A stretch of 64,000 bases of DNA, from contig JBJFGR010000026.1 in NCBI GenBank assembly GCA_051892875.1, positions 7,982-71,981 on the forward strand, read 5' to 3'. The position numbers were made by a program, and so were the translations under genes. The first letter of the stretch is position 1; each line of letters opens with the position of its first letter. This document shows, piece by piece, positions 1 through 64,000 of this stretch. The notes beneath the pieces were generated by a model. The model searched no databases, was not told the origin of the DNA, and worked only from the letters and a program-made list of their open reading frames with translations. This DNA is from Succinivibrionaceae bacterium (GTDB taxonomy: Bacteria > Pseudomonadota > Gammaproteobacteria > Enterobacterales > Succinivibrionaceae).

Positions 1-1682
1 TTTGAGTTATTATCTAATTTTAAGATAGTTTCATTACTAGCTACTTCTTCAGCAATAGCTGAACAATTATCAGTTATACGACAAAGACTGTGAATGATAG
101 TGTAGAAATTAGCTGTTACATCAGGACTACATACTTGTTCTTCAACACGATGTAAATGATTCTTAAAAATATATTTAGCATTTTTTCTGAATTTAATTTT
201 TGAATTAAGTATAGTTTCAGCACCTTGAATATTTTGTTCTAATAATGCAAGACTAGTATTTTTAAGTAATTTTCTAGTATTTTCAAAGAAGTCTCTTAAT
301 TCAATTCGAGCACTGTCTGATAATTTAAAGTGGTCAGAAGTGATACGATTATGAGCCTCGTTAATATCTTGAACTCTATTTGCTATTCTTGATATATTGT
401 TTTCTACTGTAAGAATTGCGGAAACTTGTTCAGCTTGTTCAGGAGTTAAAACACCATGAGCAATTAGCTTTGACATATATTCAGTTGTTAGTTCATGATC
501 TTTATTTAAACTCTTTAATTTATCATTTATGTTTGTATCAGAAATTTTTTTATTTTGTAGACAAATTTTCTCAAAAACATCTTTCATAATTTCTTTTGCT
601 GTGTTGATGTTATCTGTAATTTGTTTTGAAACTAAATAAAGTGCTGCAATTGGTTGGTCAAAAACGTTTATATCTAAAAAGTTTGCTTTTTCTTGAACTT
701 GTTCTTTTGCTTGTGGTTTTACAATAAAGTTTACTATTGTTACCATAATTGGGATCATTGGCAACCAAATAAGAGTATTGCAAACATTAAAAGTTGTATG
801 AGCATTAGCTATTTGTCGAGAAATGATACTTATTTCATTACCTGAAGGAGAAATCCATCTAACAAAGTCTGCAAAAAAAGGAATTATACATGTGAATATA
901 ATTGCACCAGTTACATTGAATACTGAGTGAGCAACAGCTGTTCTTTTTGCGTCACGAGATTGTCCAATACAAGCAAGTAATGCTGTAATTGTAGTGCCTA
1001 TATTATCACCAAGTAAAATAGGAATAGCACCATTTAATCCAAGAGAGCTAACCCCGTCAGCATTTGGTTGTGAAGCAAAATTTTGAAGTACTGCTATAGT
1101 TGCTGAAGATGATTGAACAACAACGGTCATAATAGTACCTAAAGCTAAACCTAAAAGTGGAATATCAGCAACTTGTGTCATTAATTCAGTGAATAATGGT
1201 GTTTTTGCTAATGGTTTCATTACAGTTCCCATTATTTCAATACCATTAAATAACAACCCAAATGAGAAAATAACAAGACCTATATTTCGGATTTTTTCAG
1301 ATTTGGATAGAAAATGCATAATAAACCCAAGGAATATTATTGGATAAATGTAGTTGCTTAATTTAAATGCTATAATCTGAGCTGTCATTGTGGTACCAAT
1401 ATTTGCACCAAATATTACTGAGATTGCTTGTGGTAAGGGCATTAATCTCGCACTAACAAATCCTATAACCATAACTGTTGTTGCTGAAGAACTTTGTAAT
1501 ACCGTAGTAACTAAAGCACCTGCAAAAACACCTAATATAGGATTTTTTGTAAGTGCTGATAAAATTTGTTTCATACGGGTTCCTGCAACTTTTTGAAGTG
1601 CGTCGGACATGGTATTCATACCAAATAAAAACATGGCTAATCCACCGATAAGCCCAAAAATTGTTATTGTATAACTACTCAT
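1..1682 (-). CDS. Na+/phosphate cotransporter family protein (NptA/YjbB-like, with PhoU-like C-terminal part); 3' end beyond the window
   Basis: Missing from the ORF track because it is open to the window edge. The reverse complement from ATG (1682-1680) reads MSSYTITIFGLIGGLAMFLFGMNTMSDALQKVAG...VLQSSSATTVMVIGF...FGANIGTTMTAQ. A second half-repeat reads VVQSSSATIAVLQ...LLGDNIGTTITALLA. This duplicated motif pair is typical of Na/Pi-cotransporter II-related proteins. I checked the frame by hand and it stays open to position 1. Confidence 0.8.
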   Translation of the reverse strand, partial: MSSYTITIFGLIGGLAMFLFGMNTMSDALQKVAGTRMKQILSALTKNPILGVFAGALVTTVLQSSSATTVMVIGFVSARLMPLPQAISVIFGANIGTTMTAQIIAFKLSNYIYPIIFLGFIMHFLSKSEKIRNIGLVIFSFGLLFNGIEIMGTVMKPLAKTPLFTELMTQVADIPLLGLALGTIMTVVVQSSSATIAVLQNFASQPNADGVSSLGLNGAIPILLGDNIGTTITALLACIGQSRDAKRTAVAHSVFNVTGAIIFTCIIPFFADFVRWISPSGNEISIISRQIANAHTTFNVCNTLIWLPMIPIMVTIVNFIVKPQAKEQVQEKANFLDINVFDQPIAALYLVSKQITDNINTAKEIMKDVFEKICLQNKKISDTNINDKLKSLNKDHELTTEYMSKLIAHGVLTPEQAEQVSAILTVENNISRIANRVQDINEAHNRITSDHFKLSDSARIELRDFFENTRKLLKNTSLALLEQNIQGAETILNSKIKFRKNAKYIFKNHLHRVEEQVCSPDVTANFYTIIHSLCRITDNCSAIAEEVASNETILKLDNNS

Positions 1683-1705
1683 ATTATTTACTCACTATCA
1701 ATACT

Positions 1706-1784
1706 TATGAATTTTGGTTATTTTATGAATTATGGTTATTTTTAACGACCGAATTTTGGTTAAATCTTTATAAATTTGGGGTTA
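1706..1784. repeat. Array of four direct repeats (GAATTWTGGTTA-like) in the divergent promoter region between the Na/Pi transporter and yebG-like genes
   Basis: TATGAATTTTGGTTATTTT (1706-1724) is followed immediately by TATGAATTATGGTTATTTT (1724-1742). GAATTTTGGTTA occurs again at 1751-1762. A degenerate copy, AAATTTGGGGTTA, lies at 1772-1784. Spacing is about 18-24 bp. Confidence 0.5.
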
Positions 1785-1907
1785 AATATGTAAAATATAT
1801 GTAAATTATTTGGATAAAAAAGGAGTGTTTTATGGTATAATTATTTGTGTTTTTAGTATATTATGTTAATTAAAATCTTGAAAATTTCCCAACTAGGAGT
1901 TTTTTGT

Positions 1908-2222
1908 ATGAAACGTACAATAGAAGTTGAATACATTCTTAGAGACGAAGAAGGAAAAGAAGTGGCTAGATTTCAGAATATTGATGATGCAAAACAGTAT
2001 GATCGTATGTTGTCTGCTGCCGACAGTATTTTCGATTTATTAGATGGTATAAAAGAGTTAGATTCTGTAAAAGAAGCTGTGAAAGATGAGATAGCTTTCC
2101 AAATCGCTAAACATAGTCAGGATATTATTCCTATTTTATCTACAATAGGAAAGAAAAAATCTCCAAAAAGAGATAAAGAATCTGTTAATCAAGATGTTGT
2201 AGAATTACAAGAAGCTTCTTAA
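1908..2222 (+). CDS. yebG: YebG-like DNA damage-inducible protein
   Basis: MKRTIEVEYILRDEEGKEVARFQNIDDAKQYDRMLSAADSIFDLL follows the YebG pattern (V-x-Y-V/I...F...EA..YDKML..AD). I moved the start from the track start (1863) to the internal ATG at 1908, which has an AGGAG RBS about 8 nt upstream. Confidence 0.6.
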   Translation: MKRTIEVEYILRDEEGKEVARFQNIDDAKQYDRMLSAADSIFDLLDGIKELDSVKEAVKDEIAFQIAKHSQDIIPILSTIGKKKSPKRDKESVNQDVVELQEAS

Positions 2223-2250
2223 TGTTTACCAATTTGTTAAAAATAGTTAT

Positions 2251-2286
2251 AATTCCTAAAGCGTTTTTGCTTTAGGAATTTTTTTA
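2251..2286 (+). terminator. Rho-independent terminator after yebG-like
   Basis: Perfect 12-bp stem AATTCCTAAAGC / GCTTTAGGAATT (2251-2262 / 2269-2280) with a 6-nt loop, followed by a T5 run. Confidence 0.8.
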
Positions 2287-3501
2287 ATGAAAGATAATTT
2301 ATATAACCACTATCAAGAATCAAATGAAAGCACTTTATCTTTTATAGAAAATCTAAGAGACTTTAAATCTAAATGTAAACCAGTGTCATTATTTGATATT
2401 TGGAGTTATTTAATTGCTTTTATTTTTTTACTAATGTCTGTTTATTTTGATTATAAGTTATCTAGTTATTTTGCAAATGTTGATGAATTTGTATATCGAA
2501 TTACGGGTTTGCATGTTTCTAATGATATTATTGAAATACCTGTAACTGTTGATGATATTAAATTGTTTGTAATTGAAACACCAAATAGAAACGGAGTAAA
2601 TAGGGATTTTTATAAAAAAATTAAATTTTCAGTTTCTGAAGAAGTTCTACAAAATAAAAACTTAAAAAATATTCCTCATTCTTTTGAAAAAATATCAGAT
2701 AGAATATCTATCGATTTTCCTAAAGGTAGTAATGTATTTTTAGCAATAGATAAAAATTTTTTATCAGGTAATAATGATTTTTATATAACTGATGGATCTT
2801 ACAGTTTTGGAGATATATTTTTTATGATAGGTATATTAACTCCATTAGGACCATTGTTAACATTATTGTTATTATTATGGTTTCTAAAATCTACTTTTTT
2901 GAGTTTTATAAGAGCTTATAGATTTTCTAGAATTTGTCCTATTTATGTATATAATACTGGCATTGTAAATACTAAAAGAATAAAATTTCCATTAGGTGAT
3001 GCAGTTAAAGAAAAATATGCCAATATATACAAATTGGCTTTACAAAATAGAATTATTGAGATTCCAGGATGTTATGGATTCAATGATGATGGTTCTACAA
3101 GAGCTTGTATTTGTAAAATGTATTTTTTAAAAGGTATTAAACCTATATATTACTGTTTGGATATAAATAAAGATTTGCCTTTTTTTAAAAAAATGAATAA
3201 ATCTGAAAACTATGGTTGTTTTACAAAAGCTAAAAAAATTGTAGATAAAATAAATGAACATTTAGAAAAGGCTGAAACGTTAGATTTAGATTATATCTGT
3301 AATAGAATTGATGAAGCTATTTTATTATTTAGTATTTATAATAATGTTAAGGCAACTAATTATGTAACATCTCTAGTCTTATTAAAAAATACTTTAACTT
3401 CATATAAAATAAATAAAGCAAATGTTGATAATATATTGTTTTATATGGTAGATAAAAAAATTATTCCTAATATTCAACGGCTAGCGGATCATATGATTTA
3501 A
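2287..3501 (+). CDS. Hypothetical membrane protein (orphan, two hydrophobic segments)
   Basis: 404-aa ORF. Hydrophobic stretches are IWSYLIAFIFLLMSVYF and IFFMIGILTPLGPLLTLLLLLWFL. I recognise no family. The ATG abuts the upstream terminator T-tract, so the start and expression are uncertain. Confidence 0.45.
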   Translation: MKDNLYNHYQESNESTLSFIENLRDFKSKCKPVSLFDIWSYLIAFIFLLMSVYFDYKLSSYFANVDEFVYRITGLHVSNDIIEIPVTVDDIKLFVIETPNRNGVNRDFYKKIKFSVSEEVLQNKNLKNIPHSFEKISDRISIDFPKGSNVFLAIDKNFLSGNNDFYITDGSYSFGDIFFMIGILTPLGPLLTLLLLLWFLKSTFLSFIRAYRFSRICPIYVYNTGIVNTKRIKFPLGDAVKEKYANIYKLALQNRIIEIPGCYGFNDDGSTRACICKMYFLKGIKPIYYCLDINKDLPFFKKMNKSENYGCFTKAKKIVDKINEHLEKAETLDLDYICNRIDEAILLFSIYNNVKATNYVTSLVLLKNTLTSYKINKANVDNILFYMVDKKIIPNIQRLADHMI

Positions 3502-3599
3502 ATAAAAAAATCAAGTAAGGATTCTTTTTTATCATTTGTAAATTTAATATATTGCTGATTTAAAAATGAACATAATAAATTTTTTAATCCCTAATGATT

Positions 3600-3824
3600 T
3601 TATAAAAGTAAATCATGTAAACATTCAATGTGGTAAGTTGCTAGATAGCTCAAGATGGTTAGTTCATCTTTTTTATAATAAGCTAAGTTTTTTTTGATAA
3701 GATTTTCTTTTAGAGTATCTGATATTATTGGTCGTATAGAAAGATCCTGAATTAGAATTAAAACAGAACGAAAATTTACATCATTATTTTGCTGAAAATA
3801 TTTGAAATTACAATTATTTATCAT
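3600..3824 (-). CDS. Small hypothetical protein (74 aa)
   Basis: ORF with a GAGGT RBS about 10 nt upstream of the ATG on the minus strand. No recognisable family. Confidence 0.3.
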   Translation of the reverse strand: MINNCNFKYFQQNNDVNFRSVLILIQDLSIRPIISDTLKENLIKKNLAYYKKDELTILSYLATYHIECLHDLLL

Positions 3825-3982
3825 TAAAATATACCTCAGTAAAAGAATTTTTTAGACCTTTTCTTTTTAGAAAAGGTTTTTTTAATTAATGTTCTTTTAC
3901 TTGATGAGATTTAATTAAGAAATTAAAGTAGCGATAGTTTACTAAAAATAGAATTATTAAAATTATTAATGTACAAAAAGGA

Positions 3983-4789
3983 TTGGATGTGAATATTAAA
4001 TTATCTGAAGGTAAACTTTCCAAATCAGAAAGACAAAAAGTAATAGTAACAGAACTTCAAGCAACGCCAACAATAAGAGCTTCAGAATTAGCTATAGAAC
4101 TGAGAGTATCAACAGAGACTATAAGAAGAGATTTAGAAGAGTTAGAAAGCAAAGGTTTAATTAGTAGAACGTATGGTGGTGCAGTTCGTCCATTAACTGT
4201 TGAAACAAAAGCTAATCATAGCGAGCAATTATATTTAAGACAGAGAGAATTGATTGCTAAAGAAGTATCTTCTTTTGTAAATCATGGTGATGTATTAATT
4301 ATTGGTGGAGGTTCTACAACTTCTCATGTCGCTCGAAGATTGGCAGCTGATAAACATGATTTAACTGTCATTACAGATTCGTTTGCTGTGGCAACAATTT
4401 TATCTTCAAATAGTACGATAAGAATTCAGATGTGTCCTGGTACATATAATGCTCATGAAGGATGTGTATATGGTTCAGAAACTGTTGAATATTTAAGTAA
4501 TATATATGCAAATCATGCCATTTTAGGTTCTAGTGGTTTATCTGGAGATGGCGTAAGTTGCAATGATATGGATATTGTTGGAACTTATCGAGCTATGGTT
4601 TTAAGGTCTAATGAGGTTACTATAGTTGCAGATCACAGTAAGATCTCAAAATATGGGGTTTCAATATTTTCATCATGGAAAAATATTGATAGATTAATAA
4701 TAGACCAAGATCCTTGTGATGAAGAATTATCCCAATCTTTGAGATTTAATAAAGTTAAGGTTATGATCGCTAAAGATATTTGGTGGTAA
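3983..4789 (+). CDS. DeoR-family transcriptional regulator
   Basis: N-terminal HTH IRASELAIELRVSTETIRRDLEELESKGLISRTYGGA, followed by a DeoR C-terminal sugar-phosphate sensor-like domain (IIGGGSTT...ILGSSGL). The track uses a TTG start; GTG at 3989 is an alternative. Confidence 0.85.
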   Translation: MDVNIKLSEGKLSKSERQKVIVTELQATPTIRASELAIELRVSTETIRRDLEELESKGLISRTYGGAVRPLTVETKANHSEQLYLRQRELIAKEVSSFVNHGDVLIIGGGSTTSHVARRLAADKHDLTVITDSFAVATILSSNSTIRIQMCPGTYNAHEGCVYGSETVEYLSNIYANHAILGSSGLSGDGVSCNDMDIVGTYRAMVLRSNEVTIVADHSKISKYGVSIFSSWKNIDRLIIDQDPCDEELSQSLRFNKVKVMIAKDIWW

Positions 4790-4805
4790 AAAGAGGAATA
4801 CAAAA

Positions 4806-6866
4806 ATGCGAAATACCATATCTATTGCTACCGTTAGTGTTAATACTACACCAATGGATGTAAACAATAATGTCCAAAAAATAATTACAGCATATAAAGA
4901 AGCTGTTGAACAAGGTGCTGATATTGTTTTAACTCCTGAACTTGCGGTAATAGGATACGGATTGCAAGATATGTTCTATGTTAATGAATCAATGCGAAAA
5001 ATTCCAAAAGTTATAAAAAAAATCGCTGATTCTGTTGATGAGAATCATTATTTGGCTGTTGGTTTTCCTCTTTTGTTTGAAGGCGGTCAATTGTATAATG
5101 CTGTGGCTTTATTAACACATGGGAACGTTTTAGGTATTGTATTAAAGCAACATTTAGCTCGTAGCGGTATACATTATGAACCTCGTTGGTTTACCCCTTG
5201 GAAACATGGTAGTGTCATTGAAATAGATTTTGCTAATCTAAAAACAAAAGTTGGTGATTTAGTTTTTGATATTGATGGTGTGCGTTTAGGATTTGAAATT
5301 TGTGAAGATTCATGGGTAGGTGATCGTCCTGGGAGGTCTTTATGCAGAAGATTGACAGATATTATTTTAAATCCGAGTGCTTCTCATTTTGCCATAGGTA
5401 AGCAAAGGGAACGGGTAACATTTGTAAGTGAAGGATCTAGATCATTTGGGGTTATTTACGTTTATACAAACCTGTTGGGATGTGAATCTGGAAGAGCTGT
5501 ATATGATGGTGATATGATGATAGCCTCTGCTGGTAAAATGGTTTCCATGAGTGAAAGGTTAAGTTTTGCACCATATAAAGTAATGATTGCAAATTGCGAT
5601 TTACGTTCAAATAGGCAAATAAGAATGCAATCTAGTATGCTTTTAAACCCTCAAGATTCAGTAGATGAAAGTGTTATTTTTACAAATTGTTGTTTTGATG
5701 AAGAGGATTTTACAAAACCAATAACAAAACCTTGTGTTATTAGAGATGAAGATGAACATCAAGAAGTAGGCAGAGTTGTTGCTTTAGGTTTATGGGATTG
5801 GATGAGAAAAACTTATACTAGTGGGTATGCTCTAAGTTTATCAGGTGGAGCAGACTCTGCTTTATGTGCTGCAATGGTATTTTTTTCTCAAGTTCAAGCA
5901 TATGCAACTTTAGGTGAAAAAGTTTATTTAGATACATTAAAGCAGTGTGGAATTTCTGTAATTCCAAAACCATTTGATATGGAACCACTTACTTATTTAA
6001 AGAAAGAAGTTATGCCAAAAGTTTTATTAACTTTATATCAAGGTTCTGATTATTCAGGAAGTGTTACCTTTAATGCAGCTAAAGACTTAGCTGAAGAAAT
6101 AGGGGCTTGGCATAATTCATGGTCAATTTCAAATTTAGTAAAAGAATATATAAGACTTTCAGATAGCTTAACACCTGAGCATCAGTTATCTTGGGATAAA
6201 GATGACCTTGCTTTACAAAATATTCAAGCTCGTGTTCGTGCTCCTGGAATTTGGTTAATGGCGAATAGATTTAATAAATTATTAATTGCCACCTCAAATT
6301 TATCAGAAGCTTCTGTAGGTTATTGTACTATGGATGGAGATACCTCAGGAGTGATTTCTCCAATAGGTGGAATTAGTAAGTCTAGAGTGTTAAAGATCAA
6401 TCGCTATTTAATGGAAAATGGTATTCATTTACAAGATAATAAAGTTTTTGCAAGTGATAAGGTTCAGATTAATTCTATGAAGGGAATTGTTTGTCAAGCA
6501 CCAACAGCTGAACTTAGACCAGTGGAACAAACAGATGAAAAAGATCTAATGCCGTACCCTTTATTGGATGAAATACGTAGTCTTTCTCAAAATAATAATT
6601 TAACGCCAAAAGAAGTGTTTATTGAATTATTACGTAGTGATTTTGTAAAATCTATGTCTCCGCAAGATTTATTAAAAGCAGTTCGCAGATATTACAGATT
6701 ATATTGCCGTAACCAATGGAAACGTGAGCGTATAGCAGTAGCATTTCATATAGAAAGTGATAGTGCGGATCCTAAAGCTTTTAGAAGATTTCCTGTGTTA
6801 TCTTCTGCTTTAAGAGAAGAATTATTAGACCTTGACGAATATGCTAAATCCATAGGTTTACAATAA
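4806..6866 (+). CDS. nadE: Glutamine-dependent NAD+ synthetase (long form: CN-hydrolase plus NAD synthetase domains)
   Basis: 686 aa. The N-terminal nitrilase-like domain contains GFEICED. The C-terminal domain carries the PP-loop LSLSGGADSAL. Confidence 0.9.
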   Translation: MRNTISIATVSVNTTPMDVNNNVQKIITAYKEAVEQGADIVLTPELAVIGYGLQDMFYVNESMRKIPKVIKKIADSVDENHYLAVGFPLLFEGGQLYNAVALLTHGNVLGIVLKQHLARSGIHYEPRWFTPWKHGSVIEIDFANLKTKVGDLVFDIDGVRLGFEICEDSWVGDRPGRSLCRRLTDIILNPSASHFAIGKQRERVTFVSEGSRSFGVIYVYTNLLGCESGRAVYDGDMMIASAGKMVSMSERLSFAPYKVMIANCDLRSNRQIRMQSSMLLNPQDSVDESVIFTNCCFDEEDFTKPITKPCVIRDEDEHQEVGRVVALGLWDWMRKTYTSGYALSLSGGADSALCAAMVFFSQVQAYATLGEKVYLDTLKQCGISVIPKPFDMEPLTYLKKEVMPKVLLTLYQGSDYSGSVTFNAAKDLAEEIGAWHNSWSISNLVKEYIRLSDSLTPEHQLSWDKDDLALQNIQARVRAPGIWLMANRFNKLLIATSNLSEASVGYCTMDGDTSGVISPIGGISKSRVLKINRYLMENGIHLQDNKVFASDKVQINSMKGIVCQAPTAELRPVEQTDEKDLMPYPLLDEIRSLSQNNNLTPKEVFIELLRSDFVKSMSPQDLLKAVRRYYRLYCRNQWKRERIAVAFHIESDSADPKAFRRFPVLSSALREELLDLDEYAKSIGLQ

Positions 6867-6870
6867 ATTT

Positions 6871-7704
6871 ATGAGAGTTTTAATTGTTTTAGTCATATTT
6901 TTAATAAGTAATTTTTTATGTGGTTGCTCTTTTTTAATGAACCAAATGGTAAAAGATGATTTATTAGATGCTGATATTCAATTAGAACTCCAGACTTATG
7001 GTTACCAATATGCTGGTAAAATAGATTATAAAAGTAAAACCTTTAAAAATTTTGAAATAAACTATTTAAAAACTAAGGATTTTTTGCTTTCAGATATGTT
7101 GATTGCAGATGAACATGATTATGAAACTGTAATTCGTCTTTATGAAATGCCTCTTTATAAATTGTATATCATAGCTTTATCTCGAAGAAATGAAAAAGGT
7201 GAAGAAATAGGTCAATTGACTTATGCATTTCCATCAAAAGATGATTTATATTCAGCAATTCCTTTTGCAAATAATTTAGAACTATCTTATTTAAGTGATT
7301 ACATTGTAACATCTAGAATTCATGAATGTATCCAGAAAAAATATCGAGTTTTTAATGATAAACAAGATAAAGAACATAAGCTTTTAAAATACTGTAAATT
7401 CGACAAAGGTATTTTCAAAGTTACAAAATGGGGTGATTTTTTAGGGGTTTATGCACCAAAAGAAATAGAGTTTATTCCTAAAAATCAAGGCATTACGTAT
7501 AATTTAAGAACTATAGGAATAAAACCTATTGATAAGAAGTTATTGCAGAAAATCAATCAATTAAATGAAGAAGCCTATCAAGATATAGTCAAAAAAATAA
7601 AAAATGATGGTATAGCTGTCACAAATTTACAAACTTTGGCGTTATATAAATCTAATTTACAAAAACTTTCGTTACTATTACATATAAAAAAATATTATGA
7701 TTAA
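6871..7704 (+). CDS. Hypothetical lipoprotein
   Basis: Signal peptide with a lipobox-like FLCGC. The gene starts 4 nt after the nadE stop. No recognised family. Confidence 0.55.
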   Translation: MRVLIVLVIFLISNFLCGCSFLMNQMVKDDLLDADIQLELQTYGYQYAGKIDYKSKTFKNFEINYLKTKDFLLSDMLIADEHDYETVIRLYEMPLYKLYIIALSRRNEKGEEIGQLTYAFPSKDDLYSAIPFANNLELSYLSDYIVTSRIHECIQKKYRVFNDKQDKEHKLLKYCKFDKGIFKVTKWGDFLGVYAPKEIEFIPKNQGITYNLRTIGIKPIDKKLLQKINQLNEEAYQDIVKKIKNDGIAVTNLQTLALYKSNLQKLSLLLHIKKYYD

Positions 7705-7871
7705 AAAGCACAGGAAAAAATTATAATGTAATAATAAGAATGTAATCTTAAAAATTCATTAATCGCAAATACAATAACAATTACATAAAAATAAATATAA
7801 ATATAGAAAAAAGAACTAATAAAAATATATGAATATGGTTTTATTAAAATTTTTTATAAAGAGTTCTAATA

Positions 7872-9989
7872 ATGAGTGCAAAACATAAAGTTTCAATGGG
7901 TGATAGTCGTCATCTAGGTGCAAGTGTAAGTAATGATGGGGTCAATTTTGCGATTTACTGCAGTCAAGCAGAAGTCATGGAATTGTTGTTGTTTAAAGAT
8001 ACGGAAGATACAGAGCCGGAAGTAATAGAATTAGATCCAGAATATAATAGGAATATATATTATTGGCATATTTTTGTTCATGGTATTAAAGATGGTCAAT
8101 TATATGGGTGGCGCGTTAAATCTGTTAATAAATTTGCATCACATAAAAGTTTGGTTGATACTCAAAAAGTATTGCTAGATCCTTATGGTTTAAGGATAGT
8201 TTTTCCTAAAAATTATAATAGAACTTTTAATCAGTTTGTAGGTTCAAATACGCATTTTTGTGCTAAAAATGTAGTAATTGATATATCTAAATACGATTGG
8301 GAAAATGATAAACAACCAAAACGTCATTTAAGTACAAATGTTATTTATGAAATGCATGTGGCAGGTTTTACAAAAGATCAAAGTTCTGGATTACCTGATG
8401 AAATTCGAGGAACATATAAAGGCGTTATTGAAAAAATACCTTATTTACTTGAATTAGGTATTAACACTGTTGAGTTATTACCTGTTTTTCAATTTGATAA
8501 GTTCGATGCTTCACCAGGGAAATCGAATTATTGGGGATATGCTCCAATGTGTTTTTTTGCGATACATGGTGATTATTCATCAAAAAAAGATTTATACGGA
8601 CCACTAGATGAATTTAGGGATATGGTTAAGGCTTTTCATAAAGCTGGTATAGAAGTAATTTTGGATGTGGTATATAACCATACTTCAGAAGGTGATGAGC
8701 ATGGCCCAATATATTCTTTTAAAGGTTTGGCGAATGATGAGTATTATTTAGTAGATGATGATGGTTCTTATAGGAACTATTCTGGTTGTGGAAATACTTT
8801 AAATGCTTCAAATCCTATTGTAAAACGTATGATTATTGATAGTCTAGTATTTTGGACTGATTATATGCATGTTGATGGATTTAGGTTTGATTTAGCTTGT
8901 GTATTATCTAGAGATATACATGGAAAACCTTTAAATGATCCTCCAACAACTTTATCCATAGCTTTCAATTACAAATTATCAAATGTAAAGCTTATAGCAG
9001 AACCATGGGATGCTGTAGGTATGTACCAAGTAGGAAGTATGGCAGGAGCCAAGTGGCGAGAATGGAATGGACAATTCAGGGATGATATGCGTTGTTTTAT
9101 CCGTGGAGATGATGGAAAAATTCAGAAATTTGTGAACAGGCTGATTGGTAGTCCAGATATTTATAATCCTTATCTTTCAGATTCATTAAAGGGTATAAAT
9201 TTTATTACTTGTCATGATGGTTTTACATTATGGGATTTAGTGTCTTATAACCAAAAACATAATTTAGATAATGGTGAAAATAACCGTGATGGTTCAGATA
9301 TGAACTTTTCAAGTAATTATGGTATTGAAGGACCTACTAATGATAAGAATATAAATGCCATTCGTTTGCGTCAAGCTAAGAATTTTATGTTGTTGAATTT
9401 ATTTTCACTTGGTGTTCCTATGATTTTAATGGGTGACGAGGTATTAAGAACACAATGGGGGAATAACAACGCTTATTGTCAGGATTCTTATATAAGTTAT
9501 CAAAAGTGGAATCACACACCGATGCAAGAGGATATGTTACGTTTCACTAAGGAACTTTTAAAGATAAGAACAAAGAGAGGATCTAATTATTTATGTAGAT
9601 TAACATCTCTAGATGATGCAATTAGAAAAAATAGAATAGTATGGCACGGTATAGAACCTAATAAACCAGATTGGTCAAATACCTCGCATACTATTGCTTT
9701 TACGAAGTATTCTGAAAGTTTAGATTGTTATTTTTATGTATTTGTTAATTCTTATTGGGAAGGTTTGCACATTAAGATACCTGATATACCTTGTGCAAAG
9801 GATGAAGGGAAGTATTATAAATGGAAACGTTTAATAGACACTTCTCAGAAGTCACCTTTAGATATAACACTAGATCCTAAAGAACAGATAGAAATAGGTC
9901 ATAACTACTATTTGGATAGTAGAAGTATTTTAGTATTAATATACAAGGATGAAGCTAAAACAAAAAAATCAAGGAAGTTGAAAAGTTAA
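7872..9989 (+). CDS. glgX: Glycogen debranching enzyme (isoamylase-type GH13)
   Basis: GH13 catalytic motifs DGFRFDLA, AEPWD and FITCHDGFTLWDLVSYN, plus an N-terminal CBM48-like region. Confidence 0.9.
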   Translation: MSAKHKVSMGDSRHLGASVSNDGVNFAIYCSQAEVMELLLFKDTEDTEPEVIELDPEYNRNIYYWHIFVHGIKDGQLYGWRVKSVNKFASHKSLVDTQKVLLDPYGLRIVFPKNYNRTFNQFVGSNTHFCAKNVVIDISKYDWENDKQPKRHLSTNVIYEMHVAGFTKDQSSGLPDEIRGTYKGVIEKIPYLLELGINTVELLPVFQFDKFDASPGKSNYWGYAPMCFFAIHGDYSSKKDLYGPLDEFRDMVKAFHKAGIEVILDVVYNHTSEGDEHGPIYSFKGLANDEYYLVDDDGSYRNYSGCGNTLNASNPIVKRMIIDSLVFWTDYMHVDGFRFDLACVLSRDIHGKPLNDPPTTLSIAFNYKLSNVKLIAEPWDAVGMYQVGSMAGAKWREWNGQFRDDMRCFIRGDDGKIQKFVNRLIGSPDIYNPYLSDSLKGINFITCHDGFTLWDLVSYNQKHNLDNGENNRDGSDMNFSSNYGIEGPTNDKNINAIRLRQAKNFMLLNLFSLGVPMILMGDEVLRTQWGNNNAYCQDSYISYQKWNHTPMQEDMLRFTKELLKIRTKRGSNYLCRLTSLDDAIRKNRIVWHGIEPNKPDWSNTSHTIAFTKYSESLDCYFYVFVNSYWEGLHIKIPDIPCAKDEGKYYKWKRLIDTSQKSPLDITLDPKEQIEIGHNYYLDSRSILVLIYKDEAKTKKSRKLKS

Positions 9990-9997
9990 ATTGGTTT

Positions 9998-10024
9998 ATA
10001 AAAAGAGGTGAAACCTCTTTTTAT
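9998..10024. terminator. Bidirectional terminator between convergent glgX and fabA
   Basis: 12-bp stem ATAAAAAGAGGT / ACCTCTTTTTAT with a 3-nt loop. A/T runs on both sides give a U-tract on either strand. Confidence 0.75.
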
Positions 10025-10116
10025 AAATTATTTATCTAAAATTTTTTTAGAAATATTATTCAAATAAAAGATATAATTTTATTTAATTATCTAAAATAAT
10101 AATATTTAACAACATT

Positions 10117-10653
10117 TTAGTTAGTAAATAAACCAACCTTTAAATCTGTTGCTTGGTAGATAGGAGTACCATCTACGGAAACAACACCATCACCGATCCC
10201 CATAATTAACTTACGCATGATAACACGTTTTAAGTTTATAGTATAAGTAACTTTTTTAGCTGTTGGTAATATTTGACCTGTGAATTTAACTTCTCCTACA
10301 CCTAAAGCACGACCTTTACCAGGACCACCTTTCCAACCTAGGAAAAAACCAACAAGTTGCCACATTGCATCTAAGCCTAAGCAACCTGGCATTACAGGGT
10401 CTCCAGGAAAATGGCAAGCAAAGAACCAAAGATCTGGATTGATATCTAATTCTGCGATGATTTGTCCTTTACCAAATTCCCCACCATGGTCATCAATATT
10501 AATGATACGATCCATCATTAGCATGTTTGGTGCAGGTAACTGGCTATTGCCAGGACCAAAAAGTTCGCCACGACTACAAGCTAATAAATCTTCTTTCGAA
10601 AATGCATGAATGTTTCGTTCACAAAGAGATAGTGTCTTTTCTGAATTTTCCAA
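10117..10653 (-). CDS. fabA: 3-hydroxydecanoyl-ACP dehydratase/isomerase
   Basis: Matches E. coli FabA almost colinearly: ...[11 protein letters not shown]...[34 protein letters not shown]...[20 protein letters not shown]. Confidence 0.95.
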
Positions 10654-10769
10654 AACGTAATTCCTTTTCCTATAAATTTTTAAGCATTTTACTTCAAACT
10701 GAAAAAATCCTCAAAAGTATTTTTATTAATCATAAATAATATTGCGAGAAATAATCAATAATTTTTTTA

Positions 10770-12809
10770 TTATTTCCAAAAACAAAATAATTTTTTTAAG
10801 AATGAGATGTTTTCTTCATTACCATTTTGTATTTCATCAAGTTTTTCACTTATTAAATCATATAAAGTTAATCCCTCATTATTTTTAATTATATCCCGTT
10901 TTATTTTTTCAGCTTTATCCTTACCTTCCATAATGAGTCTTGCATCTGTTAGTCCTGCTTTTATTCCTGTAAGAATTTCGATAGCGTCATCAACTGTTTT
11001 TACTGAAAAAATATGGAATTTTCCATCTTTTACAGCATCTATTACTTCATTATTTAAAACAAGAGATTGTATGTTGCTTTCTGGAATTAAAACGCCTTGT
11101 TTTCCGGTTAATCCCTGAATTTTACAAACTCTGTAAAATCCTTCTATTTTTTCATTTAGGCCGCCAACTGGCTGAACATTACCAAATTGGTCTAGTGAAC
11201 CTGTTAATGCATATTGTTGAAGTATAGGTATTCTAGCTAAGGCTGAGAGTGTGGCACATAAACCCGTTAATGATGCACTATCTCCATCTATTTCACTGTA
11301 TGATTGTTCAAAAACTAAATTTGTACTAACAGGTAAAGGTGTGCTTGCTCCAAAAATATTAGTTAAAAAACCATTGATAATCATCATTGCTTTGGTGTGT
11401 ATTTGACCTGCAAGATTTGCTTTATGTTCAATGTCGGCAATATCACCTTCACCCCCGGCATGTATAGTTGCAGTAATTCTAACAGGTTCTCCGTATTCGT
11501 AATAATCACCTATGGTTTCTATTACAGATAAACCATTAATTTGACCAACTGCAGAACCATCTGTTTGCAGAAGCATTTGCTTATTTTTATAAAAATCAGA
11601 AGATTCTTCTACAACGCTATTGATTCTAAATTCTCTATTGTTTAAAGTTTCTTCTAGTAAATTAAGTGAAACTTTTTCAACAGATTTTCGTTTTGCTAAT
11701 CCTGATGCTTCTCTCATGAGATTTAAAATATACTGTTCACTAAGAATAAATTCTTTTTGAGATTCAGAGCGTCGGCAACATACTCGCAATAATCTCTTTT
11801 TTGAATCATTATCAAAAGGCAGTAGATTCTTATTTTTAACAGTAGTATCGATAAATTGATAAAATTGTTGAGCATGGTTTTTTATGTTAAAGAAAGCATT
11901 TATATCTGTTTTAATGTAGAAAGAATTTGTACATTCTGGGTCATAAGAATACAATTCAGCAAATTCACTAACACTTCCAACTAAAATAACTTTTACATTA
12001 ATTGGGGTTGGTTCAGGAGAGAAAAAGGGAACAATGCTAATAGTGCTCTCGGTTGGATTTTCCCAATCTAGTAACCCCGAATCTAGAGTATTTTTTAATT
12101 TGAACCAAAGTATAGGATTATGTATTAATTCTTCTAAAGGAAGAATTAAAAATCCCCCATCTGCTTGTCTTAATAAACCTGCATCTAGTAGATGGTGATG
12201 AGAATATGTTGTTCCATTTTCCGTTAAATAATTAACTCCACCAAACAATTTTTTCCAGGTTAAATCTTTTCCGAAAATAACAGGTGGTTTATTTGGTTCA
12301 TGACATACTAAAAGATTCATTAAAACAGGATAGGTAAAATCTTTTCCTTGGGCAACGTGTATGGATAAATCAGAAAGATAATTTTCTAACTTTTTGTTGT
12401 TATCCTGTTTTTTAAGTATCCTTAAGAGAATGTTTTCAGCATTTAAGTTATGCTTTACATTATTTAATAAATCACATATAAGTTTGTTAAATTCTTCAGC
12501 GGTGCCACTTTTTATGTGCAACCATGTTGGAGATAATTCATTGTTTAGATTTTCTGCATAGCATATATCATAAAGTGTTGATGATAAAAATTCGCAATTT
12601 GATAAAATGTTTTTTATGCATTCTTCAACATCAAATCCACCTATAGAATTTAAGTACATGATAGGATTGTTCTTTTCTGTATATACTAATTCCTGAATGG
12701 CTGACTGTGCTCTTTTTTGAAAACTTGCAAAAGTTATATCATCAGATGTTGAATTAGTATTAACATCTGGAATATTTGGTAATAATTCTGTATAAGATAA
12801 TTCTTTCAT
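10770..12809 (-). CDS. ycbZ: Lon-like (S16) protease without canonical AAA+ motifs, YcbZ/LonH family
   Basis: The C-terminal Lon protease domain reads FEQSYSEIDGDSASLTGLCATLSALA...PVGGLNEKIEGF (Ser-Lys dyad). It lies next to fabA, as ycbZ does in E. coli. Confidence 0.8.
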   Translation of the reverse strand: MKELSYTELLPNIPDVNTNSTSDDITFASFQKRAQSAIQELVYTEKNNPIMYLNSIGGFDVEECIKNILSNCEFLSSTLYDICYAENLNNELSPTWLHIKSGTAEEFNKLICDLLNNVKHNLNAENILLRILKKQDNNKKLENYLSDLSIHVAQGKDFTYPVLMNLLVCHEPNKPPVIFGKDLTWKKLFGGVNYLTENGTTYSHHHLLDAGLLRQADGGFLILPLEELIHNPILWFKLKNTLDSGLLDWENPTESTISIVPFFSPEPTPINVKVILVGSVSEFAELYSYDPECTNSFYIKTDINAFFNIKNHAQQFYQFIDTTVKNKNLLPFDNDSKKRLLRVCCRRSESQKEFILSEQYILNLMREASGLAKRKSVEKVSLNLLEETLNNREFRINSVVEESSDFYKNKQMLLQTDGSAVGQINGLSVIETIGDYYEYGEPVRITATIHAGGEGDIADIEHKANLAGQIHTKAMMIINGFLTNIFGASTPLPVSTNLVFEQSYSEIDGDSASLTGLCATLSALARIPILQQYALTGSLDQFGNVQPVGGLNEKIEGFYRVCKIQGLTGKQGVLIPESNIQSLVLNNEVIDAVKDGKFHIFSVKTVDDAIEILTGIKAGLTDARLIMEGKDKAEKIKRDIIKNNEGLTLYDLISEKLDEIQNGNEENISFLKKLFCFWK

Positions 12810-13039
12810 ATTTATGCTAAACCAACAATTTAAAAATAATATACTATGATTATAGCATTATAATAATTTTAAGATTTTAGTATTTATCTCAAAAACAAGT
12901 ATTTGTTGTGTTGAGAATAATTCAATGTATATGTGAAGTAGATACACTAGTTTGGTTTTATTTTTGAAGATGTTAACAAATACTATTAAAGTAAGATTGT
13001 AGAATTATAAGTTAAGTGTAAAAGTAAAGATTAGCATAT

Positions 13040-14782
13040 ATGTATCTTGAGCGAATAGAAATAACAGGTTATAGGGGAATTTCTCGCTTATCTCTAAACT
13101 TGAATCAACAAACTGTATTAATTGGCGAGAATTCATGGGGAAAAAGTTCTTTACTTAGGTCTTTATGGTGTATTTTAGGGAATGGAAATGTGCCCTATGA
13201 ATTTGAAGCTGAAGATTTTAGAAAGGAGGATTTTGATTCAAGAGATAAAATATATGAATTGAGTTTTGTTTTAACTTTTAGAGAAATGATTATTGGTTCA
13301 GCTTTAAAAAATTCCAAACTGAGGTTGTTGGATCCTGTGTGGGTTCGTTGCAAAGATTCATATCATAGAGTTTTTTATTACATACATGCATCAATGAATC
13401 CTAATGGAACAATTTTTACAACTCATACATTTTTAGATGCAAATAGTAATATTATCCAAAGTAACTTAATGCAACAAGTACAGAATTTGCTTATGTTAAA
13501 TCCTGTATTTAGATTGCGTGATAGTAGAGCTCAGCGTAAAGAATTAGAAGCGAATAGTGAAAGTGAATCAATGGAAGAGTATATTACTCAAACAGAAAAT
13601 AGCGAATACAATAAGAAGAATTATACTAAAAAATCTTATTTAACAATATTAGAAAGAAGAGTTTTTAGGCTTTTTAAATTATATTTAAGAGATGACGGTG
13701 AAACCGTAACTAGAGAAGATATTAAAGATGGTATAAAAGCTGTAGGTGAGATATTAGAACATTATTATACAGTTTTGCCACCTTTGACCTCAAAAATAAA
13801 GGTAAGAGAGCGAAATTTTTATGAAAATAATCACCGCACTGTAAAGGATATGGTTTCCAGACCTGTTTCAAATAATTTAAGTGTTTCCCTGAGAAATTTA
13901 TTAAAAAATTGTGTTAAGAGTAGTACACGATTACTTTTAGCAATAATATCAGGAGCAATAATTGAAACAAAGTTATTACATAAAATTGATAGAAAGGCAC
14001 ATCCAATAGTTATTTTAGAAGATATAGAAAGTAGATTACATCCAACAACTTTATTAAATTTATGGCATATAATTGAATTATTGCCGATTCAAAAAATAGT
14101 AACTACAAATTCTGGTGATTTATTATCATCTGTAAATATTGCAGATATAAGGAGAATGAGTAGGGAGGTGAGCTCCATAAAGGCTATGGCTGTTGACGAA
14201 GATAAGTTTTCAAGTGATGAGTTAAGAAAAATTTCTTTTCATATAAGATTAAACAGATCTAATGCTTTATTTGCTAGATGTTGGCTTTTTGTAGAAGGAG
14301 AAACGGAGATTTGGATTATAAATGAGATAGCTGCACTAGTCGGGATTAATTTATACTCCGAGGGGATAAGGTTAATTGAATATGCACAATGTGGTGTTGC
14401 TCCTTTAGTAAAGCTAGCTAATCAAATAGGGATGGCGTGGCATTTATTAGCAGATGGTGATGATGCTGGTATTAAATATGCCAAGATAGCAAGTGCAAAC
14501 AATCAAAACGATAATGTTACATTATTACCCAGTGTTGATATTGAACATTTCTTTTATGAACATGGTTTTGAAAAAGTATATAAACAAAATTGCGGAGTAA
14601 ATAACACTAAAGGGTTAAATGAAAAACGAATAATTGAGTTAGCAGTCAAAAAACATACTAAGCCAGGAATGGCATTGTCTGTAGCTGATGAAGCTAGAAG
14701 ATTAGGAAGAAAGTCCGTACCTTTATTATTTCAAAAAATGTTTGCTAGGATTGTAGCAAATGCAACATCTAGGATAATGTAA
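13040..14782 (+). CDS. ybjD: OLD-family ATPase/Toprim nuclease, YbjD-like (DUF2813 N-terminus)
   Basis: The N-terminus MYLERIEITGYRGISRLSLNLNQQTVLIGENSWGKSSLL carries a Walker A motif. The Toprim region reads ARCWLFVEGETEIWIINE...LADGDDAG. It is colinear with E. coli YbjD as I remember that sequence. Confidence 0.75.
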   Translation: MYLERIEITGYRGISRLSLNLNQQTVLIGENSWGKSSLLRSLWCILGNGNVPYEFEAEDFRKEDFDSRDKIYELSFVLTFREMIIGSALKNSKLRLLDPVWVRCKDSYHRVFYYIHASMNPNGTIFTTHTFLDANSNIIQSNLMQQVQNLLMLNPVFRLRDSRAQRKELEANSESESMEEYITQTENSEYNKKNYTKKSYLTILERRVFRLFKLYLRDDGETVTREDIKDGIKAVGEILEHYYTVLPPLTSKIKVRERNFYENNHRTVKDMVSRPVSNNLSVSLRNLLKNCVKSSTRLLLAIISGAIIETKLLHKIDRKAHPIVILEDIESRLHPTTLLNLWHIIELLPIQKIVTTNSGDLLSSVNIADIRRMSREVSSIKAMAVDEDKFSSDELRKISFHIRLNRSNALFARCWLFVEGETEIWIINEIAALVGINLYSEGIRLIEYAQCGVAPLVKLANQIGMAWHLLADGDDAGIKYAKIASANNQNDNVTLLPSVDIEHFFYEHGFEKVYKQNCGVNNTKGLNEKRIIELAVKKHTKPGMALSVADEARRLGRKSVPLLFQKMFARIVANATSRIM

Positions 14783-14800
14783 GTTCAGTATTTATATATT

Positions 14801-14829
14801 TTGATAATTTTGACTAAATATGGTACAAT
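14801..14829 (+). promoter_or_regulatory. Predicted sigma70 promoter for the TIR-DHH cassette
   Basis: -35 TTGATA (14801-14806), 17-nt spacer, extended -10 TGgTACAAT (14821-14829). It would give a leader of about 150 nt before the ATG at 14987. Confidence 0.45.
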
Positions 14830-14986
14830 TAAACAATTATAGTTGTCTTGTTGAATCAATAAAGGTCGTAATTGTGATAATAAGACTAGCTGAGAACTCA
14901 GGGAAGAGTTTTATTAAATTTGGTGAATTAGTTGCAAGAAGCAAGTTTTATGGTAGCTATCTTACAGAAGATTGAGGTTATTCTAA

Positions 14987-16636
14987 ATGTCTTCAAAAAG
15001 TAAGCTATTTGATGTTTTTATATCTCATTCGTCTAGTGATGCTAGAGTCGCTAGGACTATTTGCGACTATTTAGAAAAACATCGAAACACTTGTTGGATT
15101 GCTCCACGTAATATTTATATTGGCACAGATTACGCTGAGCAGATAATCAAAGGTCTTGAATCCTCGAAGGTTTTATTGATTATCTTGTCTGAGATGGCAA
15201 ACAAATCAGAGCAGGTTTTACGCGAAGTAGAACGTGCTACAAGTAAGAAATTACCGATAATTGTATTTGCTATTGAACCTATTAAACAATTATCAAAATC
15301 ATTAGAGTATTTTTTAACTCATCGTCAATGGATTATGGGATGTACTGAAAGTGGTAAGTTGTGCATAACAAAGGACGTTTTATTTCAGTTATCTTGTGTT
15401 GTTGAAAAGTTTATTCACCAAGTTGATAGTGGAGAGGAAGATATAGGTTTAGAGTATGAACCTATGTCTAATTTTAACTATCAAAAGAGATCTAATTTAT
15501 ATTTTAGAATTGCTGTAATTTCTTTAAGTGTTATAGCATTTTGGTTGGGTGGTTTATTTTCAGACGATATCGCAAAATATTATTTTCCTAATGATGATTA
15601 TAAAAAAAATGTAAAAAATGATGATACTTTAAGTAATCAAAAATCTATCGCATCAACAAAATTAAAACCTGGTGATATTATTTCTTATGGATCTTATCGT
15701 GATAAACCAATATTATGGTCCGTAATGAATGCTAAGGCGGGAATTGTTAAATTAGTAGCTTATAAGCCAATATCATACAAACCTTTTGATGTTGCTCATA
15801 GTGGTTATTATGATAAGGTTTCAAAAGATGGTACACCTATTGGTAATCATGATGATGAAATGATTGCTAATTACTTGTTGAATTATATAAGAGACGATGA
15901 TGGAATTTCTTATGTAAAAGCTAGAGGAAGTTCTGATTGGAGAAGTTCTACATTAAGATCTTGGTTAAACAGCAGAAATATTAATGTTAAATATCATCAT
16001 GGAATACCGTCAATAAATAATATTAATGATTCTATTTTAAAAAGTTATAACAGTGAAGATTCAGCAAAGATAGCAGAACGTGGTTTTTTAAGCAACTTTA
16101 CTGAAAATGAATTTTTACATATGGTTGTGCAAAAGGGTGATTTTTTATTCTTGTTTAATACCATAAATTGTCAACTTTATGATGAACCTATTATGGATAA
16201 AAAGGTTTCAGATGTTTCCAAGTTTAAGAAACATGCTCTGTCATTTTTAATGAAAAATTTCACAGGGTGTTATAATTTAAAATATAATGAGTATGTGACA
16301 ATACCTGATATATCAGATTTAGATGATATAGTTAAGGTTCCCGAAGTATTAGTATCTTTTAATTATAAGTTTGATGTTAATATAGAACAAAAGAATTTAC
16401 CTTATACTACATCTTTTTGGTTAAAGAATGCTTGTGGTTATACACCTTCATCTGTGTGTTCTATTATAGGAAGTAAGGATAATCCTAAAGTTATAAAAGT
16501 CACTATTAAAGAAGTAACAAATCTAGATGGTGTATTACCTATCATAAATATTAATATACGCCGACTTCGTTTAATGGGTAATGGTGATTTATTATCTCCT
16601 TATAAAGTAATATGGGATAGTCAAGTTGCTGAATAG
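14987..16636 (+). CDS. TIR-domain protein: N-terminal TIR (TIR_2 type), one predicted TM helix, C-terminal extracytoplasmic DUF6273-like domain
   Basis: The TIR signature is DVFISHSSSDARVARTICDYLEKHRNTCWIAPRNI...SEQVLREVERA...LPIIVFAIE. The hydrophobic helix is YFRIAVISLSVIAFWLGGLF. The C-terminal region contains GDIISYGSY..PILWSV...SSDWRSSTLRSWLNS...GFLSNFTENE, which is typical of DUF6273-type domains. Confidence 0.8.
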   Translation: MSSKSKLFDVFISHSSSDARVARTICDYLEKHRNTCWIAPRNIYIGTDYAEQIIKGLESSKVLLIILSEMANKSEQVLREVERATSKKLPIIVFAIEPIKQLSKSLEYFLTHRQWIMGCTESGKLCITKDVLFQLSCVVEKFIHQVDSGEEDIGLEYEPMSNFNYQKRSNLYFRIAVISLSVIAFWLGGLFSDDIAKYYFPNDDYKKNVKNDDTLSNQKSIASTKLKPGDIISYGSYRDKPILWSVMNAKAGIVKLVAYKPISYKPFDVAHSGYYDKVSKDGTPIGNHDDEMIANYLLNYIRDDDGISYVKARGSSDWRSSTLRSWLNSRNINVKYHHGIPSINNINDSILKSYNSEDSAKIAERGFLSNFTENEFLHMVVQKGDFLFLFNTINCQLYDEPIMDKKVSDVSKFKKHALSFLMKNFTGCYNLKYNEYVTIPDISDLDDIVKVPEVLVSFNYKFDVNIEQKNLPYTTSFWLKNACGYTPSSVCSIIGSKDNPKVIKVTIKEVTNLDGVLPIININIRRLRLMGNGDLLSPYKVIWDSQVAE

Positions 16637-16679
16637 TGTTATTGTGTATAAAAATATATCATAAATATAGGAAGGTTAT

Positions 16680-18212
16680 ATGATAGATTTAAATATTATA
16701 GCTTCTGAGAATGATGAAATTACTATTCAGTGTCACGATAATCCTGATGCAGATGCTATTGGTTCAGGTTTTGCTCTATATAGATTTTTTGTAAAAAAAG
16801 GAATAAAGACAAGCTTAATTTACTCTGGAAAAAATAAGATAGGCAAAGTTAATCTAAAAAAAATGGTTGAGCTATTGCATATCCCTATAGAGTTTGTAAA
16901 GCCAAATATTGATGTAGACGGATTATTGATTACAGTTGATTGTCAATACGGATGTTCAAATGTAACCAATATCAATTGTAAAAAGTGTTTAGTTATTGAT
17001 CATCACATACCAGATCCTTATAGAAAACCTAATAATGGTGAATGTATAAGAAGTCTTTATGGCAGTTGTTCAACTGTTATTTATCATTTGTTAGTACGTA
17101 GTAATTACCTTATAAAAGATGATTTAGAAGCATCTACTGGATTGTATTATGGGTTGTATATGGATACTGGTGAGTTTTCTGAAATAACCAATATGGCTGA
17201 TAAGGATGCTAGAGATGAATTGCATTTTAATTTGCAAATAATAACAATTCTTCAAAATTCTAATTTAACATTTTCAGATTTTTCAATTGCAGGTCAGGCT
17301 TTATCTAATTATCATTATTTTCCAGATAGAAGAATTGCTACAATTCAGACACAACCTTGTGACGTAAATATTTTAGGATTTATTTCTGATTTATTATTGA
17401 GAGTGGATGGGGTAGATGTCGGAATTGTATACACTGATTTGGGAGATATCACTAAACTTTCAATAAGAAGTTGTTCTAATGAGATAAAAGCTAACGAGTT
17501 AGCACAATATATAACTTTAAATATTGGAGGAGGCGGTGGCCATATTCGCAAAAGTGGTGGGTATATTAGTAATTTGATGTATAAAGAGCAGTTTGCTAGT
17601 ATGTGCAAATCAAAGGATGAATATATTTATAAAAAATTTTGTAGTTTTTATGATAGTTTTGATTATGTTTATACAGATAAATATAAGGTTGATGTATCAG
17701 AATTTAAATTATTCACTAAATGCGAATTGGTGTTAGGTTGGATTCCAAGTACTACTATTGCACCATTAGGAACGCAGATAATTTTAAGAACTCAAGAAGG
17801 GGATGTTTCAGAGAGAGTGTCTGATAATTTGATAATAATGGTAGGTATATTAGGAGAAGTTTATCCCATTAAAAGAACATCGTTTGAAAAAAAATACAAA
17901 GTTGTAGATGAACCTTTTGACATTGATTTTGAATATTCTCCAAGAATTAGAGTTTTAGATTACGATGATGTTGTATTTCTAGAAGGTTTAATAAAACCTT
18001 GTAAAGTACTTCCAGCTAATAATGTTTATGCTAAAAAATTATCTAAAGAAACAAAAATATTTTCAGAATGGAATTATGAAAACTATATGACAGGTAGAAT
18101 TGGTGATTATATTGTCTGTTATCAAAAAGAAAATGGAGAACCAAATTCTTCTGATTTATATATTGTTAATGGAAATATTTTTAATAGATTATATACAAAA
18201 GTAAGACCATAA
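16680..18212 (+). CDS. DHH/DHHA1-family phosphoesterase (NrnA-like core) with a C-terminal extension of about 190 aa of unknown function
   Basis: DHH motifs are HDNPDADAIGS, TVDCQ and VIDHH. The DHHA1 motif is IGGGGGHIRKSGG. An AGGAAGG RBS lies 43 nt after the TIR stop. The C-terminal about 190 aa are not assignable. Confidence 0.8.
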   Translation: MIDLNIIASENDEITIQCHDNPDADAIGSGFALYRFFVKKGIKTSLIYSGKNKIGKVNLKKMVELLHIPIEFVKPNIDVDGLLITVDCQYGCSNVTNINCKKCLVIDHHIPDPYRKPNNGECIRSLYGSCSTVIYHLLVRSNYLIKDDLEASTGLYYGLYMDTGEFSEITNMADKDARDELHFNLQIITILQNSNLTFSDFSIAGQALSNYHYFPDRRIATIQTQPCDVNILGFISDLLLRVDGVDVGIVYTDLGDITKLSIRSCSNEIKANELAQYITLNIGGGGGHIRKSGGYISNLMYKEQFASMCKSKDEYIYKKFCSFYDSFDYVYTDKYKVDVSEFKLFTKCELVLGWIPSTTIAPLGTQIILRTQEGDVSERVSDNLIIMVGILGEVYPIKRTSFEKKYKVVDEPFDIDFEYSPRIRVLDYDDVVFLEGLIKPCKVLPANNVYAKKLSKETKIFSEWNYENYMTGRIGDYIVCYQKENGEPNSSDLYIVNGNIFNRLYTKVRP

Positions 18213-18225
18213 TATATGGTCTTAC
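18201..18225. terminator. Shared hairpin between convergent DHH gene and suhB
   Basis: 10-bp stem GTAAGACCAT / ATGGTCTTAC with a 5-nt loop, overlapping the DHH stop codon. A U-run (TTTTG) follows it on the minus strand, so it fits best as the suhB terminator. Confidence 0.5.
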
Positions 18226-18234
18226 AAATTGTTA

Positions 18235-19038
18235 TTAAGCTAATGAAACAGGGTATTCGTTTTCTTTGATAGCCCTTAATAGAGCAGGAACAATATAAGA
18301 ATTACCACAAACAATGCAACCATTTTTATAAATATCTGGCCCACCTTGCCAATTTGTTACTACAGCACCAGCTTCACGACAAAGCAATTCGCCAGCACAG
18401 AAGTCCCATGGTTTTAGGCATAGCTCAAAATATCCATCTAATCTCCCAGCAGCGACATAAGCTAAGTCTAAACTTGCTGTTCCTGCACGTCGAATATCGG
18501 CACATTTATCAAATACTGAATTTAACACATTCTTATAGAAACTCAAATATTGTCTATCTCTGTGAGGGAAAGAAGTAGCTAGTATAGAGCTATCTAAACC
18601 TTTTAAAACACCTGCTCGAATTCTTTTCCCATTTAATTGTGCGCCATCACCGCGAGATGCTGTAAATAATTCATTACGAATTGGATCATAAACAACGCCA
18701 ACGGTTGTTACATCTTTAACTCTTAGACCAATAGAAACTGCTACATGAGGAATTCCCTTATAGAAGTTTGTGGTTCCGTCTATAGGATCAATAATCCATA
18801 CATGATCTGATTCTTGATTTCCTACAACACCAAACTCCTCCCCACGAACACAATGGTTAGGGAAAGATTTTAATAAAATATCAGTTATTGCACGTTCACA
18901 TTCACTGTCGATATTCGTAACTAAATCATTTTTAGCCTTTTCTTCAACAGTTATGTTTTTGTGGTCTTCAAATTTTAATGAAATGATATTACCTGCAGTA
19001 CGTGCAGCACGAACTGCTATATTAAGCATAGGATGCAT
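18235..19038 (-). CDS. suhB: Inositol monophosphatase family protein SuhB
   Basis: MHPMLNIAVRAARTAGN...WIIDPIDGTTNF...WDFCAGELL. Same length (267 aa) as E. coli SuhB and colinear with it. Confidence 0.95.
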   Translation of the reverse strand: MHPMLNIAVRAARTAGNIISLKFEDHKNITVEEKAKNDLVTNIDSECERAITDILLKSFPNHCVRGEEFGVVGNQESDHVWIIDPIDGTTNFYKGIPHVAVSIGLRVKDVTTVGVVYDPIRNELFTASRGDGAQLNGKRIRAGVLKGLDSSILATSFPHRDRQYLSFYKNVLNSVFDKCADIRRAGTASLDLAYVAAGRLDGYFELCLKPWDFCAGELLCREAGAVVTNWQGGPDIYKNGCIVCGNSYIVPALLRAIKENEYPVSLA

Positions 19039-19150
19039 AATTATCGACTCTATAGTAGATTAATAAAGAACAAAAGTGGCATTGCCACACTGTCATCAAT
19101 TATACATATTTTTGAGCAGTGTCGCAATATAATTAAAAACATCTATAAAA

Positions 19151-20938
19151 TTATTTATTTTTATAACGCAAATAACTGAATTCATCTTGGTAATATGCCA
19201 CTAAAATTATGTCGGGACTGTATTTTTTTATAGACTCTTCTAGTTCCTCAACATAACCATGTTGACCGCTACCACTAAAACCTCTTAATCTTAAAACGCT
19301 TTTAGATTTTGTAGCTAAAACCATGGATAAATTTTCAACAAAAGAATTGCCGACAACTGCAATTTTTGTATTATTGTCATTGATACATGAGTTTGTAAGT
19401 TCGTATCCATCCTCAATTTCTTCAATTGGTTTTCTAGCCGTGATGCATTTATCGTAATTCAGGGTTTTTGAATATATCTTATAAGGAGTTAAATTGAATA
19501 TATCGGATTCGTAATCTCTTGAATTTTCACCAAAGATGATGCCATATGTTTGGCCATAGAGTTTGCATGGTCTTCTAAATTCACCTGTTGCGCAATTTAT
19601 AATATTGCTTTCAGGTTCTTTATTGTTAAATGATAGATAATTATTGTCTATAAGATATTTTATAGTTAACCAGTGGGCATATTCAGTAGCATGATGTTCA
19701 TCTTTATAGTAAAGTAAATTTTCAGTATTGTTACTATTAACATTTTTTAATTCTTTTTCGAAAATTTCCGATACATCTATAGCCGTTAGTAATTCGCTGT
19801 TATTTAGTTCGTTAGCAATTAATTTTGTATCATTGTTAATAGTATTTCTAATGTTTATATCTTTGTAAATAACTGGCCCGTATGGGTAAACTAATACATA
19901 GAGTTTTTGATTAAACAGTTTAGATAATTTTTCTAAATTTTCTTTATTTCTATATACTAGATTTTCGTCAAAAGTTAAATCCATTTCGTAATTGTTATAG
20001 ATCCAATCTTTATTACGGACACAATTATTAGCTTGTAGTATTTTATTTATTCTTAATTTGATTTCATTATTTGTAAAAATAGCTTTTGATCGGCCGTTAA
20101 ATCGGTCATTGAACCAAGCTTCAAAATCTTTGCCGAAATTTTCATTAAAAGAACCGTTGCTAAATATTCCTTTAAAAGGTGCTAGTTTTCTTTTTTCTTG
20201 TAATGAAGTGTCAGATTTATCTATGTTCCATGAAGGATAAAACAAAGTAATTATTACCATGATTATAAAAGTTAAGTTTGCTGTACTTACACTTTGATAT
20301 AAACGTATATTTACAAGTATACGTAAAATCATATAAATAAGAGAAATAGTAATAAATAAAACTATAAATAAGGAGTAGTAATTTAGTTCTTCTTCAAATG
20401 TTGGGGTGATATTATTATTTAGTGTAAAATATGAATTTAGAGCAGGAGCTTTGAGAGTAAAGCGGTTTTCGCCAAAACGAAAACCTATAAATTCTAAATC
20501 ATTTAAAGATTTAAAATCTCCATCTTTTAGAGCAATAAGATTTGTTGAACCAATATTTAAATCTTTTATCAAAATGCGATTTGAAGTTTCATCTTTTTCT
20601 TTGTAACCTCTGTTTTCAGATAGAACAAATGTAAGATTATATAAGGTGGTCTCAGAATCCCCACTAGCTACCAAAGGAACTTTTATTTTTACATGAGTCC
20701 ACTCATTATTATTTGTATTTACTGAAGTTGATATAATATGACCACTATCTTTTATAGATTTTTCATTTGTGTCAGTATAGATCACTTTAAAGACATTTTC
20801 TTCGGTTAATGAAGTTTTTACTTTAAAGGATATGTAAGTAATAGGAGTTTTAAAATTACTTATATTTGTTGCAATAATGCATAATGATATTAATACAGAA
20901 ATAATTCCTATTATAATTTTTGAATTGCCACGATCCAT
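19151..20938 (-). CDS. Membrane-anchored AlgX/AlgJ/DHHW-like protein, putative partner of the adjacent MBOAT O-acyltransferase
   Basis: It has an N-terminal anchor and internal TM segments. The motif YYKDEHHATEYAHW resembles the D-x-H-W / DHHW motif of AlgJ/AlgX/DHHW proteins. It lies 12 nt downstream of the MBOAT gene. Confidence 0.5.
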   Translation of the reverse strand: MDRGNSKIIIGIISVLISLCIIATNISNFKTPITYISFKVKTSLTEENVFKVIYTDTNEKSIKDSGHIISTSVNTNNNEWTHVKIKVPLVASGDSETTLYNLTFVLSENRGYKEKDETSNRILIKDLNIGSTNLIALKDGDFKSLNDLEFIGFRFGENRFTLKAPALNSYFTLNNNITPTFEEELNYYSLFIVLFITISLIYMILRILVNIRLYQSVSTANLTFIIMVIITLFYPSWNIDKSDTSLQEKRKLAPFKGIFSNGSFNENFGKDFEAWFNDRFNGRSKAIFTNNEIKLRINKILQANNCVRNKDWIYNNYEMDLTFDENLVYRNKENLEKLSKLFNQKLYVLVYPYGPVIYKDINIRNTINNDTKLIANELNNSELLTAIDVSEIFEKELKNVNSNNTENLLYYKDEHHATEYAHWLTIKYLIDNNYLSFNNKEPESNIINCATGEFRRPCKLYGQTYGIIFGENSRDYESDIFNLTPYKIYSKTLNYDKCITARKPIEEIEDGYELTNSCINDNNTKIAVVGNSFVENLSMVLATKSKSVLRLRGFSGSGQHGYVEELEESIKKYSPDIILVAYYQDEFSYLRYKNK

Positions 20939-20950
20939 ACTATATCCTTA

Positions 20951-22372
20951 TTAAAATCTGAAATATATAAATGGATTATATGTACTTGTTGCAATGGTCA
21001 TTGCAGATAGTAACAGTAATATATAAATCCAAACATTAGATAACCAAAGTAAAACTTTATTTTGTTCTGTTTTTATTAGGAAATTTTTAAATATAGGTGT
21101 GCAACACATTAAAGCAATGATAAATGTTAATATTGGTAATACGTCTATATAGTATATAAGTTTATACACATCTTTTTCATGAGATATCAGCCCAAGCATA
21201 TTTTGTATATAAGTTAATGCATAATTTAAATCAGGAGATCTGAATAATACCCAACCAAAAATAAAAATTAAAATACAATAAAAATGGAGTAGAATATTTT
21301 TTAACAAAGAACGAGGAGTGTCTTTATTTAATCCGAAGAAACGCTCTATTATTACAAATAAACCATTCCATAATCCCCAAATTACAAAGTTCCAAGCAGC
21401 TCCATGCCAAACTCCTGTAGCTAAGAATACAATAAATAAGTTGCAGTAAGTTTTCTTTTCGCCTTTTTTATTACCTCCAAGAGGTATATAGAGATATTCT
21501 TTAAACCATGTAGATAATGATATGTGCCATCTTCTCCAAAATTCAGTTATAGTTTTTGAAATATAAGGATAATTAAAGTTTTCTTTAAATTTAAATCCAA
21601 AAATAGCACCTAAACCTATGGCCATATCTGAGTAACCAGAAAAGTCGAAGAATATTTGTATGGAATAGGCTATTGCGCCGATCCAAGCAACAGTTGGTGA
21701 AAATCCGTCAGCATTTTGAGAAAATATCTTGTCTGCTATTTCACCAGCAGTATTGGCAATAAGCATTTTTTTTGATAAACCAATAATAAATCTTTTTACA
21801 CCGTAAACAACATTTTTAAACTCTATGTGACGCTCATCAATTTGAGTATTTATATCGTGATATTTAACTATTGGACCTGCGATTAATTGTGGAAATAATG
21901 AAATAAATAGTGCTAACTTATAAATGTCTTTTTGAGGTTTGGTATCGCCACGATAAACATCTATCAGATAGGATATCGCTTGGAAAGTGTAGAATGAAAT
22001 ACCTATAGGCATCACTACTTTTATAAAATCGTAATTTGTGTGGAATAATTGATTGATGTTTTCACACAAAAAATTGAAGTATTTAAAATAACATAATACG
22101 CCTAAATTACATAATAGCGAACATGTCAGCATTATTAATTTAGTAGTTTTATTTTTAATGATTCCAATAATGTTTCCGAATAAATAACATATAACAATAG
22201 TTCCTAGCATTATTGCTAAATATTTTGGTTCTCCCCATGCATAAAATATAAGGCTTGCTGTTAGGAGAACAAAATTTCTCATTTCAGATCGAACAACGAG
22301 GTATATTGTTGAAACTATGGGTAAGAATACGAATATAAAGGTCATGGATGAAAATAGCATAATAAATACCAT
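20951..22372 (-). CDS. MBOAT-family membrane-bound O-acyltransferase (AlgI/DltB-like)
   Basis: Polytopic protein containing FWRRWHISLSTWFKEYLYIPLGGN and GVWHGAAWNF (conserved MBOAT His). The true start is probably the MLFSS Met, 12 nt inside the ORF. Confidence 0.85.
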   Translation of the reverse strand: MVFIMLFSSMTFIFVFLPIVSTIYLVVRSEMRNFVLLTASLIFYAWGEPKYLAIMLGTIVICYLFGNIIGIIKNKTTKLIMLTCSLLCNLGVLCYFKYFNFLCENINQLFHTNYDFIKVVMPIGISFYTFQAISYLIDVYRGDTKPQKDIYKLALFISLFPQLIAGPIVKYHDINTQIDERHIEFKNVVYGVKRFIIGLSKKMLIANTAGEIADKIFSQNADGFSPTVAWIGAIAYSIQIFFDFSGYSDMAIGLGAIFGFKFKENFNYPYISKTITEFWRRWHISLSTWFKEYLYIPLGGNKKGEKKTYCNLFIVFLATGVWHGAAWNFVIWGLWNGLFVIIERFFGLNKDTPRSLLKNILLHFYCILIFIFGWVLFRSPDLNYALTYIQNMLGLISHEKDVYKLIYYIDVLPILTFIIALMCCTPIFKNFLIKTEQNKVLLWLSNVWIYILLLLSAMTIATSTYNPFIYFRF

Positions 22373-22535
22373 ATCTATTTAGGACGTATAAAAATTCTAA
22401 CAAATAATACGAGATAATTGAATTTTTTAATTATGAAAATTTATTGAAAGTCAAATTTATCTTAAAACAGTATTTTTAACTCATATATCTTATATGTTAA
22501 AATAAGATGCTCTTATTAATTAAAGGATATTTATT

Positions 22536-23219
22536 GTGAATTTTTTAGATGATTATGAGTTTTCAACTGAGTTTTTAGAGAAAGATGGTATTAGTGCAAC
22601 TGTAGCGGATTTGTATGGTATAGTTTTGGGGTTAATATCTGGTGGTGTAAAACAAACGGACAAAGAGTTTTGGGCATACATTGAAGATTTAGAAAATAAT
22701 GGTGAAGAATTAAAGAGCAATTCAAAAGATTGGATTAAACAATTAGCAGATTATGTTACAAAACAACTACTTCAAGGTGAGGGAATAAAATTATTATTAC
22801 CAAAAGATGATAATTCTTTAGAAGTGAGAATAATTGCATTTACAGAACTTGTTAATTCATTTTTAGTAGGCTTTTCATGTAAACAAAAACTTCATCGTAG
22901 TTTAAGTCATGATATTCAAGAATTTCTAAGAGATTTATCAGATATAGGTAATATGGATACTTCTGTAGAAAATAGTGATGATTCAATGGAAGCAGATTAT
23001 GAAGTGTTGGTATCTCATGTCAGTGTAGGTGCTCAAATTTGTTTTGAGGAATGTGCATCTAGCCTTTATCCAAATGAAAAAGATTTTATATTATCTGAAA
23101 GTGATGAGGAAAGTAAACCTGTTGAATTATCAGATGAAAGAAAAACTGTACACGCTCTTGAATCTCAGTTTTGGGAAAAACAAGCTAAAATTGTTCCTAG
23201 TGAGAAAAGATTTGAATAG
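22536..23219 (+). CDS. UPF0149 (YgfB-like) family protein
   Basis: Layout resembles YgfB: ...ADLYGIVLGLISGG...W...; ...ELVNSFLVGF...; acidic C-terminal tail. The track uses a GTG start. Confidence 0.5.
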   Translation: MNFLDDYEFSTEFLEKDGISATVADLYGIVLGLISGGVKQTDKEFWAYIEDLENNGEELKSNSKDWIKQLADYVTKQLLQGEGIKLLLPKDDNSLEVRIIAFTELVNSFLVGFSCKQKLHRSLSHDIQEFLRDLSDIGNMDTSVENSDDSMEADYEVLVSHVSVGAQICFEECASSLYPNEKDFILSESDEESKPVELSDERKTVHALESQFWEKQAKIVPSEKRFE

Positions 23220-23337
23220 TAACATAGACATTTGATTCGATATTTATTGAAAATTAAAAAAAAAATCTCTAAAATGAATGAAAGTTCGAAAAAATTAGAT
23301 TTTTATCACAGATAATTTTGTAAACTAAGGATTAAAA

Positions 23338-24987
23338 ATGGCTTTAAATCCCAATGCTGGCAAATCTGCTAGATTAGAAGATCTTCCTAATATCCCTCGT
23401 TTAATGGCTGCTTATTATTTAAATAAGCCTGATATGTCTAAGCCAGAACAACGTGTTGCGTTTGGTACTTCTGGTCATCGTGGTAGTTCATTAACATCAG
23501 CTTTTACTGAATCTCATATTTTAGCCGTAAGTCAGGCAATTGCTGAATATAGAACAAAAGAAAATATAACTGGTCCTATTTTTGTGGGTATGGATACTCA
23601 TGCTTTATCTGAAGCAGCTTTAGCAACAGCTGTCGAAGTTTTAGCAGCAAACGGATGTGAAGTTCGTTTAGAAAAGGATTTTGGTTATACACCAACACCT
23701 GTTATTTCTCATACTATTTTGAGTTATAACAAAGGAAGAACATCAGACTTGGCTGATGGTATTGTTATTACTCCTTCTCATAATCCTCCAATTGATGGTG
23801 GTTTTAAGTATAATCCAACAAATGGTGGGCCTGCAGATACTGTTATTACCAAATGGGTTGAAAACAGAGCAAACGAAATTCTTGAAAATGGACTAAAAGA
23901 TGTACGTCGTGTAGCCTTTCAGGAAGCTATGAAGTTGTCAAATGTTCAGCAAATTGATATGAGAAAGCCATATGTTGATGATTTAGTAAATATCATAGAT
24001 GTTGAAGCTATCAAGAAGGCTGGTATAAAGATTGGGGTAGATCCTTTAGGTGGGTCTGGGGTTTATTATTGGGATTTAATTGCAAAAACTTATGATTTAG
24101 ACATTGAAGTTGTAAATTATAAAGTAGATCCTACATTTAGTTTTATGACTTTAGATCGTGATGGCAAGATTAGAATGGATTGTTCTAGTCCATACGCAAT
24201 GGCATCACTAATCAAATTAAAAGATAAGTTTGATATAGCTGTTGCGAATGATCCTGATTACGATCGTCATGGTATTGTTTGCAAGTCAGGTTTAATGAAT
24301 CCGAATCACTATCTTGCTGTAGCTATACAATATTTGTTTACTCATAGAGATGGTTGGTCAAAGACTGCTGCTGTAGGTAAGACTTTGGTATCTTCTTCAA
24401 TTATTGATCGTGTAGTAAAGAGTATCGGTAGAGAATTGAAAGAAGTTCCTGTAGGGTTTAAGTGGTTTGTTGATGGTTTGTATACAGGTACTTATGGTTT
24501 CGGCGGTGAAGAATCAGCTGGTGCTTCATTCTTACGTAAGAATGGTGAAGTTTGGACAACTGATAAAGATGGTATTATTCTTTGTTTGTTAGCTGCTGAA
24601 ATTTTGGCTGTAACAGGAAAAGATCCTCAGACACTTTATAACGAAATTAAAGAAAAGTTTGGTGATCCTATTTACAACCGTGTTGATGCACCTGCAAATA
24701 CTGCACAAAAAGCTGTTTTATCAAAATTAGATCCTTCTTTAGTAGAAGCTTCAACTTTAGCTGGTGAACCTATTATCGCTAAGTTAACAAAAGCTGAAGG
24801 TAATGGTGCCCCTATCGGTGGTCTAAAGGTGGTGACAGAAAATGGTTGGTTTGCTGCACGTCCTAGTGGTACAGAAGCTATTTATAAGATTTATATGGAA
24901 AGTTTTAAGAGTCAGGAACATTTAGCTCAGATTCAAAAAGAAGCTCAAGAAATAGTAAGTGCCGCTTTAGCAAAGGCTGGTGTTTAA
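23338..24987 (+). CDS. pgm: Phosphoglucomutase (alpha-D-glucose phosphate-specific)
   Basis: [10 protein letters not shown] (active-site Ser), [24 protein letters not shown] and [10 protein letters not shown]. Colinear with E. coli Pgm. Confidence 0.95.
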
Positions 24988-25017
24988 AATTTTAATTTAA
25001 AATTTGTTTATATAAAT

Positions 25018-25063
25018 ATGCGATAGGAAAACGATAATATTTAGTATCCTATCGCATTTTTTT
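25018..25063. terminator. Hairpin terminator between convergent pgm and the lipoprotein gene
   Basis: 11-bp stem ATGCGATAGGA / TCCTATCGCAT with an 18-nt loop, followed by T6. It overlaps the stop of the minus-strand gene. Confidence 0.55.
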
Positions 25064-25943
25064 AATTGTTAAGACTACAAACTTCAGAATTTAAATTATA
25101 TTCAGTAATTTTATTTCCATCTTGGTTTAGATAAATAAATTTTATATTATCCATATACTTAATGTGTTCAGAATAACTTCCAGTTTCACACATTATTGGC
25201 GCTAATTCTTGAATATTTTGGGAAATTTCAGCAATTTTCTTTTCTTCAATTTGTTCTTTGTAGGTATAAGTATATTGAAGAGTACTTCCTGTTGCCCCAA
25301 GACTAATATCAGTAATTGAGATAATACTATTCTCTTTATTGATAGAATTCATGTTTTGAATTTCAGGAACTATGATTTGGTTTTGTATAAAATCTCTAGT
25401 GTATTTTCCTTCTTTTGTTAAATTGGTTTCTAAAGCTAATTTATGGCATATATTGTAATTAACCATGATAGAGTTAACAAAATTCCCATCTTTGTCCATC
25501 ATATCGTATTGCAAATACTCTAAATTTCTTAAGAAGTCTGTTCCAAAATAAGGTGAGCATAATTCTAATTGATTATGTTTTAATTCTTCAGCACTCATCT
25601 CTTTTTTTACAGGTGAATTAGTTCGCAGGTCTTTAAACACGTATACTAAGGATGAGCCATTACCTAATTTTAAATCAATAAATTCAAGCGGTATGTTATT
25701 ATTTTGAGACAAAGTTAATTTAGTTGCTTCTATCAAATTAGGTAAAAATCTTTCTAAATCAGCTCTAGGTGTATAGCTTGTATTAGGAATAGCTTGTGTT
25801 TCTTTAATTTGTTCTTTGTTAGCAGTGTTTTGTTTTTCAAGATTTGCATTTGTATCTTCCTGATTTTGAGGATTGCAACCTAAAAGTAGGAGAGTTCCAG
25901 CTAAGGTAAACATAGATATAGTGTTTTTTATATTAGTTTTCAA
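25062..25943 (-). CDS. Hypothetical lipoprotein
   Basis: Signal peptide plus lipobox LLLLGC. No recognised family. Confidence 0.55.
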   Translation of the reverse strand: MKTNIKNTISMFTLAGTLLLLGCNPQNQEDTNANLEKQNTANKEQIKETQAIPNTSYTPRADLERFLPNLIEATKLTLSQNNNIPLEFIDLKLGNGSSLVYVFKDLRTNSPVKKEMSAEELKHNQLELCSPYFGTDFLRNLEYLQYDMMDKDGNFVNSIMVNYNICHKLALETNLTKEGKYTRDFIQNQIIVPEIQNMNSINKENSIISITDISLGATGSTLQYTYTYKEQIEEKKIAEISQNIQELAPIMCETGSYSEHIKYMDNIKFIYLNQDGNKITEYNLNSEVCSLNN

Positions 25944-26083
25944 ATTACACTCCTTTCAAAAACTTTTTAATCAATAAATACTTTTTTTAAAAATAAGTAA
26001 ATTATCAAAAAAAATTACGACTAATACAAGATTGTTATAAAATTTTTGTTATCTATCAACAGAACTATTTATTTAAATATTCA

Positions 26084-26115
26084 TATTTTATAGTGATTTA
26101 AATCACTATAAAATA
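26084..26115. promoter_or_regulatory. Perfect 32-bp palindrome containing a CRP-like core AGTGA-N6-TCACT
   Basis: I paired 26084-26115 base by base (TATTTTATAGTGATTTAAATCACTATAAAATA) and found no mismatch. The core at 26092-26107 matches 8 of 10 bases of TGTGA-N6-TCACA. Confidence 0.4.
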
Positions 26116-26186
26116 ATAGACTTATTATTAATGATGAAAATTAAATTCTTTGTTAAGAAAATGATTAATTAATAATAATTAAAAAA

Positions 26187-26202
26187 TGTGAAAAAAATCA
26201 CT
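26187..26202. promoter_or_regulatory. CRP-like site TGTGA-AAAAAA-TCACT
   Basis: 9 of 10 half-site bases match the E. coli CRP consensus TGTGA-N6-TCACA. It lies about 240 nt upstream of the glgP ATG. Confidence 0.45.
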
Positions 26203-26309
26203 AAAAATTAATATACATACATTTTAAAATTAAATGTTTGTAAATTTTTAATTAAAAGTATGTTTAAAATTGGTTTACTTGTTTTTTAATGATATTTTTT
26301 ATGTTAAAA

Positions 26310-26323
26310 TTGATTTAAATCAA
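26310..26323. promoter_or_regulatory. Weaker palindrome TTGATTTAAATCAA sharing the TGATTTAAATCA core of the 32-bp palindrome
   Basis: Perfect 14-bp palindrome. The same 12-mer, TGATTTAAATCA, occurs at 26095-26106. Confidence 0.3.
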
Positions 26324-26434
26324 AATGTTAAAGTTTAGCTTTAGCTACTATGCTTATATAATTTCGACATGATATTTTTGGGAAATCATGTATTGGATTG
26401 GAGCTCGTTATCGAGTTATTAAGGAAAATAAATT

Positions 26435-28954
26435 ATGGCTAGAGAAAAAAAAGCTGGAAATATAGCTTCAAGTTCTTTTAACGCATCTACTCTAAATTAC
26501 ACTAAGGAAGATTTTAAGAGTAAGATCATTCACCACTTACATTCTACCTTAGGTACTAGCGAAAACAAAGCTTCAAAGCAAGCTTGGTGGAAAGCTACTT
26601 GTGCTGCTGTGAATGAATTAGTTTATGAACGTTTAACTCAGACACAACAGACTCATGCAAGTAAAGATACTCGTGCAGTTCATTATTTATCTGCTGAATT
26701 CTTGATGGGCCGTTTAACATCTAACAATTTACATAATTTGCATTTATTTAATGTTTGTGCTGAAGCATTAAAAGATTTAAATATAGATCTAACTGATTTA
26801 TGTGAAGAAGAACCAGATATGGCTCTTGGTAATGGTGGTTTAGGTCGTTTAGCTGCATGCTTTATAGATTCATTAGCTACACTAAATATGCCATCTTTAG
26901 GTTATGGTATTCACTACGAAAATGGTTTATTCCGTCAGGAAATTCGTGGTGGTCGTCAGATTGAACGTCCTGATTCATGGCGTGAATATGGTAATCCATG
27001 GGAAATTTGTCGCCCAGAATCTATTCAAGAAGTAGCTTTAGCTGGTTATGTTGAAACAGTATTCGAACCAAATGGTTCATTAAAGAAAGTATGGCACCCA
27101 GCTACAAAGATTAAAGGTGTGCCTTGGGATATCCCTGTAGTAGGTTATAATGGTACTACTGTAAATATTTTAAGATTATGGGAATCACGTGCTCCAGAAT
27201 CATTCGATTGGGATGTATTTAATGCAGGTGGATATGTTGACGCTCAAAAAGAAAAAGCAGAAGCAGAAACAGTTTCAAAGGTTTTATATCCAAACGATTC
27301 AACAGAAGCTGGTAAGCAGTTACGTTTAGTACAACAATATTTCTTCTGTGCTTGTTCATTAAAGGATATTTTACGTCGTTACAAGCGAGCTCATACTTTA
27401 GCAAATGGTACTGTTGATTATTCTGAGTTTGCCGATAAGATTGCTATTCAGTTAAACGATACTCATCCAACAATTTCTATTCCAGAATTAATGAGAATTT
27501 TTGTAGATGAAGAAGGTTTAGATTGGGATGTGGCATGGAATATTTGTTACAAAGTATTCTCATATACTAACCACACTTTATTACCTGAAGCTTTAGAAAA
27601 GTGGCCAGTGTACTTATTCGAAAGAGTATTACCTCGTCATTTAGAAATTATTTATGAAATTAATCGCAGATTCTTAGAAAATGAATGTGAAAAGGCATTC
27701 CCTGGTAATGATTTTATCAAGTCTAAGTTGTCTTTAATTGAAGAAGGTGATTGTCGTAAGGTTCGTATGGGTAACTTATGTGTAGTAGGTTCTCATAAGG
27801 TTAATGGTGTTGCTGCTATTCACTCAAAGCTTGTTAAAGAAGATTTATTCCCTGAATATGCTACGATTTGGCCTGAAAAGTTCTGTAATGTAACAAATGG
27901 TGTTACTCCACGTCGTTGGATGTTATCTTGTAACCCTGAATTAGCTAAGTTATATACTGATACTTTAGGTTCAGATAAGTGGATTACTCACTTAGATGAA
28001 TTAAAGAAGATTAAGGATAAGGCTTCTGATAGTAAGTTCCAAAAGAAGTTTATGGATATTAAGAAAGCTAATAAAGTTAAATTAGCTGCAGTTATCAAGG
28101 CTGAAACTGGTGTTGAAGTAGATCCAGAAGCTATCTTTGATATTCAAATTAAGCGTTTACACGAATACAAGAGACAGCAATTAAATCTTCTTTATATCAT
28201 TGCTTTATATCGACGTTTATTAGCAAATCCATCTTTAGATATACAAAAGCATGTATTTATCTTCGGTTCAAAGGCGGCTCCAGGCTATAAGTTGGCTAAG
28301 GATATTATTTATGCTATCAACAAGGTTGGTGAATGCATTAATAATGATGTTCGTATCAATGGTAAGATTAAGGTTGTTTTCATGCCTAATTACCGTGTAA
28401 GCTTAGCTGAAAAGTTAATCCCTGCTGCAGATGTTTCACAACAGATTTCTACTGCTGGTTACGAAGCGTCTGGTACAGGTAATATGAAGTTAGCTATGAA
28501 CGGTGCTATTACATTAGGTACAATGGATGGTGCTAATATCGAAATTGTTGAAGAAGCTGGTGCAGAAAATAATGCTATTTTCGGTTTATCTGTTGATGAA
28601 GTTAAGACATTAAAGGCTCAAGGTTACAATCCTTGGAATGTTTACAACAATGATCCTGAAATCAAGGCTGCTTTAGATACATTAGATACTGATTTATTTA
28701 CTCCAGGTCATCCAGGTGAATTATCATCAATTAAGCGTGCGTTACTAGATGGCGGTGATACTTATTTAGCATTAGCTGATTTCCGTTCATACTCTGATGC
28801 TCATGCAAGAATTGACCAGATGTATAGAAATAAATCAAGTTGGGCTAAGTCAGCGATTATCAATTCCGTAACGATGGGTAAGTTCAATTCAGACCGTTCA
28901 ATTCTAGATTATGTTGAACAAGTTTGGAATCTTGAAGCATGTGATGTTAAGTAA
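26435..28954 (+). CDS. glgP: Glycogen/maltodextrin phosphorylase
   Basis: 839 aa. Motifs are LGNGGLGRLAACF and EASGTGNMKLAMNGA (PLP lysine). Confidence 0.95.
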   Translation: MAREKKAGNIASSSFNASTLNYTKEDFKSKIIHHLHSTLGTSENKASKQAWWKATCAAVNELVYERLTQTQQTHASKDTRAVHYLSAEFLMGRLTSNNLHNLHLFNVCAEALKDLNIDLTDLCEEEPDMALGNGGLGRLAACFIDSLATLNMPSLGYGIHYENGLFRQEIRGGRQIERPDSWREYGNPWEICRPESIQEVALAGYVETVFEPNGSLKKVWHPATKIKGVPWDIPVVGYNGTTVNILRLWESRAPESFDWDVFNAGGYVDAQKEKAEAETVSKVLYPNDSTEAGKQLRLVQQYFFCACSLKDILRRYKRAHTLANGTVDYSEFADKIAIQLNDTHPTISIPELMRIFVDEEGLDWDVAWNICYKVFSYTNHTLLPEALEKWPVYLFERVLPRHLEIIYEINRRFLENECEKAFPGNDFIKSKLSLIEEGDCRKVRMGNLCVVGSHKVNGVAAIHSKLVKEDLFPEYATIWPEKFCNVTNGVTPRRWMLSCNPELAKLYTDTLGSDKWITHLDELKKIKDKASDSKFQKKFMDIKKANKVKLAAVIKAETGVEVDPEAIFDIQIKRLHEYKRQQLNLLYIIALYRRLLANPSLDIQKHVFIFGSKAAPGYKLAKDIIYAINKVGECINNDVRINGKIKVVFMPNYRVSLAEKLIPAADVSQQISTAGYEASGTGNMKLAMNGAITLGTMDGANIEIVEEAGAENNAIFGLSVDEVKTLKAQGYNPWNVYNNDPEIKAALDTLDTDLFTPGHPGELSSIKRALLDGGDTYLALADFRSYSDAHARIDQMYRNKSSWAKSAIINSVTMGKFNSDRSILDYVEQVWNLEACDVK

Positions 28955-28982
28955 TAACAATTACATTTAATTAATAACATTG

Positions 28983-29014
28983 AAGGAGTATCAATATGAT
29001 TGATACTCCTTTTT
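28983..29014 (+). terminator. Rho-independent terminator after glgP
   Basis: 13-bp perfect stem AAGGAGTATCAAT / ATTGATACTCCTT with a 3-nt loop, followed by a T-run. Confidence 0.8.
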
Positions 29015-29042
29015 GATAGTGAATTATTAAGTAGGTTTTTTT

Positions 29043-29717
29043 ATGAATAAAAAAATATTACTATTAAGTGTGGTATTAACTTTAGGGAGTACCATTTTAG
29101 GTTGTGCAACAGAATCGCATCAAACAGTTGTTACTGAAAAAGCTGAAGTGTCCATTACACGTTCAGTTTCAGGAAAAAAAATTAAAATAGCTATCGGACA
29201 ATTTGCAAATCACTCCAGTTATCAAAATGGTTTATTTGCAGATGGTGTAGATAGATTAGGTTCTCAATCAGAAACTATCTTAATTACTTCATTGCAACAA
29301 GCTGGTTGTTATATGGTTTTAGATAGAAATAATATGGATGCTTTAGCAAGAGAGTCTGGTATAAATAAAAAGGAACAAAAAATTCAAGGTGCTCGCTATC
29401 TTATTACAGGAGATATTGTTGAATTTGGTCGTAAAACAGTGGGAGATCATCAATTATTTGGGATTTTAGGTCATGGTAAAAAGCAAGTTGCCTATGCTAA
29501 CGTAAATTTAAATATTGTTGATATCGAAACATCAGCCGTTGTTTATTCTTCCACAGGAGCTGGTGAATATTCTTTATCCAACAGAGATATTTTAGGTTTT
29601 GGTAGTAATGCTAGTTATGATTCGACTTTAAATGGTAAAGTTTTAAGTTTGGCTATTAGAGAAGCTGTAAATAATTTAACACATGATATAGATAATGGTT
29701 TATGGTCTCCGGAGTAA
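29043..29717 (+). CDS. CsgG/HfaB-family lipoprotein
   Basis: Lipobox TILGC. KIAIGQFANHS...LITSLQQAGCYMVLDRNNMDALARE matches the CsgG-type pattern. Confidence 0.75.
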   Translation: MNKKILLLSVVLTLGSTILGCATESHQTVVTEKAEVSITRSVSGKKIKIAIGQFANHSSYQNGLFADGVDRLGSQSETILITSLQQAGCYMVLDRNNMDALARESGINKKEQKIQGARYLITGDIVEFGRKTVGDHQLFGILGHGKKQVAYANVNLNIVDIETSAVVYSSTGAGEYSLSNRDILGFGSNASYDSTLNGKVLSLAIREAVNNLTHDIDNGLWSPE

Positions 29718-29723
29718 TAACTA

Positions 29724-30077
29724 ATGAGCTATAGTAGGTATTTTTTTTCAGTAGGGGTATTTTTATTTGTAACAGGGTGTGCAACAACTGATAATTTATA
29801 TAGTCATGATAGCTCGTATACAGAAGCCATGTATATGTATTTAAAAAATGATCCAGATATTGAAAAACAAAAGGATTTAATGAATGAGTATTTTGATTCA
29901 GCTGAAAGTTCTGGTAAAAAAGTAGCCCCTGGTGCATATGCTCATTATGGTCTTTTATGTTCTAAAGAAGGGAATGATGCAGAAACTTTAAAGTATTTTG
30001 AACTTGAAAAAAAGAATTTTCCAGAAGCTAGTCATTATATTGATTTTTTATTAAATAATAAAATTAATAAAAAATAG
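29724..30077 (+). CDS. DUF4810-like small lipoprotein
   Basis: Lipobox FVTGC. It has the size and position of the middle gene of the conserved CsgG-like/DUF4810/DUF799 trio. Confidence 0.55.
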   Translation: MSYSRYFFSVGVFLFVTGCATTDNLYSHDSSYTEAMYMYLKNDPDIEKQKDLMNEYFDSAESSGKKVAPGAYAHYGLLCSKEGNDAETLKYFELEKKNFPEASHYIDFLLNNKINKK

Positions 30078-30091
30078 TGGTGGGGATAAAG

Positions 30092-30760
30092 ATGAGATTA
30101 TTTTCAGTAGGTATAATTACTTTATTTTGTATATCATTATTTGGATGTGTTAATAAGGTTGAACGATTTGATTATACTCCTTTTTTAAATTCTAATCCTC
30201 GTTCTATATTAGTAATGATGCCAACATCCATATCTACGAATATAGATGCTGGTCCCGCTGTTTTAGCAGCAACAGTATTACCTTTGTCTGAAGCAGGTTA
30301 TTATGTGTTACCAGTAACTATGGTAAATGATACTTTTATGTATAATGGAGTAACAGAGCCTGATGAAATTCATAAATTGCCATTGACTAAATTAAAGGAA
30401 ATATTTGGGGCTGATGCCGTTCTTTATTTAAATGTTGAGGATTATTCGTCTCATTATACTCTTCTTGATAGTTATATGTCTGTAAAGGTTACAGCTGTGC
30501 TAAATGATATAAATACAGGCAGTATTTTGTGGCAAAGAACAATGATAACTACTAATAAAGCAAATAGTGGTGGTAATATTTTAGCTGATTTAATTGGAGC
30601 TTTGGTTAAACATGCTATTAATGAAATTTCAGATATGGGGTATGAATTATCTGTTAGAAATGGTTATTTAATGTATGAACACCAATATTATAAAGATCCA
30701 ATTTTATATGGTCCTTTATCACCTTATTACAGAACTGATAAGGTTTTAAATGAAAAATAG
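30092..30760 (+). CDS. DUF799 (GNA1162-like) lipoprotein
   Basis: Lipobox SLFGC, followed by PRSILVMMPTS...AGYYVLPV, typical of DUF799. I chose the ATG at 30092 (GGGGA RBS) over the track's GTG at 30077. Confidence 0.65.
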   Translation: MRLFSVGIITLFCISLFGCVNKVERFDYTPFLNSNPRSILVMMPTSISTNIDAGPAVLAATVLPLSEAGYYVLPVTMVNDTFMYNGVTEPDEIHKLPLTKLKEIFGADAVLYLNVEDYSSHYTLLDSYMSVKVTAVLNDINTGSILWQRTMITTNKANSGGNILADLIGALVKHAINEISDMGYELSVRNGYLMYEHQYYKDPILYGPLSPYYRTDKVLNEK

Positions 30761-30816
30761 TAAAGAATTTTTAGTTAATTACTGAAGATTTTGCTATTTT
30801 AATATCAAATATACGT

Positions 30817-30851
30817 AAAAGAAAAGACTGATAAGATCACTCTTATCAGTC
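30817..30851 (-). terminator. Rho-independent terminator of the minus-strand HTH ORF
   Basis: 11-bp stem GACTGATAAGA / TCTTATCAGTC (30826-30836 / 30841-30851). It is followed on the minus strand by TTTTCTTTTC. Confidence 0.6.
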
Positions 30852-30866
30852 GAATTAGATGTGGTT

Positions 30867-31334
30867 TTATTCATCAAGTTTAATCATTCTTTTATGTAAT
30901 TGAATTTCACCTTTTTCTTTTCTAAAAAATCCGTTTAATTTAGAATTTTTTCGAATATACTGTCTGAATGTAGCATATTGACAAGAAAATCCAATGATCT
31001 TTTGAGAATATTGGTAAAAGTCAGAAATGTAGAAAAACTCGTTACTACTTGTTCTATGTTTTTCTAATAACGCTAGTAGTTGCGATGTATATTTATCTAA
31101 TGAACTTTTTTTATTTCTTGTTGTTGATTTTTTAAATCCTTGTAAATATTTTTTTACAGTAGCTCTAGAAAGCGACAATCTTCTAGCAAGTTCTGAAATA
31201 TTTACTTTGCTATCAGTATTTTCTATAATTTTACCTAAACGATGTAGATCAGACAGTTTCGATATATTAGTTGTCGATATATATTTAGATTTCTTTTTTT
31301 CTTTTATTACATTAGTCATAATTAAACCACTCAT
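30867..31334 (-). pseudogene. IS21-family IstA-like transposase N-terminal fragment (HTH only), or a domesticated HTH protein
   Basis: The HTH is ISELARRLSLSRATVKKYLQG. It is followed by a segment like LDKY...LLALL...ATFRQYIRK. The ORF ends at KEKGEIQLH, where IstA proteins enter the DDE domain (PGE..Q.D). No catalytic domain follows. Confidence 0.4.
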
Positions 31335-31353
31335 TGCTTTAAATATAATTCTT

Positions 31354-31407
31354 AATCCTACAAAAACTCCGTAGGATTCTCTGTTTCAATAATATGAAAC
31401 AGAGAAT
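31354..31407. repeat. Two adjacent stem-loops immediately upstream of the IS-like HTH ORF
   Basis: AATCCTAC-N9-GTAGGATT lies at 31354-31378. A 13-bp stem, ATTCTCTGTTTCA / TGAAACAGAGAAT, lies at 31376-31407 with a 6-nt loop. Confidence 0.5.
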
Positions 31408-31602
31408 TATTATTGTTTTTTCTTACTATTTACTATCGTTACTTATTTATAAGTTTTTTAACTATAAATGGTAGAATGAAAATATTCTTATAAAAATTTA
31501 TAGCAACAATATTTTTTGCTTTTGTACTCTAAAACATATTATAGTATAAATATAGTAATTTACATACATAAAAATGAGTGTTTTGTAATATTTTTTACTT
31601 AC

Positions 31603-32058
31603 TTATAAATTGTAAGATTGGTCGGTCCCAAAATTACCATAAATGCTTTGAATTTTTTGAGTTAGCTTATCTTCTTCTACTATTACAAGATCAGTCATAA
31701 TACCATATTTTAAATTAAACTCATCTAAAGCCTTAAAGTTAGCAGGATCTGAGGTTCCTAAATAAAGGGTATTATTTTCAAAATACAAAGGTATAGCGTG
31801 AGTTCTTACAATTAAACTTTGATTTATGTATTCTTCAGGCATCTTTTTGATATCAAAATTATCTAAATCTAAAAAGTTATATCCGAATTCTTTAATTGCA
31901 AGTTCCTTGATAACGCTAGGTTGAACATAGTCCCATTCTACTGCATATGCAATAGTATTCATTTCAGCATCTTTAGCTTTCTGTTCGATAGTATCAGCTT
32001 GCTCTTTTGTTATAATATTTTCGTTAACTAGGTTTACTAAAAATCCCGTGAAAGACAT
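31603..32058 (-). CDS. Stand-alone T2SSE_N / MshEN-like domain protein (N-terminal domain of GspE/PilB/MshE ATPases, no ATPase domain)
   Basis: 151 aa. ...IITKEQADTIEQKAK...SVIKELAIKEFGYNFLDLDNFDI...LIVRTHAIPLYFENNTLYLGTSDPANFKALDEF... follows the T2SSE_N pattern. Confidence 0.6.
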   Translation of the reverse strand: MSFTGFLVNLVNENIITKEQADTIEQKAKDAEMNTIAYAVEWDYVQPSVIKELAIKEFGYNFLDLDNFDIKKMPEEYINQSLIVRTHAIPLYFENNTLYLGTSDPANFKALDEFNLKYGIMTDLVIVEEDKLTQKIQSIYGNFGTDQSYNL

Positions 32059-32106
32059 ATTTTACTCCATTTAGTATAAATAACTTGTTATTATTATAAA
32101 AAATAA

Positions 32107-35100
32107 TTAAGGTTTAAATTGTTCAATTGGCAATTCTTCGCCAATTGAGATAATTCTTTTATTCCCTTTATATTCCCTAAAAATAAATCCCCCATTACTT
32201 GTTGTTGATTCAACAAGATGGTTAAGCGGATAATAAGGTGTTTGTAAAGGATTTTCATAATTTGTTATTACTTCAAATAGGCTATATGATTCATAATTAT
32301 CAATATTTTCAGGTCTAGTTGCTTTAATAAACAGTATACCTTGGTTAAACACTGCTTTATCAATGAAGCAAAGGTCGTTTTTATTTTGACAAATTCTTAT
32401 TGTAGAGATGCTATTATCATTCATTTTTATTTTATTGTCTACAATAGATGATATATCTAAAATATTACTGTTATCAGCAGTTAATTTTTTATAAAAACGA
32501 ATATTGCTTGCAATACTTTTATCATAAGTACTTCTAAGATATATGGTACTGCATGAATCTTTTGACTGTTTCCAGTAAAGCCCTTTTTCATTATCTTTAT
32601 TAAGATGCATAATAATTAAAGGTACATAAATATCATTTTCCCCATAAAATGAATCTGAAACTATACGCCCTTTATTATAAGTAAACGTATTTACTAAACC
32701 TAGGTTTGCATTGCTTTCTGCATAAATATCATTTTTTAAAGATTTTATAGGATAATTACATTCTATATTAAAAGTTGTATTGTTCACTATACAGGCATCA
32801 ACACTTGCGTTATAACCTAAAGCAACTTGTTTTGGTTCTGATGGTGTGGAATTAATTTTTAATAAAGTACTAAAAGAAAGCCCACTAGAGTAGTTTTCAT
32901 CACTATTATATATGTAATTATTTATACCTAATTTAGAGAGACTAGAGTCCTTTATTATTGAATTAGGAATTGTAGTGTTTATTGTATTGACATACATTGG
33001 TTTTAGTTCAAATTCAGGATGAATATAAAAGTATTCATATATAAAGTTTGAGGTTTTATGGTTTATTTGATTTGAAGATTCAAAACCGTTTATATATCCT
33101 GATAATAATTGATATTGATTAAAATATGCAGGGCAGAATTCATCACCAACAGCTTGTTTATTTTTCAGTAAATGTAACAAACCTTTATAAAGAGTTGATT
33201 CTAATTCATTGTAGGAATATGAAAAGTCATTTAAACTATAGTCAGTTACTTTTATGCTATTTGGTAATACGGTGTAAATAGGACTGTAGAAAAATGTTTT
33301 TTTATCATCAGGTTTATTATTTGAAAATATGTTTAATGGTGATTCATTGCTAAATGAATACCATCCAGTATTTTGTATTTGCAGAATTCTGTCTTTTTTT
33401 ATAAGACCTAGTGTTAAAGTATTTTCAGAATTTGAACATTCATCATTAGTGCATATTTTAAATAATGTGGGCGGAACAGTAAAGTCATTAGTATTTGTAT
33501 TTGTATTATATTCATTAATGGATTCGCTTATTGTTGTATTTTTTACGACTAAGGAACAATTGCTTTCAACATTGTTTACCCATGAGTTTAAACAATTTGT
33601 AGATAATGATTTTGCAGATTTATCTATATTTTTAGTTACATTATCTTTGTATATTGCTAAATTAACTTTTTCAGATAGGGAGTTTTCGCAAAATTGTTTT
33701 AATTGCTCTTGGCTTATTTGGGAAGTAGTAGGGCAGTTATCAGAACAACCTACATAATATTGAGATAGTTTATATGGTTTATAAGTTTCAATCAATTTAT
33801 AGGAATTATTATCACTATCAATATCATAAATCTGGTCTGTTATTTTTTCAATATTCATACAAATAGCTAATGGTACAGCTAATAATGAATTATTGCCATT
33901 TATAAAAATTGTAGAGTTTTCTTCTACACTATTTATGGTTGTATTTAGTGTAATACTTTTAAGCAACAATTCATTTGGGTATACAATATTGTTTAATTTA
34001 TAACGAGGAATGATTTTTATTAATCCATTTTCTTTAATGATATTAGCGGTTAGTTCAATATTCTGTTCTGTTGCATTTTGAATAGTTGTATTATTAATGT
34101 TTATAGGTCTATCACTAGTGTTTTGTATAGTAGCAATAATGTTAATAATATCTAAATCATTATCTAATATTAAAGGGTAAGGAACGCTTTCATCAGCTGA
34201 ATCGTAAGTTATAATAGCTTGGTTATTAGTTTCGTTGATCCAATTTTTTACATTGTTGATATTTATATTACATGGTGATACGTTGAAAGAACATTCTGCA
34301 GTTTGGTTACTATTATTATCACAGAATAAAATATTATTATTAGCACTTATAGTAATTTTAGATGCATCTTTTGTGTTTAGTGAAAACTTACCATTTGAAA
34401 TAATTTTGGTAGTACCGCCAACATTTAAAGTAATTGAGGAAGATAATTCACTACAAGTATTTGCATTTGAACATTCAAGAACCTGTAAAGTTAAGGAGCT
34501 ACAGTGTTTGTTATCGTTTATCTTAGATATTCTGTAAAATTTTGAAGAAGATTCTTCTGTTACGTCTGAAATAGAAGAATTTTGTGCATAATTTTTTATA
34601 AATAGATTCTTTTCATTTTTATAGTTAAATATTATAGATAAGGAATTTATTCCCAATTCAAAAATGTGTGTAGTGTTAAAAGTAACACTATTATTTGTTA
34701 ATAGAAAAGCTTCTTTTTGTTCCGGAGTTTCGAATAAATTAACAGGAGCATTTGTTATTACAAATGAATTATTTGTGTTTAAATAAATAGGTTTTCCATT
34801 ACCTTTAATAATAGTTATTTTATCTTTACCAGTATTTGGAGAAATTACATTATTATTATAATCAGTAGCATTTATAATATTAACTAATCCATTGCAAGTA
34901 AGAGCATCTGATAATGAATTAAAAACCTCACCATAAAATTTATCTAATTTATGAAGCTTTGTAGAAGATGAATAGGTGTTACTACTATTTGGAAAAGTGA
35001 AAGTAAGTTTTTTATTATTTTGATTATAGATATCAATTGATTCGATGTTACAGTAGTTAGGGTCATTATAAAACTCATAATATTCATCTTGTTGTGAAGT

Positions 35101-35430
35101 TGTATTTTGTATATTCCAATTTAAGATTGCTCCACTTTGATCATCCTTATTATTGGATATTTTAATATCTTCGTAGCTTCCAAAAAACTTAATAAAAGAT
35201 AGGGAGTTATTTTCATTTCCACATGTTAATCCTTTGCCTCCATTATTACCTTGTATAGGATTGGCGAAGCATTTATTTTTAATTGTTTCAATTTTAGCTA
35301 ATGTTGGTGATTTTTCGCACATAGTAAAAAATTCAAGTAAAGCATTTTGACAATCTAAATTAGATAAAGCCCAAACATCAGATGTTAAAAATGCTGAAAA
35401 AATAAAGATTATTTTAATTGAATTTTTCAT
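32107..35430 (-). CDS. Very large secreted Asn/Ser/Thr-rich, Cys-containing protein of unknown family (putative surface protein or adhesin)
   Basis: 1107-aa uninterrupted ORF with the signal peptide MKNSIKIIFIFSAFLTSDVWA. Low-complexity N/S/T-rich composition with scattered Cys pairs. I recognised no catalytic motif. Confidence 0.65.
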   Translation of the reverse strand: MKNSIKIIFIFSAFLTSDVWALSNLDCQNALLEFFTMCEKSPTLAKIETIKNKCFANPIQGNNGGKGLTCGNENNSLSFIKFFGSYEDIKISNNKDDQSGAILNWNIQNTTSQQDEYYEFYNDPNYCNIESIDIYNQNNKKLTFTFPNSSNTYSSSTKLHKLDKFYGEVFNSLSDALTCNGLVNIINATDYNNNVISPNTGKDKITIIKGNGKPIYLNTNNSFVITNAPVNLFETPEQKEAFLLTNNSVTFNTTHIFELGINSLSIIFNYKNEKNLFIKNYAQNSSISDVTEESSSKFYRISKINDNKHCSSLTLQVLECSNANTCSELSSSITLNVGGTTKIISNGKFSLNTKDASKITISANNNILFCDNNSNQTAECSFNVSPCNININNVKNWINETNNQAIITYDSADESVPYPLILDNDLDIINIIATIQNTSDRPININNTTIQNATEQNIELTANIIKENGLIKIIPRYKLNNIVYPNELLLKSITLNTTINSVEENSTIFINGNNSLLAVPLAICMNIEKITDQIYDIDSDNNSYKLIETYKPYKLSQYYVGCSDNCPTTSQISQEQLKQFCENSLSEKVNLAIYKDNVTKNIDKSAKSLSTNCLNSWVNNVESNCSLVVKNTTISESINEYNTNTNTNDFTVPPTLFKICTNDECSNSENTLTLGLIKKDRILQIQNTGWYSFSNESPLNIFSNNKPDDKKTFFYSPIYTVLPNSIKVTDYSLNDFSYSYNELESTLYKGLLHLLKNKQAVGDEFCPAYFNQYQLLSGYINGFESSNQINHKTSNFIYEYFYIHPEFELKPMYVNTINTTIPNSIIKDSSLSKLGINNYIYNSDENYSSGLSFSTLLKINSTPSEPKQVALGYNASVDACIVNNTTFNIECNYPIKSLKNDIYAESNANLGLVNTFTYNKGRIVSDSFYGENDIYVPLIIMHLNKDNEKGLYWKQSKDSCSTIYLRSTYDKSIASNIRFYKKLTADNSNILDISSIVDNKIKMNDNSISTIRICQNKNDLCFIDKAVFNQGILFIKATRPENIDNYESYSLFEVITNYENPLQTPYYPLNHLVESTTSNGGFIFREYKGNKRIISIGEELPIEQFKP

Positions 35431-35576
35431 GACGATGTTCCAAAAAATAAAAAAAGAATTATTTTTACGCTAATTGATGTTATTATAAAATATATTTTTT
35501 TTCTAATTAATTTAATTAGTATCAAATTGTATAATACATCGTAGAAAATTAAATTCAAATATTAAGAGAGGTTTTT

Positions 35577-36455
35577 GTGAAGGGGATTGTTCTAGCAGGC
35601 GGTTCGGGAACGCGTTTATATCCATTAACTATGGTAACAAGTAAACAGTTATTACCTGTATACGATAAGCCAATGATTTACTATCCGTTATCTGTACTGA
35701 TGTTGGCTGGTATTCGTGATATTCTTATTATTTCAACACCCTCAGATTTACCAAATTTTAAAAGGTTATTAAATGATGGTAGTCGTTATGGTTTAAATTT
35801 AAGCTATAAAGAACAACCTTCTCCTGATGGGTTAGCTCAAGCATTTATTCTTGGAGAAGAATTTATTGCAGGTGATAGTTGTGCTATGGTTTTAGGAGAT
35901 AATATATTTTATGGTGCTAGTTTAACTAAGTATCTTCAGAGCGCGGCAAAAGTTGAAAAAGGAGCAACAGTATTTGGTTTTTATGTAAATGATCCTAAAA
36001 GATTTGGAGTTATTGAATTTGATAATAACGGTAAAGCTTTATCAATAGAGGAAAAGCCTAAAAATCCAAAAAGTAATTATGCTGTAACAGGATTGTATTT
36101 TTATGACCATAATGTATGTGAATATGCAAAGAGTATAAAACCATCAGCACGTGGAGAACTTGAAATAACTGATTTAAACAATATTTATCTTCAGAATAAT
36201 GAGTTGTCAGTAGTTCCATTGGGTAGGGGGTTTGCATGGTTTGATACAGGTACAGTTGATAGCTTATATGATGCTGAAGGTTTTGTAAAACATGTGCAAA
36301 ACAGTGCAGGTATACCTATAGCAGTACTTGAAGAAATTGCTTATAACAATAATTGGATAAGTAAAGATCATTTGATAGAAAGTGCTAGGATGTATGGTAA
36401 ATCACCATATGGTCAGTATTTAAAACAGATTGTAGATAAAAAAATCATATTTTAA
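35577..36455 (+). CDS. rmlA: Glucose-1-phosphate thymidylyltransferase
   Basis: [17 protein letters not shown]...[21 protein letters not shown] start. Confidence 0.95.
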
Positions 36456-36473
36456 TGAATAATTAAAATTGAA

Positions 36474-36499
36474 AAAAAGGAGGTTTATACCTCCTTTTT
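36474..36499. terminator. Bidirectional terminator between convergent rmlA and the transporter gene
   Basis: AAAAAGGAGGT-TTAT-ACCTCCTTTTT. Confidence 0.75.
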
Positions 36500-36528
36500 A
36501 CTAATTATTACTTACCATTTACTAATTA

Positions 36529-37776
36529 TTAAACACCTTGATTTAAATTTTCTTTAACATCATGATTTACCATTGTGGCAACGGTTGAATCAGACCAAAC
36601 ATTTAGAGTTGTTTCAATCATATCAATAACTGCATAAATAGGTAAAATAATACCAAGTAATTGGATTGGAACATTCATTGATGATAGTAAGCTTGCAGAT
36701 AAGAAGTAACATCCCATTGGAACGCCTGCGTTTCCGATAGCAGCAATTGTAGCAATGCCTATCCATGAAATCATAGTTAATGGAGTGATTTCAATACCAT
36801 TATTTTGCATTATATATATTACAGTTATAAAGATAAAAGCCGCACAACCATTCATGTTTATTGTTGTACAAATAGGTAGTACAAATCTTGAAACCTTTGG
36901 ATTTATATGATTGTTTTCTTCGGCACAAGCAATAGTAACAGGAAGTGTTGCCGCACTAGATTTTGAGCAAAAGGCAACAATTAAAGCTTTTGACATGTTT
37001 TTTGCAGTTTTTAATGGATTTATTCCTTTTAGTAATAAAAAAATAGGTAATACTACTAATCCTTGAAATAAATTAGATCCTACAACAACTGTAAAGTAAT
37101 TACTTAAACCACCTAAAACAACTCCAGATTTAAAATCAATTACTGAAAGAGTAACAAATCCGAAAATACCGATAGGTAGTAAATTAATTATCCATTTTAC
37201 AATGAAGAATAAAATAGATTGTAACCCCAGTAAGAAGTTTGTGATGATATTTCTTGATTCATCGTGAGGAATATGTCTAATGCTGATACCAATAATGATT
37301 GCTATTAATAAGATACTTAAAACATTACCTTCCATAAAAGGTGCTAAAATATTATTAGGTACAATATTGATAAAATAGTTTATATAACTACTTGTATTAT
37401 TAATACCTAACTCAATATTCTCAGGTGCGACAGTTGTTACATTTTTCGGCTGAATTATAGCATATAAAATAGCAGCAGTACATGATGATAAAACTGTAGT
37501 ACTGATGGTATAAGCTAATGCTCTTTTCCAAAGTGATTTTTCAGTTTTTGAGTTTCCTAATGTAGCTATTGTAGTACATATAGAAATACCAATAATAGGA
37601 ACACTGACAAATTTAAAAAGTCTTATAAATACTTCAGAAGTAAAATTAGCTACATCAATACCGATATTTGTAGTATGAATACCATTTATAACACCCAAAA
37701 TTATTGCAATTGTAAAAAATATAAAATAAGCAATAGATTTTTTAGATGGCGTAAGTCTTGGTTGAGTAATTGTCAT
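36529..37776 (-). CDS. Dicarboxylate/amino acid:cation symporter (DAACS) family transporter
   Basis: 415-aa polytopic protein with SKSSAATLPVT and TTINMNG reentrant-loop motifs. It lies 11 nt downstream of cysK. Confidence 0.8.
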   Translation of the reverse strand: MTITQPRLTPSKKSIAYFIFFTIAIILGVINGIHTTNIGIDVANFTSEVFIRLFKFVSVPIIGISICTTIATLGNSKTEKSLWKRALAYTISTTVLSSCTAAILYAIIQPKNVTTVAPENIELGINNTSSYINYFINIVPNNILAPFMEGNVLSILLIAIIIGISIRHIPHDESRNIITNFLLGLQSILFFIVKWIINLLPIGIFGFVTLSVIDFKSGVVLGGLSNYFTVVVGSNLFQGLVVLPIFLLLKGINPLKTAKNMSKALIVAFCSKSSAATLPVTIACAEENNHINPKVSRFVLPICTTINMNGCAAFIFITVIYIMQNNGIEITPLTMISWIGIATIAAIGNAGVPMGCYFLSASLLSSMNVPIQLLGIILPIYAVIDMIETTLNVWSDSTVATMVNHDVKENLNQGV

Positions 37777-37787
37777 TTTAATAATAC

Positions 37788-38720
37788 CTAGTTGTTATCA
37801 AATAAACCTAAAGATATATAATGTTCACCTGTGTCAGGAATAATTGCAACAATATTTTTTCCTTCATTTTCAGGTAACTGAGCTAGTTGAATAGCTGCCG
37901 CAATATTGGCTCCACCAGAAATTCCTGAAAGTATAGCTTCAATTTTATTTAGTTGTTTAGTGTAGTCTATAGCTGTTTCACTAGGAATTGCTATAGTTTT
38001 ATCAACTACTTTTATATCAAAATTTTGGGGAATAAAGTTAGCTCCTATACCTTGAATTTTATGGATACCAACTTTTCCTTCAGTTATTAATGGGGATTCA
38101 GCAGGTTCTACAGCAACAGCTACAATATTTTTATTTTTAGCCTTTAACCCTTTTGCTAAACCTGTAATTGTACCACCAGTACCAACACCAGCCACTATAA
38201 TATCAACTTTACCATTTAAATCGTTCCAAATTTCCGAAGCTGTATATTCTTCGTGTGCTTTTGGATTTGCAGGATTATCAAATTGTCCTACTATAATACT
38301 ACCTGGAGTAATTTTTTGAATTTTTATAGCTTCATCAACAGCACCTTTCATGCCAAGGCTTGCCGGAGTTAATACCAATTTGGCACCTCGAACTTTTAGT
38401 AAGGAACGTCTTTCTAAACTCATGCTTTCAGGCATGGTCAATATTAAATTTAGACCAAATACTTTTGCAACAAGAGCTAAGCCAATTCCTGTATTTCCTG
38501 AAGTTGGTTCAATAATGGTACCCCCTTCTTTAATAATTCCTTTTTTAAGAGCGTCCTGTATCATGCTTAGTGCGGCACGATCCTTAATAGAACCTGCAGG
38601 ATTGAACATTTCTAGTTTTGCGTAAATATTACCTTTTAGGTTAAATTCCTTGCTTAATTTATTTAATTTAATTAAAGGTGTATTACCAATAAGTTCTTCA
38701 ATTGAATTATATACTGCCAT
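37788..38720 (-). CDS. cysK: Cysteine synthase A (O-acetylserine sulfhydrylase)
   Basis: NPAGSIKDRAALSMI (PLP lysine), TSGNTGIGLA and GVGTGGTITG. Confidence 0.9.
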   Translation of the reverse strand: MAVYNSIEELIGNTPLIKLNKLSKEFNLKGNIYAKLEMFNPAGSIKDRAALSMIQDALKKGIIKEGGTIIEPTSGNTGIGLALVAKVFGLNLILTMPESMSLERRSLLKVRGAKLVLTPASLGMKGAVDEAIKIQKITPGSIIVGQFDNPANPKAHEEYTASEIWNDLNGKVDIIVAGVGTGGTITGLAKGLKAKNKNIVAVAVEPAESPLITEGKVGIHKIQGIGANFIPQNFDIKVVDKTIAIPSETAIDYTKQLNKIEAILSGISGGANIAAAIQLAQLPENEGKNIVAIIPDTGEHYISLGLFDNN

Positions 38721-38846
38721 ATTATAGACCCCTATATTTAATTAACTACTAAACATAGTATAATACTATGGATTATAAAAAATCAAGAGATTTTCTAATA
38801 ATATTATGAAAAATTGAGTATAACAACCATATTATTAGTTTTTGAT

Positions 38847-39500
38847 TTACTTAGTATTTAACTTTGATTTTGCATCTATTTTTTTATGAATATATGACTT
38901 TATTAGCAGGAATGCAATAAATAAAATAATACCGCCAACTATAACATGCATAATACCTTGACCATCTTTTACAACTTCAAGAAGTTTTGGTAATTGATCT
39001 GCAAAGTAATATCCTATGTATACCCAAACAGGGACAGAAATAAGAGCAGCAAAACCATCCATTAAAATAAAATGGGTAAATGGTATTCTATGACTCATTC
39101 CAGCAGCTAAGAATATTGGAGATCTTAAGCCTGGCATGAAACGAGCAAAAAACAAAACCCAAATACCATGCTTTGCAAATTGTCTTTGCACTTGAGCAAA
39201 TCTTCTTGGGGGGAGAATTTTTCTTATAGGTTTAAATTTTTGTATACGATATCCAAATGTTCTACCAAGAATATACATAGTACTATCACCTAAAAGAACC
39301 CCGGCAAAACAAACAAGAAGCATAATATGTGGATCAGTTGCTTTTAATCCTGATACTAAGCCACCAGCAACTAGAGTAATATCTTCAGGTATAGGTAAAC
39401 CGAAACCACATAGTATTAATATGCCGAAAGCAAATAGATAATTATATAATCCAAAACCAGTTAATGATTCTGCAACCCAATTTAAAATCTTTTCTGCCAT
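38847..39500 (-). CDS. DedA-family membrane protein
   Basis: LPIPEDITLVAGG...FFARFMPGLRSP motifs. Confidence 0.8.
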   Translation of the reverse strand: MAEKILNWVAESLTGFGLYNYLFAFGILILCGFGLPIPEDITLVAGGLVSGLKATDPHIMLLVCFAGVLLGDSTMYILGRTFGYRIQKFKPIRKILPPRRFAQVQRQFAKHGIWVLFFARFMPGLRSPIFLAAGMSHRIPFTHFILMDGFAALISVPVWVYIGYYFADQLPKLLEVVKDGQGIMHVIVGGIILFIAFLLIKSYIHKKIDAKSKLNTK

Positions 39501-39536
39501 TTATTTTTTTGTCCTACTTATAAAGTGTTGTATTAT

Positions 39537-40007
39537 TTATTGTATTTTAGCACCTATAAAATCAAGTTGTCTCCATGCCTCATAAATAAAAATGGCAACG
39601 CTGTTTGAAAGATTCATACATCTGCTGTTAGGAACCATAGGAATTCTAACTTTATGATCCAAATCTAAGGTATCTGTAAATGAATCAGGTAGACCTTTGG
39701 TTTCTTTTCCAAATATCAAAACATCACCTTCTTTAAATTGACAGAGATTGGGATATGCGTGACCTTTTGTAGTACATGCATATATATTATGACCTTTAAA
39801 ATATTCTAAACATTCTTCTAGATTATGGTGTTTTACAATATTAACAAATTCATGATAATCAAGACCTGCTCTCATTAATTTTTTATCATCTAAAGAAAAA
39901 GCAGCTGGTTCAATTATATGCAAATTAAATCCTGTATTAGCACACAGTCTGATAATGTTACCTGTATTAGCAGGGATTTCTGGTTGGAATAGAACTATAT
40001 TTAACAT
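39537..40007 (-). CDS. trmL: tRNA (cytidine/uridine-34 2'-O)-methyltransferase
   Basis: [34 protein letters not shown] and [27 protein letters not shown] are nearly colinear with E. coli TrmL. Confidence 0.9.
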
Positions 40008-40289
40008 CTAATATTATCCTTAAAGCTTTATCTTCAATAGGCTTATAATCACCTAGAGAAGTGAACTTTTTGTTATAAGAGATAGTTTCCTTTTAATGCT
40101 TTGCTACTCAATGCTTTTTATTTATCCATAATTTATATTAAGGATATGAACTTAAATATGTGCTTTATCATATATAGAAATCAAGCAAAAAAGACTTTAA
40201 AACTTTTCTTCTAAAACGAATGTTTAATGAGTATTGTTATCAAATTTCATTTTATAATCAATACCTTTTTACTGTTTTGAGATCGGTTG

Positions 40290-40318
40290 ATAATATTACA
40301 TATTCATTGTCTTGTCAA
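40290..40318 (-). promoter_or_regulatory. Near-consensus sigma70 promoter facing trmL
   Basis: On the minus strand: TTGACA (40318-40313), 17-nt spacer, TATTAT (40295-40290). This implies a leader of about 270 nt before trmL. Confidence 0.35.
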
Positions 40319-40352
40319 CAGTGGTGCGTTACTACAAGTGCTTTAAAATTTT

Positions 40353-41300
40353 TTAAGAATTCTTATTAGAATTAGTTAAAAAATGTTCAACATCGAGAGC
40401 AGCTTTACAACCTGTTCCTGCTGAGGTTATTGCTTGACGGTAATTATGGTCTGCACAATCTCCTGCTGCAAAAATACCAGGAATACTGCAAGATGTTTCG
40501 TACCCATTAATGCAACCCACTTCTAAAGTTCCATTTGTGTTGTCTAATACGGGACTAAAAATAAGAGTGTTTGGTGTATGTCCTATAGCAATAAAGATCC
40601 CATTTACTTTAAAATCTTTAGTTGTATTATCATTATAAATTGCTGTAAATCCTTCTACTCCATTTAATTCACTACCAGTTATTTCTTTTACATTTGCATT
40701 TAGGACTAGTTCAATTTTGCCTTCATTAACTTTTTCATATATTTGATTTATTACAATTTGCTCTGCTCTAAAACTATCTCTTCTATGAACTAAATACACT
40801 TTTTTGCAGATATTACTTAAGTATAAAGTCTCTACTAATGCGGTATTTCCTCCACCTATAACTGCAACTTCTTGATCTTTATAGAAAAAACCATCGCAAG
40901 TTGCACAATAGCTGATTCCATTATGTAAAAATTTTTCTTCTGAAGGTATTCCTAAATTTTTTGGACTTGCTCCTGTTGCTATAATAACAGTATCCGCTTC
41001 AAATACCTCCTCATCACTCTTTAAAACAAAAGGGCGTTTAGAAAAATTTATGTCTTCAATCTGCTGATTTATGAATTCCACACCTAATCCTTGAGCATGA
41101 GCAATTAGTTTTTCCATTAAATCAATGCCTGATATGGATGGTTCTCCTGGCCAGTTTTCAATTTTTGGAGTTTGGGTTAATTGTCCGCCATATTGCATTC
41201 CTGTGATTACGATTGGATTTAAATTTGCTCTTGCTGCATAGATTGCTGCGGTACATCCAGCAGGACCTGAACCAATAATGATTACTTTATGATTTGACAT
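40353..41300 (-). CDS. trxB: Thioredoxin reductase
   Basis: IIIGSGPAGCTAA, redox centre CATCDG, and GGGNTA. I placed the start at MSNHK (ATG 41300, AAGGA RBS). The track's extra 28 hydrophobic residues are not expected in TrxB. Confidence 0.9.
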   Translation of the reverse strand: MSNHKVIIIGSGPAGCTAAIYAARANLNPIVITGMQYGGQLTQTPKIENWPGEPSISGIDLMEKLIAHAQGLGVEFINQQIEDINFSKRPFVLKSDEEVFEADTVIIATGASPKNLGIPSEEKFLHNGISYCATCDGFFYKDQEVAVIGGGNTALVETLYLSNICKKVYLVHRRDSFRAEQIVINQIYEKVNEGKIELVLNANVKEITGSELNGVEGFTAIYNDNTTKDFKVNGIFIAIGHTPNTLIFSPVLDNTNGTLEVGCINGYETSCSIPGIFAAGDCADHNYRQAITSAGTGCKAALDVEHFLTNSNKNS

Positions 41301-41395
41301 TTTATTTTCCTTAATATATTTAACAGATATGAATAATATATAACTTAACAATAAAAATGTTAGAACAAAGGAATGTTCTAACATTTTATAAATTT

Positions 41396-42415
41396 CTATT
41401 TCTTAAATTTGTTTAGATACCATTCAACAGTTTTTATAATACCAGTATCGAAAGTTTCATCTGCCTTCCAACCCAATTCATTTGTGATCTTATCAGCATC
41501 AATTGCGTAACGTAAATCATGACCTGCACGGTCAGTTACAAAGCTAATTAATTCTTCATATTTATGACCATTTGCTCTAGGTTGTTTTTCATCCAAAATA
41601 GCACAGATTGTTTTTACAATAGTGATATTATTTCTTTCGTTATGACCACCTATATTATAAGTTTCTCCTGAAACTCCTTTGTGGTAAATTAAATCAATAG
41701 CTTTACAATGATCTAATACATACAACCAATCTCTGATATTTAGTCCTTTTCCGTATATTGGTAGTGGTTTTTCTGCCAAAGCGTATTCAATGATATGTGG
41801 TATTAACTTTTCAGAATGTTGTTTAGGGCCATAATTATTTGAGCAGTTAGAGGTTGTAACATTCATGCCATATGTATGGTTATACGCTCTTACTAAGAAA
41901 TCAGAACCTGCTTTACTTGCTGAATAAGGACTATTTGGAGCATAAGGAGTAGTTTCTGTAAAGTAACCTTCGTCCCCTAAAGTACCGTAAACTTCATCTG
42001 TTGAAATATGATGGAATCTACAATCCTCGTAACCTGCTTTAACTTTACCAGGTGCGTCCATCCAATGTTGTCTAGCAACTTCTAATAGAGTGAAAGTACC
42101 AATAATATTTGTGTTTACAAATGCTTTTGGTCCTTTTATAGAATTATCTACATGACTTTCTGCAGCAAAATGAATTATGCCACGAATATCATGTTCATCA
42201 AATAATTTATTTATTAATTCTTCGTCGCAGATGTCACCTTGAACAAAAAGATAATTAGGCATATTAATGCATTCTTTAACATTGTCCAAATTGCCTGCAT
42301 AGGTTAATTTATCTAAATTGATAATTTTGTAATCAGGATATTTTTCGCAGAAATAAGGTACAAAATTTGAGCCAATAAAACCAGCTCCCCCTGTTATTAA
42401 TATAGTTTTAGACAT
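41396..42415 (-). CDS. rmlB: dTDP-glucose 4,6-dehydratase
   Basis: ILITGGAGFIGSNF, STDEVYG and YSASKAGSD (the Y-x3-K motif). Confidence 0.95.
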   Translation of the reverse strand: MSKTILITGGAGFIGSNFVPYFCEKYPDYKIINLDKLTYAGNLDNVKECINMPNYLFVQGDICDEELINKLFDEHDIRGIIHFAAESHVDNSIKGPKAFVNTNIIGTFTLLEVARQHWMDAPGKVKAGYEDCRFHHISTDEVYGTLGDEGYFTETTPYAPNSPYSASKAGSDFLVRAYNHTYGMNVTTSNCSNNYGPKQHSEKLIPHIIEYALAEKPLPIYGKGLNIRDWLYVLDHCKAIDLIYHKGVSGETYNIGGHNERNNITIVKTICAILDEKQPRANGHKYEELISFVTDRAGHDLRYAIDADKITNELGWKADETFDTGIIKTVEWYLNKFKK

Positions 42416-42647
42416 TTTTTACTCTCTTTCCTGTTAGGGATAATAGATTAGATTCTTATTATTTTTATAAAAATACGTTTGCTTCTATAATATCATAAAT
42501 AAAAATTATAAATTGTTATTCACCACATTATACATTGAAAAAAAGACTAATTTATAGTTTTTTATTATTATTCTTTTTTTATGTAATATAATATGAAAAA
42601 TTTTTCATTTAATATAAAATAAATTTATAAATAGTAAAGTTGTAAAT

Positions 42648-43190
42648 ATGAATATAAAAAACGGTAATGAAGATTACAAAACCTATAAAAATTTAGATCG
42701 TATAGATCGCAATATTTTAATTGAATTGCAAAATGATGGTCGATTATCAAATACTGAATTATCTAAAAGGGTTGGATTAAGTCCAACACCTTGTTTAGAA
42801 AGAGTTAGGCGCTTAGAGAAGCAAGGTTATATTTTGGGGTACAGTGCTCATTTAAATCCAAAACTTTTAGAAGCTTCATTATTGGTTTATGTAGAAATAA
42901 CTTTAACAAAGAGTGCCCCTGATGTTTTTGATAGATTTAATAAGGCGGTACAAGAATTGCCCGATATTCAAGAGTGTCACTTAGTGTCAGGATCATTCGA
43001 TTATCTTCTAAAGACTCGTGTTGCTGATATGTCTGCTTATCGAAAAATATTGAGTGACACCATTTTGAAGTTGCCTTGTGTGAGTGATACAAGAACTTAT
43101 GTAGTTATGGAAGAAGTTAAAAATTCTAATATTGTTTTAGTTCGTCATAACGATACTAGGAACACAACTCTAGAAGAAAATTATAATTAA
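42648..43190 (+). CDS. lrp: Leucine-responsive regulatory protein
   Basis: LDRIDRNILIELQNDGRLSNTELSKRVGLSPTPCLERVRRLEKQGYI. It has the E. coli-like position between trxB and ftsK. Confidence 0.9.
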   Translation: MNIKNGNEDYKTYKNLDRIDRNILIELQNDGRLSNTELSKRVGLSPTPCLERVRRLEKQGYILGYSAHLNPKLLEASLLVYVEITLTKSAPDVFDRFNKAVQELPDIQECHLVSGSFDYLLKTRVADMSAYRKILSDTILKLPCVSDTRTYVVMEEVKNSNIVLVRHNDTRNTTLEENYN

Positions 43191-43259
43191 TTTGTTTTTT
43201 GTATTATAATTAACGGCCATATTGAATAATTGTTATATTTGTTTGTGATATTTATGTAG

Positions 43260-46200
43260 GTGGATGTCTTGGAAGTTAGCGAGATCAAAACAAAGCCAGC
43301 TTTTGAAAAAATAAGAGAAGGTTGTGCTATTATTCTCATGCTTGTTTCTATTTTAGTTGCTTTATCTTTAATTTCATACAATCCTATGGATAATAATTGG
43401 AAAAATGACCCAGATAGGGATAAGCATATTACCAATACCGTAGGTTTTGTTGGTGCAAATTTATCTGATGCCTTGTTTTCGTATTTCGGATATTGTGCTT
43501 ATATAATACCAATAATGTTGTTTTATGTTGCAATATTGATTTTGAAACAAAAATTTTCATTAAAGAATATAAACTATTTTGGAATTATGTATAAAATCTT
43601 GGGAATAGATTTTATATTATTATCTTTGTGTTCACTAGTTTCAAAAATGCATTTTTTTAATTCTGGCGGTGGACATCTAGGTACAGTAGCTTATGATTTT
43701 GTTTCATCATTTTTAGGTTACATAGGAACAATGCTTTCTATGATGGGACTTTTTTTTATAGGTATTTCTCTTTTTACAGGAATTTCTATTGTTACTATGT
43801 TATCCGCTGTAGGTGGTTGTGTAATATCAATCATTACTTATAAAGGTTTCTTATCAGTGTTGTTTAAACCTTTTATGAAAGAAAATGAAGAAGAACAATT
43901 TATGGATGTATTTTTAACGAAAGAGCAAGATAAAGTATCCATAAAAGAGATAGATATTTCTAAAAATAGTAATATAAACAAAGAATTACCTAAAAAAGAT
44001 GAAAAGAATAGAGATTTAGGAGCTTTTTCAGCTAACTCACAAATAACAAATAATAAGCAAGAGGAAGAAGACTTAGAAATTCCTGGATTAAATACATTAG
44101 ACAGTGGCACAGGAAGAATAGAGCCTTCTTTAGATATTAATGATATTGTTGAACCAATAGAAGAAAACAAGGAACCAAATTTCCAGACTCAAAAAACAAA
44201 GGAAACAAAGGAAGAAAGTTTTACTTCACAAGAAAAAACTCAATCAGTATCTGAGAGAAAATACGTATCTTCTGTAATTTTACCACCTCCTAGCAATTCT
44301 GTTAAAGATGCTATTTATGTATCTGTAAAAAAGACTGAAGAATTAAAGCCTTTAAAAGTAGGTGAAAGTATAGCACCTGTATCAATTATTAATACTTCAA
44401 ATGATCCAGCTTCTGTTTCGGTAAATGACAGTTTAAATCAGATTGAAGAACATATTAATGATATAAAACAAACGCTGGAACCACAAGACCACCCAGAAAT
44501 TCCAGAGTTTGTTAATAATGAAGTAAAAGAAGATGATGATAATGTCTATAGTATAGATTCATATAGAGATATGGGATCTATTCCTGATAATTTTTCAGTT
44601 GTGGCTGAACCTGTTTTTTCAGAAAAAGACGAATCTGAAGGAGAAAATGATAATGAAAGTGGTAGTTTTGTTGAAGATAACCTTCCATTTAAACCAACTT
44701 TAAACATTTCAGTTCCACCAATTACTCCTGTAAACGCAAATCCTGAAGCTCGTTTTGTAAAAAATGAAGATGTTCCATCTAGTGTGAATTATCATCAAGG
44801 GCATTATGAGTATAATGATGATTTATCAGATTTTCCACCTGTAGAAATATTCTCAGCTCCTCATGCTCAAAAGCCTGTAAGAATTGAAGTAATTGAAGAA
44901 TTGGTTACAAGACTAGATAATACTTTAAAACTATATAAAATTAAAGCTCATGTTGCTGAAAGACAAATAACAGATGCGTACGGAAATCAAAAGACTGTTA
45001 AGTATTATGAAATTGGCCCTGTAATTACAAGATTCTATTTAGAACTTGTTGGTGATCAGCGTTCTTCAAGAATTGAAGATGTTAGTTGTGATATAGCTCG
45101 TAACTTACGTATTGCCAATATTCGAGTGATTTTATCAGTACCAGGAACTTCGTATGTAGCAATAGAAATTCCGAATCAGGACCGTCAAAATATAAATATG
45201 AGAGAATTATTAGAAAGTCCTGATTTTATAAATGCAAAAGCACCTCTTTCTATATGTCTTGGTAGAGATATAATTGGTAAACCTGTAATTTATAATTTAG
45301 CAGCTGCACCTCATTTATTAGTTGCGGGTACCACAGGTTCTGGTAAATCTGTAGGTATTAATACAATGTTAGTATCATTGCTTATGAGAAATAAGCCTGA
45401 AGATTTACGTTTGATAATGATTGATCCAAAGATGTTGGAATTTTCAAATTATCGTGATATACCTCATTTAATAACTCCAGTTATTACAGATATGAAGAAA
45501 GCATCAAGTGCAATTCGTTGGGCAGTTCAGGAAATGGAAAGACGTTATACAATAATGTCTCGTCTTCAAGTTAGAAATATAAATGGTTATAATGAATACA
45601 TTGAAAGTCATCCTGATCTTTTAGATCCAACTTGGCATCCAAGTGATAGTATGGATGCATCTGCTCCGAAGTTGAAGAAATTTCCATATATCGTAATTGT
45701 AGTAGATGAATTTGCTGATTTGGTATTGCAGTTAAAGAAAAATGGTAATATTGAAGAAATGATTTCTAGATTAGCAGCTAAAGCTCGTGCCGCAGGTATG
45801 CACCTTATTCTAGCTACTCAATCGCCTCGTAAAGAAGTTATTACAGGTACGATAAGAAGTAATTTTCCTAGCCAAATTTCGTTTAAGGTTAAATCAAATA
45901 TAGAATCTCGTATAGTACTAGATAATCCAGGTGCTGAACATCTATTAGGAAGAGGTGATATGTTGATTAAATTTAATGATGGTACAAATGAATTACGCAG
46001 AGCTCACGGGGCATTTATCAGTGATGATGAAATCAATAATTTTGCTGATGCCTGGCGCGCTCGAGGAAAACCTAATTATAATGATGATGTATCAACTGTT
46101 GAATTCACTGAAGAAACTGCAATTCCTGGCGAAAGGCCTCCTGTTTCAGGTAAGTCCGATAATTTAATTGATAAAGTAATGGATTATTGTAAAGAGTTAA

Positions 46201-46376
46201 AAAGAACAGGAAAAGGTACTAGTTATAGCGTTTCTGGATTGCAAAGAAGATTTTCTATAGGGTATACTAGAGCAGCAAGGATTACAGATACCTTGGAGGA
46301 AATGGGGGTTTTATCAGGTCCTTTGAATGGTTCTGGTGTGCGTGAAGTATTGATTGATGGTAATGAAGATTCATGA
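43260..46376 (+). CDS. ftsK: DNA translocase FtsK
   Basis: N-terminal TM domain and a long acidic/low-complexity linker. Motor motifs are GTTGSGKSVGIN and IVVDEFADL. The gamma domain reads LQRRFSIGYTRAARITDTLEEMGVL. GTG start. Confidence 0.9.
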   Translation: MDVLEVSEIKTKPAFEKIREGCAIILMLVSILVALSLISYNPMDNNWKNDPDRDKHITNTVGFVGANLSDALFSYFGYCAYIIPIMLFYVAILILKQKFSLKNINYFGIMYKILGIDFILLSLCSLVSKMHFFNSGGGHLGTVAYDFVSSFLGYIGTMLSMMGLFFIGISLFTGISIVTMLSAVGGCVISIITYKGFLSVLFKPFMKENEEEQFMDVFLTKEQDKVSIKEIDISKNSNINKELPKKDEKNRDLGAFSANSQITNNKQEEEDLEIPGLNTLDSGTGRIEPSLDINDIVEPIEENKEPNFQTQKTKETKEESFTSQEKTQSVSERKYVSSVILPPPSNSVKDAIYVSVKKTEELKPLKVGESIAPVSIINTSNDPASVSVNDSLNQIEEHINDIKQTLEPQDHPEIPEFVNNEVKEDDDNVYSIDSYRDMGSIPDNFSVVAEPVFSEKDESEGENDNESGSFVEDNLPFKPTLNISVPPITPVNANPEARFVKNEDVPSSVNYHQGHYEYNDDLSDFPPVEIFSAPHAQKPVRIEVIEELVTRLDNTLKLYKIKAHVAERQITDAYGNQKTVKYYEIGPVITRFYLELVGDQRSSRIEDVSCDIARNLRIANIRVILSVPGTSYVAIEIPNQDRQNINMRELLESPDFINAKAPLSICLGRDIIGKPVIYNLAAAPHLLVAGTTGSGKSVGINTMLVSLLMRNKPEDLRLIMIDPKMLEFSNYRDIPHLITPVITDMKKASSAIRWAVQEMERRYTIMSRLQVRNINGYNEYIESHPDLLDPTWHPSDSMDASAPKLKKFPYIVIVVDEFADLVLQLKKNGNIEEMISRLAAKARAAGMHLILATQSPRKEVITGTIRSNFPSQISFKVKSNIESRIVLDNPGAEHLLGRGDMLIKFNDGTNELRRAHGAFISDDEINNFADAWRARGKPNYNDDVSTVEFTEETAIPGERPPVSGKSDNLIDKVMDYCKELKRTGKGTSYSVSGLQRRFSIGYTRAARITDTLEEMGVLSGPLNGSGVREVLIDGNEDS

Positions 46377-46999
46377 TAAAAGGTTTTTATAAGTTTATTC
46401 TTTTTTTACTTGCACAAAGTTTATTTTTTACAAATACTGCAAGTGCTGATGCTAGAGATGAGCTTTTAGTAATCATAAAGAGTGTAGATTCTTTTAGTGG
46501 AGATTTTGAGCAAGTCGTAAAAAATGAAGAAAATAAGGTGTTACAAGAATCTTTTGGTGAGTTATATATGGTAAGGCCTAATAAATTCAAAATGGTGGTA
46601 ACAAAGCCTGATGCTAGTGAGTTGGTAACAGATGGAAGAGTTATATATAATTACGATGAATTATTAGAGCAAGTTACTATATATGATTTTGCTTTACAGG
46701 TTAATAATTCTCCTCTTATTTTATTGATTACTGATGATAAATCAATATGGGATAAGTACGATATAATAAAGCAAAATGACTCAAAATTTATAGTAACTCC
46801 AAAAGATATATCAGGATTAATTAAGCAGATGGATATTTATTTTGAGAATAGTAAATTTAGTTCCATAGATATAATTGAAAAAGATAACAAAATAAATCAT
46901 TATAGTTTTGTGAATGTTAAAAATGACCAAATATCTTCAGAAGTTTTTAAATTTACTATCCCTGAAGGTGTAACAGTAGATGATCAAAGGGCAAAGTGA
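46373..46999 (+). CDS. lolA: Outer-membrane lipoprotein carrier protein LolA
   Basis: Signal peptide, size (208 aa), F..F.Q pattern (SGDFEQVV), and conserved position after ftsK. Confidence 0.8.
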
Positions 47000-48377
47000 T
47001 CTTTTTGATGATTGTGAAGCAAGAGAAGCTGCTAAGTTTTTAGAGTTAAATTCTCCTCTTGCATCTAGGATGAGACCCCAGACTCTGAGTGAGTATATAG
47101 GGCAAGAGCATATTTTAGGTTATGATAAACCTTTAAGACGAGCTATTGAACATGGAAATTGTCCGTCAATGATTTTGTGGGGCCCTCCAGGAATTGGAAA
47201 AACCACTTTGGCAGAACTTATTGCTAAAAAATCAAATGCAAGAGTTGAAAGAATAAGTGCTGTAGTTTCAGGTATTAAAGAAATTAGAGAAGCTATAGAT
47301 AAAGCCAAACATAACTTATCTTTTGGGTATAAAACGATTCTATTTGTAGATGAAGTTCATCGTTTTAATAAAAGTCAGCAGGATGCTTTTTTACCATATA
47401 TAGAAAATGGAACAATCATTTTTATAGGTGCCACCACTGAAAATCCTTCTTTTGAACTAAATAATGCAATTCTTTCACGAACTCGTGTTTATATTTTGAA
47501 AAAATTATCGATAGCAGATATTGAAAAGATAATTATGCGGGCAGTTTTAAGCCCTGTCGGATTAGCAGAACGTAATTTGGTTTTTGCTCCAAATGTTTTA
47601 ACAAGATTAGCTGAATTATCTGATGGAGACGCTAGAAGGTCTTTAAATTTTTTAGAAATTTTAGCAGATTTAGCGGAACCTATAGGTGATAATAAAAATG
47701 AGATATCAATGGAAGCTTTAGCCTCTGTTGTTGGCTCGAGAGCAAAGTTATTTGATAAAAATGGTGATCGCTACTATGATTTTATAAGTGCTTTTCATAA
47801 ATCCGTAAGAGGTTCTAGTCCTCAGGGTGCTTTATACTGGATGGCTCGAATTATATCTGCAGGGGGAGATCCTTTATATGTTGCAAGAAGATTACTGGCA
47901 ATTGCTTCTGAGGATATTGGGAATGCAGATCCTAAGGCCATGCAAGTAGTAATTGCGGCTTGGGATTGTTATGAAAGAGTAGGAAAGGCTGAAGGAGAGC
48001 GCGCTATTGCTCAGGCTGCAGTTTATTGTGCAACAGCTCCTAAAAGTAATTCTGTTTATATAGCTTGGAATAGTGTATTAGAAGATGTAAAAAATCTCCC
48101 TGATTACGATGTTCCTCTATATTTGCGTAATGCACCAACGAAATTAATGGAAAATCTAGGGTATCATAAAGGTTATAGATATGCTCATGATGAGCCTGGT
48201 GCCTATGCTGCAGGAGAGTGTTTTTTACCACCAGAAATTAGAAATAAAGAATGGTATAAACCAAGTGACCGAGGTTTTGAAAAATGGGTTCAAGAAAAGA
48301 TTGCATATTTAAAGGATAGAGATATGCGCTCTACTAATAAAAGGTATCCAAATGATAATGATTACACGTCTAGTTAA
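46980..48377 (+). CDS. rarA: Replication-associated recombination protein A
   Basis: [42 protein letters not shown] and the MgsA C-terminal domain. It overlaps lolA by 20 nt. Confidence 0.9.
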
Positions 48378-48421
48378 TCATTATTAAATGAATTATTTAG
48401 AATGGTTAGACAGGAATTTTT

Positions 48422-49282
48422 ATGTTAATAGCGGATTTATTTAAACAAAAAAAACAAGTTATATCTTTTGAAATTTTTCCTCCAAAAAGAGCAGAGGCTT
48501 TAAAGAATATTGATGAAACTTTGGAGGTATTGTCTAGTTTAAATCCAGATTTTATATCGGTAACCTTTGGTGCTGGAGGTTCTGTAACAAATTCATCTAC
48601 AGTGGAAATTGCCAGTAAAATAAAGCATAAATACAATATAGAAGCAGTTACTCATCTTACTTGTTTAACATATTCCAAAGAAGAAATAATAAAAATGATT
48701 GATACCTTAAAAGAACATGGTATTGAGAATATTTTAGCGTTAAGAGGTGATAAGAATCCTAATATTGAACCAAAGTATGATTTTAATTATGCTTCTGATT
48801 TGATAACTTTTGTGAAAGAACATAGTGATTTAGGTATTAGTGGCGCTTGTTATCCCGAAGGTCATCAAGAATCAAATAATAAGATTGATGATATTTTAAA
48901 TTTACGTAAAAAGGTTGATGCAGGTGCGCAGCATTTAATCTCTCAATTGTTTTTTGATAATAATATATTTTTTGATTTTATTGAAAAGTGTCGTATTGCA
49001 GGGATTAATGTACCTATTGAAGCTGGTATTATGCCTGTTGTTAACAAGGCTCAAATTGAACGTATGGTGAGTTTGTGTGGCGCGTCAATTCCTAAAGATT
49101 TACAACGTATAATTGAACGTTATGCTGATAATAAAGAAGCTTTATTTGACGCTGGCTTAACATACGCAACTCATCAGATAATAGATTTATTAGCAAGGGG
49201 AATAGAGGGAATTCATATATATACTATGAATAATCCTATTGTTGCTCGTAGAATAACAGATGCTATTAAAAATTTGGTATAG
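48422..49282 (+). CDS. metF: Methylenetetrahydrofolate reductase (short form)
   Basis: ISFEIFPPK...FISVTFGAGGS...THLTC...ALRGD. Confidence 0.85.
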   Translation: MLIADLFKQKKQVISFEIFPPKRAEALKNIDETLEVLSSLNPDFISVTFGAGGSVTNSSTVEIASKIKHKYNIEAVTHLTCLTYSKEEIIKMIDTLKEHGIENILALRGDKNPNIEPKYDFNYASDLITFVKEHSDLGISGACYPEGHQESNNKIDDILNLRKKVDAGAQHLISQLFFDNNIFFDFIEKCRIAGINVPIEAGIMPVVNKAQIERMVSLCGASIPKDLQRIIERYADNKEALFDAGLTYATHQIIDLLARGIEGIHIYTMNNPIVARRITDAIKNLV

Positions 49283-49320
49283 TAACAAGTTGTGAGTTGT
49301 AAGATAAAGGAAGCTCTAAT

Positions 49321-50181
49321 ATGAAGCTATTTATTGTAAGTGGTCGAAGTGGTGCTGGTAAGACCATCGCATTAAGAGTTTTAGAGGATCTTAATTATAA
49401 TTGTATAGATAATCTACCTATAGATTTACTGCCTGAAGTAATAACGCTTAGTATTGCAGAAAATCATAATAAAATGGCTGTAAGTGTTGATATTAGAAAT
49501 ATTCCATCAAAACCAGAAAAGTTTATAAAATTTTTAAGTAAATTTAGATCAGATGATGAAAATGAGCTTATCAGCATTTTTTTAGATGCTGATGACTCAA
49601 CTTTGATAAAGCGTTATGAAGAAACAAGAAGATTACATCCTTTATCTAAACAATATCCAGATTTATCATTAGAAGAATCTATAAAAGCTGAACACGGAAT
49701 TTTGGATCAGTTATCCGATTATGCTGATATCAGAATAGATACCTCTAGTTTGAGTATTCATGAATTATCTGAAGAAATTACGTCAATTGTTTTAGGGAAA
49801 AAAGGAAAAAATATAACAATTGTTTTTGAATCCTTTGGTTTTAAGAATGGGATTGTAAAGGACGCTGATTTTGTTTTTGATGCTCGTTTTTTACCAAATC
49901 CTCATTGGGTTCCTGAATTAAGATTATTAACAGGGTTAGATAAAGAAGTTCATGATTTTTTTTCAAAATATCCTGAAGTACAAACTTATATTCAACATAT
50001 TGATTCATTAATTGACTATTGGTTACCTTTTATAGAAAGAAATAACCGTAGTTATTTAACGATTGCTATTGGATGCACAGGGGGACAACATAGAAGTGTA
50101 TTCATAGCAGAATCATTAGGTAAAAGATTTAAATTAAGAAATAAAAATGTAATTATAAAACATAAATCATTAAAAAAATAA
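49321..50181 (+). CDS. rapZ: RNase adapter protein RapZ
   Basis: VSGRSGAGKTIALRVLEDL.Y.CIDNLP...FLPNPHW...IGCTGGQHRSV is colinear with E. coli RapZ. Confidence 0.9.
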   Translation: MKLFIVSGRSGAGKTIALRVLEDLNYNCIDNLPIDLLPEVITLSIAENHNKMAVSVDIRNIPSKPEKFIKFLSKFRSDDENELISIFLDADDSTLIKRYEETRRLHPLSKQYPDLSLEESIKAEHGILDQLSDYADIRIDTSSLSIHELSEEITSIVLGKKGKNITIVFESFGFKNGIVKDADFVFDARFLPNPHWVPELRLLTGLDKEVHDFFSKYPEVQTYIQHIDSLIDYWLPFIERNNRSYLTIAIGCTGGQHRSVFIAESLGKRFKLRNKNVIIKHKSLKK

Positions 50182-50183
50182 TT

Positions 50184-50873
50184 ATGATTGGTACTATAGT
50201 AAATGTTGTAGGTATTGTTGCAGGTTCTGTAATAGGTGCCATTTTAGGAAAAAAATTAGTTAATAGTTATCAAGAATCCCTCTTTATTGCTTTAGGAGGG
50301 TGCGTTGGTATTGTAGGATTGAAAGTAATTATATCTTCAATTAATAATGATGCTAATATACTGCTTTTAATTGTAAATATGTGTTTGGGAGCGTTAATTG
50401 GTAATTATTTCAAATTACATGATAGATTTATAAAATTATCAGAACGGCTGAAAGCTGGAAATAATTTTGGGGAAGGACTGATAACAGCAATATTGTTATT
50501 TTGTATAGGTGCATTATCTATTTTAGGTCCGATTGAAAGTGCTTTAAAAAATGATCATACCATGTTGTTTATAAATGCCTCCTTAGATTTTGTTTCGTCT
50601 ATTGCTTTAGCTTCTGCCTATGGTGTAGGTATAGCTCTTGCAGCCCCTGTTTTATTTATATTTCAGGGAGCAATCTATATGTGTGCTCTTATAATAAAGG
50701 ATTCAATTCCTGAATATATATTGTCTAATTTAACACTAACTGGTGGTTTGTTAATTATTTTTTCGAGTATTGTATTATTAAAAATAAAATCTATTAAAAC
50801 CACTGATTATTTACCTGCATTGTTTTTATCAATAATAACCTCAATAATCGTTCATGATTTCATTAAATTTTAA
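50184..50873 (+). CDS. DUF554-family membrane protein (YqgA/YdfK-like)
   Basis: MIGTIVNVVGIVAGSVIGAILGKKL start and a polytopic profile typical of DUF554. Confidence 0.65.
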   Translation: MIGTIVNVVGIVAGSVIGAILGKKLVNSYQESLFIALGGCVGIVGLKVIISSINNDANILLLIVNMCLGALIGNYFKLHDRFIKLSERLKAGNNFGEGLITAILLFCIGALSILGPIESALKNDHTMLFINASLDFVSSIALASAYGVGIALAAPVLFIFQGAIYMCALIIKDSIPEYILSNLTLTGGLLIIFSSIVLLKIKSIKTTDYLPALFLSIITSIIVHDFIKF

Positions 50874-50881
50874 GGTCTTAT

Positions 50882-53800
50882 ATGGATATATTAAGTAAAA
50901 TAATTAAACATACAATAAAAATAATTTTTCATTTTTTTATTACCATATATATTTTTTTATGTTCAAATATAGCTTATGCAGAAATAGATTTACTTAATTA
51001 TAAAGATAAAGACCCTGCACAATTAGGTATCTCCGTAGGTGAAATTCAAAAAAAGATAGAAAATATTGATTCATTAGGAGATTTAGCTTCAGAAATTGAT
51101 AAAAAGTCAAAGATTGAATGGCAAGAAGTTTTATTTGAAATAACTTCTATACTTCAAGATGATGAAGAACTTAATATGATTAAGTCATTTATAAATGGTA
51201 ATACAAGGTCGATAAATGAATTAGAAATATCAAAAGTTCAATCACAAATACAAGAATATAAATTTAACTTATATAAATATGGTGTAAAAGAATTAAATAA
51301 TATTGAATTAAATATAGCTAAGAGTATAGAAGAATATACAACAATACATGAGAAGTTTCGTCTAAATTTAGAAAAAATATCAAGTTTATCATTAAAGAGT
51401 CAAGATAATGCCAATAAATATAATAATGAATTGTTAGATTTACAAAGTAGACTTAATCTTATAACAACTTCTGATTCATATAGAGAATCTGAGAAGTTTT
51501 TGTATGTAGCAAAGATTTCAGCTATTAAATCTCATTTGATATTGAATAATTTTAAGTTAAGTAATAGTGGTGTTTTATTTGAAAAAATAAGATCAACAGT
51601 TCAGCGCTATAAGGAACTGCTAAATAATTTAAATAATCTAAAAATTAAAATCGATGCTCAAATTATAGATTTGAGAAAAAATGAAACATTGCAACAGAAT
51701 GAAATGCTTGGTATAACACCTGAAAGAATTTCAAATAATCAATTTTTATCAGAGTTATATTATGAAAATCGTAGGTTGTATACAGAGCTTTCTGTTATGT
51801 TTGAAAAAAATAATGATTTTCAGAAATATAATCGCCAAATAAATACTTTGATTGAAAGAACTACAAAAATTCAACAAGATATAGAAAATCAAATTCAATA
51901 TTTTGATAACACAATTTTTTTATCAAAAGTTCTATTTAAAAAAAGTGATTTAATACCAAATTATATTTTGCCAATTAATTTGAATGATGAAATTAATATT
52001 TTGCGTTTGCAACAATATGATTACAGTATTGAATTAGAAGAAACAGGTGAAGATGATAATTACATAGCGTATTTATCAAAAAAATATGATTATCCAAATA
52101 TTTTAAAAGAAGAAGATAAAGAGGTTGTTCAAGTTCTAATAACTTCTAGAAAAAAAATTTTATCAGCTTTATTAAGGGAATTATCACCTACGCTGAATAA
52201 TGCCATAAATATGCAAGCTAATATGCAAAAATACAGTAAAATAAAAGATTCAATAACAACCCAAATATACAATCAAATATTTTGGAGTCCTAGTAATTTA
52301 GCAATATCTAAAAAGTGGTTTGAGACTTTTGATAAATCATTACATGAACAGATTACCAAGATTAAGAAAGTTTATGATAAATCAAGCTTTGGTTTATTGG
52401 AACCAAATAATATTGTTAAATCTTTGCCTTTTATATTTTTATGGGGAATTATATCAATACTATATTCGAGAATAAAGAGAATAAAAGCTGAAATAAATTC
52501 TTTTGTTGGTAAGATTAAAACAGATAGACAGTCGTATACTCCAATAGTGATTTTTTTGACCTTGATACAGAGTGTAAGAACTCCATTATTGTTCGGGGCT
52601 ATAGGTTTTATAATTTTAGGTTGCACACAAATAGGTAATAATATTAATGAAATTACAGAATATAATTATATTATTGTTAAAATTGTCCTAGTTGTTTTCT
52701 TGTATTCATGTGTAGCTAATTTTATTTTAAAAACGTGTAAAGAAGGATCTCTTGCTGAAAAACATTTTAAAATCCCTTTTAATAAAAAGGTTTATAACAG
52801 AAATATTCGTTTATTTTCTGCTATGGGTTTATTTTTAGTATTTATAACTTGGAAAATAAGTGATCCTCAAACCTTTTCATACGATATATTAGGACAGGTT
52901 TTTTCAATATTAATTTTAGTTTATTTAGTTGTAGAGATGTCTTTTTCATTAAAGAATAAGATAAAAAAGAGAATTGGAATATGGCAAATAACAGTATCAT
53001 TAATGTCATTATTACTGATTATTTTAGATATAATATTAGTTATTTTTGGGTATTTTTATTCAGCTATTCGTTTAGCTAATATTATTATTGCTACCTATAT
53101 ATCAATGATTTTATACAACATTATTTATTTATCGGTTTTGAGAGCCCTATCCTTAGCTGAAAAAAGACTATATATAAAAAGACGTTTAGAACATAAAGTT
53201 CAAGTTCAGATTAATGAAAATAAGAAAAATAATTTAGATGATAACAAAGAACTCATAGATACTGTCGATTCTGAGATTTCTGTTGCTGATATTAATGAGC
53301 AGACCCGTAAGCTATTTCAATATATATTAGTATCTTGCTTAATTGTTGTTTTATATCAGATGTGGGGGGATATAATTCAATTAACAAGTTATGCTAAATA
53401 TATTACATTGTATACTATCAATGGTGATAATGAATCAATAAAAACAGTTAGTTTATTAGATTTAATATATGTATGCTATAGTATTTTACTTTCTTTTGTA
53501 TTTATAAAGAATTTTCCTGGTTTTCTTGAAGTTTTAATTTTTAATAGGTTTAAAACTTTACAAAATTATAGTTATTCAATAATAACAATTTTAACATACA
53601 TTGTTTTTGCAATGTGTTTACTATTTTGTTGTTCTTCATTAGGTGTTTCTTGGGATAAATTACAATGGTTAGTAGCAGCATTATCTGTTGGTTTAGGTTT
53701 CGGTTTACAAGAAATTTTTGGTAATTTTATATCAGGTTTAATATTATTGTTTGAAAGGCCTATAAGAATAGGTGATTATATAACAATAGACGGAAACTTA

Positions 53801-54262
53801 TGTAAAGTTTTGAAGATTCGTATTCGTTCTACAACTGTTATGGATTTTGATAGAAAAGAGTATATTGTTCCAAATAAAGAATTTATTACTTCAAAAATTA
53901 CAAATTGGTCATTAGAACCAATTACTAGAGTGAAAATGGTTTTTGGGGTAAGTTATAATTCAGATTTAGAATTAGTTAAAAAATTAATTTTAGAAGTTGT
54001 GGAACGCAATCCTTATGTTTTAAAGGAACCAAAGTATTCAGTTGTTCTTACCGATTTTGCGGATAGTGCAGTGGAATTTACTTTACGTATTTATGTTAGA
54101 AGTATCCTAGAAATGACTGTTTGTAGAGATAGTTTAAATATGGAAGTTTTTAAAGTGTTTAATGAAAATAATATAGAAATTCCGTTTAATCAATTGGATG
54201 TTTATATTAAAAATACAAATTCAGCTCAGGAGATAAAGATTCATTCAGGAAACGATATGTAA
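50882..54262 (+). CDS. Large MscS-family mechanosensitive channel (MscK/KefA/MscM-like)
   Basis: Signal peptide plus a long coiled-coil periplasmic domain and multiple TM helices. The MscS core reads GLGFGLQEIFGNFISGLILLFERPIRIGDYI. Confidence 0.8.
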   Translation: MDILSKIIKHTIKIIFHFFITIYIFLCSNIAYAEIDLLNYKDKDPAQLGISVGEIQKKIENIDSLGDLASEIDKKSKIEWQEVLFEITSILQDDEELNMIKSFINGNTRSINELEISKVQSQIQEYKFNLYKYGVKELNNIELNIAKSIEEYTTIHEKFRLNLEKISSLSLKSQDNANKYNNELLDLQSRLNLITTSDSYRESEKFLYVAKISAIKSHLILNNFKLSNSGVLFEKIRSTVQRYKELLNNLNNLKIKIDAQIIDLRKNETLQQNEMLGITPERISNNQFLSELYYENRRLYTELSVMFEKNNDFQKYNRQINTLIERTTKIQQDIENQIQYFDNTIFLSKVLFKKSDLIPNYILPINLNDEINILRLQQYDYSIELEETGEDDNYIAYLSKKYDYPNILKEEDKEVVQVLITSRKKILSALLRELSPTLNNAINMQANMQKYSKIKDSITTQIYNQIFWSPSNLAISKKWFETFDKSLHEQITKIKKVYDKSSFGLLEPNNIVKSLPFIFLWGIISILYSRIKRIKAEINSFVGKIKTDRQSYTPIVIFLTLIQSVRTPLLFGAIGFIILGCTQIGNNINEITEYNYIIVKIVLVVFLYSCVANFILKTCKEGSLAEKHFKIPFNKKVYNRNIRLFSAMGLFLVFITWKISDPQTFSYDILGQVFSILILVYLVVEMSFSLKNKIKKRIGIWQITVSLMSLLLIILDIILVIFGYFYSAIRLANIIIATYISMILYNIIYLSVLRALSLAEKRLYIKRRLEHKVQVQINENKKNNLDDNKELIDTVDSEISVADINEQTRKLFQYILVSCLIVVLYQMWGDIIQLTSYAKYITLYTINGDNESIKTVSLLDLIYVCYSILLSFVFIKNFPGFLEVLIFNRFKTLQNYSYSIITILTYIVFAMCLLFCCSSLGVSWDKLQWLVAALSVGLGFGLQEIFGNFISGLILLFERPIRIGDYITIDGNLCKVLKIRIRSTTVMDFDRKEYIVPNKEFITSKITNWSLEPITRVKMVFGVSYNSDLELVKKLILEVVERNPYVLKEPKYSVVLTDFADSAVEFTLRIYVRSILEMTVCRDSLNMEVFKVFNENNIEIPFNQLDVYIKNTNSAQEIKIHSGNDM

Positions 54263-54454
54263 TTATTGTTTACCATATAGTATATTTTGAGATGTGATTT
54301 GTGCGATTTTTACTATATATTTGTAAGATAGTATTTGTTTTTAACAAGCGATTAATATAGAGAGAATCATACAAGCTCTTTTTAGAATAAGCTTAAAAAA
54401 ATTATTAGATTGTAAGCTTTGTAAGCAGACAAAAAAAAATCATAATTTTTCACA

Positions 54455-54482
54455 TTGATAATTTTTAAATTATATATAAAAT
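54455..54482 (+). promoter_or_regulatory. Promoter of Csr/Rsm-like sRNA 1
   Basis: TTGATA (54455-54460), 16-nt spacer, TAAAAT (54477-54482). The geometry and -10 hexamer are the same as at sRNA 2. Confidence 0.55.
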
Positions 54483-54488
54483 GACAAT

Positions 54489-54621
54489 ATAAACATTGAG
54501 AACAAGGATGTTCGTTTTTACTTATGGATGAGTAGATAATGTTTTTGGGAATATATCCCGTGTTTTATGGATGAGTTATTATGTTTTGGGAAGTTCTTTG
54601 AGAGCTTCCCTTTTCTTTCTT
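54489..54621 (+). ncRNA. Csr/Rsm-family (CsrB/RsmY-like) CsrA-sequestering sRNA candidate 1
   Basis: Hairpin GAAC-AAGGAT-GTTC (54500-54513) presents ACAAGGAUGU in its loop. UUAUGGAUGAGU occurs twice (54522-54533 and 54565-54576). Further GGGA motifs are present. The terminator has a 10-bp stem, GGGAAGTTCT / AGAGCTTCCC (54588-54610), plus TTTTCTTTCTT. There is no ORF. Confidence 0.7.
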
Positions 54622-54700
54622 GTGAATTATTGAATTTTAGAGTAAAGCAAAGTATAATTGAAAACAATTTTTTACAGTATTTTATAGAATAATCTTTTAA

Positions 54701-56026
<1,326 letters not shown>

Positions 56027-56053
56027 TAGAATTACTTAATATTTTTAATGAGT

Positions 56054-56088
56054 AAAACCCAAGCAAGTTTGTTTTTGTTTGGGTTTTT
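56054..56088 (+). terminator. Rho-independent terminator after serS
   Basis: Stem CCCAAGCAA / TTGTTTGGG (9 bp, including one G-U pair), flanked by A4 and T5. Confidence 0.7.
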
Positions 56089-56239
56089 ATGAAATTGAAG
56101 AAAATATGTAACATTTTTAATATGAAACATAAGGTGTTTAATAATTTTTGTGGAAACAAATTAACTATATGAGCTAGTCAACAGACTTTAGTTTGTAGGT
56201 GATATATTGAATAATGTTAAAATTAAAAGGATGTATTTA

Positions 56240-56572
56240 ATGAGTAATGATAATTTAGTAGCAAGTCTTCATGAAGAACTTGAAATGAAAAGTACTGATA
56301 GTATAGATGCAATGCAACATTTTGAATATCAGACAGAAGGTACATGTGCACGCATTATAACTTTTGAAGTAGAAGATAACAAAATACATAATGTACATTT
56401 CATAGGTGGGTGTCCTGGTAATTTAAAAATGATTTCCAAACTAATCGAAGGTATGAATGTGAATGATGTTTATAAAAAGTGTTTAGGAAACACATGTGGA
56501 AACAAAGGAACTTCATGTGCAGATCAGCTAGCTTTAGCTTGTAAGAAATATATGGAACAATTTAAAAAATAA
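56240..56572 (+). CDS. TSCPD-domain protein of the TIGR03905 type
   Basis: EYQTEGTCARIITFEVEDNKIHNVHFIGGCPGNLKMISKLIEGMNVNDV...CGNKGTSCADQLA. The start is uncertain: track TTG at 56207, ATG at 56240 with an AGGA RBS, or ATG at 56312 just before the domain. Confidence 0.65.
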   Translation: MSNDNLVASLHEELEMKSTDSIDAMQHFEYQTEGTCARIITFEVEDNKIHNVHFIGGCPGNLKMISKLIEGMNVNDVYKKCLGNTCGNKGTSCADQLALACKKYMEQFKK

Positions 56573-56584
56573 AGGATATATTTA

Positions 56585-56911
56585 GTGAATACAGAAGATT
56601 TAGTAAGTAGCGTTTCTTGTGCAATTGAAGATATAAAAGGTAAGGATATAGTTGCAATAGATGTAAGTAAAACTTCATCAATAACTGACGTTATGATGAT
56701 ATGTACAGGAACATCCACTAGACATACATGTGCTATAGCTGAAAAAGTATGTGAAGCCATGCATAAAATAAGTGTTGAAACAAATGGTATAGAAGGTGAA
56801 AATCCAGGAGATTGGGTTTTGATTGACCTTGGAAGGGTTGTAGTTCATGTAATGATTCAAGAAGCACGAGATACTTATCAATTAGAAGAACTTTATAGGT
56901 TTGGTGCGTAA
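56585..56911 (+). CDS. rsfS: Ribosome silencing factor RsfS
   Basis: IEDIKGKDIVAIDVSKTSSITDVMMICTGTSTRH...GENPGDWVLIDLGRVVVHVM is colinear with E. coli RsfS. GTG start. Confidence 0.85.
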   Translation: MNTEDLVSSVSCAIEDIKGKDIVAIDVSKTSSITDVMMICTGTSTRHTCAIAEKVCEAMHKISVETNGIEGENPGDWVLIDLGRVVVHVMIQEARDTYQLEELYRFGA

Positions 56912-56917
56912 TTATTA

Positions 56918-57595
56918 ATGAATGGTAATATTACAACACAAGATGTTTTCAAAGCAGTAAATGAATTAGTTGCAGATGGAGAACGTATAACTTTAGCCAA
57001 TGTAAGAGCAAAAATTGGGAGGGGATCTTATGCAACTATTAAAAAGTTTCTAATACAACAAAATATTTCGACTGCACGTATTTCTGCGAATGTTGGTAAA
57101 GATGTTGTTGTTTCAAAAGTATCAGATTCTTTAGCTTCTGTTTTAAAAGATACTCAATCAGCAATTTTAGTCGCAACTGCAAAAGAAGAATGTTATAAAA
57201 AGCAACTTTCACAAAAAAAAATAGATGATTTTATATTAATAGCTGAAATGGTTATTGAAGAATTTATAGCAGAGATATTAGAAAATCACTTACCTGTTGA
57301 TAATTTATTAAAAGTTTTTAATAGCGATGTAAAAATTAGAAACATTATTACTACAAAAGAAACAGATACTCCAAGTATTGTAGAACCTACTGGAGTTGAT
57401 GTTATAGTACATAGTATGAAAGATGTTTTGGTTGATGAAATTTGCTCGTATATCAATAAAGTTATTCAAAACACTTATCAAGTAAATTCTTATGCAGGTG
57501 GGGTAAATAGCTTATTAGCTATTCAACATATGTTACTTGATTTAAAACAAAAGTTTAGGAAAGAAATTCAGTATGAGCAAGCTTACCACTACTGA
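56918..57595 (+). CDS. KfrA_N-type DNA-binding protein with helical C-terminal region (paralogue 1)
   Basis: ITTQDVFKAVNELVADGERITLANVRAKIGRGSYATIKKFL matches the KfrA N-terminal DNA-binding pattern. It starts 6 nt after the rsfS stop. Confidence 0.6.
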   Translation: MNGNITTQDVFKAVNELVADGERITLANVRAKIGRGSYATIKKFLIQQNISTARISANVGKDVVVSKVSDSLASVLKDTQSAILVATAKEECYKKQLSQKKIDDFILIAEMVIEEFIAEILENHLPVDNLLKVFNSDVKIRNIITTKETDTPSIVEPTGVDVIVHSMKDVLVDEICSYINKVIQNTYQVNSYAGGVNSLLAIQHMLLDLKQKFRKEIQYEQAYHY

Positions 57596-58091
57596 GATAA
57601 ACACAGTTATATCTAAATTATTATCAGAAGGAAAAAAAGTGAGTACTAAAAATGTACGAACTGAATTGGGATATGGTTCTTATTCATCAATACAAGAAAT
57701 CTTAAGAGAATTAGGTTATTTAGACGATAAACAAAAAATAGAAGATAAAGAAGAATCTAATGATACTATTAGTAGATTATTAGAGAAATATCAACAAGAG
57801 TTACAATTAAAAAATAAAGAAGTAAAAGATAAGGAATATTTATTAAAAAAATATGATGTTACTATTAGTAAAAAAATAGAATATGCTAATAATAATTTAA
57901 AACATTTTAATGACAGGATTTTAAAAGATAAAATAGTACCAACTATTCCTAACGATCTAATAAAATTATTAAATGAAGTTAGAGAGGTTCTTTATAAAAA
58001 AATTTCTATGCTATCTGATAATAAAGGGGACTATTATCTAGATAAAGCAAAAAGACTTCATCAGATGATGATCTTAAATAAAGATTCGTAA
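57573..58091 (+). CDS. KfrA_N-type DNA-binding protein with K/E-rich coiled-coil tail (paralogue 2)
   Basis: TTTEINTVISKLLSEGKKVSTKNVRTELGYGSYSSIQEILREL. It overlaps paralogue 1 by 23 nt. Confidence 0.6.
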   Translation: MSKLTTTEINTVISKLLSEGKKVSTKNVRTELGYGSYSSIQEILRELGYLDDKQKIEDKEESNDTISRLLEKYQQELQLKNKEVKDKEYLLKKYDVTISKKIEYANNNLKHFNDRILKDKIVPTIPNDLIKLLNEVREVLYKKISMLSDNKGDYYLDKAKRLHQMMILNKDS

Positions 58092-58151
58092 TTATAAAAT
58101 CAAAAAAAGAGTACTTATCCACTTATTTATCACCAAAATTATTAACGATAT

Positions 58152-58170
58152 ATTCACAAAAATTGTGAAT
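58152..58170 (+). terminator. Palindrome ATTCACAA-AAA-TTGTGAAT after the second kfrA-like gene (terminator or operator candidate)
   Basis: 8-bp stem with a 3-nt loop, followed by the T-rich TATATTTTATTTTT. Confidence 0.35.
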
Positions 58171-58370
58171 TATATTTTATTTTTGAAGTAATTATTTTAA
58201 TAAACAGTCTTACATTTTTTAAACAAGATTACAAAAGAGAAATAAGTATTGTGAGATATTTGCTACAAGTTTGTAGGTCATTAATAGAAAAATTCAAAAA
58301 ACATGCTTTTAAACCATTGTAGTATAAGCTCTTATAAAAAGTGTGATTAATATTGCTTTTTGTGAGACTA

Positions 58371-58398
58371 TTGTATTTTATGCATAAAAAGTTAAAAT
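58371..58398 (+). promoter_or_regulatory. Promoter of Csr/Rsm-like sRNA 2
   Basis: TTGTAT (58371-58376), 16-nt spacer, TAAAAT (58393-58398). TAAAATGA follows, as at sRNA 1. Confidence 0.55.
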
Positions 58399-58404
58399 GA
58401 TTAC

Positions 58405-58526
58405 ATGAATAGCGAGGAACAAGGATGTTCCGAAATTGATACTTAGGATGAGAATCAACTATTCAGGACAAGGATGTCCGAAACAAATTAAAGTAGGGAG
58501 GTTAGGATGACCTCCCTTTTCATTTC
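58405..58526 (+). ncRNA. Csr/Rsm-family CsrA-sequestering sRNA candidate 2
   Basis: Hairpins GGAAC-AAGGAT-GTTCC (58416-58431) and GGAC-AAGGAT-GTCC (58466-58479) are present. A single-stranded CUUAGGAUGAG lies at 58442-58452. The terminator GGGAGGT-TAGGATG-ACCTCCC (58496-58516) displays GGA in its loop and is followed by TTTT. There are seven GGA motifs, four of them as AGGAUG. Confidence 0.7.
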
Positions 58527-58798
58527 TATCAAAGTAGTATATAGATAATACTTGTTTGTTGAAAGACCTATTTATTCTGAGAGTATTTTGCATGATGTAC
58601 GTTGCTAGATAGAACGCTTACTTTTACGCAAAAAAATGGCATGAATATGCTATTTTTTAATAAATTATCGGTAATTGTGCCAACTTTTTTATAGACTAAG
58701 ATCTGTAATCACATTATGTGCTTCATACCACACATATGAATTCACTTTTAGGTTCAACAACTATAGGTTGTTCAAATACAGGTGATAGAATTATTATT

Positions 58799-59962
58799 CT
58801 ATCCAAGAATACGACCTAGTTGATTTAATACATAATCTTGATGGATTTTTTCTTGTTCTAGTCTGTTTAAATAAGATTGCTTAAGTATTTGTATAGCTTC
58901 AATTTCCATTGCGGTTAAAAATGAGCTACTTAGGTCTACTTCAGTACTTTCTGGTTCGTGAACCATTTCCTTTGGATGATTGATTATGGTTTCCTTATCC
59001 ATCATTATGGATTTTACATCAATTCCAGCATTTCTTCGAAATCTTTCAAGCATGGCGAATCCCCAGGAATCAACATCCCCCCAATATAAAACATCTTTTT
59101 GCTTTAACCATTTCGCCGTAGACCAAGCTAGGTTGTTACCACATCCAAAAATAATAGTTGTATCTGGAAAGTTAGGAACCATATAGCCTGACTGAATATT
59201 TTCAACTACAAGTATTTTTGTTCCAGGAAGTTCTGTATTAATCAAATCTGATGCACAAACCTGTATTACTCCAAAACCACTATTTTGACATGTTCTAACA
59301 TACACGAAGCCTGCAGGCTTCTGTAGTACCCCTAACCAATATTCAAGATTATCATTAGGAGCAGCTTCTATTGGTAGAGCAGCTTTTAATATTGATAAGA
59401 TAAGCTTGTCATTTTTCTCTAAAAACTTAGTATCAATATGTTGTATAGGTAAGGCTCTTAAATAAAAATTTTTTCCCATACCTTTTTTAAGCTGGGGTAA
59501 CACAGTGCAAAGTTTATTCACTGTATCCTTATCAAGTTCCCAAAGGTCATTAATAAGAGAATAGAAATTACCTTTATCACACTGTGGCCACACCAAAGAT
59601 AATTGTTGTACTGTTTCTAAAAAATTCTGTAAAGTTGTAGCAGTTGATTTTGGCAGTAGCTCTAGAAATTCATTTATATCATGAATTACTAACTTTGATG
59701 GTATATCTTGTTTATCTTCTGCAAACCTAAAGGTAATGCTTTTATATACAACAGCATTCTGATTCCTAAAATTTCTCCAATCTTGGATAAAACGATAGAA
59801 GGCTCCAGTATCCTTAAGAGCACTATTGCCTGTAGGTGGTTGTAGATTTATTTCCTTAAAGGACTTCTCTCCACTTAATACCTCCCCAAGGCGCTTTTTA
59901 GCGCTAGATGAGGATGTATAATAATCTATGAGCTTTTTAACAGCATCCTTTACAAGTATCAT
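58799..59962 (-). CDS. jetD: Wadjet JetD (Toprim-like nuclease subunit; DUF3322/DUF2220 architecture)
   Basis: The C-terminal Toprim-like motifs are ILVVENIQS and VLYWGDVDSWGFAMLERFRR. It overlaps the jetC stop by 1 nt. Confidence 0.8.
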   Translation of the reverse strand: MILVKDAVKKLIDYYTSSSSAKKRLGEVLSGEKSFKEINLQPPTGNSALKDTGAFYRFIQDWRNFRNQNAVVYKSITFRFAEDKQDIPSKLVIHDINEFLELLPKSTATTLQNFLETVQQLSLVWPQCDKGNFYSLINDLWELDKDTVNKLCTVLPQLKKGMGKNFYLRALPIQHIDTKFLEKNDKLILSILKAALPIEAAPNDNLEYWLGVLQKPAGFVYVRTCQNSGFGVIQVCASDLINTELPGTKILVVENIQSGYMVPNFPDTTIIFGCGNNLAWSTAKWLKQKDVLYWGDVDSWGFAMLERFRRNAGIDVKSIMMDKETIINHPKEMVHEPESTEVDLSSSFLTAMEIEAIQILKQSYLNRLEQEKIHQDYVLNQLGRILG

Positions 59963-62900
59963 TAACCTTCACCACCATTATCTATAGTAATTCCTAAGCT
60001 CTGTAATTCCGTAGCTCTACCTTCTTCAATCTGAGCATCATATTCATCCCAAGTAAGTTCACTAATTGAGCTTGAATGAGTATTGATATCTCTAGACATA
60101 ATTATTAGAGAGCGAGCATAGTCTCTTGCAACATCTATGTTCTTAAATGGAGTTATTAGATTTACATGAAGGCGAAGCTCCTTGAAGATCTTTAGAACTC
60201 TAACACTCACGGCATCTGATGTATTACTAAAGGCTTCATCCAAAAATACAGTTGAATACACTGGACATTCACCATTTTCAGGAGTAAGTACATAGGCCAA
60301 TGAGGCAGCAACCACGGTTCCTGCAAAAGCTTCCTTTTCACCACCAGACTTGCCACTAGACGAATCAAGAACATCTTTAATTTCTTTTGTTTCTCTATCA
60401 AGTTCTTGAGCTGTAAACTGAACCTGTAATCTTGGATCTAGTAATCGTTTTGAATCTATAGAAGATGACTTTAATGCTGATTCCAAGGTTTCAATTACCT
60501 TTGAAATAGCAGAATATCTTTTTTCATGATCATCTGATGAAATCATATTTAACACCTTGCTGGTGTTTCTGCTAAATTCATCTATATAAATGAATTTAGG
60601 TCTAGTATCCTTAATACAAAGGAAAGTATTTTCTCTAAATTCAGTTTTTTCTAGAACCTGATTAATTTTACCAATACGCTCTCTTATAGCGTTAAGCTCA
60701 CTCTTCATCTTCTGATCAATACAAGCTACTGATTGAGTAACCTCATTAGTAAGCTTTTCTTTAAACTCTTCCACAAGAGCTGGTAAACCTTCTCTTTCTA
60801 TATTATCTAAGTGATTCATATAATTTGGAAGCGCTAAAAAATCAGAACCCCAATCGGCAGTGATAGTTTCCCACTTAGTCGAAAATTTGATAAAGATATT
60901 GGTTACCTTGTTTATAATATCATTAATGCTATCTTCTTTACTCTTTAGTCGGTAATTAAATCTATCGCCAACCTTTTTACCAAAATCGCTATCATATATA
61001 GGTTTATGACAAGATGCCTGAATTTCCTTACAGATCTTTAGAATAAGATCTAGAACCTTCTTTTCAATATCATTATTTTCTAAGTCTCTAAAATGAGAGA
61101 GCTTAACTTCAGTGGATTTTAAGGCTTCTGATACAGATATTTTTTTACCAGCTATACTAAATAGCTCCTTATCAACCAGGGCTCTAGTTTTCTTAGCTTC
61201 TTCCCACAATTCACGAAGCTTTTTAGTATCATCACTAGTACGAATTTTTTCAGCACTAGCTCTGATTTCATCTATCTTTTCCTTAATAGATATTGTATCA
61301 ATATCACTGAAATACTTATAATTTTCAATTCTATTTAGTGCCCTTCTCTGATTTTCAAGTTGTTGTTTTGTTTCTCTTAAATTTTTAATCTTTTTTGCTA
61401 TATCTAGTAATTGTTTTTCCAATTTAGAATAGTCTTCTTGAAGCAATGATAGTCTTTCCTTTATAGAAAAACCTGTACACCAATCATGGCGATCATCTAT
61501 TCTAGTAAGATCCTTCTTTTCAAAAGCAAGTCCCTTCTTATGAATAAGACCTTCTCTAGTCATAGAAAATTCAGTGTCATTAAGCTCATTCACCGAATCA
61601 ACACAGGTAAGATCGTGTTTTAACAAGAAGCTCTTTAACCAAGCAGTAAATTCATGTTCCTTCCAGTAAAGCTTTCTTAAAAAACCTCTATTTCCAAATT
61701 CTTGATTACCATCAACTCTACCTGCAACTTGTACTCTTACATGTAGTCCAGTATTGCGAGCATTTAGCCAAGCTGTTATGTTTCGATAATCATTCGGAGC
61801 AACAATAAGTGTCTGACGAATACCACCTAAAGCTCTTTCAATAGCTCCGTGCCATGATTCTTCCTCTGAACGAACCTCAATAAGTTCAGCAGCGTAAACT
61901 AATTTGCTTCGATCTATAGATAACGATTTTGAAATTTCATTACGTAATTTTTGGAATCTGATATCAATATTAGAATCAGGATGCTTTTCAAGATCGGTAA
62001 TTTCATCCTTAATTGAATTTAATTCTTTAACCTTATCTTCCTGTTCTGCTTCTAGTCTACCAATACGACCAGAATTACCTTCAATACTGTCACTAATTTT
62101 TATTTCCATCACACTGCAGTAATCAAGATTTTTCTGAAAATCTTCACTTGTTTTTGGAACTTCCATTCCTGCGGCTTGAACTAATTCAACATAATCAGAT
62201 CTAATTCTTTCTACTTTTTGGTATTCAATTTCCTTTTGACGAATTTCGTTCTCAAAACTTTCTAGAACATCTCCACCATTTTTTAGATAGTTTTCATGAC
62301 AAAGTTCAATGTAGTGTTCAGTATCCTGCTTTTTAATTTCTAGTTCCCTTTCCTTCGCGATAAGCTGTTCTAATTGTTTGTTATATTCCTTACAATTAGC
62401 AGAAAGCTCCTTAACAGCTATTCCTGCAGCATATCCTTCAAAGCTACTTATAGCATCTTTAAATAATTCAGCTTCTGCTATATTTTTACTATAATCACTA
62501 TTTAGCTGACGGAGTGGTAATAAGCATTCCATTCTAGCTCTAGCATCCATAAGCTTTTCATGAGTGATACGTAGATCTGAAAACTGATTCACTGCAGCTT
62601 CAGCATCCTGCTTTATTTCACCAGGCTCTAATACGAGAGTACGTATTAAAGTAGTAAGATCATCAATTTTTTTAAGACCTAAGGCTCTAGAAAGCAATGC
62701 TGGAGCATTCTGGTTATCCATATGCAATTTATGAGTAAAATGAGTAAAGTATTCTGAAAAATTGTTATCACAAACTCTAACGTCATCATATTGCTTTAAC
62801 CAACTTTTTAAATGTCTTATGTCATGATTACTAAAGTGAGACAGTATATCCTTAATGCTAATATCTGTTTCACCAACAATATAGATTCTTTTTACATCAG

Positions 62901-63309
62901 CAACAGACATGCCTTGACCAGTAATTGAAAATATACCAATCAAAACAACCTTATGATCTGATTCGGTATGACAATATACGGCCTTAATTACAGAGACTAC
63001 AGAACCGATACGAAGATTTCGGCTTACCTGACCTTCTTCTTCACTTAAAGCTCTACCATAGCTACCTCTCATATAGGACACAATACTACGATCAGATTTG
63101 TCACCTTGAGCAGCTGCCATGTTAAAGCCTGCATTACCAGCAGGACGAAGTAGCACCATTAGACCATCTATAATAGTAGACTTACCAGCGCCGTTTTCAC
63201 CTGTTATCAAGGTTCCATTTTCGTTAATTGAAATTGTATGCAATCCTTGGAAGGAGCCCCAGTTATATACGGAAAGCGTACTTAGCTTAATCTGATCAGT
63301 ATTTGCCAT
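59962..63309 (-). CDS. jetC: Wadjet JetC (SMC-like ABC ATPase)
   Basis: N-terminus LSTLSVYNWGSFQGLHTISINENGTLITGENGAGKSTIIDG (Walker A). A long coiled-coil middle region. The C-terminus has SGGEKEAFAGTVVAASLAY (signature-like motif) and VFLDEAF (Walker B). Confidence 0.85.
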   Translation of the reverse strand: MANTDQIKLSTLSVYNWGSFQGLHTISINENGTLITGENGAGKSTIIDGLMVLLRPAGNAGFNMAAAQGDKSDRSIVSYMRGSYGRALSEEEGQVSRNLRIGSVVSVIKAVYCHTESDHKVVLIGIFSITGQGMSVADVKRIYIVGETDISIKDILSHFSNHDIRHLKSWLKQYDDVRVCDNNFSEYFTHFTHKLHMDNQNAPALLSRALGLKKIDDLTTLIRTLVLEPGEIKQDAEAAVNQFSDLRITHEKLMDARARMECLLPLRQLNSDYSKNIAEAELFKDAISSFEGYAAGIAVKELSANCKEYNKQLEQLIAKERELEIKKQDTEHYIELCHENYLKNGGDVLESFENEIRQKEIEYQKVERIRSDYVELVQAAGMEVPKTSEDFQKNLDYCSVMEIKISDSIEGNSGRIGRLEAEQEDKVKELNSIKDEITDLEKHPDSNIDIRFQKLRNEISKSLSIDRSKLVYAAELIEVRSEEESWHGAIERALGGIRQTLIVAPNDYRNITAWLNARNTGLHVRVQVAGRVDGNQEFGNRGFLRKLYWKEHEFTAWLKSFLLKHDLTCVDSVNELNDTEFSMTREGLIHKKGLAFEKKDLTRIDDRHDWCTGFSIKERLSLLQEDYSKLEKQLLDIAKKIKNLRETKQQLENQRRALNRIENYKYFSDIDTISIKEKIDEIRASAEKIRTSDDTKKLRELWEEAKKTRALVDKELFSIAGKKISVSEALKSTEVKLSHFRDLENNDIEKKVLDLILKICKEIQASCHKPIYDSDFGKKVGDRFNYRLKSKEDSINDIINKVTNIFIKFSTKWETITADWGSDFLALPNYMNHLDNIEREGLPALVEEFKEKLTNEVTQSVACIDQKMKSELNAIRERIGKINQVLEKTEFRENTFLCIKDTRPKFIYIDEFSRNTSKVLNMISSDDHEKRYSAISKVIETLESALKSSSIDSKRLLDPRLQVQFTAQELDRETKEIKDVLDSSSGKSGGEKEAFAGTVVAASLAYVLTPENGECPVYSTVFLDEAFSNTSDAVSVRVLKIFKELRLHVNLITPFKNIDVARDYARSLIIMSRDINTHSSSISELTWDEYDAQIEEGRATELQSLGITIDNGGEG

Positions 63310-63956
63310 TATTCATCTCCTTCCACTTCATCTTCTTCTTCTTTGCTTGTTGCATTGGCCATTACCTTTTTACGTTTACTGCTGATAGGTTGACTAATCA
63401 GTTTATTGTATTCCTCTAATAGAGATTTCATGAATTCAGCATTAACTACATATCTTATAAGTGGCGAAACCATAATTCGGTCTTCATCCTCACCTGGAAG
63501 GATTTTGATTAATTTCTTTTCCTCTAAACGATTTAACACTCCACCAATACGTTTTTTTAAGGTCTGACTGCTAGCTGTAATATCGTGATATGGTGTTAGC
63601 ATATTTTCAATTCGGTCGTAACCCATAACAATAGTTGTTTCACCACCAGTATATCTTTCGTGATAATATTTTCTGATTACTAAAAGTACGAGTGTATCAA
63701 AGATCTGAAGCTTACGACTTACTATTAAAAAATTATCCTTATCAAAATCCTCAGCAGGTGCATTTTGATTATCAGCTTCACTTATAGCATTTTCTTCATC
63801 AGTTATTTCTTCTTCTCTACGAAGATTTTCAATATATGCTAAACCATTTTCTTCACTAATTTGGAGTTTTAAATTGATATTACGGAGGTAAGCACTAATT
63901 TCATCCTTGTGAATGAATAGCTCCTTAAATCTAGCTTCATGCTCTCTCTGTTGCAT
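63309..63956 (-). CDS. jetB: Wadjet JetB (DUF4194, kleisin-associated KITE-like subunit)
   Basis: It has the right size and position and an acidic internal loop. LIVSRKLQIFDTLVLLVIRKYY...NRLEEKKLIKIL fits the DUF4194 pattern. The frame stays open upstream to the window edge, so the start is provisional. Confidence 0.7.
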   Translation of the reverse strand: MQQREHEARFKELFIHKDEISAYLRNINLKLQISEENGLAYIENLRREEEITDEENAISEADNQNAPAEDFDKDNFLIVSRKLQIFDTLVLLVIRKYYHERYTGGETTIVMGYDRIENMLTPYHDITASSQTLKKRIGGVLNRLEEKKLIKILPGEDEDRIMVSPLIRYVVNAEFMKSLLEEYNKLISQPISSKRKKVMANATSKEEEDEVEGDE

Positions 63957-64000
63957 ATTACCTTTTTTAAGAAGTTCTATAATGATATTACGAATATTTT

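What the first reader, a model, noticed from the sequence alone, without database searches (positions are those of the whole stretch)
14801..18225. Two-gene TIR plus DHH/DHHA1 cassette inserted between core genes ybjD-like and suhB: candidate uncharacterised TIR signalling or defence module
Seen in the sequence:
- The two ORFs are co-directional and 43 nt apart. The second has an AGGAAGG RBS, and no hairpin lies between them.
- A near-consensus extended -10 promoter lies at 14801-14829.
- A hairpin shared with convergent suhB closes the unit.
- Both flanking genes are conserved chromosomal genes.

Established knowledge:
- Bacterial TIR domains are NAD+-cleaving enzymes. They either deplete NAD+ or generate ADPR-derived second messengers, as in Thoeris.
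- DHH/DHHA1 enzymes (NrnA, GdpP/Pde2, RecJ) hydrolyse phosphoester bonds in nanoRNAs, pAp, cyclic or linear dinucleotides, or ssDNA.

Inference:
- I do not know a described system that pairs a membrane-anchored TIR with a DHH phosphoesterase. Known Thoeris effectors are SIR2/SLOG, Macro or TM types.
- The DHH enzyme could be a signal-activated effector, sensing through its unassigned C-terminal modules, or a signal-clearing enzyme.

Mundane alternative: the DHH gene is simply a housekeeping NrnA-like nanoRNase and the adjacency is fortuitous.
Basis: partly seen in the sequence, partly recalled or inferred. Interest (0 to 1): 0.8.

Follow-up and report, generated by a model that had tools for sequence, protein, structure and literature searches.

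The report
Membrane TIR receptor with DHH partner
A membrane-spanning TIR "receptor" gene and a DHH phosphodiesterase gene carrying a previously undescribed C-terminal domain form a conserved two-gene unit, found in hundreds of gut bacterial species and inserted here by horizontal transfer, which looks like an undescribed TIR signalling pathway rather than a chance neighbourhood.

Summary
Window 14987-16636 encodes a TIR / single TM helix / DUF6273-like (C-type-lectin-like) protein. Window 16680-18212 encodes an intact DHH-DHHA1 phosphodiesterase with a 190-aa all-beta C-terminal module.

**The adjacency is not fortuitous.**
- Of 80 species-representative genomes carrying this ~500-aa DHH family, 43 have a TIR-TM gene touching it, in two architectures and both gene orders.
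- 13 of 24 informative TIR-DUF6273 loci carry the DHH gene.
- One TIR+DHH+module fusion protein exists.
- A related Succinivibrionaceae contig has ybjD directly next to suhB, an empty site.

**The C-terminal module is the constant element.**
- It has no match among PDB structures and only a weak PGDYG-like Pfam signal.
- It also ends class III cyclases and precedes a GGDEF domain, and those genes again sit next to TIR genes.

**Reading.** Most likely this is a TIR signalling pair. An extracytoplasmic sensor activates the TIR, the module-bearing enzyme receives the output, and the DHH domain acts on small nucleotides. An off-switch role for the DHH enzyme is the main rival. The surrounding genes do not suggest phage defence. 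No biochemistry was tested. I rate it a new variant of TIR signalling systems, with high interest.

The parts
14801..14829 (+). Promoter-like site TTGATA-17-TACAAT with an upstream TG (extended -10 type), about 155 nt before the TIR start codon
   Evidence: 10 of 12 positions match. Such matches are frequent in this AT-rich DNA (35 found, 25.9 expected), so the site is suggestive only. The leader has no Rfam match.
14987..16636 (+). Gene for the TIR / TM / DUF6273-like receptor-type protein (549 aa)
   Evidence: Its closest relatives (46%, 40%, 34% identity) share the whole architecture.
15008..15361 (+). Cytoplasmic TIR domain (about aa 8-125). The catalytic glutamate E80 is the codon GAA at 15224-15226.
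   Evidence: Pfam TIR_2, E = 1.8e-16. E80 is invariant in 47 homologues. It is the only invariant column across 10 TIR domains from all partner classes. It aligns with the WDE glutamate of Cat1, PDB 9mud.
15503..15559 (+). Single transmembrane helix (about aa 173-191). K167, R168 and R174 lie on the N-terminal side, and D193 and D194 follow the helix.
   Evidence: the maximum Kyte-Doolittle 19-residue mean is 1.97, at residue 173. No other hydrophobic segment is present.
15659..16633 (+). Extracytoplasmic C-terminal domain. It is a divergent relative of DUF6273, a C-type-lectin-like fold.
   Evidence: The Pfam DUF6273 hit is weak here (E = 0.0088). A profile of the same region from homologues that carry DUF6273 matches at 2.6e-67. 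The fold assignment for DUF6273 comes from PMC10743442.
16669..16675 (+). Shine-Dalgarno sequence AGGAAGG for the DHH gene, inside the 43-nt spacer
   Evidence: read directly from the sequence.
16680..17630 (+). DHH-DHHA1 phosphodiesterase core (aa 1-317) with intact catalytic motifs
   Evidence: The AlphaFold2 model has pLDDT 93.5. The best fold matches are TM1595, the GdpP catalytic domain, Rv2837c, NrnA and DhhP, with E = 1e-18 to 1e-14.
17631..18212 (+). C-terminal all-beta two-lobed module (aa 318-510, then the stop codon). It is a PGDYG-like, TIR-associated module.
   Evidence: The AlphaFold2 model has pLDDT 91. No PDB fold match (best E = 0.18) and no PDB sequence match. A weak Pfam PGDYG hit occurs in 8 of 23 members. 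The module recurs on cyclases, a GGDEF protein and a TIR fusion.
18201..18225 (.). Hairpin with an 11-bp stem, overlapping the DHH stop codon and facing convergent suhB. It is probably a bidirectional terminator.
   Evidence: It is reported on both strands, and the T-run is better on the minus strand.

Best explanation
This is a two-gene TIR signalling module, acquired horizontally (most probably from gut Clostridia) and inserted between ybjD and suhB.

**Gene 1** is a receptor-type protein with three parts:
- a cytoplasmic, catalytically competent TIR domain;
- one TM helix;
- an extracytoplasmic C-type-lectin-like (DUF6273-related) domain.

**Gene 2** is its cytoplasmic partner. It is an active NrnA/GdpP-type DHH-DHHA1 phosphodiesterase fused to a ~190-aa two-lobed beta module that has not been described before.

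**Proposed mechanism (inferred).**
1. A ligand binds outside the membrane.
2. Binding drives TIR-TIR assembly and switches on the NAD+-consuming activity of the TIR.
3. The nucleotide product, or the assembled TIR itself, is received by the C-terminal module of the partner.
4. The module controls the DHH phosphodiesterase, which acts on small nucleotides: linear or cyclic dinucleotides such as pApA, pGpG or c-di-NMP, or the TIR product itself.

The module, not the DHH domain, is the constant element of the pathway. In other bacteria the same module is attached to class III cyclases or to a GGDEF domain that also sit next to TIR genes. The pathway therefore appears to feed TIR signalling into classical second-messenger metabolism.

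**Shown:** domains, catalytic residues, topology, conserved linkage, the fusion protein, the empty site, and the module's other contexts.
**Inferred:** every biochemical step.
For: **1. Linkage seen from the DHH side.**
- 43 of 80 species-representative loci have a TIR gene adjacent.
- 34 are TIR-TM-WD40/beta-propeller genes. 28 of these lie immediately downstream and co-directional, often overlapping the DHH gene.
- 9 are TIR-TM-DUF6273 genes immediately upstream, as in the window.
- TIR-linked DHH genes are spread over many DHH clades.

**2. Linkage seen from the TIR side.**
- 13 of 24 informative TIR-DUF6273 loci have the DHH gene.
- L176 is a further case.

**3. Transfer across phyla as a pair.**
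- Succinivibrionaceae loci L002-L006 and the window keep TIR-DHH together.
- L168 is the empty site.

**4. Fusion protein.** P0473 combines TIR_2, DHH and the module in one protein.

**5. The module travels with TIR independently of DHH.**
- In L171 and L172, a TIR gene overlaps or lies 16 nt upstream of a cyclase+module gene.
- In L174, a 932-aa TIR protein is divergently adjacent to a protein made of a degenerate DHH domain, the module and GGDEF.

**6. Catalytic competence.**
- TIR E80 is invariant.
- The DHH and DHHA1 motifs are intact.

**7. Fold of the DHH core.** It resembles dinucleotide/nanoRNA phosphodiesterases.

**8. The module is a confident, conserved fold.** pLDDT is 91, and many polar and aromatic columns are invariant.
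Against: - No biochemical or genetic data exist for any member.
- 37 of 80 DHH loci have no TIR gene within 8 kb. Eight of those have a GGDEF-EAL gene directly upstream instead. The DHH enzyme therefore need not depend on a neighbouring TIR. Its partner could lie elsewhere in the genome, which was not testable.
- About half of the TIR-DUF6273 genes lack an adjacent DHH gene.
- Known TIR products (ADPR, cADPR isomers) contain pyrophosphate and glycosidic bonds, not the 3'-5' phosphodiester bonds that NrnA-type enzymes cut.
- The sample of cyclase and GGDEF module loci is small: 3 clear, 1 probable, 1 uninformative.
- The degenerate-DHH protein P0404 suggests that the DHH core itself, rather than the module, could be the ligand-binding part.
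- Part of the adjacency within Lachnospiraceae reflects shared ancestry rather than independent events.
Confidence: 0.55

Rival explanations
1. Off-switch or detoxifying enzyme. The DHH protein specifically hydrolyses the nucleotide made by the TIR, or a toxic by-product. This resets the signal, in the way NrN degrades SAM-AMP beside CorA and ring nucleases degrade cyclic oligoadenylates. In this reading the C-terminal module only supplies substrate specificity or docking.
For: - The DHH core is catalytically intact and resembles small-nucleotide phosphodiesterases.
- There is a precedent for a DHH phosphodiesterase obligately paired with a membrane signalling protein, and sometimes fused to it (PMC10600005).
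- The best PDB sequence match is the B. fragilis Nrn.
- Eight loci pair this DHH gene with a GGDEF-EAL gene, whose EAL domain would make pGpG. That fits a 'finishing' phosphodiesterase.
- Tight translational coupling with the TIR gene.
Against: - The same module sits on signal-making enzymes (class III cyclases, GGDEF) next to TIR genes that have no DHH domain at all. A degradative enzyme is therefore not the constant partner of these TIRs.
- One TIR-linked relative has lost the DHH motif yet keeps the module.
- Known TIR products lack 3'-5' phosphodiester bonds.
Confidence: 0.25
2. Thoeris-like anti-phage (abortive infection) system. The TIR senses infection and makes a signal that activates the DHH protein as a nuclease effector. 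The effector degrades nucleic acids or essential nucleotides to stop the phage.
For: - The TIR domain gives weak hits to ThsB models and to the PADLOC candidate PDC-S66.
- The two-gene layout of a TIR plus a protein with an unassigned domain resembles Thoeris.
- The cassette is accessory and horizontally transferred in Succinivibrionaceae.
- Uncharacterised viral proteins share the module fold, including stand-alone proteins of 163-180 aa. These could be sponges.
Against: - PADLOC gives no hit for the DHH protein, and all defence-family scores are far below their cut-offs.
- The neighbourhoods are housekeeping genes (purH-like, glnS, suhB, P-type ATPase, GGDEF-EAL), not defence islands.
- The sensor domains are extracytoplasmic, which is unusual for sensing infection.
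- The other outputs are cyclase and GGDEF domains, which are regulatory enzymes rather than killing domains.
- The family looks long-resident and largely vertically inherited in Lachnospiraceae.
- The neighbouring OLD-family gene is a vertically conserved ybjD. It is never found near the pair in Firmicutes.
Confidence: 0.12
3. Fortuitous adjacency. The DHH gene is a housekeeping NrnA-like nanoRNase / pAp phosphatase and the TIR gene is unrelated to it.
For: - One public source names the protein NrnA.
- The DHH core resembles NrnA.
- Many family members lack an adjacent TIR gene.
Against: - The pairing recurs in two architectures, both gene orders and two phyla, and there is a fusion protein.
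- The protein scores 33 bits against the NrnA equivalog cut-off of 350.
- It carries an extra conserved 190-aa module.
- It is absent from the empty-site relative.
Confidence: 0.03

Closest known systems
Thoeris (ThsB TIR sensor plus ThsA effector with a SLOG or Macro signal-binding domain)
   Same: - A TIR protein with the catalytic glutamate is paired, in an operon, with a second protein.
- That second protein combines an enzymatic domain with a separate, conserved, non-catalytic domain that could receive the TIR product.
   Different: - The partner has no SIR2, SLOG, Macro or TM effector. It is a DHH-DHHA1 phosphodiesterase with a new module.
- The TIR protein is a single-pass membrane protein with an extracytoplasmic lectin-like or propeller domain.
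- The genomic context is housekeeping, not defence islands.
- All ThsB-family scores are at or below their cut-offs.
CorA-NrN module of type III-B CRISPR (SAM-AMP signalling; PMC10600005)
   Same: - A stand-alone DHH-DHHA1 phosphodiesterase is obligately linked, and sometimes fused, to a membrane signalling protein.
- The B. fragilis Nrn is the best PDB sequence match to the DHH core.
   Different: - No cas10 or CorA gene is present here.
- The membrane partner is a TIR receptor-type protein.
- NrN lacks the C-terminal module.
NrnA / Pde2 / Rv2837c (CnpB) / TM1595 / GdpP catalytic domain (stand-alone DHH-DHHA1 phosphodiesterases for pApA, pGpG, nanoRNA, pAp, c-di-AMP)
   Same: - The fold and all catalytic motifs of the first 317 residues match (Foldseek E = 1e-18 to 1e-14).
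- The GGGH and K-x-S-x-R-S motifs of DHHA1 are present.
   Different: - Identity is only 16-21%.
- The protein has an extra 190-aa module.
- It is linked to TIR genes.
- It is not the NrnA equivalog (33 bits against a cut-off of 350).
Animal Toll-like / IL-1 receptors (by topology only)
   Same: The layout is an extracellular ligand-binding domain, a single TM helix and a cytoplasmic TIR domain.
   Different: - The orientation is reversed: the TIR is N-terminal here.
- The ectodomains are unrelated.
- The bacterial TIR keeps the NADase glutamate and probably signals enzymatically.
- No homology outside the TIR domain is implied.
PGDYG proteins (Pfam PF14083) and uncharacterised viral proteins in BFVD
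   Same: - The second lobe of the module carries the G-D-Y motif and gives weak PGDYG hits in 8 of 23 members.
- Some relatives carry an additional bona fide PGDYG domain.
- Five viral proteins match the whole module (E = 6e-9 to 2e-4).
   Different: - PGDYG is a single ~100-aa domain of unknown function.
- The window protein itself does not reach any Pfam threshold.
- No function is known for any of these proteins, and no paper mentions PGDYG.

Membership tests
Thoeris | A TIR-domain ThsB protein with the catalytic glutamate | tested here: inconclusive
   - The TIR domain and E80 are present.
- The ThsB_TIR Pfam score is 21.0 against a cut-off of 21.2.
- PADLOC ThsB hits cover only part of the models, at E = 2e-8 or weaker.
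- NCBIfam Thoeris type III ThcB4 scores 20.9 against a cut-off of 220.
Thoeris | A ThsA-type effector: a SLOG or Macro signal-binding domain joined to a SIR2 or TM killing domain | tested here: not met
   The partner has only DHH and DHHA1 in Pfam. It has no PADLOC hit.
Thoeris | Anti-phage activity through a TIR-made cADPR-type signal | not testable with these tools
   This needs phage challenge and LC-MS.
NrnA (bifunctional oligoribonuclease / pAp phosphatase) | DHH and DHHA1 domains with the catalytic DHH and GGGH motifs | tested here: met
NrnA (bifunctional oligoribonuclease / pAp phosphatase) | Equivalog-level sequence similarity and the two-domain ~310-340 aa architecture | tested here: not met
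   - NCBIfam NF053633 scores 33.1 bits against a cut-off of 350.
- The protein is 510 aa, with a conserved extra module.
NrnA (bifunctional oligoribonuclease / pAp phosphatase) | Housekeeping distribution, independent of particular neighbours | tested here: not met
   - The gene is absent at the empty site in a related Succinivibrionaceae contig.
- 54% of family loci have a TIR gene adjacent.
GdpP-type c-di-AMP phosphodiesterase | TM, PAS and degenerate GGDEF domains N-terminal to DHH-DHHA1 | tested here: not met
   The DHH domain starts at residue 14. There is no TM helix and no PAS or GGDEF domain.
RecJ | A DHH-DHHA1 core with an OB-fold and a ssDNA exonuclease architecture (more than 550 aa) | tested here: not met
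   - The best fold matches are short phosphodiesterases. RecJ-type entries rank lower.
- The C-terminal module matches no OB-fold structure.
CorA-NrN CRISPR accessory module | Association with type III cas10 loci and a CorA membrane effector | tested here: not met
   No cas or CorA gene lies among the genes flanking the pair, either here or in the related loci.
DUF6273 (PF19789) | A match to the Pfam model above the gathering score | tested here: inconclusive
   - The window protein scores 16.4 bits against a cut-off of 23.5.
- It aligns along its full length with homologues that do carry DUF6273.
- It matches their profile at 2.6e-67.
PGDYG (PF14083) | A match to the Pfam model above the gathering score | tested here: not met
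   - The window module has no hit.
- 8 of 23 family members hit weakly, best E = 0.0016.
- Structural matches to phage PGDYG proteins are local only, 45-61 columns.

The most novel reading that the evidence does not exclude
The C-terminal two-lobed beta module is a previously unrecognised receptor domain for a TIR-made nucleotide, or for the activated TIR itself.

It would define a non-immune, transmembrane TIR signalling pathway in gut bacteria:
- Receptor-type TIR proteins with lectin-like or beta-propeller ectodomains sense extracytoplasmic cues.
- Through this module they control classical second-messenger enzymes: the DHH phosphodiesterase, class III cyclases and GGDEF proteins.
- Stand-alone viral copies of the module would then be candidate signal sponges.
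Probability: 0.3. Interest if true: 0.9.

Novelty: new variant of a known kind. Interest (0 to 1): 0.78.

Why it matters
**What is new compared with known systems.**
- Bacterial TIR domains are known almost only from phage-defence systems, where a cytoplasmic TIR makes a signal for a killing effector.
- Here a TIR sits on a single-pass membrane protein with an outward-facing ligand-binding domain.
- Its conserved partner is a phosphodiesterase carrying an undescribed domain. That domain also decorates cyclases and diguanylate cyclases that sit next to TIR genes.

**What it would mean if the inferred coupling is real.**
- TIR chemistry would be used for ordinary transmembrane signal transduction.
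- TIR signalling would be wired into cAMP/cGMP, c-di-GMP and possibly c-di-AMP metabolism.
- This would hold in at least about 590 species of gut Clostridia, and, by horizontal transfer, in rumen and gut Succinivibrionaceae.

**What it offers experimentally.**
- A compact, testable pair of two soluble domains.
- A way to discover a new TIR product and its receptor fold.
- A lead on whether phage proteins with the same fold intercept that signal.

Tried and rejected
1. **OLD/ybjD as a third component: rejected.**
   - It is vertically conserved across Aeromonadales, with or without the pair.
   - It is never found near the pair in Firmicute loci.
2. **A riboswitch in the 155-nt leader:** no Rfam match.
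3. **Recent transfer detectable by composition:** GC content equals that of the flanks.
4. **Diversity-generating retroelement targeting of the DUF6273-like domain** (suggested by PMC10743442): no template/variable repeat pairs were found near any TIR-DUF6273 gene.
5. **A known fold for the C-terminal module.**
   - No PDB fold match.
   - No PDB sequence match.
   - Pfam gave only weak PGDYG hits, and PHROGs only a weak hit of unknown function.
6. **Internal duplication of the two lobes.** hhalign finds only an 18-residue shared terminal motif, with probability 28%. The duplication is not established.
7. **Phage origin.** Only 4 metagenomic 'Bacteriophage sp.' contigs match. One of them again carries the TIR-DHH pair.
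8. **Literature.** Searches for TIR with DHH, Thoeris with DHH, PGDYG, and TIR with Lachnospiraceae found no description of this pairing.
9. **A distance tree with Biopython** timed out. It was replaced by average-linkage clustering.

Full report
**What is in the window**

The window comes from a Succinivibrionaceae metagenome-assembled genome, according to the names public sources give to the identical proteins.

Two co-directional ORFs lie at 14987-16636 (549 aa) and 16680-18212 (510 aa), separated by 43 nt. An AGGAAGG ribosome-binding site lies 4 nt before the second ATG. The consensus scan finds no terminator-like hairpin in the spacer.

The scan also finds a TTGATA-17-TACAAT site with an upstream TG at 14801-14829, and an 11-bp-stem hairpin at 18201-18225. 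The hairpin overlaps the DHH stop codon and faces the convergent suhB gene. The promoter match is weak evidence on its own, because such matches are frequent in this 30% GC DNA (35 found, 25.9 expected). GC content is the same as in the flanks. The leader has no Rfam match.

**Protein 1**

- It has a TIR_2 domain (E = 1.8e-16).
- It has one hydrophobic helix at about aa 173-191, with positive charges on the N-terminal side.
- Its ~325-aa C-terminal domain gives only a weak DUF6273 hit by itself. It aligns end to end with homologues that do carry DUF6273 and matches their profile at 2.6e-67.
- DUF6273 has been modelled as a C-type-lectin-like ligand-binding fold in phage receptor-binding proteins (PMC10743442).
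- The TIR catalytic glutamate is E80 (codon 15224-15226). It is invariant in 47 homologues. It aligns with the WDE glutamate of the CRISPR-associated TIR protein Cat1, PDB 9mud. It is the only invariant column across ten TIR domains drawn from all the partner classes described below.
- The inferred topology is cytoplasmic TIR, one TM helix, extracytoplasmic sensor.

**Protein 2**

- It has DHH and DHHA1 domains with every catalytic motif conserved: D23/D25, D87, D107-H108-H109, D162, G285-G286-G287-H288.
- An AlphaFold2 model is confident (pLDDT 93.5, pTM 0.86).
- Residues 1-317 superpose on stand-alone dinucleotide/nanoRNA phosphodiesterases: TM1595, the GdpP catalytic domain, Rv2837c, NrnA/Pde2 and DhhP (Foldseek E = 1e-18 to 1e-14).
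- It is not NrnA. It scores 33 bits against the NCBIfam equivalog cut-off of 350.
- Residues 318-510 form a separate all-beta, two-lobed module. Modelled alone, it has pLDDT 91.
- The module has no fold match in the PDB (best E = 0.18) and no PDB sequence match.
- Its only Pfam signal is a weak PGDYG (PF14083) hit in 8 of 23 family members.
- Many polar and aromatic columns of the module are invariant across 118 sequences.

**Is the adjacency meaningful?**

The DHH-plus-module protein belongs to a large family. More than 3,500 full-length homologues at 40-45% identity were found, mostly from Lachnospiraceae and other Clostridia. At least 593 species-representative genomes carry it.

I fetched the best 80 genome loci and classified the neighbouring genes with profiles built here.

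| Neighbour of the DHH gene | Loci (of 80) | Position |
|---|---|---|
| TIR-TM-WD40/beta-propeller protein (800-1100 aa) | 34 | 28 immediately downstream and co-directional, often overlapping; 3 upstream; 3 convergent |
| TIR-TM-DUF6273 protein | 9 | immediately upstream, as in the window |
| GGDEF-EAL gene | 8 | directly upstream |
| purH-like or glnS synteny, or no recurrent neighbour | 29 | various |

In total, 43 of the 80 loci have a TIR gene adjacent. TIR-linked members are spread over many DHH clades.

In the reverse direction, I scanned metagenomes with the TIR alignment.
- 13 of 24 informative TIR-DUF6273 loci have the DHH gene adjacent.
- None of the 48 loci whose TIR protein has the same TIR subtype but a different C-terminus has it.
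- One further pair lies on a faecal contig filed as 'Bacteriophage sp.'.

**The cassette was inserted**

- Three diverged Succinivibrionaceae lineages share the order ybjD-TIR-DHH. Their DHH proteins are 50-61% identical to the window's.
- A related contig, L168, has ybjD directly next to suhB, followed by the same UPF0149, phosphoglucomutase and phosphorylase genes. That is the empty site.
- The ybjD-like OLD-family gene is vertically conserved throughout Aeromonadales. It never accompanies the pair in Firmicutes, so it is a flank and not a component.

**The module is the constant element**

A profile of the module alone, searched against 1.84 billion representative proteins, found 907 proteins. 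The best 150 break down as follows:

| Architecture | Count (of 149 classified) |
|---|---|
| DHH + module | 83 |
| Class III adenylate/guanylate cyclase + module | 8 |
| TIR_2 + DHH + module fusion (P0473) | 1 |
| ~300-345 aa proteins matching the linker plus module of the cyclase type | 23 |
| Module-only hits, mostly apparent fragments | 34 |

Some relatives carry an extra bona fide PGDYG domain. One (P0404) has a DHH-like core that has lost the DHH motif, followed by the module and a GGDEF domain.

I could inspect five non-DHH loci.
- In L171 and L172, a 287-302-aa TIR protein lies immediately upstream of the cyclase+module gene (overlapping in one, 16 nt away in the other). Each is preceded by a GAF-GGDEF gene.
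- In L173, the truncated upstream ORF has the same zinc-ribbon tail as the L171 TIR protein. Its N-terminus runs off the contig.
- In L174, a 932-aa TIR protein is divergently adjacent to the module-GGDEF protein.
- L175 is too short to judge.

So TIR genes accompany the module whatever enzyme the module is attached to.

**Mechanism**

The layout is shown: an outward-facing sensor, a catalytically competent cytoplasmic TIR, and a cytoplasmic partner with an active small-nucleotide phosphodiesterase and a conserved extra domain.

The following steps are inferred.
1. Ligand-driven TIR assembly activates NAD+ consumption.
2. The product, or the assembled TIR, is received by the module.
3. The attached enzyme changes its activity.

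The other outputs are cyclase and GGDEF domains. The DHH core resembles enzymes acting on pApA, pGpG and c-di-AMP. The pathway therefore seems to feed into classical second-messenger pools. I put about 0.55 on this general scheme and about 0.85 on the narrower claim that the two genes work together.

**Rivals**

- **Off-switch (0.25).** The DHH enzyme would be a dedicated off-switch for the TIR product, as NrN is for SAM-AMP beside CorA (PMC10600005).
  - For: the intact active site and the pairing with GGDEF-EAL genes.
  - Against: the existence of TIR plus cyclase-module pairs that contain no DHH domain.
- **Thoeris-like abortive-infection system (0.12).** This is possible but poorly supported.
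  - The DHH protein has no PADLOC hit.
  - Defence-family scores are far below their cut-offs.
  - The neighbourhoods are housekeeping genes, the sensors are extracytoplasmic, and the outputs are regulatory.
- **Fortuitous adjacency (0.03).** This is effectively excluded.

**Comparison with known systems, and novelty**

- By logic, the closest known system is Thoeris: a TIR protein plus a partner that has a separate non-catalytic domain. The defining ThsA-type effector is absent, so this is not a member.
- By enzyme, the closest relatives are the NrnA / GdpP / TM1595 phosphodiesterases and the CorA-NrN pair. The defining contexts or architectures of those are not met.
- Full-text searches found no description of a TIR-DHH pairing or of the module.
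- I classify it as a new variant of TIR signalling systems.
- If the module proves to be a TIR-signal receptor that controls second-messenger enzymes, it would be a new pathway class.

**Limits**

- All functional statements are inferences from sequence, predicted structure and gene neighbourhood.
- Part of the co-occurrence within Lachnospiraceae reflects shared ancestry.
- Loci without an adjacent TIR gene could not be checked genome-wide.
- The census of non-DHH module contexts is small.

Noticed in passing
L171:4053-8424 and L172:2-3884: A recurring three-gene cluster: a GAF-GGDEF gene, then a TIR_2 protein of 287-302 aa with a zinc-ribbon or HTH-like tail, then a class III cyclase ending in the same C-terminal module as the window's DHH protein. 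This looks like a sister system with a cyclase output.
   Followed up: partly
L174:1967-7070: A 932-aa TIR_2 protein lies divergently adjacent to P0404. In P0404 the DHH motif is lost (the sequence reads 'IDRR' in place of 'IDHH'), but the module is kept and a GGDEF domain is added. It may be a pseudo-enzyme sensor.
   Followed up: partly
L170:247-2436 (P0473): A single protein fuses TIR_2, DHH-DHHA1 and the module, with no TM helix. Its DHHA1 GGGH motif reads GGAM. Only one representative of this fusion was seen.
   Followed up: partly
L009:9479-14934 and L049 (same layout): In two Epulonipiscium-like MAGs, the DHH gene is followed by a 163-aa ORF. Two convergent TIR genes come next: a TIR-WD40 protein (992 aa) and a TIR protein with a trypsin-like peptidase domain (606 aa).
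   Followed up: no
L003:7647-8480 (also L004-L006): In one Succinivibrionaceae lineage, a Dam-like (MethyltransfD12) methyltransferase gene sits between the DHH gene and suhB. It is absent from the window. It may be a second insertion at the same site.
   Followed up: no
BFVD entries A0A7D0KZ20, A0A345MMK3, A0A2I2L347, A0A6J5R0H2, A0A6J5T1L1: Uncharacterised viral proteins match the whole two-lobed module (E = 6e-9 to 2e-4, TMq 0.42-0.55). Two of them are stand-alone proteins of 163-180 aa. Phage 'PGDYG proteins' match one lobe locally. Their role is unknown, and they could be signal sponges.
   Followed up: no
window:10770-12809 (-): A LonB-like protease (AAA_32 plus Lon_C) lies divergent from ybjD. 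The lon-ybjD pairing is conserved in Ruminobacter contigs L167 and L169. In those contigs ybjD is followed by a glutamine-dependent NAD synthetase gene instead of suhB.
   Followed up: partly
window:19151-22372 (-): A 595-aa protein with one TM helix has no Pfam or NCBIfam match. It lies immediately downstream of a 473-aa multi-pass membrane protein that resembles AlgI/DltB-type MBOAT acyltransferases by eye. I did not run the 473-aa protein against a domain library.
   Followed up: no
window:15439-15469 (+): A 13-bp-stem hairpin lies inside the TIR gene, at the linker between the TIR domain and the TM helix. It is followed by an A/T-rich run. It is probably incidental.
   Followed up: no
L019, L023, L026, L056, L059, L068, L072, L081: In eight Lachnospiraceae species, the DHH-module gene is directly preceded (from a 4-nt overlap to a 44-nt gap) by a GGDEF-EAL gene instead of a TIR gene. 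This hints that the enzyme may act on pGpG or otherwise be tied to c-di-GMP turnover.
   Followed up: partly

Follow-up and report, generated by a model that had tools for sequence, protein, structure and literature searches.

The gene at 14987–16636 (+ strand) of the window, the whole 64-kb stretch of DNA that was analyzed, encodes a candidate TIR receptor, and on balance we think it likely that this receptor and the product of the gene behind it form a surface-sensing TIR nucleotide-signalling module, in which a single-pass TIR receptor would be co-transcribed with a DHH/DHHA1 enzyme. The ORF check returned a genuine open frame of 549 amino acids, and frame, Pfam matches and structural model (pLDDT 85.6) together describe a protein built of a TIR domain, a membrane helix and a DUF6273-like domain. 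In the arrangement that we propose, a TIR domain with a catalytic glutamate would face the cytoplasm, the chain would pass through the inner membrane by way of a short linker and one helix, and a periplasmic DUF6273-type, C-type-lectin-like binding domain, probably held by two disulfides, would lie beyond it, the TIR gene being co-transcribed with that of a cytoplasmic GdpP/NrnA-type DHH/DHHA1 phosphoesterase. A ligand on the outside domain might then cluster the receptors, clustering would bring the TIR domains together, and these would cleave or cyclise NAD+ to a nucleotide product, which the DHH enzyme would either hydrolyse or convert, or by which it would itself be regulated. Characterised TIR NADases are active only on self-association. 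What the analysis establishes are the domain content and fold, the conserved residues and single helix, the charge asymmetry, the cysteine pattern and the linkage of the TIR gene to DHH; for the module as a whole we infer membrane insertion, NADase activity, a ligand, a DHH substrate and an output in phage defence or otherwise.

A conserved DHH/DHHA1 partner gene

The partner gene (16680–18212, + strand) begins after a gap of 43 nt and, as judged from Pfam, motifs, fold and adjacency, encodes a DHH/DHHA1 phosphoesterase of 510 amino acids with a C-terminal, beta-rich extension of 190 residues. A pattern scan found no terminator-like site between the TIR and DHH genes. Upstream, the 204 nt between the TIR gene and its neighbour contain a promoter-like site (14801–14829, + strand: TTGATA, a 17-nt spacer and TACAAT, with an upstream TG), identified as a consensus match only (10/12), and at the other end a two-way terminator-like hairpin (18201–18225), a pattern match only with an 11-pair stem on both strands, lies between the convergent DHH and suhB genes. 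The protein was assigned to the DHH-DHHA1 phosphodiesterases on its domains (Pfam DHH, E 2.3e-13; DHHA1, E 1.2e-6) and on its motifs DxD, D87, DHH (107–109), D162 and GGGH (285–288), all of which were invariant in 29 of 29 sequences. Its model matches the folds of GdpP, TM1595, Rv2837c and NrnA at E about 1e-18. The equivalog models did not recognize it, the NCBIfam NrnA model giving 33 bits against a cut-off of 350, and its matches to PDB sequences were marginal (phmmer E about 1e-4). Stand-alone DHH/DHHA1 enzymes, such as the GdpP catalytic domain, TM1595, Rv2837c/CnpB, NrnA/Pde2 and DhhP, hydrolyse pApA, c-di-AMP, pAp and nanoRNA. The partner has the two-domain fold and all the catalytic motifs of these enzymes, but differs from them in the extra conserved C-terminal domain and in its genetic linkage to TIR receptors.

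This linkage reaches well beyond the window. The TIR-DHH pair was also found in relatives (L001/L014, L003, L016 and L017) and in Bacillota loci (L021 and L025), and among the best 80 genome loci there were 32 in which a DHH gene for about 500 amino acids lay within 3.5 kb of the TIR gene, versus 48 with no adjacent DHH. Adjacency persists across two phyla at 25–30% TIR-protein identity, the genes being separated by overlapping or very short gaps. Where the two genes are apart, they still tend to share a genome: a long DHH was present elsewhere in 10 of the 12 non-adjacent TIR-positive Bacillota genomes, compared with a base rate of 14 in 100 Lachnospiraceae (binomial P 1.5e-7), and in the Succinivibrionaceae it was present in all seven TIR-positive genomes (7/7) versus 14/37 overall (P 3e-4). 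The DHH is the conserved partner of the TIR receptor in both phyla (gut Clostridia and Succinivibrionaceae), and shared lineage may account for some of the linkage.

The DHH is not confined to receptors of the DUF6273 type. In 7 of the 14 other DHH-positive Lachnospiraceae, it adjoins a TIR_2-containing ORF of 920–1082 amino acids, and the three of these ORFs that were looked at consist of TIR_2, a single helix and a double beta-propeller. Because the DHH also pairs with these double-propeller proteins, the TIR-membrane part, and not the ectodomain, appears to be its constant partner. In a further 4 of the 14 genomes the long DHH occurred without a TIR_2 match, and several Succinivibrionaceae carry it beside asnS and other housekeeping genes with no detectable TIR; since the long DHH occurs in such TIR-free genomes, it has a TIR-independent role as well. 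No specific account of a TIR-DHH pairing, or of a bacterial transmembrane TIR receptor, was found in the publications and libraries that were searched. We raise, tentatively and as a possibility somewhat short of a probability, the broader proposal that TIR-membrane receptors with a DUF6273 or double-propeller ectodomain and the three-domain DHH together constitute, in gut bacteria, an undescribed two-component signalling or immune system, in which an extracytoplasmic ligand would elicit a TIR nucleotide messenger that the DHH would read or terminate.

We consider it unlikely that the DHH protein is instead a ThsA-like effector, in which the C-terminal domain would bind the TIR nucleotide and activate the phosphoesterase, several receptors would serve one effector and the activated DHH would degrade an essential nucleotide or short nucleic acids. 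Some genomes do contain two or three TIR-DUF6273 paralogues and a single long DHH, as multiple ThsB proteins are found with one ThsA, and the C-terminal extension is conserved to its last residues in both phyla. The extension is also free to be a sensor domain because it belongs to no Pfam family and because a profile of 29 sequences retrieved no PDB sequence even with E values up to 10 allowed; a fold search with the whole DHH model returned DHH-domain matches only. However, TIR-free genomes carry the DHH at conserved housekeeping loci, which would be unusual for a toxic effector, and none of the signal-binding domains SLOG, Macro, SAVED and CARF was detected in the protein. PADLOC gave no match for the DHH protein, and neither protein fits a whole PADLOC system.

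It seems improbable that the TIR protein acts on its own as a membrane-tethered, NAD+-depleting suicide effector, sensing phage from the periplasm and leading to abortive infection, with the DHH gene a chance neighbour that encodes a housekeeping nanoRNase. The invariance of the catalytic glutamate in the TIR domain would suit such an effector, NAD+ depletion is the mode of many bacterial TIR effectors (SPARTA, CBASS and Pycsar), and both the solitary DHH genes in housekeeping contexts and the 48 loci without an adjacent DHH point the same way. A chance neighbour, however, is hard to reconcile with an adjacency kept over two phyla at such low TIR identity, with a genome co-occurrence far above the base rate, or with the presence of the DHH beside a second class of TIR-membrane proteins whose ectodomain is unrelated.

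Domain architecture and predicted topology of the receptor

The receptor model of our proposed module is laid out as a TIR domain (residues 1–148), a helix (171–199) between two disordered linkers and an ectodomain (223–545). The cytoplasmic TIR domain was delimited to residues 8–148 (15008–15430, + strand) from the TIR_2 match (E 1.8e-16) and from Foldseek. The preliminary description had placed a TIR_2 domain in the first ~150 residues, and Pfam agreed: TIR_2 (PF13676) matched residues 10–116 with 61.1 bits against a cut-off of 28. The domain is modelled with pLDDT >90 in the flavodoxin-like TIR fold, and its Foldseek matches include the TIR domains of SARM1, TLR1, TLR6, AbTir and BtpA (E about 1e-5 to 1e-6), as well as TRR-2, the TM-scores on target being 0.66–0.84 for isolated TIR-domain chains. 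The description had also located the conserved glutamate in the segment SxxSxxS...VLREVERA. This segment, as SEQVLREVERA, indeed contains E80 (codon GAA, 15224–15226, + strand; codon checked), and in the alignment E80 and the preceding serine (S74-x5-E80) were invariant in 45 of 45 homologues. In Cat1, a TIR protein of solved structure, the glutamate of the S-x-W-C-x-x-E-L motif (SDWCWDEL) is the residue aligned with E80, and we take this position to be that of the catalytic glutamate of the motif. The presence of a glutamate at the catalytic position suggests that the receptor TIR is of the enzyme type and a putative NADase.

In support of the claim that there is no signal peptide, the N-terminus is non-hydrophobic and the first TIR strand starts at residue 8. 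The single hydrophobic helix expected at about residues 171–192 was recovered as well: the receptor has only one Kyte-Doolittle peak (1.97 at residues 173–191), which coincides with the modelled helix, and hydropathy, model and homologues place the transmembrane segment at residues 172–191 (YFRIAVISLSVIAFWLGGLF; 15500–15559, + strand). One hydrophobic helix between the TIR and the C-terminal domain is kept in 45 of 45 homologues. Across these homologues the flanks of the helix hold on average 4.4 Lys/Arg residues on the N-terminal side vs 1.7 on the C-terminal side, the N flank being the richer in 40 of the 45, equal in five and poorer in none. In the window protein itself the two 15-residue flanks are equal (2 and 2), and its helix, at 1.97, is at the weak end of the homologue range. 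The helix is followed by long Ser/Thr/Asn-rich stalks in the Bacillota homologues and by short linkers in the gamma clade.

Further evidence on orientation came from cysteines, whose pairs, among the 45 homologues, are confined to ectodomains of the Gram-negative clade. C483 and C491 (codons within 16433–16459, + strand) lie across a predicted beta-hairpin (strands 476–484 and 489–495 in the model); both were present in 11 of 11 gamma-clade sequences, of which ten come from genomes of Succinivibrionaceae or metagenome contigs of low GC and the eleventh is P0006, a metagenome protein clustering with these ten, and both were absent from 34 of 34 Bacillota sequences. The second pair, C395 and C428 (codons checked, within 16169–16270, + strand), was complete in the six closest sequences, and neither cysteine was found in any other. 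Because a single helix is present in all homologues, its flanks follow the positive-inside rule and the cysteine pairs are restricted to this clade, the preliminary view of a TIR inside and a sensor outside is well supported by computation, and the receptor is predicted to be single-pass and N-in/C-out, with a cytoplasmic TIR.

Given these data, it is very unlikely that the TIR lacks enzymatic activity and serves as a scaffold, as those of animal TLRs do, working through TIR-TIR or TIR-DHH contacts, or that the protein is not membrane-inserted. Foldseek places the TIR as near to TLR1, TLR6 and MAL as to enzyme TIRs, and the window helix is only moderately hydrophobic; yet the enzyme-type glutamate and its preceding serine are kept in all 45 homologues, no second TIR gene was found in the source genome, and helix, charge bias and clade-specific cysteine pairs all favour insertion.

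The C-terminal domain (15653–16621, + strand) comprises ~320 residues and is confidently modelled, mostly with pLDDT >90; from model, fold and homologues we describe it as a periplasmic DUF6273-like (C-type-lectin-like) domain. The DUF6273-like label of the preliminary description did not find support in the protein's own Pfam score, which at 16.4 bits against DUF6273 (PF19789) is below the cut-off of 23.5 (E 0.0088), but it stood on two other counts. PF19789 was matched by 41 of the 45 full-length homologues at E ≤0.001 (best E 7.6e-22), and the best solved-structure match of the domain was 9qa6, the DUF6273 N-terminal domain of a Thomasclavelia ramosa IgA peptidase (E 8.2e-13 over 339 columns), the next fold matches being gut-phage DUF6273 proteins. 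The N-terminal domain of 9qa6 is annotated as DUF6273 (PMC12402451), and in phage receptor-binding proteins DUF6273 has been described as a C-type-lectin-like domain for binding (PMC10743442). In the gamma clade the ectodomain has an insertion of about 50 residues in addition to the two cysteine pairs. A DGR target was ruled out at this locus, as neither the 64-kb window nor any of 88 related loci contains a template-like repeat, and the last 400 nt of the TIR gene are not repeated anywhere in the window or the related loci. The sole direct repeat of the window is located away from the TIR gene.

Distribution and genomic neighbourhood

The combination of TIR_2 and DUF6273 had been called typical of gut Firmicutes and Bacteroidota, and only the former half of this statement was borne out: 78 of the best 80 genome loci are from Lachnospiraceae, Oscillospiraceae or other Clostridia/Bacillota, and none is from Bacteroidota. 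The nearest relatives of the window protein form one clade restricted to Succinivibrionaceae (SH-aLRT 99), and sequences from this family come out as a single deep clade whether the tree is built from TIR or from DHH proteins. The order ybjD / TIR / DHH / suhB recurs unchanged in a Ruminobacter genome whose TIR protein shares only 40% identity with that of the window, and the GC content of the TIR gene equals that of its surroundings. Of the horizontal acquisition suggested earlier, a recent event is not supported, given the Succinivibrionaceae clade, the Ruminobacter synteny and the ordinary GC content; an old transfer between gut Clostridia and Succinivibrionaceae is plausible. As judged from the trees, the TIR gene belongs to an old clade within the Succinivibrionaceae.

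Among the 2.9 million viral contigs of IMG/VR there was no full-length TIR-DUF6273 copy and no long DHH relative, isolated TIR domains alone being found, and a phage-borne or anti-defence DHH was rejected on these results. That the gene arrived recently as defence cargo of a mobile element or a phage, for which the prevalence of the family in gut Clostridia, its patchy occurrence in Succinivibrionaceae (7/37 genomes) and an OLD-family nuclease gene upstream could be cited, is hardly credible against the deep clade in both trees, the gene order shared with Ruminobacter at such divergence, the matching GC content, the lack of either full-length gene in viral contigs and the failure to find a DGR repeat.

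The upstream neighbour (13040–14782, + strand) is a YbjD-like (DUF2813) single gene that encodes an OLD-family ATPase-Toprim protein (DUF2813 E 2e-98; GajA-like about E 1e-91). The window and the syntenic Ruminobacter locus are the only places in which it adjoins the TIR gene; it is missing from the other gamma loci and from every Bacillota locus. On this limited adjacency the OLD nuclease was rejected as a third component, and the gene is probably outside the TIR-DHH module. Gabija was likewise rejected: the GajA model was matched (E 1.3e-91), but no GajB UvrD-like helicase is present, and the TIR and DHH genes follow instead. The TIR-DHH loci are flanked by ordinary metabolic genes and not embedded in a defence island.

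Comparison with known systems

Thoeris and related TIR signalling systems combine a ThsB TIR sensor with a ThsA-type effector and have been divided into types I–XI (bioRxiv 10.64898/2025.12.03.692087). As in Thoeris, a bacterial TIR with a catalytic glutamate is encoded beside a second enzyme, a genome may contain several TIR paralogues for one partner gene, and the window TIR weakly matches ThsB models (ThsB_TIR, 21.0 vs a cut-off of 21.2). Unlike the soluble ThsB proteins, the TIR protein is predicted to span the membrane and to have an extracytoplasmic sensor; the partner is a DHH/DHHA1 phosphoesterase, and the locus lies outside defence islands. Classical Thoeris was rejected, as no ThsA-type partner (SIR2-SLOG, Macro-TM or another described one) is present and DHH is nowhere mentioned in the text of a survey that covers 29 Thoeris types. 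We know of no anti-phage activity for the TIR-DHH pair.

The preliminary description had likened the protein to eukaryotic TLRs, and as far as the membrane logic is concerned the likeness stood: as in Toll-like/IL-1 receptors, a single-pass protein would have its binding domain outside and its TIR inside, and the TIR domains of TLR1 and TLR6 are among the best structural matches. The chain order, however, is inverted, the TIR being N-terminal here (type II orientation) and C-terminal in TLRs; the ectodomain is DUF6273/lectin-like where theirs is of the LRR or Ig type; and the enzyme-type glutamate is kept, whereas the TIRs of TLRs are scaffolds. The protein does not belong to the Toll-like family, its sole LRR-related match being LRR_adjacent at a chance-level E of 0.059, and we see no evidence for common descent of the whole architecture with Toll-like/IL-1 receptors.

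DUF6273/C-type-lectin-fold binding domains are known from phage tentaclins and from DGR targets (PMC10743442, PMC11792537). Fold, predicted extracytoplasmic location and gut habitat are shared with the ectodomain, which differs in that a membrane helix joins it to a cytoplasmic TIR and, relative to the DGR targets, in that its gene has no template or variable repeat; the repeat scans gave no reverse transcriptase signal either. CLec-domain 'antigen sensors', known from the conflict systems of multicellular bacteria (PMC10907252; PMC7159879), also have a lectin-fold sensor, sometimes periplasmic via membrane helices, that is coupled to effectors including TIR (PF13676). Those sensors, however, are diversified by DGRs and form part of STAND NTPase or MoxR/vWA ternary systems, whereas the present locus, from unicellular gut anaerobes, has neither NTPase nor DGR and has a DHH partner.

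In bitopic sensors of the ToxR, CadC and RseA type, an output domain at the cytoplasmic N-terminus is followed by one helix and then by a periplasmic sensor, in which disulfides occur. By analogy from general knowledge, the receptor has the same domain order and type II orientation, but its output would be a TIR enzyme where theirs is a DNA-binding or anti-sigma domain.

The characterised bacterial TIR proteins are, to our knowledge, soluble enzymes that sense infection within the cell. A TIR enzyme connected across the membrane to an external binding domain would depart from this pattern and, with a dedicated phosphoesterase partner kept in two phyla, would mean that bacteria employ TIR chemistry to signal what happens at their surface as well. 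Under the broader proposal of a two-component system, receptors and DHH would amount to a functioning bacterial equivalent of surface sensing by Toll-like receptors. The model offers a testable view of how TIR surface receptors could work without the adaptor proteins of animals, and the TIR-DHH pair may involve a new nucleotide signal together with the enzyme that hydrolyses it. The two genes are short, lie on the chromosome and are easy to express.

Domain organization of the TIR receptor

The TIR receptor is encoded by an uninterrupted frame of 549 codons (14987-16636, + strand; ORF scan), with a GAGG ribosome-binding site 5' of it and a promoter-like site (14801-14829, + strand) inside the 204-nt gap that separates it from the preceding gene. 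Pfam assigns the protein to the TIR_2 family, as the preliminary description had it, with a match to residues 10-116 (E 1.8e-16; 61.1 bits versus a cut-off of 28); the TIR and ThsB_TIR models also matched, more weakly. In a Kyte-Doolittle scan, residues 173-191 were the sole hydrophobic segment (mean 1.97) and the N-terminus was not hydrophobic, in agreement with the one strongly hydrophobic helix and the absence of an N-terminal signal peptide described earlier. In an AlphaFold2 model built on an alignment of 45 homologues (mean pLDDT 85.6), the TIR domain (residues 1-148) and the C-terminal domain (223-545) are both modelled with confidence, and the helix between them (171-199) is flanked by disordered linkers (153-170 and 200-222).

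The TIR domain looks enzymatic, judging from its residues. All 45 aligned sequences retain S74 and E80, and pairwise alignment placed SEQVLREV on SDWCWDEL of Cat1, a solved CRISPR-associated TIR protein, such that E80 coincides with the glutamate of the S-x-W-C-x-x-E-L motif. We take this position to be that of the catalytic residue, going by SARM1, plant TIRs and AbTir; the conserved catalytic Glu had indeed been expected within the VLREVERA segment.

The C-terminal domain is related to DUF6273, and the receptor belongs, distantly, to that fold family. The earlier observation was factually correct, but the DUF6273 label could not have been read from the protein's own HMM score, which was sub-threshold (residues 299-374; 16.4 bits versus 23.5). 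The assignment comes instead from its relatives and its fold. Approximately 45 full-length relatives were retrieved in a large-database search, most with precomputed TIR_2 and DUF6273 annotations, and 41 of the 45 aligned sequences matched PF19789 when each was scanned singly (best E 7.6e-22). The top PDB match of the model was 9qa6, the Thomasclavelia ramosa IgA peptidase solved by cryo-EM (E 8.2e-13, 339 columns), whose N-terminal domain has been assigned to DUF6273 (PMC12402451), followed by dozens of TIR domains, including those of SARM1, TLR1, TLR6, MAL, AbTir and BtpA. Gut-phage proteins with a DUF6273 annotation were among the top hits in predicted viral structures. This C-type-lectin-like domain occurs in phage receptor-binding proteins and is often diversified by diversity-generating retroelements (DGRs) (PMC10743442, PMC11792537). 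No DGR signature was found here: neither the 64-kb window nor any of 88 related loci contains a repeat of the gene's final 400 nt. The only direct repeat of at least 60 nt in the window is a 79-nt one (56149-56227 and 56495-56573; 73% identical, 346 nt apart).

Membrane topology

The computed topology places the sensor outside the membrane and the TIR domain inside, as originally proposed. A single hydrophobic helix separates the TIR domain from the ectodomain in 45/45 homologues (peak hydropathy 1.6-3.6), and Lys/Arg residues average 4.4 in the 15 residues before it versus 1.7 in the 15 after, the N side being the richer in 40 homologues, equal in five and poorer in none. This excess agrees with the positive-inside rule and a cytoplasmic N-terminus. 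The window protein lies at the weak end of the family (helix 1.97, equal Lys/Arg on both flanks), and the topology call therefore rests mainly on the family. Evidence independent of hydropathy came from two cysteine pairs: C483 and C491, which flank a predicted beta-hairpin, are both Cys in 11/11 sequences of the Gram-negative clade and in 0/34 Bacillota sequences, while C395 and C428 occur together in the six closest sequences and neither occurs elsewhere. Cysteines gained or lost pairwise, and only in the clade with an oxidising periplasm, are the pattern that putative disulfide bonds would produce. In addition, Bacillota homologues often have long Ser/Thr/Asn-rich stalks after the helix whereas the gammaproteobacterial clade has a short linker, as expected of cell-wall-spanning versus periplasmic proteins.

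The suggested likeness to Toll-like receptors stands for this membrane layout, with sensor outside and TIR inside, but not for the order of the chain, which is reversed: the TIR domain is N-terminal and the protein has the type II orientation of ToxR and RseA. Also in contrast to Toll-like receptors, the TIR domain retains the enzyme-type residue. No characterised bacterial transmembrane TIR receptor was found in the literature searched, to which many subscription journals did not belong.

Linkage to a DHH phosphoesterase

A DHH/DHHA1 gene identified by Pfam (16680-18212, + strand; 510 aa) begins 43 nt downstream of the TIR gene, and a pattern scan found no terminator-like site between the two. 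A two-way terminator-like hairpin with a perfect 11-bp stem (18201-18225, both strands) overlaps the DHH stop codon and separates DHH from the convergent suhB. The pair also occurs in four Succinivibrionaceae-type loci and in Bacillota loci, and the stop and start codons often overlap in related loci. Among the best 80 genome loci, 32 have an approximately 500-aa DHH gene within 3.5 kb of the TIR gene, mostly immediately downstream and in a few cases divergent upstream. Linkage extended beyond adjacency, since 10/12 Bacillota genomes with no DHH beside the TIR gene carry one elsewhere, versus a base rate of 14/100 in a random sample of Lachnospiraceae genomes (binomial P 1.5e-7, a statistic that ignores shared ancestry). 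Similarly, DHH was present in 7/7 TIR-positive Succinivibrionaceae genomes versus 14/37 overall (hypergeometric P 3e-4, again ignoring shared ancestry). The TIR-linked long DHH is the only copy in the window's genome. Several Succinivibrionaceae have DHH without any TIR: a stand-alone long paralogue lies in a conserved housekeeping locus (L107-L113, in genomes G006, G020, G013, G026, G035 and G022), beside asnS, an argA-like gene and a pyridine-nucleotide-disulfide oxidoreductase gene.

A second class of receptor shares this partner. In 7/14 DHH-positive Lachnospiraceae without a DUF6273 receptor, a TIR_2 ORF of 920-1082 aa adjoins DHH (six directly adjacent, one within about 2 kb). The three examined, each about 1000 aa (L117:2336-5329, L118:2430-5537 and L119:1139-4129), consist of TIR_2, one membrane helix, a coiled coil and a double beta-propeller, and the W-C/V-x-x-E-I-E motif is canonical in all three. 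The constant partner of DHH is thus a cytoplasmic TIR domain with a membrane anchor, whatever the ectodomain.

The catalytic motifs of DHH (DxD 23-25, D87, DHH 107-109, D162 and GGGH 285-288) do not vary across 29 sequences drawn from the two phyla, in which conservation extends to residue 505. Its model (pLDDT 89.9) matches the GdpP catalytic domain, T. maritima TM1595, Rv2837c, NrnA/Pde2 and DhhP over the first 330-350 residues (E about 1e-18); at the sequence level these matches are marginal. The remaining, conserved extension of approximately 190 residues (318-510; window 17631-18209) is modelled as two similar beta-rich subdomains. It belongs to no Pfam family, and even a 29-sequence profile retrieved no sequence match from the PDB; it could be a ligand-binding domain. 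DHH has no hydrophobic segment and is accordingly placed in the cytoplasm, on the TIR side of the membrane.

Proposed mechanism and relation to known systems

This layout suggests three roles, those of sensor, transmitter and nucleotide-processing enzyme. Most likely, a ligand bound by the periplasmic lectin-like domain would bring receptors together in clusters, clustered TIR domains would form active sites converting NAD+ to a nucleotide product, and DHH would hydrolyse or convert this product or come under its control. Two readings fit the pattern of TIR never without DHH, and DHH frequently without TIR: DHH may be an enzyme limiting or processing a potentially harmful product, or a common downstream component on which several receptors converge. 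Candidate stimuli are phage, competitors, or host or gut molecules. The TIR loci are flanked by ordinary metabolic genes and no full-length phage-borne copy of either gene was found among 2.9 million IMG/VR viral contigs, for which reasons we withhold the label of defence system.

The window locus fails the defining features of Thoeris, of Gabija and, with no 3'-end repeat, of a DGR system. Comparative genomics has described lectin-fold "antigen sensors" coupled to TIR or other effectors, some periplasmic, in multicellular bacteria (PMC10907252); those sensors differ in being DGR-diversified and NTPase-based. A pairing of TIR with DHH was not found described in the literature searched, many subscription journals being outside its scope. 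The gene upstream of the TIR gene (13040-14782, + strand) encodes a YbjD-like OLD-family ATPase-Toprim protein (DUF2813, E 2e-98) that also matches the PADLOC GajA model (E 1e-91); it has no GajB helicase partner and could be mislabelled as Gabija by PADLOC-type scans. Divergent to it is a gene at 10770-12809 (- strand) for which no PADLOC match was found.

Distribution and inheritance

With each species represented by a single genome, a pattern scan identified 433 relatives. Among the best 80, 78 belong to Lachnospiraceae (including Acetatifactor, Lachnospira, Butyrivibrio and Agathobacter), Oscillospiraceae and other Clostridia/Bacillota, and two are Pseudomonadota records, one of them a Ruminobacter sp. 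The architecture had been called typical of gut Firmicutes and Bacteroidota; the former holds, but no Bacteroidota were among these 80. Full-length homologues were present in 7/37 Succinivibrionaceae genomes and 0/24 from other families of the order, absences that are soft as most of the genomes are metagenome bins.

The closest homologues are inherited within Succinivibrionaceae. A branch with SH-aLRT 99 sets the 11 Succinivibrionaceae-type sequences apart in a maximum-likelihood tree, where their internal branches are long; the DHH tree has the same split. The Ruminobacter genome, a member of the window's own family, matches the window in gene order (ybjD-like, TIR, DHH, one extra gene, suhB), with identities of 54% for YbjD-like, 40% for TIR, 50% for DHH, 78% for SuhB and 90% for the 549-aa gene next after suhB. 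GC across the TIR gene (0.28-0.31) equals that of its surroundings. As for the horizontal acquisition proposed earlier, the family clade, the Ruminobacter synteny and the ordinary GC make a recent event implausible, but the gene may plausibly have passed between gut Clostridia and Succinivibrionaceae long ago. Evolution is faster in the ectodomain (39-40% identity to the two nearest relatives) than in the TIR domain (55-71%). A longer Succinivibrionaceae variant of about 700 aa (L017:8405-10537 in G019, and the metagenome protein P0006) has about 130 extra, Cys-x-x-Cys-rich N-terminal residues and is followed by a DHH gene; Pfam reported Toprim_Crpt zinc-ribbon-like repeats in two of its members.

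Follow-up and report, generated by a model that had tools for sequence, protein, structure and literature searches.

A probable Csr/Rsm-type small RNA gene upstream of serS in a Succinivibrionaceae bacterium

The spacer between an MscK-like gene (mscK) and serS in a Succinivibrionaceae bacterium extends from position 54263 to 54715 (453 nt, 24 per cent GC) of the 64,000-nt stretch of DNA analyzed here, hereafter the window. A first-pass annotation made from the sequence alone had described this spacer as a non-coding gap of about 450 nt holding a complete small transcription unit, and every element that it listed is present in the sequence where it had been placed. We refer to the unit as candidate 1, and its features are collected in Table 1 with those of three related units from the same genome. 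The assembly (2.73 Mb, 156 contigs, 30 per cent GC) comes from an uncultured bacterium, and no other species of its genus is included among the genomes compared. The nearest relatives of its SerS are the proteins of Ruminobacter (80 per cent identity), Succinimonas (76 per cent) and Anaerobiospirillum (73 per cent).

Table 1. Coordinates of candidate 1, its neighbors and its paralogues. Positions are those of the window unless a contig (C61, C11) is named; R1 is the covariance model described in the text.
Feature	Position	Strand	Remarks
MscK-like gene (mscK)	50882-54262		5' neighbor of the candidate 1 gap
Putative UvrY/GacA-type box, 18 bp, TGTGCGATTTTTACTATA	54300-54317	+	centre at about -181 from the predicted start
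Auxiliary half-site TGTAAG	54322-54327	+	4 bp downstream of the box
Predicted promoter TTGATA-16-TAAAAT	54455-54482	+	10 of 12 consensus positions
Predicted sRNA body, candidate 1	54489-54621	+	about 132 nt; predicted start; R1 match at 54487-54621
Hairpin H1, GAAC-AAGGAU-GUUC	54500-54513	+	best CsrA-site look-alike; aligns to H1 of R1
Hairpin H2, UUUACUUA-UGGA-UGAGUAGA	54517-54536	+	8-bp stem, UGGA loop; aligns to H2 of R1
Short hairpin GGGA-AUAUA-UCCC, then UGUUUUAU	54546-54560	+	weak, terminator-like; loop without GGA
Hairpin H4	54560-54579	+	weak; second UGGA loop; within the internal duplication
Intrinsic terminator	54588-54621	+	10-bp stem 54588-54597/54601-54610, UUG loop, U-tract
serS	54716-56026		3' neighbor of the candidate 1 gap
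Box of candidate 2, TGTGAGATATTTGCTACA	58250-58267	+	same box in the C61 copy
Candidate 2 unit	58250-58520	+	box, promoter and sRNA (58403-58520); four GGA loops including the terminator loop
C61 copy of candidate 2	C61:1735-1400	-	95 per cent identical, including about 190 nt of upstream DNA and the UvrY-type box
C11 sRNA gene	C11:4505-4375	-	4693-4375 with its box TGTAAGATATTTGCTATA; about 80 nt from the contig end

The hexamers of the promoter are not in themselves persuasive, given that promoter-like matches in this AT-rich gap occur at background frequency (7 against 5.8 expected). The promoter gains credibility instead from a geometry conserved with the paralogues: candidate 2, the second unit in the window, carries TTGTAT-16-TAAAAT, and 17 nt separate the -10 hexamer from the first hairpin in candidate 1, against 18 nt in candidate 2. 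The claim that the body of about 130 nt is free of open reading frames holds loosely, although two mechanical frames overlap the region, one of 41 aa on the plus strand (54567-54692) and one of 49 aa on the minus strand (54518-54667), both crossing the terminator and the serS promoter. The terminator does have the ten base pairs described, followed by TTTTCTTTCTT, but 'GC-rich' overstates its stem, in which only five of the ten pairs are G-C.

Folding places all three A(N)GGA motifs of candidate 1 in hairpin loops, as the first-pass annotation had anticipated, with very different degrees of exposure. H1 has a stem of only 4 bp, and the GGA in its ACAAGGAUGU is unpaired with a probability of about 0.7; the surrounding GAACAAGGAUGU agrees with 11 of the 12 positions of the quoted CsrA consensus RUACARGGAUGU. 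The GGA of the first UAUGGAUGA, in H2, is unpaired with a probability of 0.98, and that of the second UAUGGAUGA, in H4, with a probability of about 0.45. Under a strict AGGA/ARGGA definition there is one site (CAAGGA), the other two being AUGGA and fitting A(N)GGA only. The annotation had also counted extra GGGA motifs; both are base-paired within stems (probability unpaired at most 0.22 and 0.00) and are therefore not additional CsrA binding sites.

There are exactly two copies of TTATGGATGAGT, at 54522 and 54565, as had been noted. A pair of this 12-mer is not rare by itself, since at least two matches were found in 15 of 100 shuffled sequences. Both copies belong to an internal duplication of 30 nt in which 54522-54551 is copied as 54565-54592, and its alignment score of 36 compares with 13.4 +/- 2.4 in shuffled sequences, none of 2000 reaching as high. 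Clustering of the motifs is likewise uncommon: three or more WGGATG within 110 nt on one strand occur at only five places in the 2.73-Mb genome, where we estimate that about two would be expected by chance, and three of these five are candidate 1, candidate 2 (at 58403) and the duplicate of the latter on contig C61, all of them non-coding and ended by a terminator.

Three further sRNA genes of the same design are found in this genome, at 58403-58520 of the window and on contigs C61 and C11. Candidate 2, located by a search for ACARGGATGT, folds into GGAAC-AAGGAU-GUUCC, CUU-AGGAU-GAG, GGAC-AAGGAU-GUCC and a terminator with GGA in its loop, and all four GGA motifs are unpaired with a probability of 1.0; it is a textbook Rsm-like sRNA and cleaner than candidate 1. 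The segment that it shares with its C61 copy starts some 35 nt before the box, so that the regulatory unit seems to have been duplicated as a whole. The C11 gene was discovered through its upstream box rather than through its RNA sequence, and consists of the hairpins GGAGAC-AUGGAU-GUUUCC, GUUCU-UAGGACG-AGAAC and GAAC-AUGGAC-GUUC followed by a terminator. A core pattern, GGATGTT-N5-16-CTTA-N0-1-GGAYGAG, has exactly four matches in the genome, one in each of the four units, all of them terminated and non-coding. Candidates 1 and 2 lie on the same strand and flank a block of genes from serS to kfrA-like genes (window 54489-58520). Recombination between them would excise or invert nothing, and might mark a rearrangement border.

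Homology between candidate 1 and these genes was assessed with a covariance model. A MAFFT alignment of all four sRNAs placed H1 of candidate 1 against H3 of the others, and for this reason the model (R1) was built without candidate 1, from candidate 2, the C61 copy and the C11 gene. The three paralogues support a four-helix structure, with pairing in 97 per cent of cells and six compensatory pairs distributed over all four helices, compared with none or one in slid controls. R1 recovers candidate 1 along the full length of the model with 29.5 bits and an E-value of 3.3e-5, a rough figure given an effective sequence number of 1.25; this is the second best match in the window, where unrelated matches reach at most 17 bits. 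H1, H2 and the terminator align, while H3 is replaced by a 27-nt insert in which the GGGA-AUAUA-UCCC hairpin takes the position of the third hairpin of the paralogues. The outer pairs of the H2 stem differ from those of either paralogue yet still pair. R1 also matches GGA-hairpin sRNAs in 11 other genomes from 6 genera. By this model candidate 1 is recognizably homologous to the three cleaner Rsm-like sRNA genes of its genome, even though the paralogues themselves score far higher (122-151 bits).

The region upstream of candidate 1 holds a putative UvrY-type box. It agrees with 15 of the 18 positions of a family consensus, TGTRAGATATTTGCYAYA, with one of its three mismatches in the TGTRAG half-site. 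Genome-wide, boxes with three mismatches are at background level, with 54 matches and 44 in the control, but the chance of a 15/18 box at that exact spacing is about 4e-5 by our estimate from match counts. The auxiliary TGTAAG that follows it is mirrored in candidate 2 by TGTAGG (58272-58277) at an equal 4-bp spacing from the box, and in the C11 gene by only TAGTAGG near this position. An earlier choice of candidate 1 box, TGTAAGATA at 54322, was replaced by the box at 54300-54317, and its TGTAAG is now read as the auxiliary element.

At no more than one mismatch the consensus TGTRAGATATTTGCYAYA has 51 matches in 25 of the 98 family genomes and in 10 of 17 genera, against a single match in the control, and 22 of the 23 distinct boxes in the loci that were fetched precede an RNA rich in GGA-loop hairpins. 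Computed from coordinates, the distance from the start of the box to the start of the RNA is 186-189 nt in 8 of 13 cases: 187 nt for candidate 1, 188 nt for the C11 gene, 186 nt for both copies in genome G072 and for G034, 189 nt for G009, and 189 and 187 nt for one copy each in G022 and G010, whose second copies lie at 178 and 207 nt. The remaining distances are 153 nt for both candidate 2 and its C61 copy, and 289 nt for G073. In Escherichia coli, UvrY footprints an 18-nt inverted repeat of csrB, TGTGAGAGATCTCTTACA, centred at -183/-182 (PMC4682653). The putative box of candidate 1 therefore sits at a position that is typical both of the family and of E. coli csrB.

Box matches in the family are often arranged in same-strand pairs 400-700 nt apart. 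Tandem box-plus-sRNA pairs with 450-700 nt between units are seen at G022:C5, G072:C13 and G010:C114 and in genus g14, and no Rfam family reaches threshold at any of these loci. In genus g14, whose SerS is about 80-81 per cent identical to that of the window, the GGA-hairpin region after the box seems longer, with at least five hairpins. Closer to the candidate 1 promoter, the direct repeat TGTAAGCTTTGTAAGC (54411-54426) lies within 54386-54427, roughly 78 and 69 nt before the predicted start, and three AAGCTT palindromes are found near it. These might be extra UvrY half-sites or the site of another factor; the repeat has no counterpart upstream of candidate 2.

It might be supposed that such elements came together by chance in AT-rich spacer DNA, particularly as the promoter-like matches and the 12-mer repeat are each at background when taken individually. 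We consider this hardly credible in the face of the covariance-model match, the genome-wide rarity of the motif cluster, the position-specific upstream box and the significant internal duplication.

BLAST of the locus against 60 relatives returned no homologue of candidate 1, the syntenic regions upstream of serS in 29 relatives contain no sRNA, and the core pattern has no match in the 97 other family genomes or in the control; no orthologue was found in these genomes. A pattern scan of genome contigs gave three matches (in Desulfuromusa, a Clostridia bacterium and Treponema), about the number expected by chance, and a scan of metagenome contigs gave 31 matches, none with a box or a terminator and none an orthologue. 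By our reading most of the latter are coding sequence for an NrdR-like C-terminus (...FKDVNTFMDEL...). The arrangement CAAGGATGTT-N7-TTATGGATGAG recurs in many metagenome contigs, where we read it as encoding this conserved C-terminal peptide of an NrdR-like protein, and is a trap for motif-based searches for Csr sRNAs. A contig whose SerS is 87 per cent identical to that of the window has no sRNA within the 178 nt that it retains upstream of serS. The serS promoter core, GCAAAGTATAAT (window 54630-54658), is itself conserved in several genera of the family (L020, L021, L025 and L028), and the sRNA unit is inserted between the position of the mscK terminator and this promoter.

In the nearest syntenic genome (L020) a terminator and the conserved serS promoter are all that the same gap contains, and in the window there is nothing terminator-like from the mscK stop codon (54262) to 54546, so that read-through from mscK into the unit is possible. 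One could therefore regard the stretch as no more than an mscK 3' untranslated region with its terminator, with RNA produced by read-through and GGA motifs that play no role. This seems very unlikely to us, since it leaves unexplained the homology to three independent sRNA genes, the conserved spacing from promoter to first hairpin and the UvrY-type box at its usual distance; moreover, read-through and a promoter of its own are mutually compatible.

A more serious alternative is that candidate 1 is a decaying duplicate of a Csr sRNA gene, perhaps weakly transcribed and with little capacity to titrate CsrA. Such a history would account for the three mismatches in the box, the third hairpin without a GGA loop, the weak second UGGA hairpin, the R1 score of 29.5 bits where paralogues reach 122-151, the lack of an orthologue in other genomes, and an internal duplication that has left a degenerate terminator-like stem. 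Given sites that are few and partly weak, a degenerate box and neither an Rfam match nor an orthologue, decay stays a real alternative, if an unlikely one. It sits less well with the intact promoter, the 187-nt box spacing, the auxiliary TGTAAG, the intact H1, H2 and strong terminator, and an H2 stem that has been maintained through different base pairs. The layout of five hairpins with UGGA loops also resembles that of the intact tandem sRNAs in a neighboring genus (G022).

The reading that we prefer is the one proposed in the first-pass annotation, a Csr/Rsm-type sponge RNA, which is supported by the homology captured in R1, the upstream box, the GGA loops and the regulators encoded elsewhere in the genome. 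Gamma-proteobacteria with BarA, UvrY and CsrA are expected to carry sponge RNAs, and all three proteins are present above the curated NCBIfam cut-offs: CsrA, encoded downstream of alaS, with 79.4 bits (cut-off 73), a UvrY/GacA orthologue with 332 bits (cut-off 280) and a BarA orthologue with 937 bits (cut-off 890). On these grounds 54300-54621 is probably a complete gene for a small CsrA-sequestering RNA, and candidate 1 is very likely a diverged member of an undescribed but otherwise conventional family of sponge RNAs.

A plausible course of events can be proposed, in which transcription, start site, UvrY binding, CsrA binding and stoichiometry are all inferred. UvrY, phosphorylated through the sensor kinase BarA, would bind the far-upstream 18-bp box and activate the sigma-70 promoter at 54455-54482, and the resulting transcript of about 132 nt would stop at the intrinsic terminator. 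It would display three A(N)GGA loop motifs (AAGGAU, UGGA and UGGA), of which those in H1 and H2 are 20 nt apart, a spacing well fitted to a single CsrA dimer that bridges both, while the duplicated module would contribute a third and weaker site. Given three loop motifs and a spacing that permits dimer bridging, the RNA may titrate one to two CsrA dimers off mRNA leaders, acting jointly with the three paralogous sRNAs; the four genes combined offer about 14 sites. As to origin, candidate 1 would be a lineage-specific, diverged copy placed between mscK and serS, which underwent an internal duplication of 43 nt and lost the GGA loop of its third hairpin.

A bolder proposal is that Csr output in the Succinivibrionaceae consists of arrays of tiny sponges, each with 3-4 sites and often tandem or recently duplicated, rather than one or two large RNAs, with candidate 1 a specialized member producing two isoforms. 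If this were true, the duplication would have made a weak internal terminator (54546-54567), an isoform of about 75 nt would bind one CsrA dimer and the isoform of about 132 nt would bind more, and titration of CsrA could be graded or differently timed as BarA responds to the short-chain acids of a gut or rumen environment. We regard this proposal as doubtful.

The Succinivibrionaceae are abundant succinate producers of the rumen and gut that are known mostly from metagenome-assembled genomes. Their sponge RNAs are absent from Rfam, and the literature that we searched contains no paper linking the family to CsrA or to CsrB sponge RNAs. The locus, its paralogues and the box TGTRAGATATTTGCYAYA together offer a simple route to annotating Csr output RNAs across the family, and the circuit could couple the control of carbon storage and motility to the fermentation-acid environment of the gut. 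As a diverged copy of low valency, candidate 1 would be useful for the study of gene duplication and decay without being conceptually new; the more useful result is at the level of the family, namely small, multi-copy Csr RNAs tagged by a box in a gut and rumen lineage.

The likeness to CsrB, CsrC, RsmY and RsmZ drawn in the first-pass annotation is not echoed by the corresponding Rfam models (RF00018, RF00084, RF00195 and PrrB_RsmZ RF00166, respectively), none of which lists candidate 1 even at E-values up to 10, and across the whole 64-kb window no Rfam family reaches its gathering score. RF00018 and RF00166 have no match in the genome itself and give only sub-threshold matches across 61 family genomes, neither model having a match at gathering score in the family. 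Three of these sub-threshold matches were read and discarded: one is a terminator beside a coding sequence, another is a coding region and the third is an ordinary intergenic terminator. A partial sbrA match obtained in permissive mode covers only the terminator of candidate 1 and was likewise set aside. Candidate 2 does match RsmZ over its full length, at a sub-threshold 17.8 bits.

The missing Rfam matches could also indicate that candidate 1 is not a protein sponge at all, but an sRNA of the base-pairing (Hfq) type or one from another structured class. TwoAYGGAY RNAs, originally described in human gut metagenomes and gamma-proteobacteria, have AYGGAY hairpin loops, a pattern that both AUGGAU loops of candidate 1 would fit. 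However, the TwoAYGGAY model (RF01731) finds no match in candidates 1 and 2 at E-values up to 10, nor in the C11 gene up to 5, and these RNAs differ in architecture and context: their two hairpins share a basal stem, and in Pseudomonas the element is high-copy and associated with repeats. Since the paralogues are also of classic Rsm design, with GGA in the terminator loop and, in candidate 2, the weak full-length resemblance to RsmZ, we give a base-pairing or TwoAYGGAY-like identity little more than a slim chance. Candidate 1 is better described as Csr/Rsm-type by design while lying outside the curated CsrB, CsrC, RsmY and RsmZ families.

Five criteria have been set out for predicting CsrA-regulating sRNAs (Kulkarni et al. 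2006; PMC1488887). Four are found in candidate 1, namely an intergenic location, a terminator, GGA in loops and a UvrY/GacA-type upstream site, and the criterion of motif density (AGGA/ARGGA) is found in part, with one ARGGA and two AUGGA. CsrB1, CsrB2 and the multi-copy csrB homologues of the Vibrionaceae were predicted by the same five criteria, and they too have several paralogues per genome and a conserved 18-bp upstream site. Size sets them apart, as the Vibrio RNAs reach about 416-420 nt and carry 21 motifs (PMC1488887), while each of the Succinivibrionaceae RNAs described here has about 120-130 nt and 3-4 motifs.

The csrB and csrC genes of E. coli and Salmonella resemble candidate 1 in having GGA hairpin loops followed by an intrinsic terminator, in the presence of BarA, UvrY and CsrA, and in a UvrY-type inverted repeat of 18 bp located some 180 nt upstream. 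The inverted repeats of csrC, TGTGAGACATTGCCGATA and TGTGAGACATTGACCATT (PMC4682653), are especially close to the family consensus TGTGAGA(T/C)ATTTGCCATA. The box is followed after 4-5 bp by a TGTAGG/TGTAAG element, which has its counterpart at csrB in TGTAGGAGA, 5 bp beyond the inverted repeat in both E. coli and Salmonella (PMC4682653). The RNAs themselves differ, candidate 1 having about 132 nt and three sites rather than about 9-22, with no match to CsrB or CsrC by sequence or covariance model. CsrB is about 369 nt long and CsrC about 245 nt.

The RsmX, RsmY and RsmZ RNAs of Pseudomonas and the RsmY and RsmZ RNAs of Legionella (RF00195, RF00166, RF02144) are alike in length (110-135 nt), in their four to five stem-loops with GGA in the loops, in having several paralogues per genome and in a GacA/UvrY-type upstream activating sequence; the GGA in the terminator loop is shared by the paralogues of candidate 1. 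Candidate 1 differs from them in matching none of their models, in a box whose second half reads GCYAYA rather than CTTACA, and in its smaller number of GGA sites. On sequence and predicted structure, then, candidate 1 appears to resemble RsmY and RsmZ in size and design, and csrB and csrC in the architecture of its promoter.

Follow-up and report, generated by a model that had tools for sequence, protein, structure and literature searches.

The window analysed here, a stretch of 64,000 nt from contig JBJFGR010000026.1 of a Succinivibrionaceae bacterium (assembly of 2.73 Mb in 156 contigs, 98% complete, about 30% G+C), carries two tandem KfrA_N-domain genes directly 3' of rsfS (Pfam; 56918-58091) and, on the opposite strand, a Wadjet system (58799-63956) with JetD, a JetC-like SMC ATPase and JetB (DUF4194/MksE) (Pfam). 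Between the second KfrA_N gene and jetD lies a 707-nt intergenic gap, on which the kfrA-like and jetD transcription units converge. This gap holds a short element, here termed candidate 2, that a preliminary description had read as a Csr/Rsm-type sRNA gene. No plus-strand open reading frame of at least 40 aa overlaps candidate 2, and because the plus strand is without any gene before the terminator, candidate 2 is not a leader. Logan contigs that contain the neighbouring KfrA protein were recovered from two other samples; they are identical to the window and end before or inside candidate 2. Sequence that neighbours the locus occurs in the runs SRR30616819 and SRR30616824. The features of the locus are the following.

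57573-58091, + strand: second KfrA_N gene, left flank of the gap
58250-58267, + strand: putative UvrY/GacA-box-like 18-mer TGTGAGATATTTGCTACA, centred at about -146 from the predicted start
58272-58280, + strand: additional half-site TGTAGGTCA, following the 18-mer after 4 nt
58361-58368, + strand: TGTGAGAC, close to the promoter; it stops 2 nt short of the -35 hexamer
58371-58398, + strand: sigma-70-type promoter, -35 TTGTAT (58371-58376), 16-nt spacer, -10 TAAAAT (58393-58398), then GA
58400-58526, + strand: candidate 2 sRNA body, about 120 nt, supported by its fold, the lack of a plus-strand ORF of at least 40 aa and covariance-model matches to paralogues and homologues
58406-58465, + strand: 5' domain, closing stem P1 around hairpins H1 and H2
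58406-58412 and 58459-58465, + strand: strands UGAAUAG and CUAUUCA of P1, 7 bp and perfect in the predicted fold
58416-58431, + strand: hairpin H1, GGAAC-AAGGAT-GTTCC, loop AAGGAU
58436-58458, + strand: hairpin H2, with a GGA triloop at 58446-58448
58442-58452, + strand: CTTAGGATGAG, as read from the sequence
58466-58479, + strand: hairpin H3, GGAC-AAGGAU-GUCC, displaying ACAAGGAUGU
58496-58525, + strand: intrinsic terminator, stem-loop GGGAGGT-TAGGATG-ACCTCCC (58496-58516), then TTTTCATTT
58799-59962, - strand: jetD of the Wadjet operon, right flank of the gap

The sequence features that the preliminary description had read from the letters are all found in place: the TTGTAT-16-TAAAAT promoter, the two hairpins with an AAGGAT hexaloop on GGAAC/GTTCC and GGAC/GTCC stems, and the GGGAGGT/ACCTCCC terminator with its UAGGAUG loop and U-tract. 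The seven GGA motifs that it had counted in about 120 nt are also there, over 127 nt (starts at 58416, 58423, 58446, 58466, 58472, 58497 and 58505). The segment CUUAGGAUGAG, held to be unpaired, is predicted instead to fold into a hairpin, CUUA-GGA-UGAG, that lies inside P1 and carries its GGA in the loop. The candidate 2 promoter is absent from a strict consensus promoter scan; a -10 TAAAAT or TATAAT stands at the equal position in the paralogous candidates 1 and 3 and in the homologues of two other genera, g11 and g14 (genera are given by our own numbers). Transcription is predicted to start at about 58403-58407 and to end in the U-tract at about 58520-58525. As RNA the terminator reads GGGAGGU / UAGGAUG / ACCUCCC, then UUUUCAUUU, and it was also detected by a consensus scan, for which 0.2 terminators per region are expected by chance; the same scan detects the stem-loop on the minus strand too. 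The segment 58400-58526 folds with -36.8 kcal/mol, while shuffled versions have a mean of -23.6 kcal/mol (z = -4.0), and none of 200 shuffles was as good. Four of the seven GGA motifs are AGGAUG in hairpin loops, fully unpaired in the minimum free energy (MFE) structure, and the mean probability of being unpaired is 0.57 for GGA positions versus 0.41 overall.

At least seven GGA per 127 nt put candidate 2 in the top 0.026% of segments of that size, which is rare, not unique: 44 genome regions reach this number, most of them coding and Gly/Asp- or Pro-rich. The extended AGGATG motif is the decisive criterion. Three or more AGGATG with short gaps occur in the 2.7-Mb genome only in candidate 2 and its duplicate, and a search of the 2.73 Mb for three GGATG gave five matches, with the sRNA candidates making up three of them. 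Across the family the GGATG search was uninformative, being swamped by repeats in the higher-GC genera. The AGGATG cluster, unique in the genome to candidate 2 and its copy, argues against the reading of the element as a cis-acting structure. On that reading the kfrA-like operon and the convergent jetD would share a structured terminator or insulator region, and the GGA motifs would have arisen by chance in AT-rich DNA. Such a role would fit the position between convergent transcription units and a stem-loop that is detected on the minus strand as well; however, candidate 2 has its own promoter and upstream box, and the same unit recurs in other genera and at loci unrelated to this one, no neighbours being shared between these places, so that we regard a cis element as highly improbable.

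There are four such sRNA genes in the genome, namely candidate 2, its copy, and candidates 1 and 3.

58214-58548, + strand: duplicated unit around candidate 2, equivalent to G000:C61:1380-1714 (- strand), 335 nt, 98.8% identity
54484-54620, + strand: candidate 1, upstream of serS
G000:C11:4377-4508, - strand: candidate 3 (locus L175), 42 bits and E = 6e-7 with the covariance model of candidate 2

Candidate 1 receives 23 bits from the same model (E about 1e-3) and consists of P1 (AAACAU/AUGUUU), GAAC-AAGGAU-GUUC, ACUUAUGGAUGAGU and a terminator; candidate 3 carries GAGACAUGGAUGUUUC, GUUCUUAGGACGAGAAC and GAACAUGGACGUUC hairpins plus a terminator. The duplicated unit begins about 185 nt before the -10, includes the upstream box and extends about 25 nt beyond the terminator. 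The copy departs from candidate 2 in the final base of the U-tract and further downstream, the RNA body being otherwise identical; its flanks are unrelated to those of candidate 2, and IS5-like transposase ORF fragments adjoin it. Duplication beside transposase-like fragments could mean that the family is real and that candidate 2 and its duplicate are silent or decaying extra copies, either unexpressed or redundant remnants on mobile DNA. A relative (G008) with a copy whose GGA motifs have decayed, and a spacing from box to promoter that in candidate 2 is about 35 nt shorter than that of the other copies, point the same way. Against this, neither copy shows damage to box, -35/-10, GGA loops or terminator, the box still fits the exact consensus, and among the four paralogues candidate 2 has the best motif quality; decay is thus quite improbable in our view.

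The upstream box was obtained by aligning the upstream regions of the paralogues. Candidate 1 has TGTGCGATTTTTACTATA and, after 4 nt, TGTAAGATA (54300-54317 and 54322-54330), with the box centred at about -180 from the predicted start, and the box of candidate 3 reads TGTAAGATATTTGCTATA, the exact box TGTAAGATATTTGCTA lying about 215 nt upstream of candidate 3. The arrangement of an 18-mer plus a half-site is found in candidate 1 and in homologues from genera g14, g10 and g7. The exact consensus TGTRAGAYATTTGCYA has three sites in the genome, and these are upstream of candidate 2, of its copy and of candidate 3; with one mismatch allowed there are still three sites, and the reversed-sequence control has none. 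With up to two mismatches the box gives 23 matches versus 19 in the control, and since this is control level, only the exact or one-mismatch box is informative.

In E. coli and Salmonella the response regulator UvrY/SirA footprints on csrB at TGTGAGAGATCTCTTACA, centred at -183, and on csrC at the less symmetric TGTGAGACATTGCCGATA (E. coli) and TGTGAGACATTGACCATT (Salmonella); E. coli csrB has an extra TGTAGGAGA 5 bp downstream of the inverted repeat (Zere et al., 2015; PMC4682653). The 18-mer of candidate 2 is a poor palindrome, and TGTGAGATATTTGCTACA here as well as TGTGAGACATTTGCCATT in relatives are close to the two csrC sequences. As in csrB, an additional TGTAGG half-site follows 4-5 bp downstream of the box. 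Both the poor symmetry of the 18-mer and the position of the box count against a Csr/Rsm-type gene: the box is centred at about -146 in candidate 2, whereas candidate 1, the relatives and E. coli have it at about -180. A second UvrY crosslinking site has been described near the promoter of csrB/csrC in E. coli and Salmonella (Zere et al., 2015; PMC4682653), and by analogy TGTGAGAC at 58361-58368 may be a second UvrY contact site.

The genus of candidate 2 is represented by one genome, and the conservation described here is that between genera. In a blastn search of the locus against 40 relatives the only match was its own second copy. The covariance model of candidate 2 detects homologues in two other genera, g11 and g14. 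The g11 RNAs share the layout: P1, GGAAC-AGGGAC-GUUCC, UUUUC-AAGGA-UGAAA, CCGGAAC-AGGGAC-GUUCCGG and terminator. Those of g14 are longer (about 260 nt), CsrB-like, and start with GUGUUGAGG-GGAACAAGGAUGUUCC. A scan for the box alone, independent of the RNA covariance model, gave 59 matches versus 4 in the control among 81 genomes of the family, in 11 of its 17 genera. Boxes of the TTTGCC type are followed by GGA-hairpin RNAs with terminators about 170-190 nt further on in genera g2, g7, g9, g10, g11 and g14, and at least seven of the family's genera have the box with a GGA-hairpin RNA behind it. Relatives have tandem arrays of two or three sRNA genes, 446 to about 720 nt apart and with one box per copy, and some relatives have four or five upstream-box sites. 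Arrays were found at the following loci.

L159, 688-819 and 1393-1523: two copies
L148, 782-913 and 1501-1632: two copies
L150, 866-988, 1501-1623 and 2055-2180: three copies
L209: a further array

In a synteny comparison none of the mscK-like gene, serS, rsfS, kfrA and jetBCD adjoins the sRNA arrays of the relatives. A contig search for synteny based on SerS returned only distant Gammaproteobacteria and Betaproteobacteria with 59-67% identity, and the arrays that turned up in a metagenome scan for the H1 hairpin were all g14-like, none of the matches being closely related to candidate 2. At locus L229 (G008, genus g9) we observed a box-associated copy with several mutated GGA motifs (AAGAUG, AUGAUGAG), which may be a degenerating paralogue.

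Separate single-sequence MFE folds place a P1 stem around two GGA hairpins in the following RNAs, with P1 sequences that are unrelated to each other (5' strand / 3' strand).

Candidate 2: UGAAUAG / CUAUUCA
Candidate 1: AAACAU / AUGUUU
G064 (g11; fold of G064a): AUCGGCGG / CCGCCGAU
G010 (g11): CAGCACAG / CUGUGCUG
G022 (g10; fold of G022a): ACAUGA / UCAUGU

Candidate 1, to which the preliminary description had likened candidate 2, shows the same design in its own fold. The GGA-bearing terminator loop, stressed there as a classic RsmY/CsrB feature, is a detail without such support: it is particular to the candidate 2 RNA and is not conserved in the other paralogues or in the short-form homologues compared. 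In an alignment of 12 sequences fitted to the model, 90% of cells pair, where shuffles reach 71.5% and slid controls 34-56%, and all 7 P1 pairs are changed on both sides, statistics that come from few sequences and from an alignment which, being fitted to the model, leans towards it. RNAalifold on a plain MAFFT alignment of the 5' domains recovered H1 and H2 with GGA in the loops; P1 was not recovered there, because its columns are not alignable by sequence. The A(N)GGAYG loop motifs stay constant from genus to genus, while the stems vary.

At gathering thresholds no Rfam model matches anywhere in the window. The CsrB (RF00018; gathering threshold 71 bits) and CsrC (RF00084) models have no match at E<=10 in 58000-58900, the CsrB model has none at E<=0.01 in the whole genome, and the homologue loci of the relatives have no Csr/Rsm Rfam match at E<=1. 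In a search by E value the one match was to PrrB_RsmZ (RF00166), which alone among the Csr/Rsm-family models can be aligned with candidate 2 over its full length. Its match of 17.8 bits (E = 0.12, gathering threshold 44) was rejected as noise, because a coding region's 3' end together with its terminator (G000:C41:16679-16801) scores 18.7 bits with this model. The latter match is a noise yardstick for the PrrB_RsmZ model in this AT-rich genome. In a set of 25 genomes covering all 17 genera of the family, none is over the CsrB cut-off. Elsewhere in the order the model finds canonical CsrB in eight sister families, and in five of these the score is over the cut-off (genomes G025, G032, G033, G034 and G040); the genes often stand in tandem, up to five together. 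Three of these canonical CsrB loci have TGTRAGAGAT about 200 nt upstream, and hence it is the promoters that link CsrB and candidate-2-type genes. Candidate 2 probably derives from the csrB/csrC lineage, having become shorter and too divergent for Rfam to detect.

The genome encodes the partners that a Csr system requires. CsrA is a protein of 64 aa (G000:C60:42768-42971; Pfam 78 bits; NCBIfam NF002469 79.5 bits versus a cut-off of 73), a regulator of the UvrY/SirA/GacA type scores 334 bits with NCBIfam NF007018 (cut-off 280), and the kinase BarA scores 937 bits with NF008318 (cut-off 890). These partner genes, the UvrY-box-like element and the homologues in other genera sustain the Csr/Rsm-type reading of the preliminary description. 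Absence of covariance-model hits and of hairpin conservation in related genomes had been named there as evidence that would count against it. Conservation is not lacking, because homologues exist in other genera and are hit by the model built on candidate 2; on the side of Rfam, no model reaches threshold.

Taken together, we consider it likely, with a probability of roughly 0.8, that 58400-58526 is a stand-alone Csr/Rsm-class sRNA gene of about 120 nt, activated by UvrY, titrating CsrA and belonging to a lineage-specific family. From the sequence we infer the transcription of candidate 2, its UvrY dependence, its CsrA binding and stoichiometry, and its physiological output. In the proposed sequence of events, the sensor kinase BarA would phosphorylate UvrY, and UvrY-P would bind the box at 58250-58280, perhaps together with TGTGAGAC at 58361-58368, and thereby activate the TTGTAT-16-TAAAAT promoter. 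The transcript would stop at the intrinsic terminator. Its hairpin loops would expose four A(N)GGAUG sites of high affinity, and two of these are ACAAGGAUGU, the core of the CsrA SELEX consensus. These sites might titrate about two CsrA dimers per molecule, so that the control of CsrA over its target mRNAs would be relieved.

A different function of a real and conserved RNA has to be weighed here, as candidate 2 might be a base-pairing sRNA or the ligand of another protein and not a CsrA sponge. CsrA binding of candidate 2 is a prediction, the Rfam Csr/Rsm models do not recognise the RNA, and to our knowledge a P1-closed two-hairpin domain is not a feature of CsrB or RsmZ. On the other hand, the positions conserved across genera are exactly the A(N)GGAYG loop motifs while stems vary, ACAAGGAUGU corresponds to the core of the CsrA SELEX consensus, CsrA is encoded in the genome, and the promoter has a box typical of csrB/csrC. 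A function other than CsrA sequestration is therefore unlikely, although we hold it to be the least improbable of the alternatives considered.

As a CsrA-titrating RNA, candidate 2 is functionally best read as an analogue of CsrB/CsrC or RsmY/RsmZ. CsrB is about 369 nt long and has some 18-22 sites; for CsrC the figures are about 245 nt and some 9-13. Candidate 2 would share with these RNAs of E. coli and Salmonella the sequestration of CsrA by GGA in loops, and its similar box suggests activation from a far-upstream UvrY/SirA site; it differs in its much smaller size of about 120 nt, which leaves room for about four exposed sites, and in the P1-closed 5' domain, which is specific to the candidate-2 family. 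The Pseudomonas RNAs RsmY and RsmZ are about 118-127 nt long and have 7-8 GGA, of which several stand in the loops of short hairpins; their genes end in a Rho-independent terminator and are preceded by a GacA box. Size and layout of candidate 2 resemble them, which is an analogy and not demonstrable homology, and its box is of the csrC type, unlike the palindromic TGTAAG-N6-CTTACA. Redundant Csr sRNA genes are known from the CsrB/C/D set of Vibrio and from multi-copy rsmX families, and the four genes found here recall this multiplicity, whereas sequence similarity of those RNAs to candidate 2 is not detectable.

On balance we incline to a wider view, in which candidate 2 and its paralogues form a lineage-specific family of short Csr sRNAs (about 120-140 nt) that is absent from Rfam and has replaced canonical CsrB/CsrC throughout this bacterial family, a group of Gammaproteobacteria that is probably gut-associated. 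The core of these RNAs would be a clamp, in which a covarying stem holds two GGA hairpins about 20-25 nt apart, a distance sized for both faces of one CsrA dimer.

The mechanism of Csr sRNAs itself is already known, and the BarA/UvrY-Csr cascade is a master switch in Gammaproteobacteria, with carbon storage, motility, the formation of biofilms and interaction with the host under its control. Its sRNA arm usually stays invisible in uncultured lineages because the RNAs evolve fast. With none of 25 genomes over the CsrB cut-off, standard Rfam annotation misses the Csr sRNAs of the whole family, while the conserved UvrY box together with AGGAUG clustering recovers them, and seed sequences from at least seven genera can now be used for a new covariance model. 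BarA of E. coli responds to short-chain fatty acids, which makes a role as nutrient sensor plausible in a gut organism.

The upstream region contains one further element, a perfect palindrome TATAAGCTCTTATA at 58323-58336 of the window, between the upstream box and the -35 hexamer. Candidate 1 has the related ACAAGCTCTT at a comparable place. The palindrome at 58323-58336 could be an IHF-like site or the site of a second regulator.
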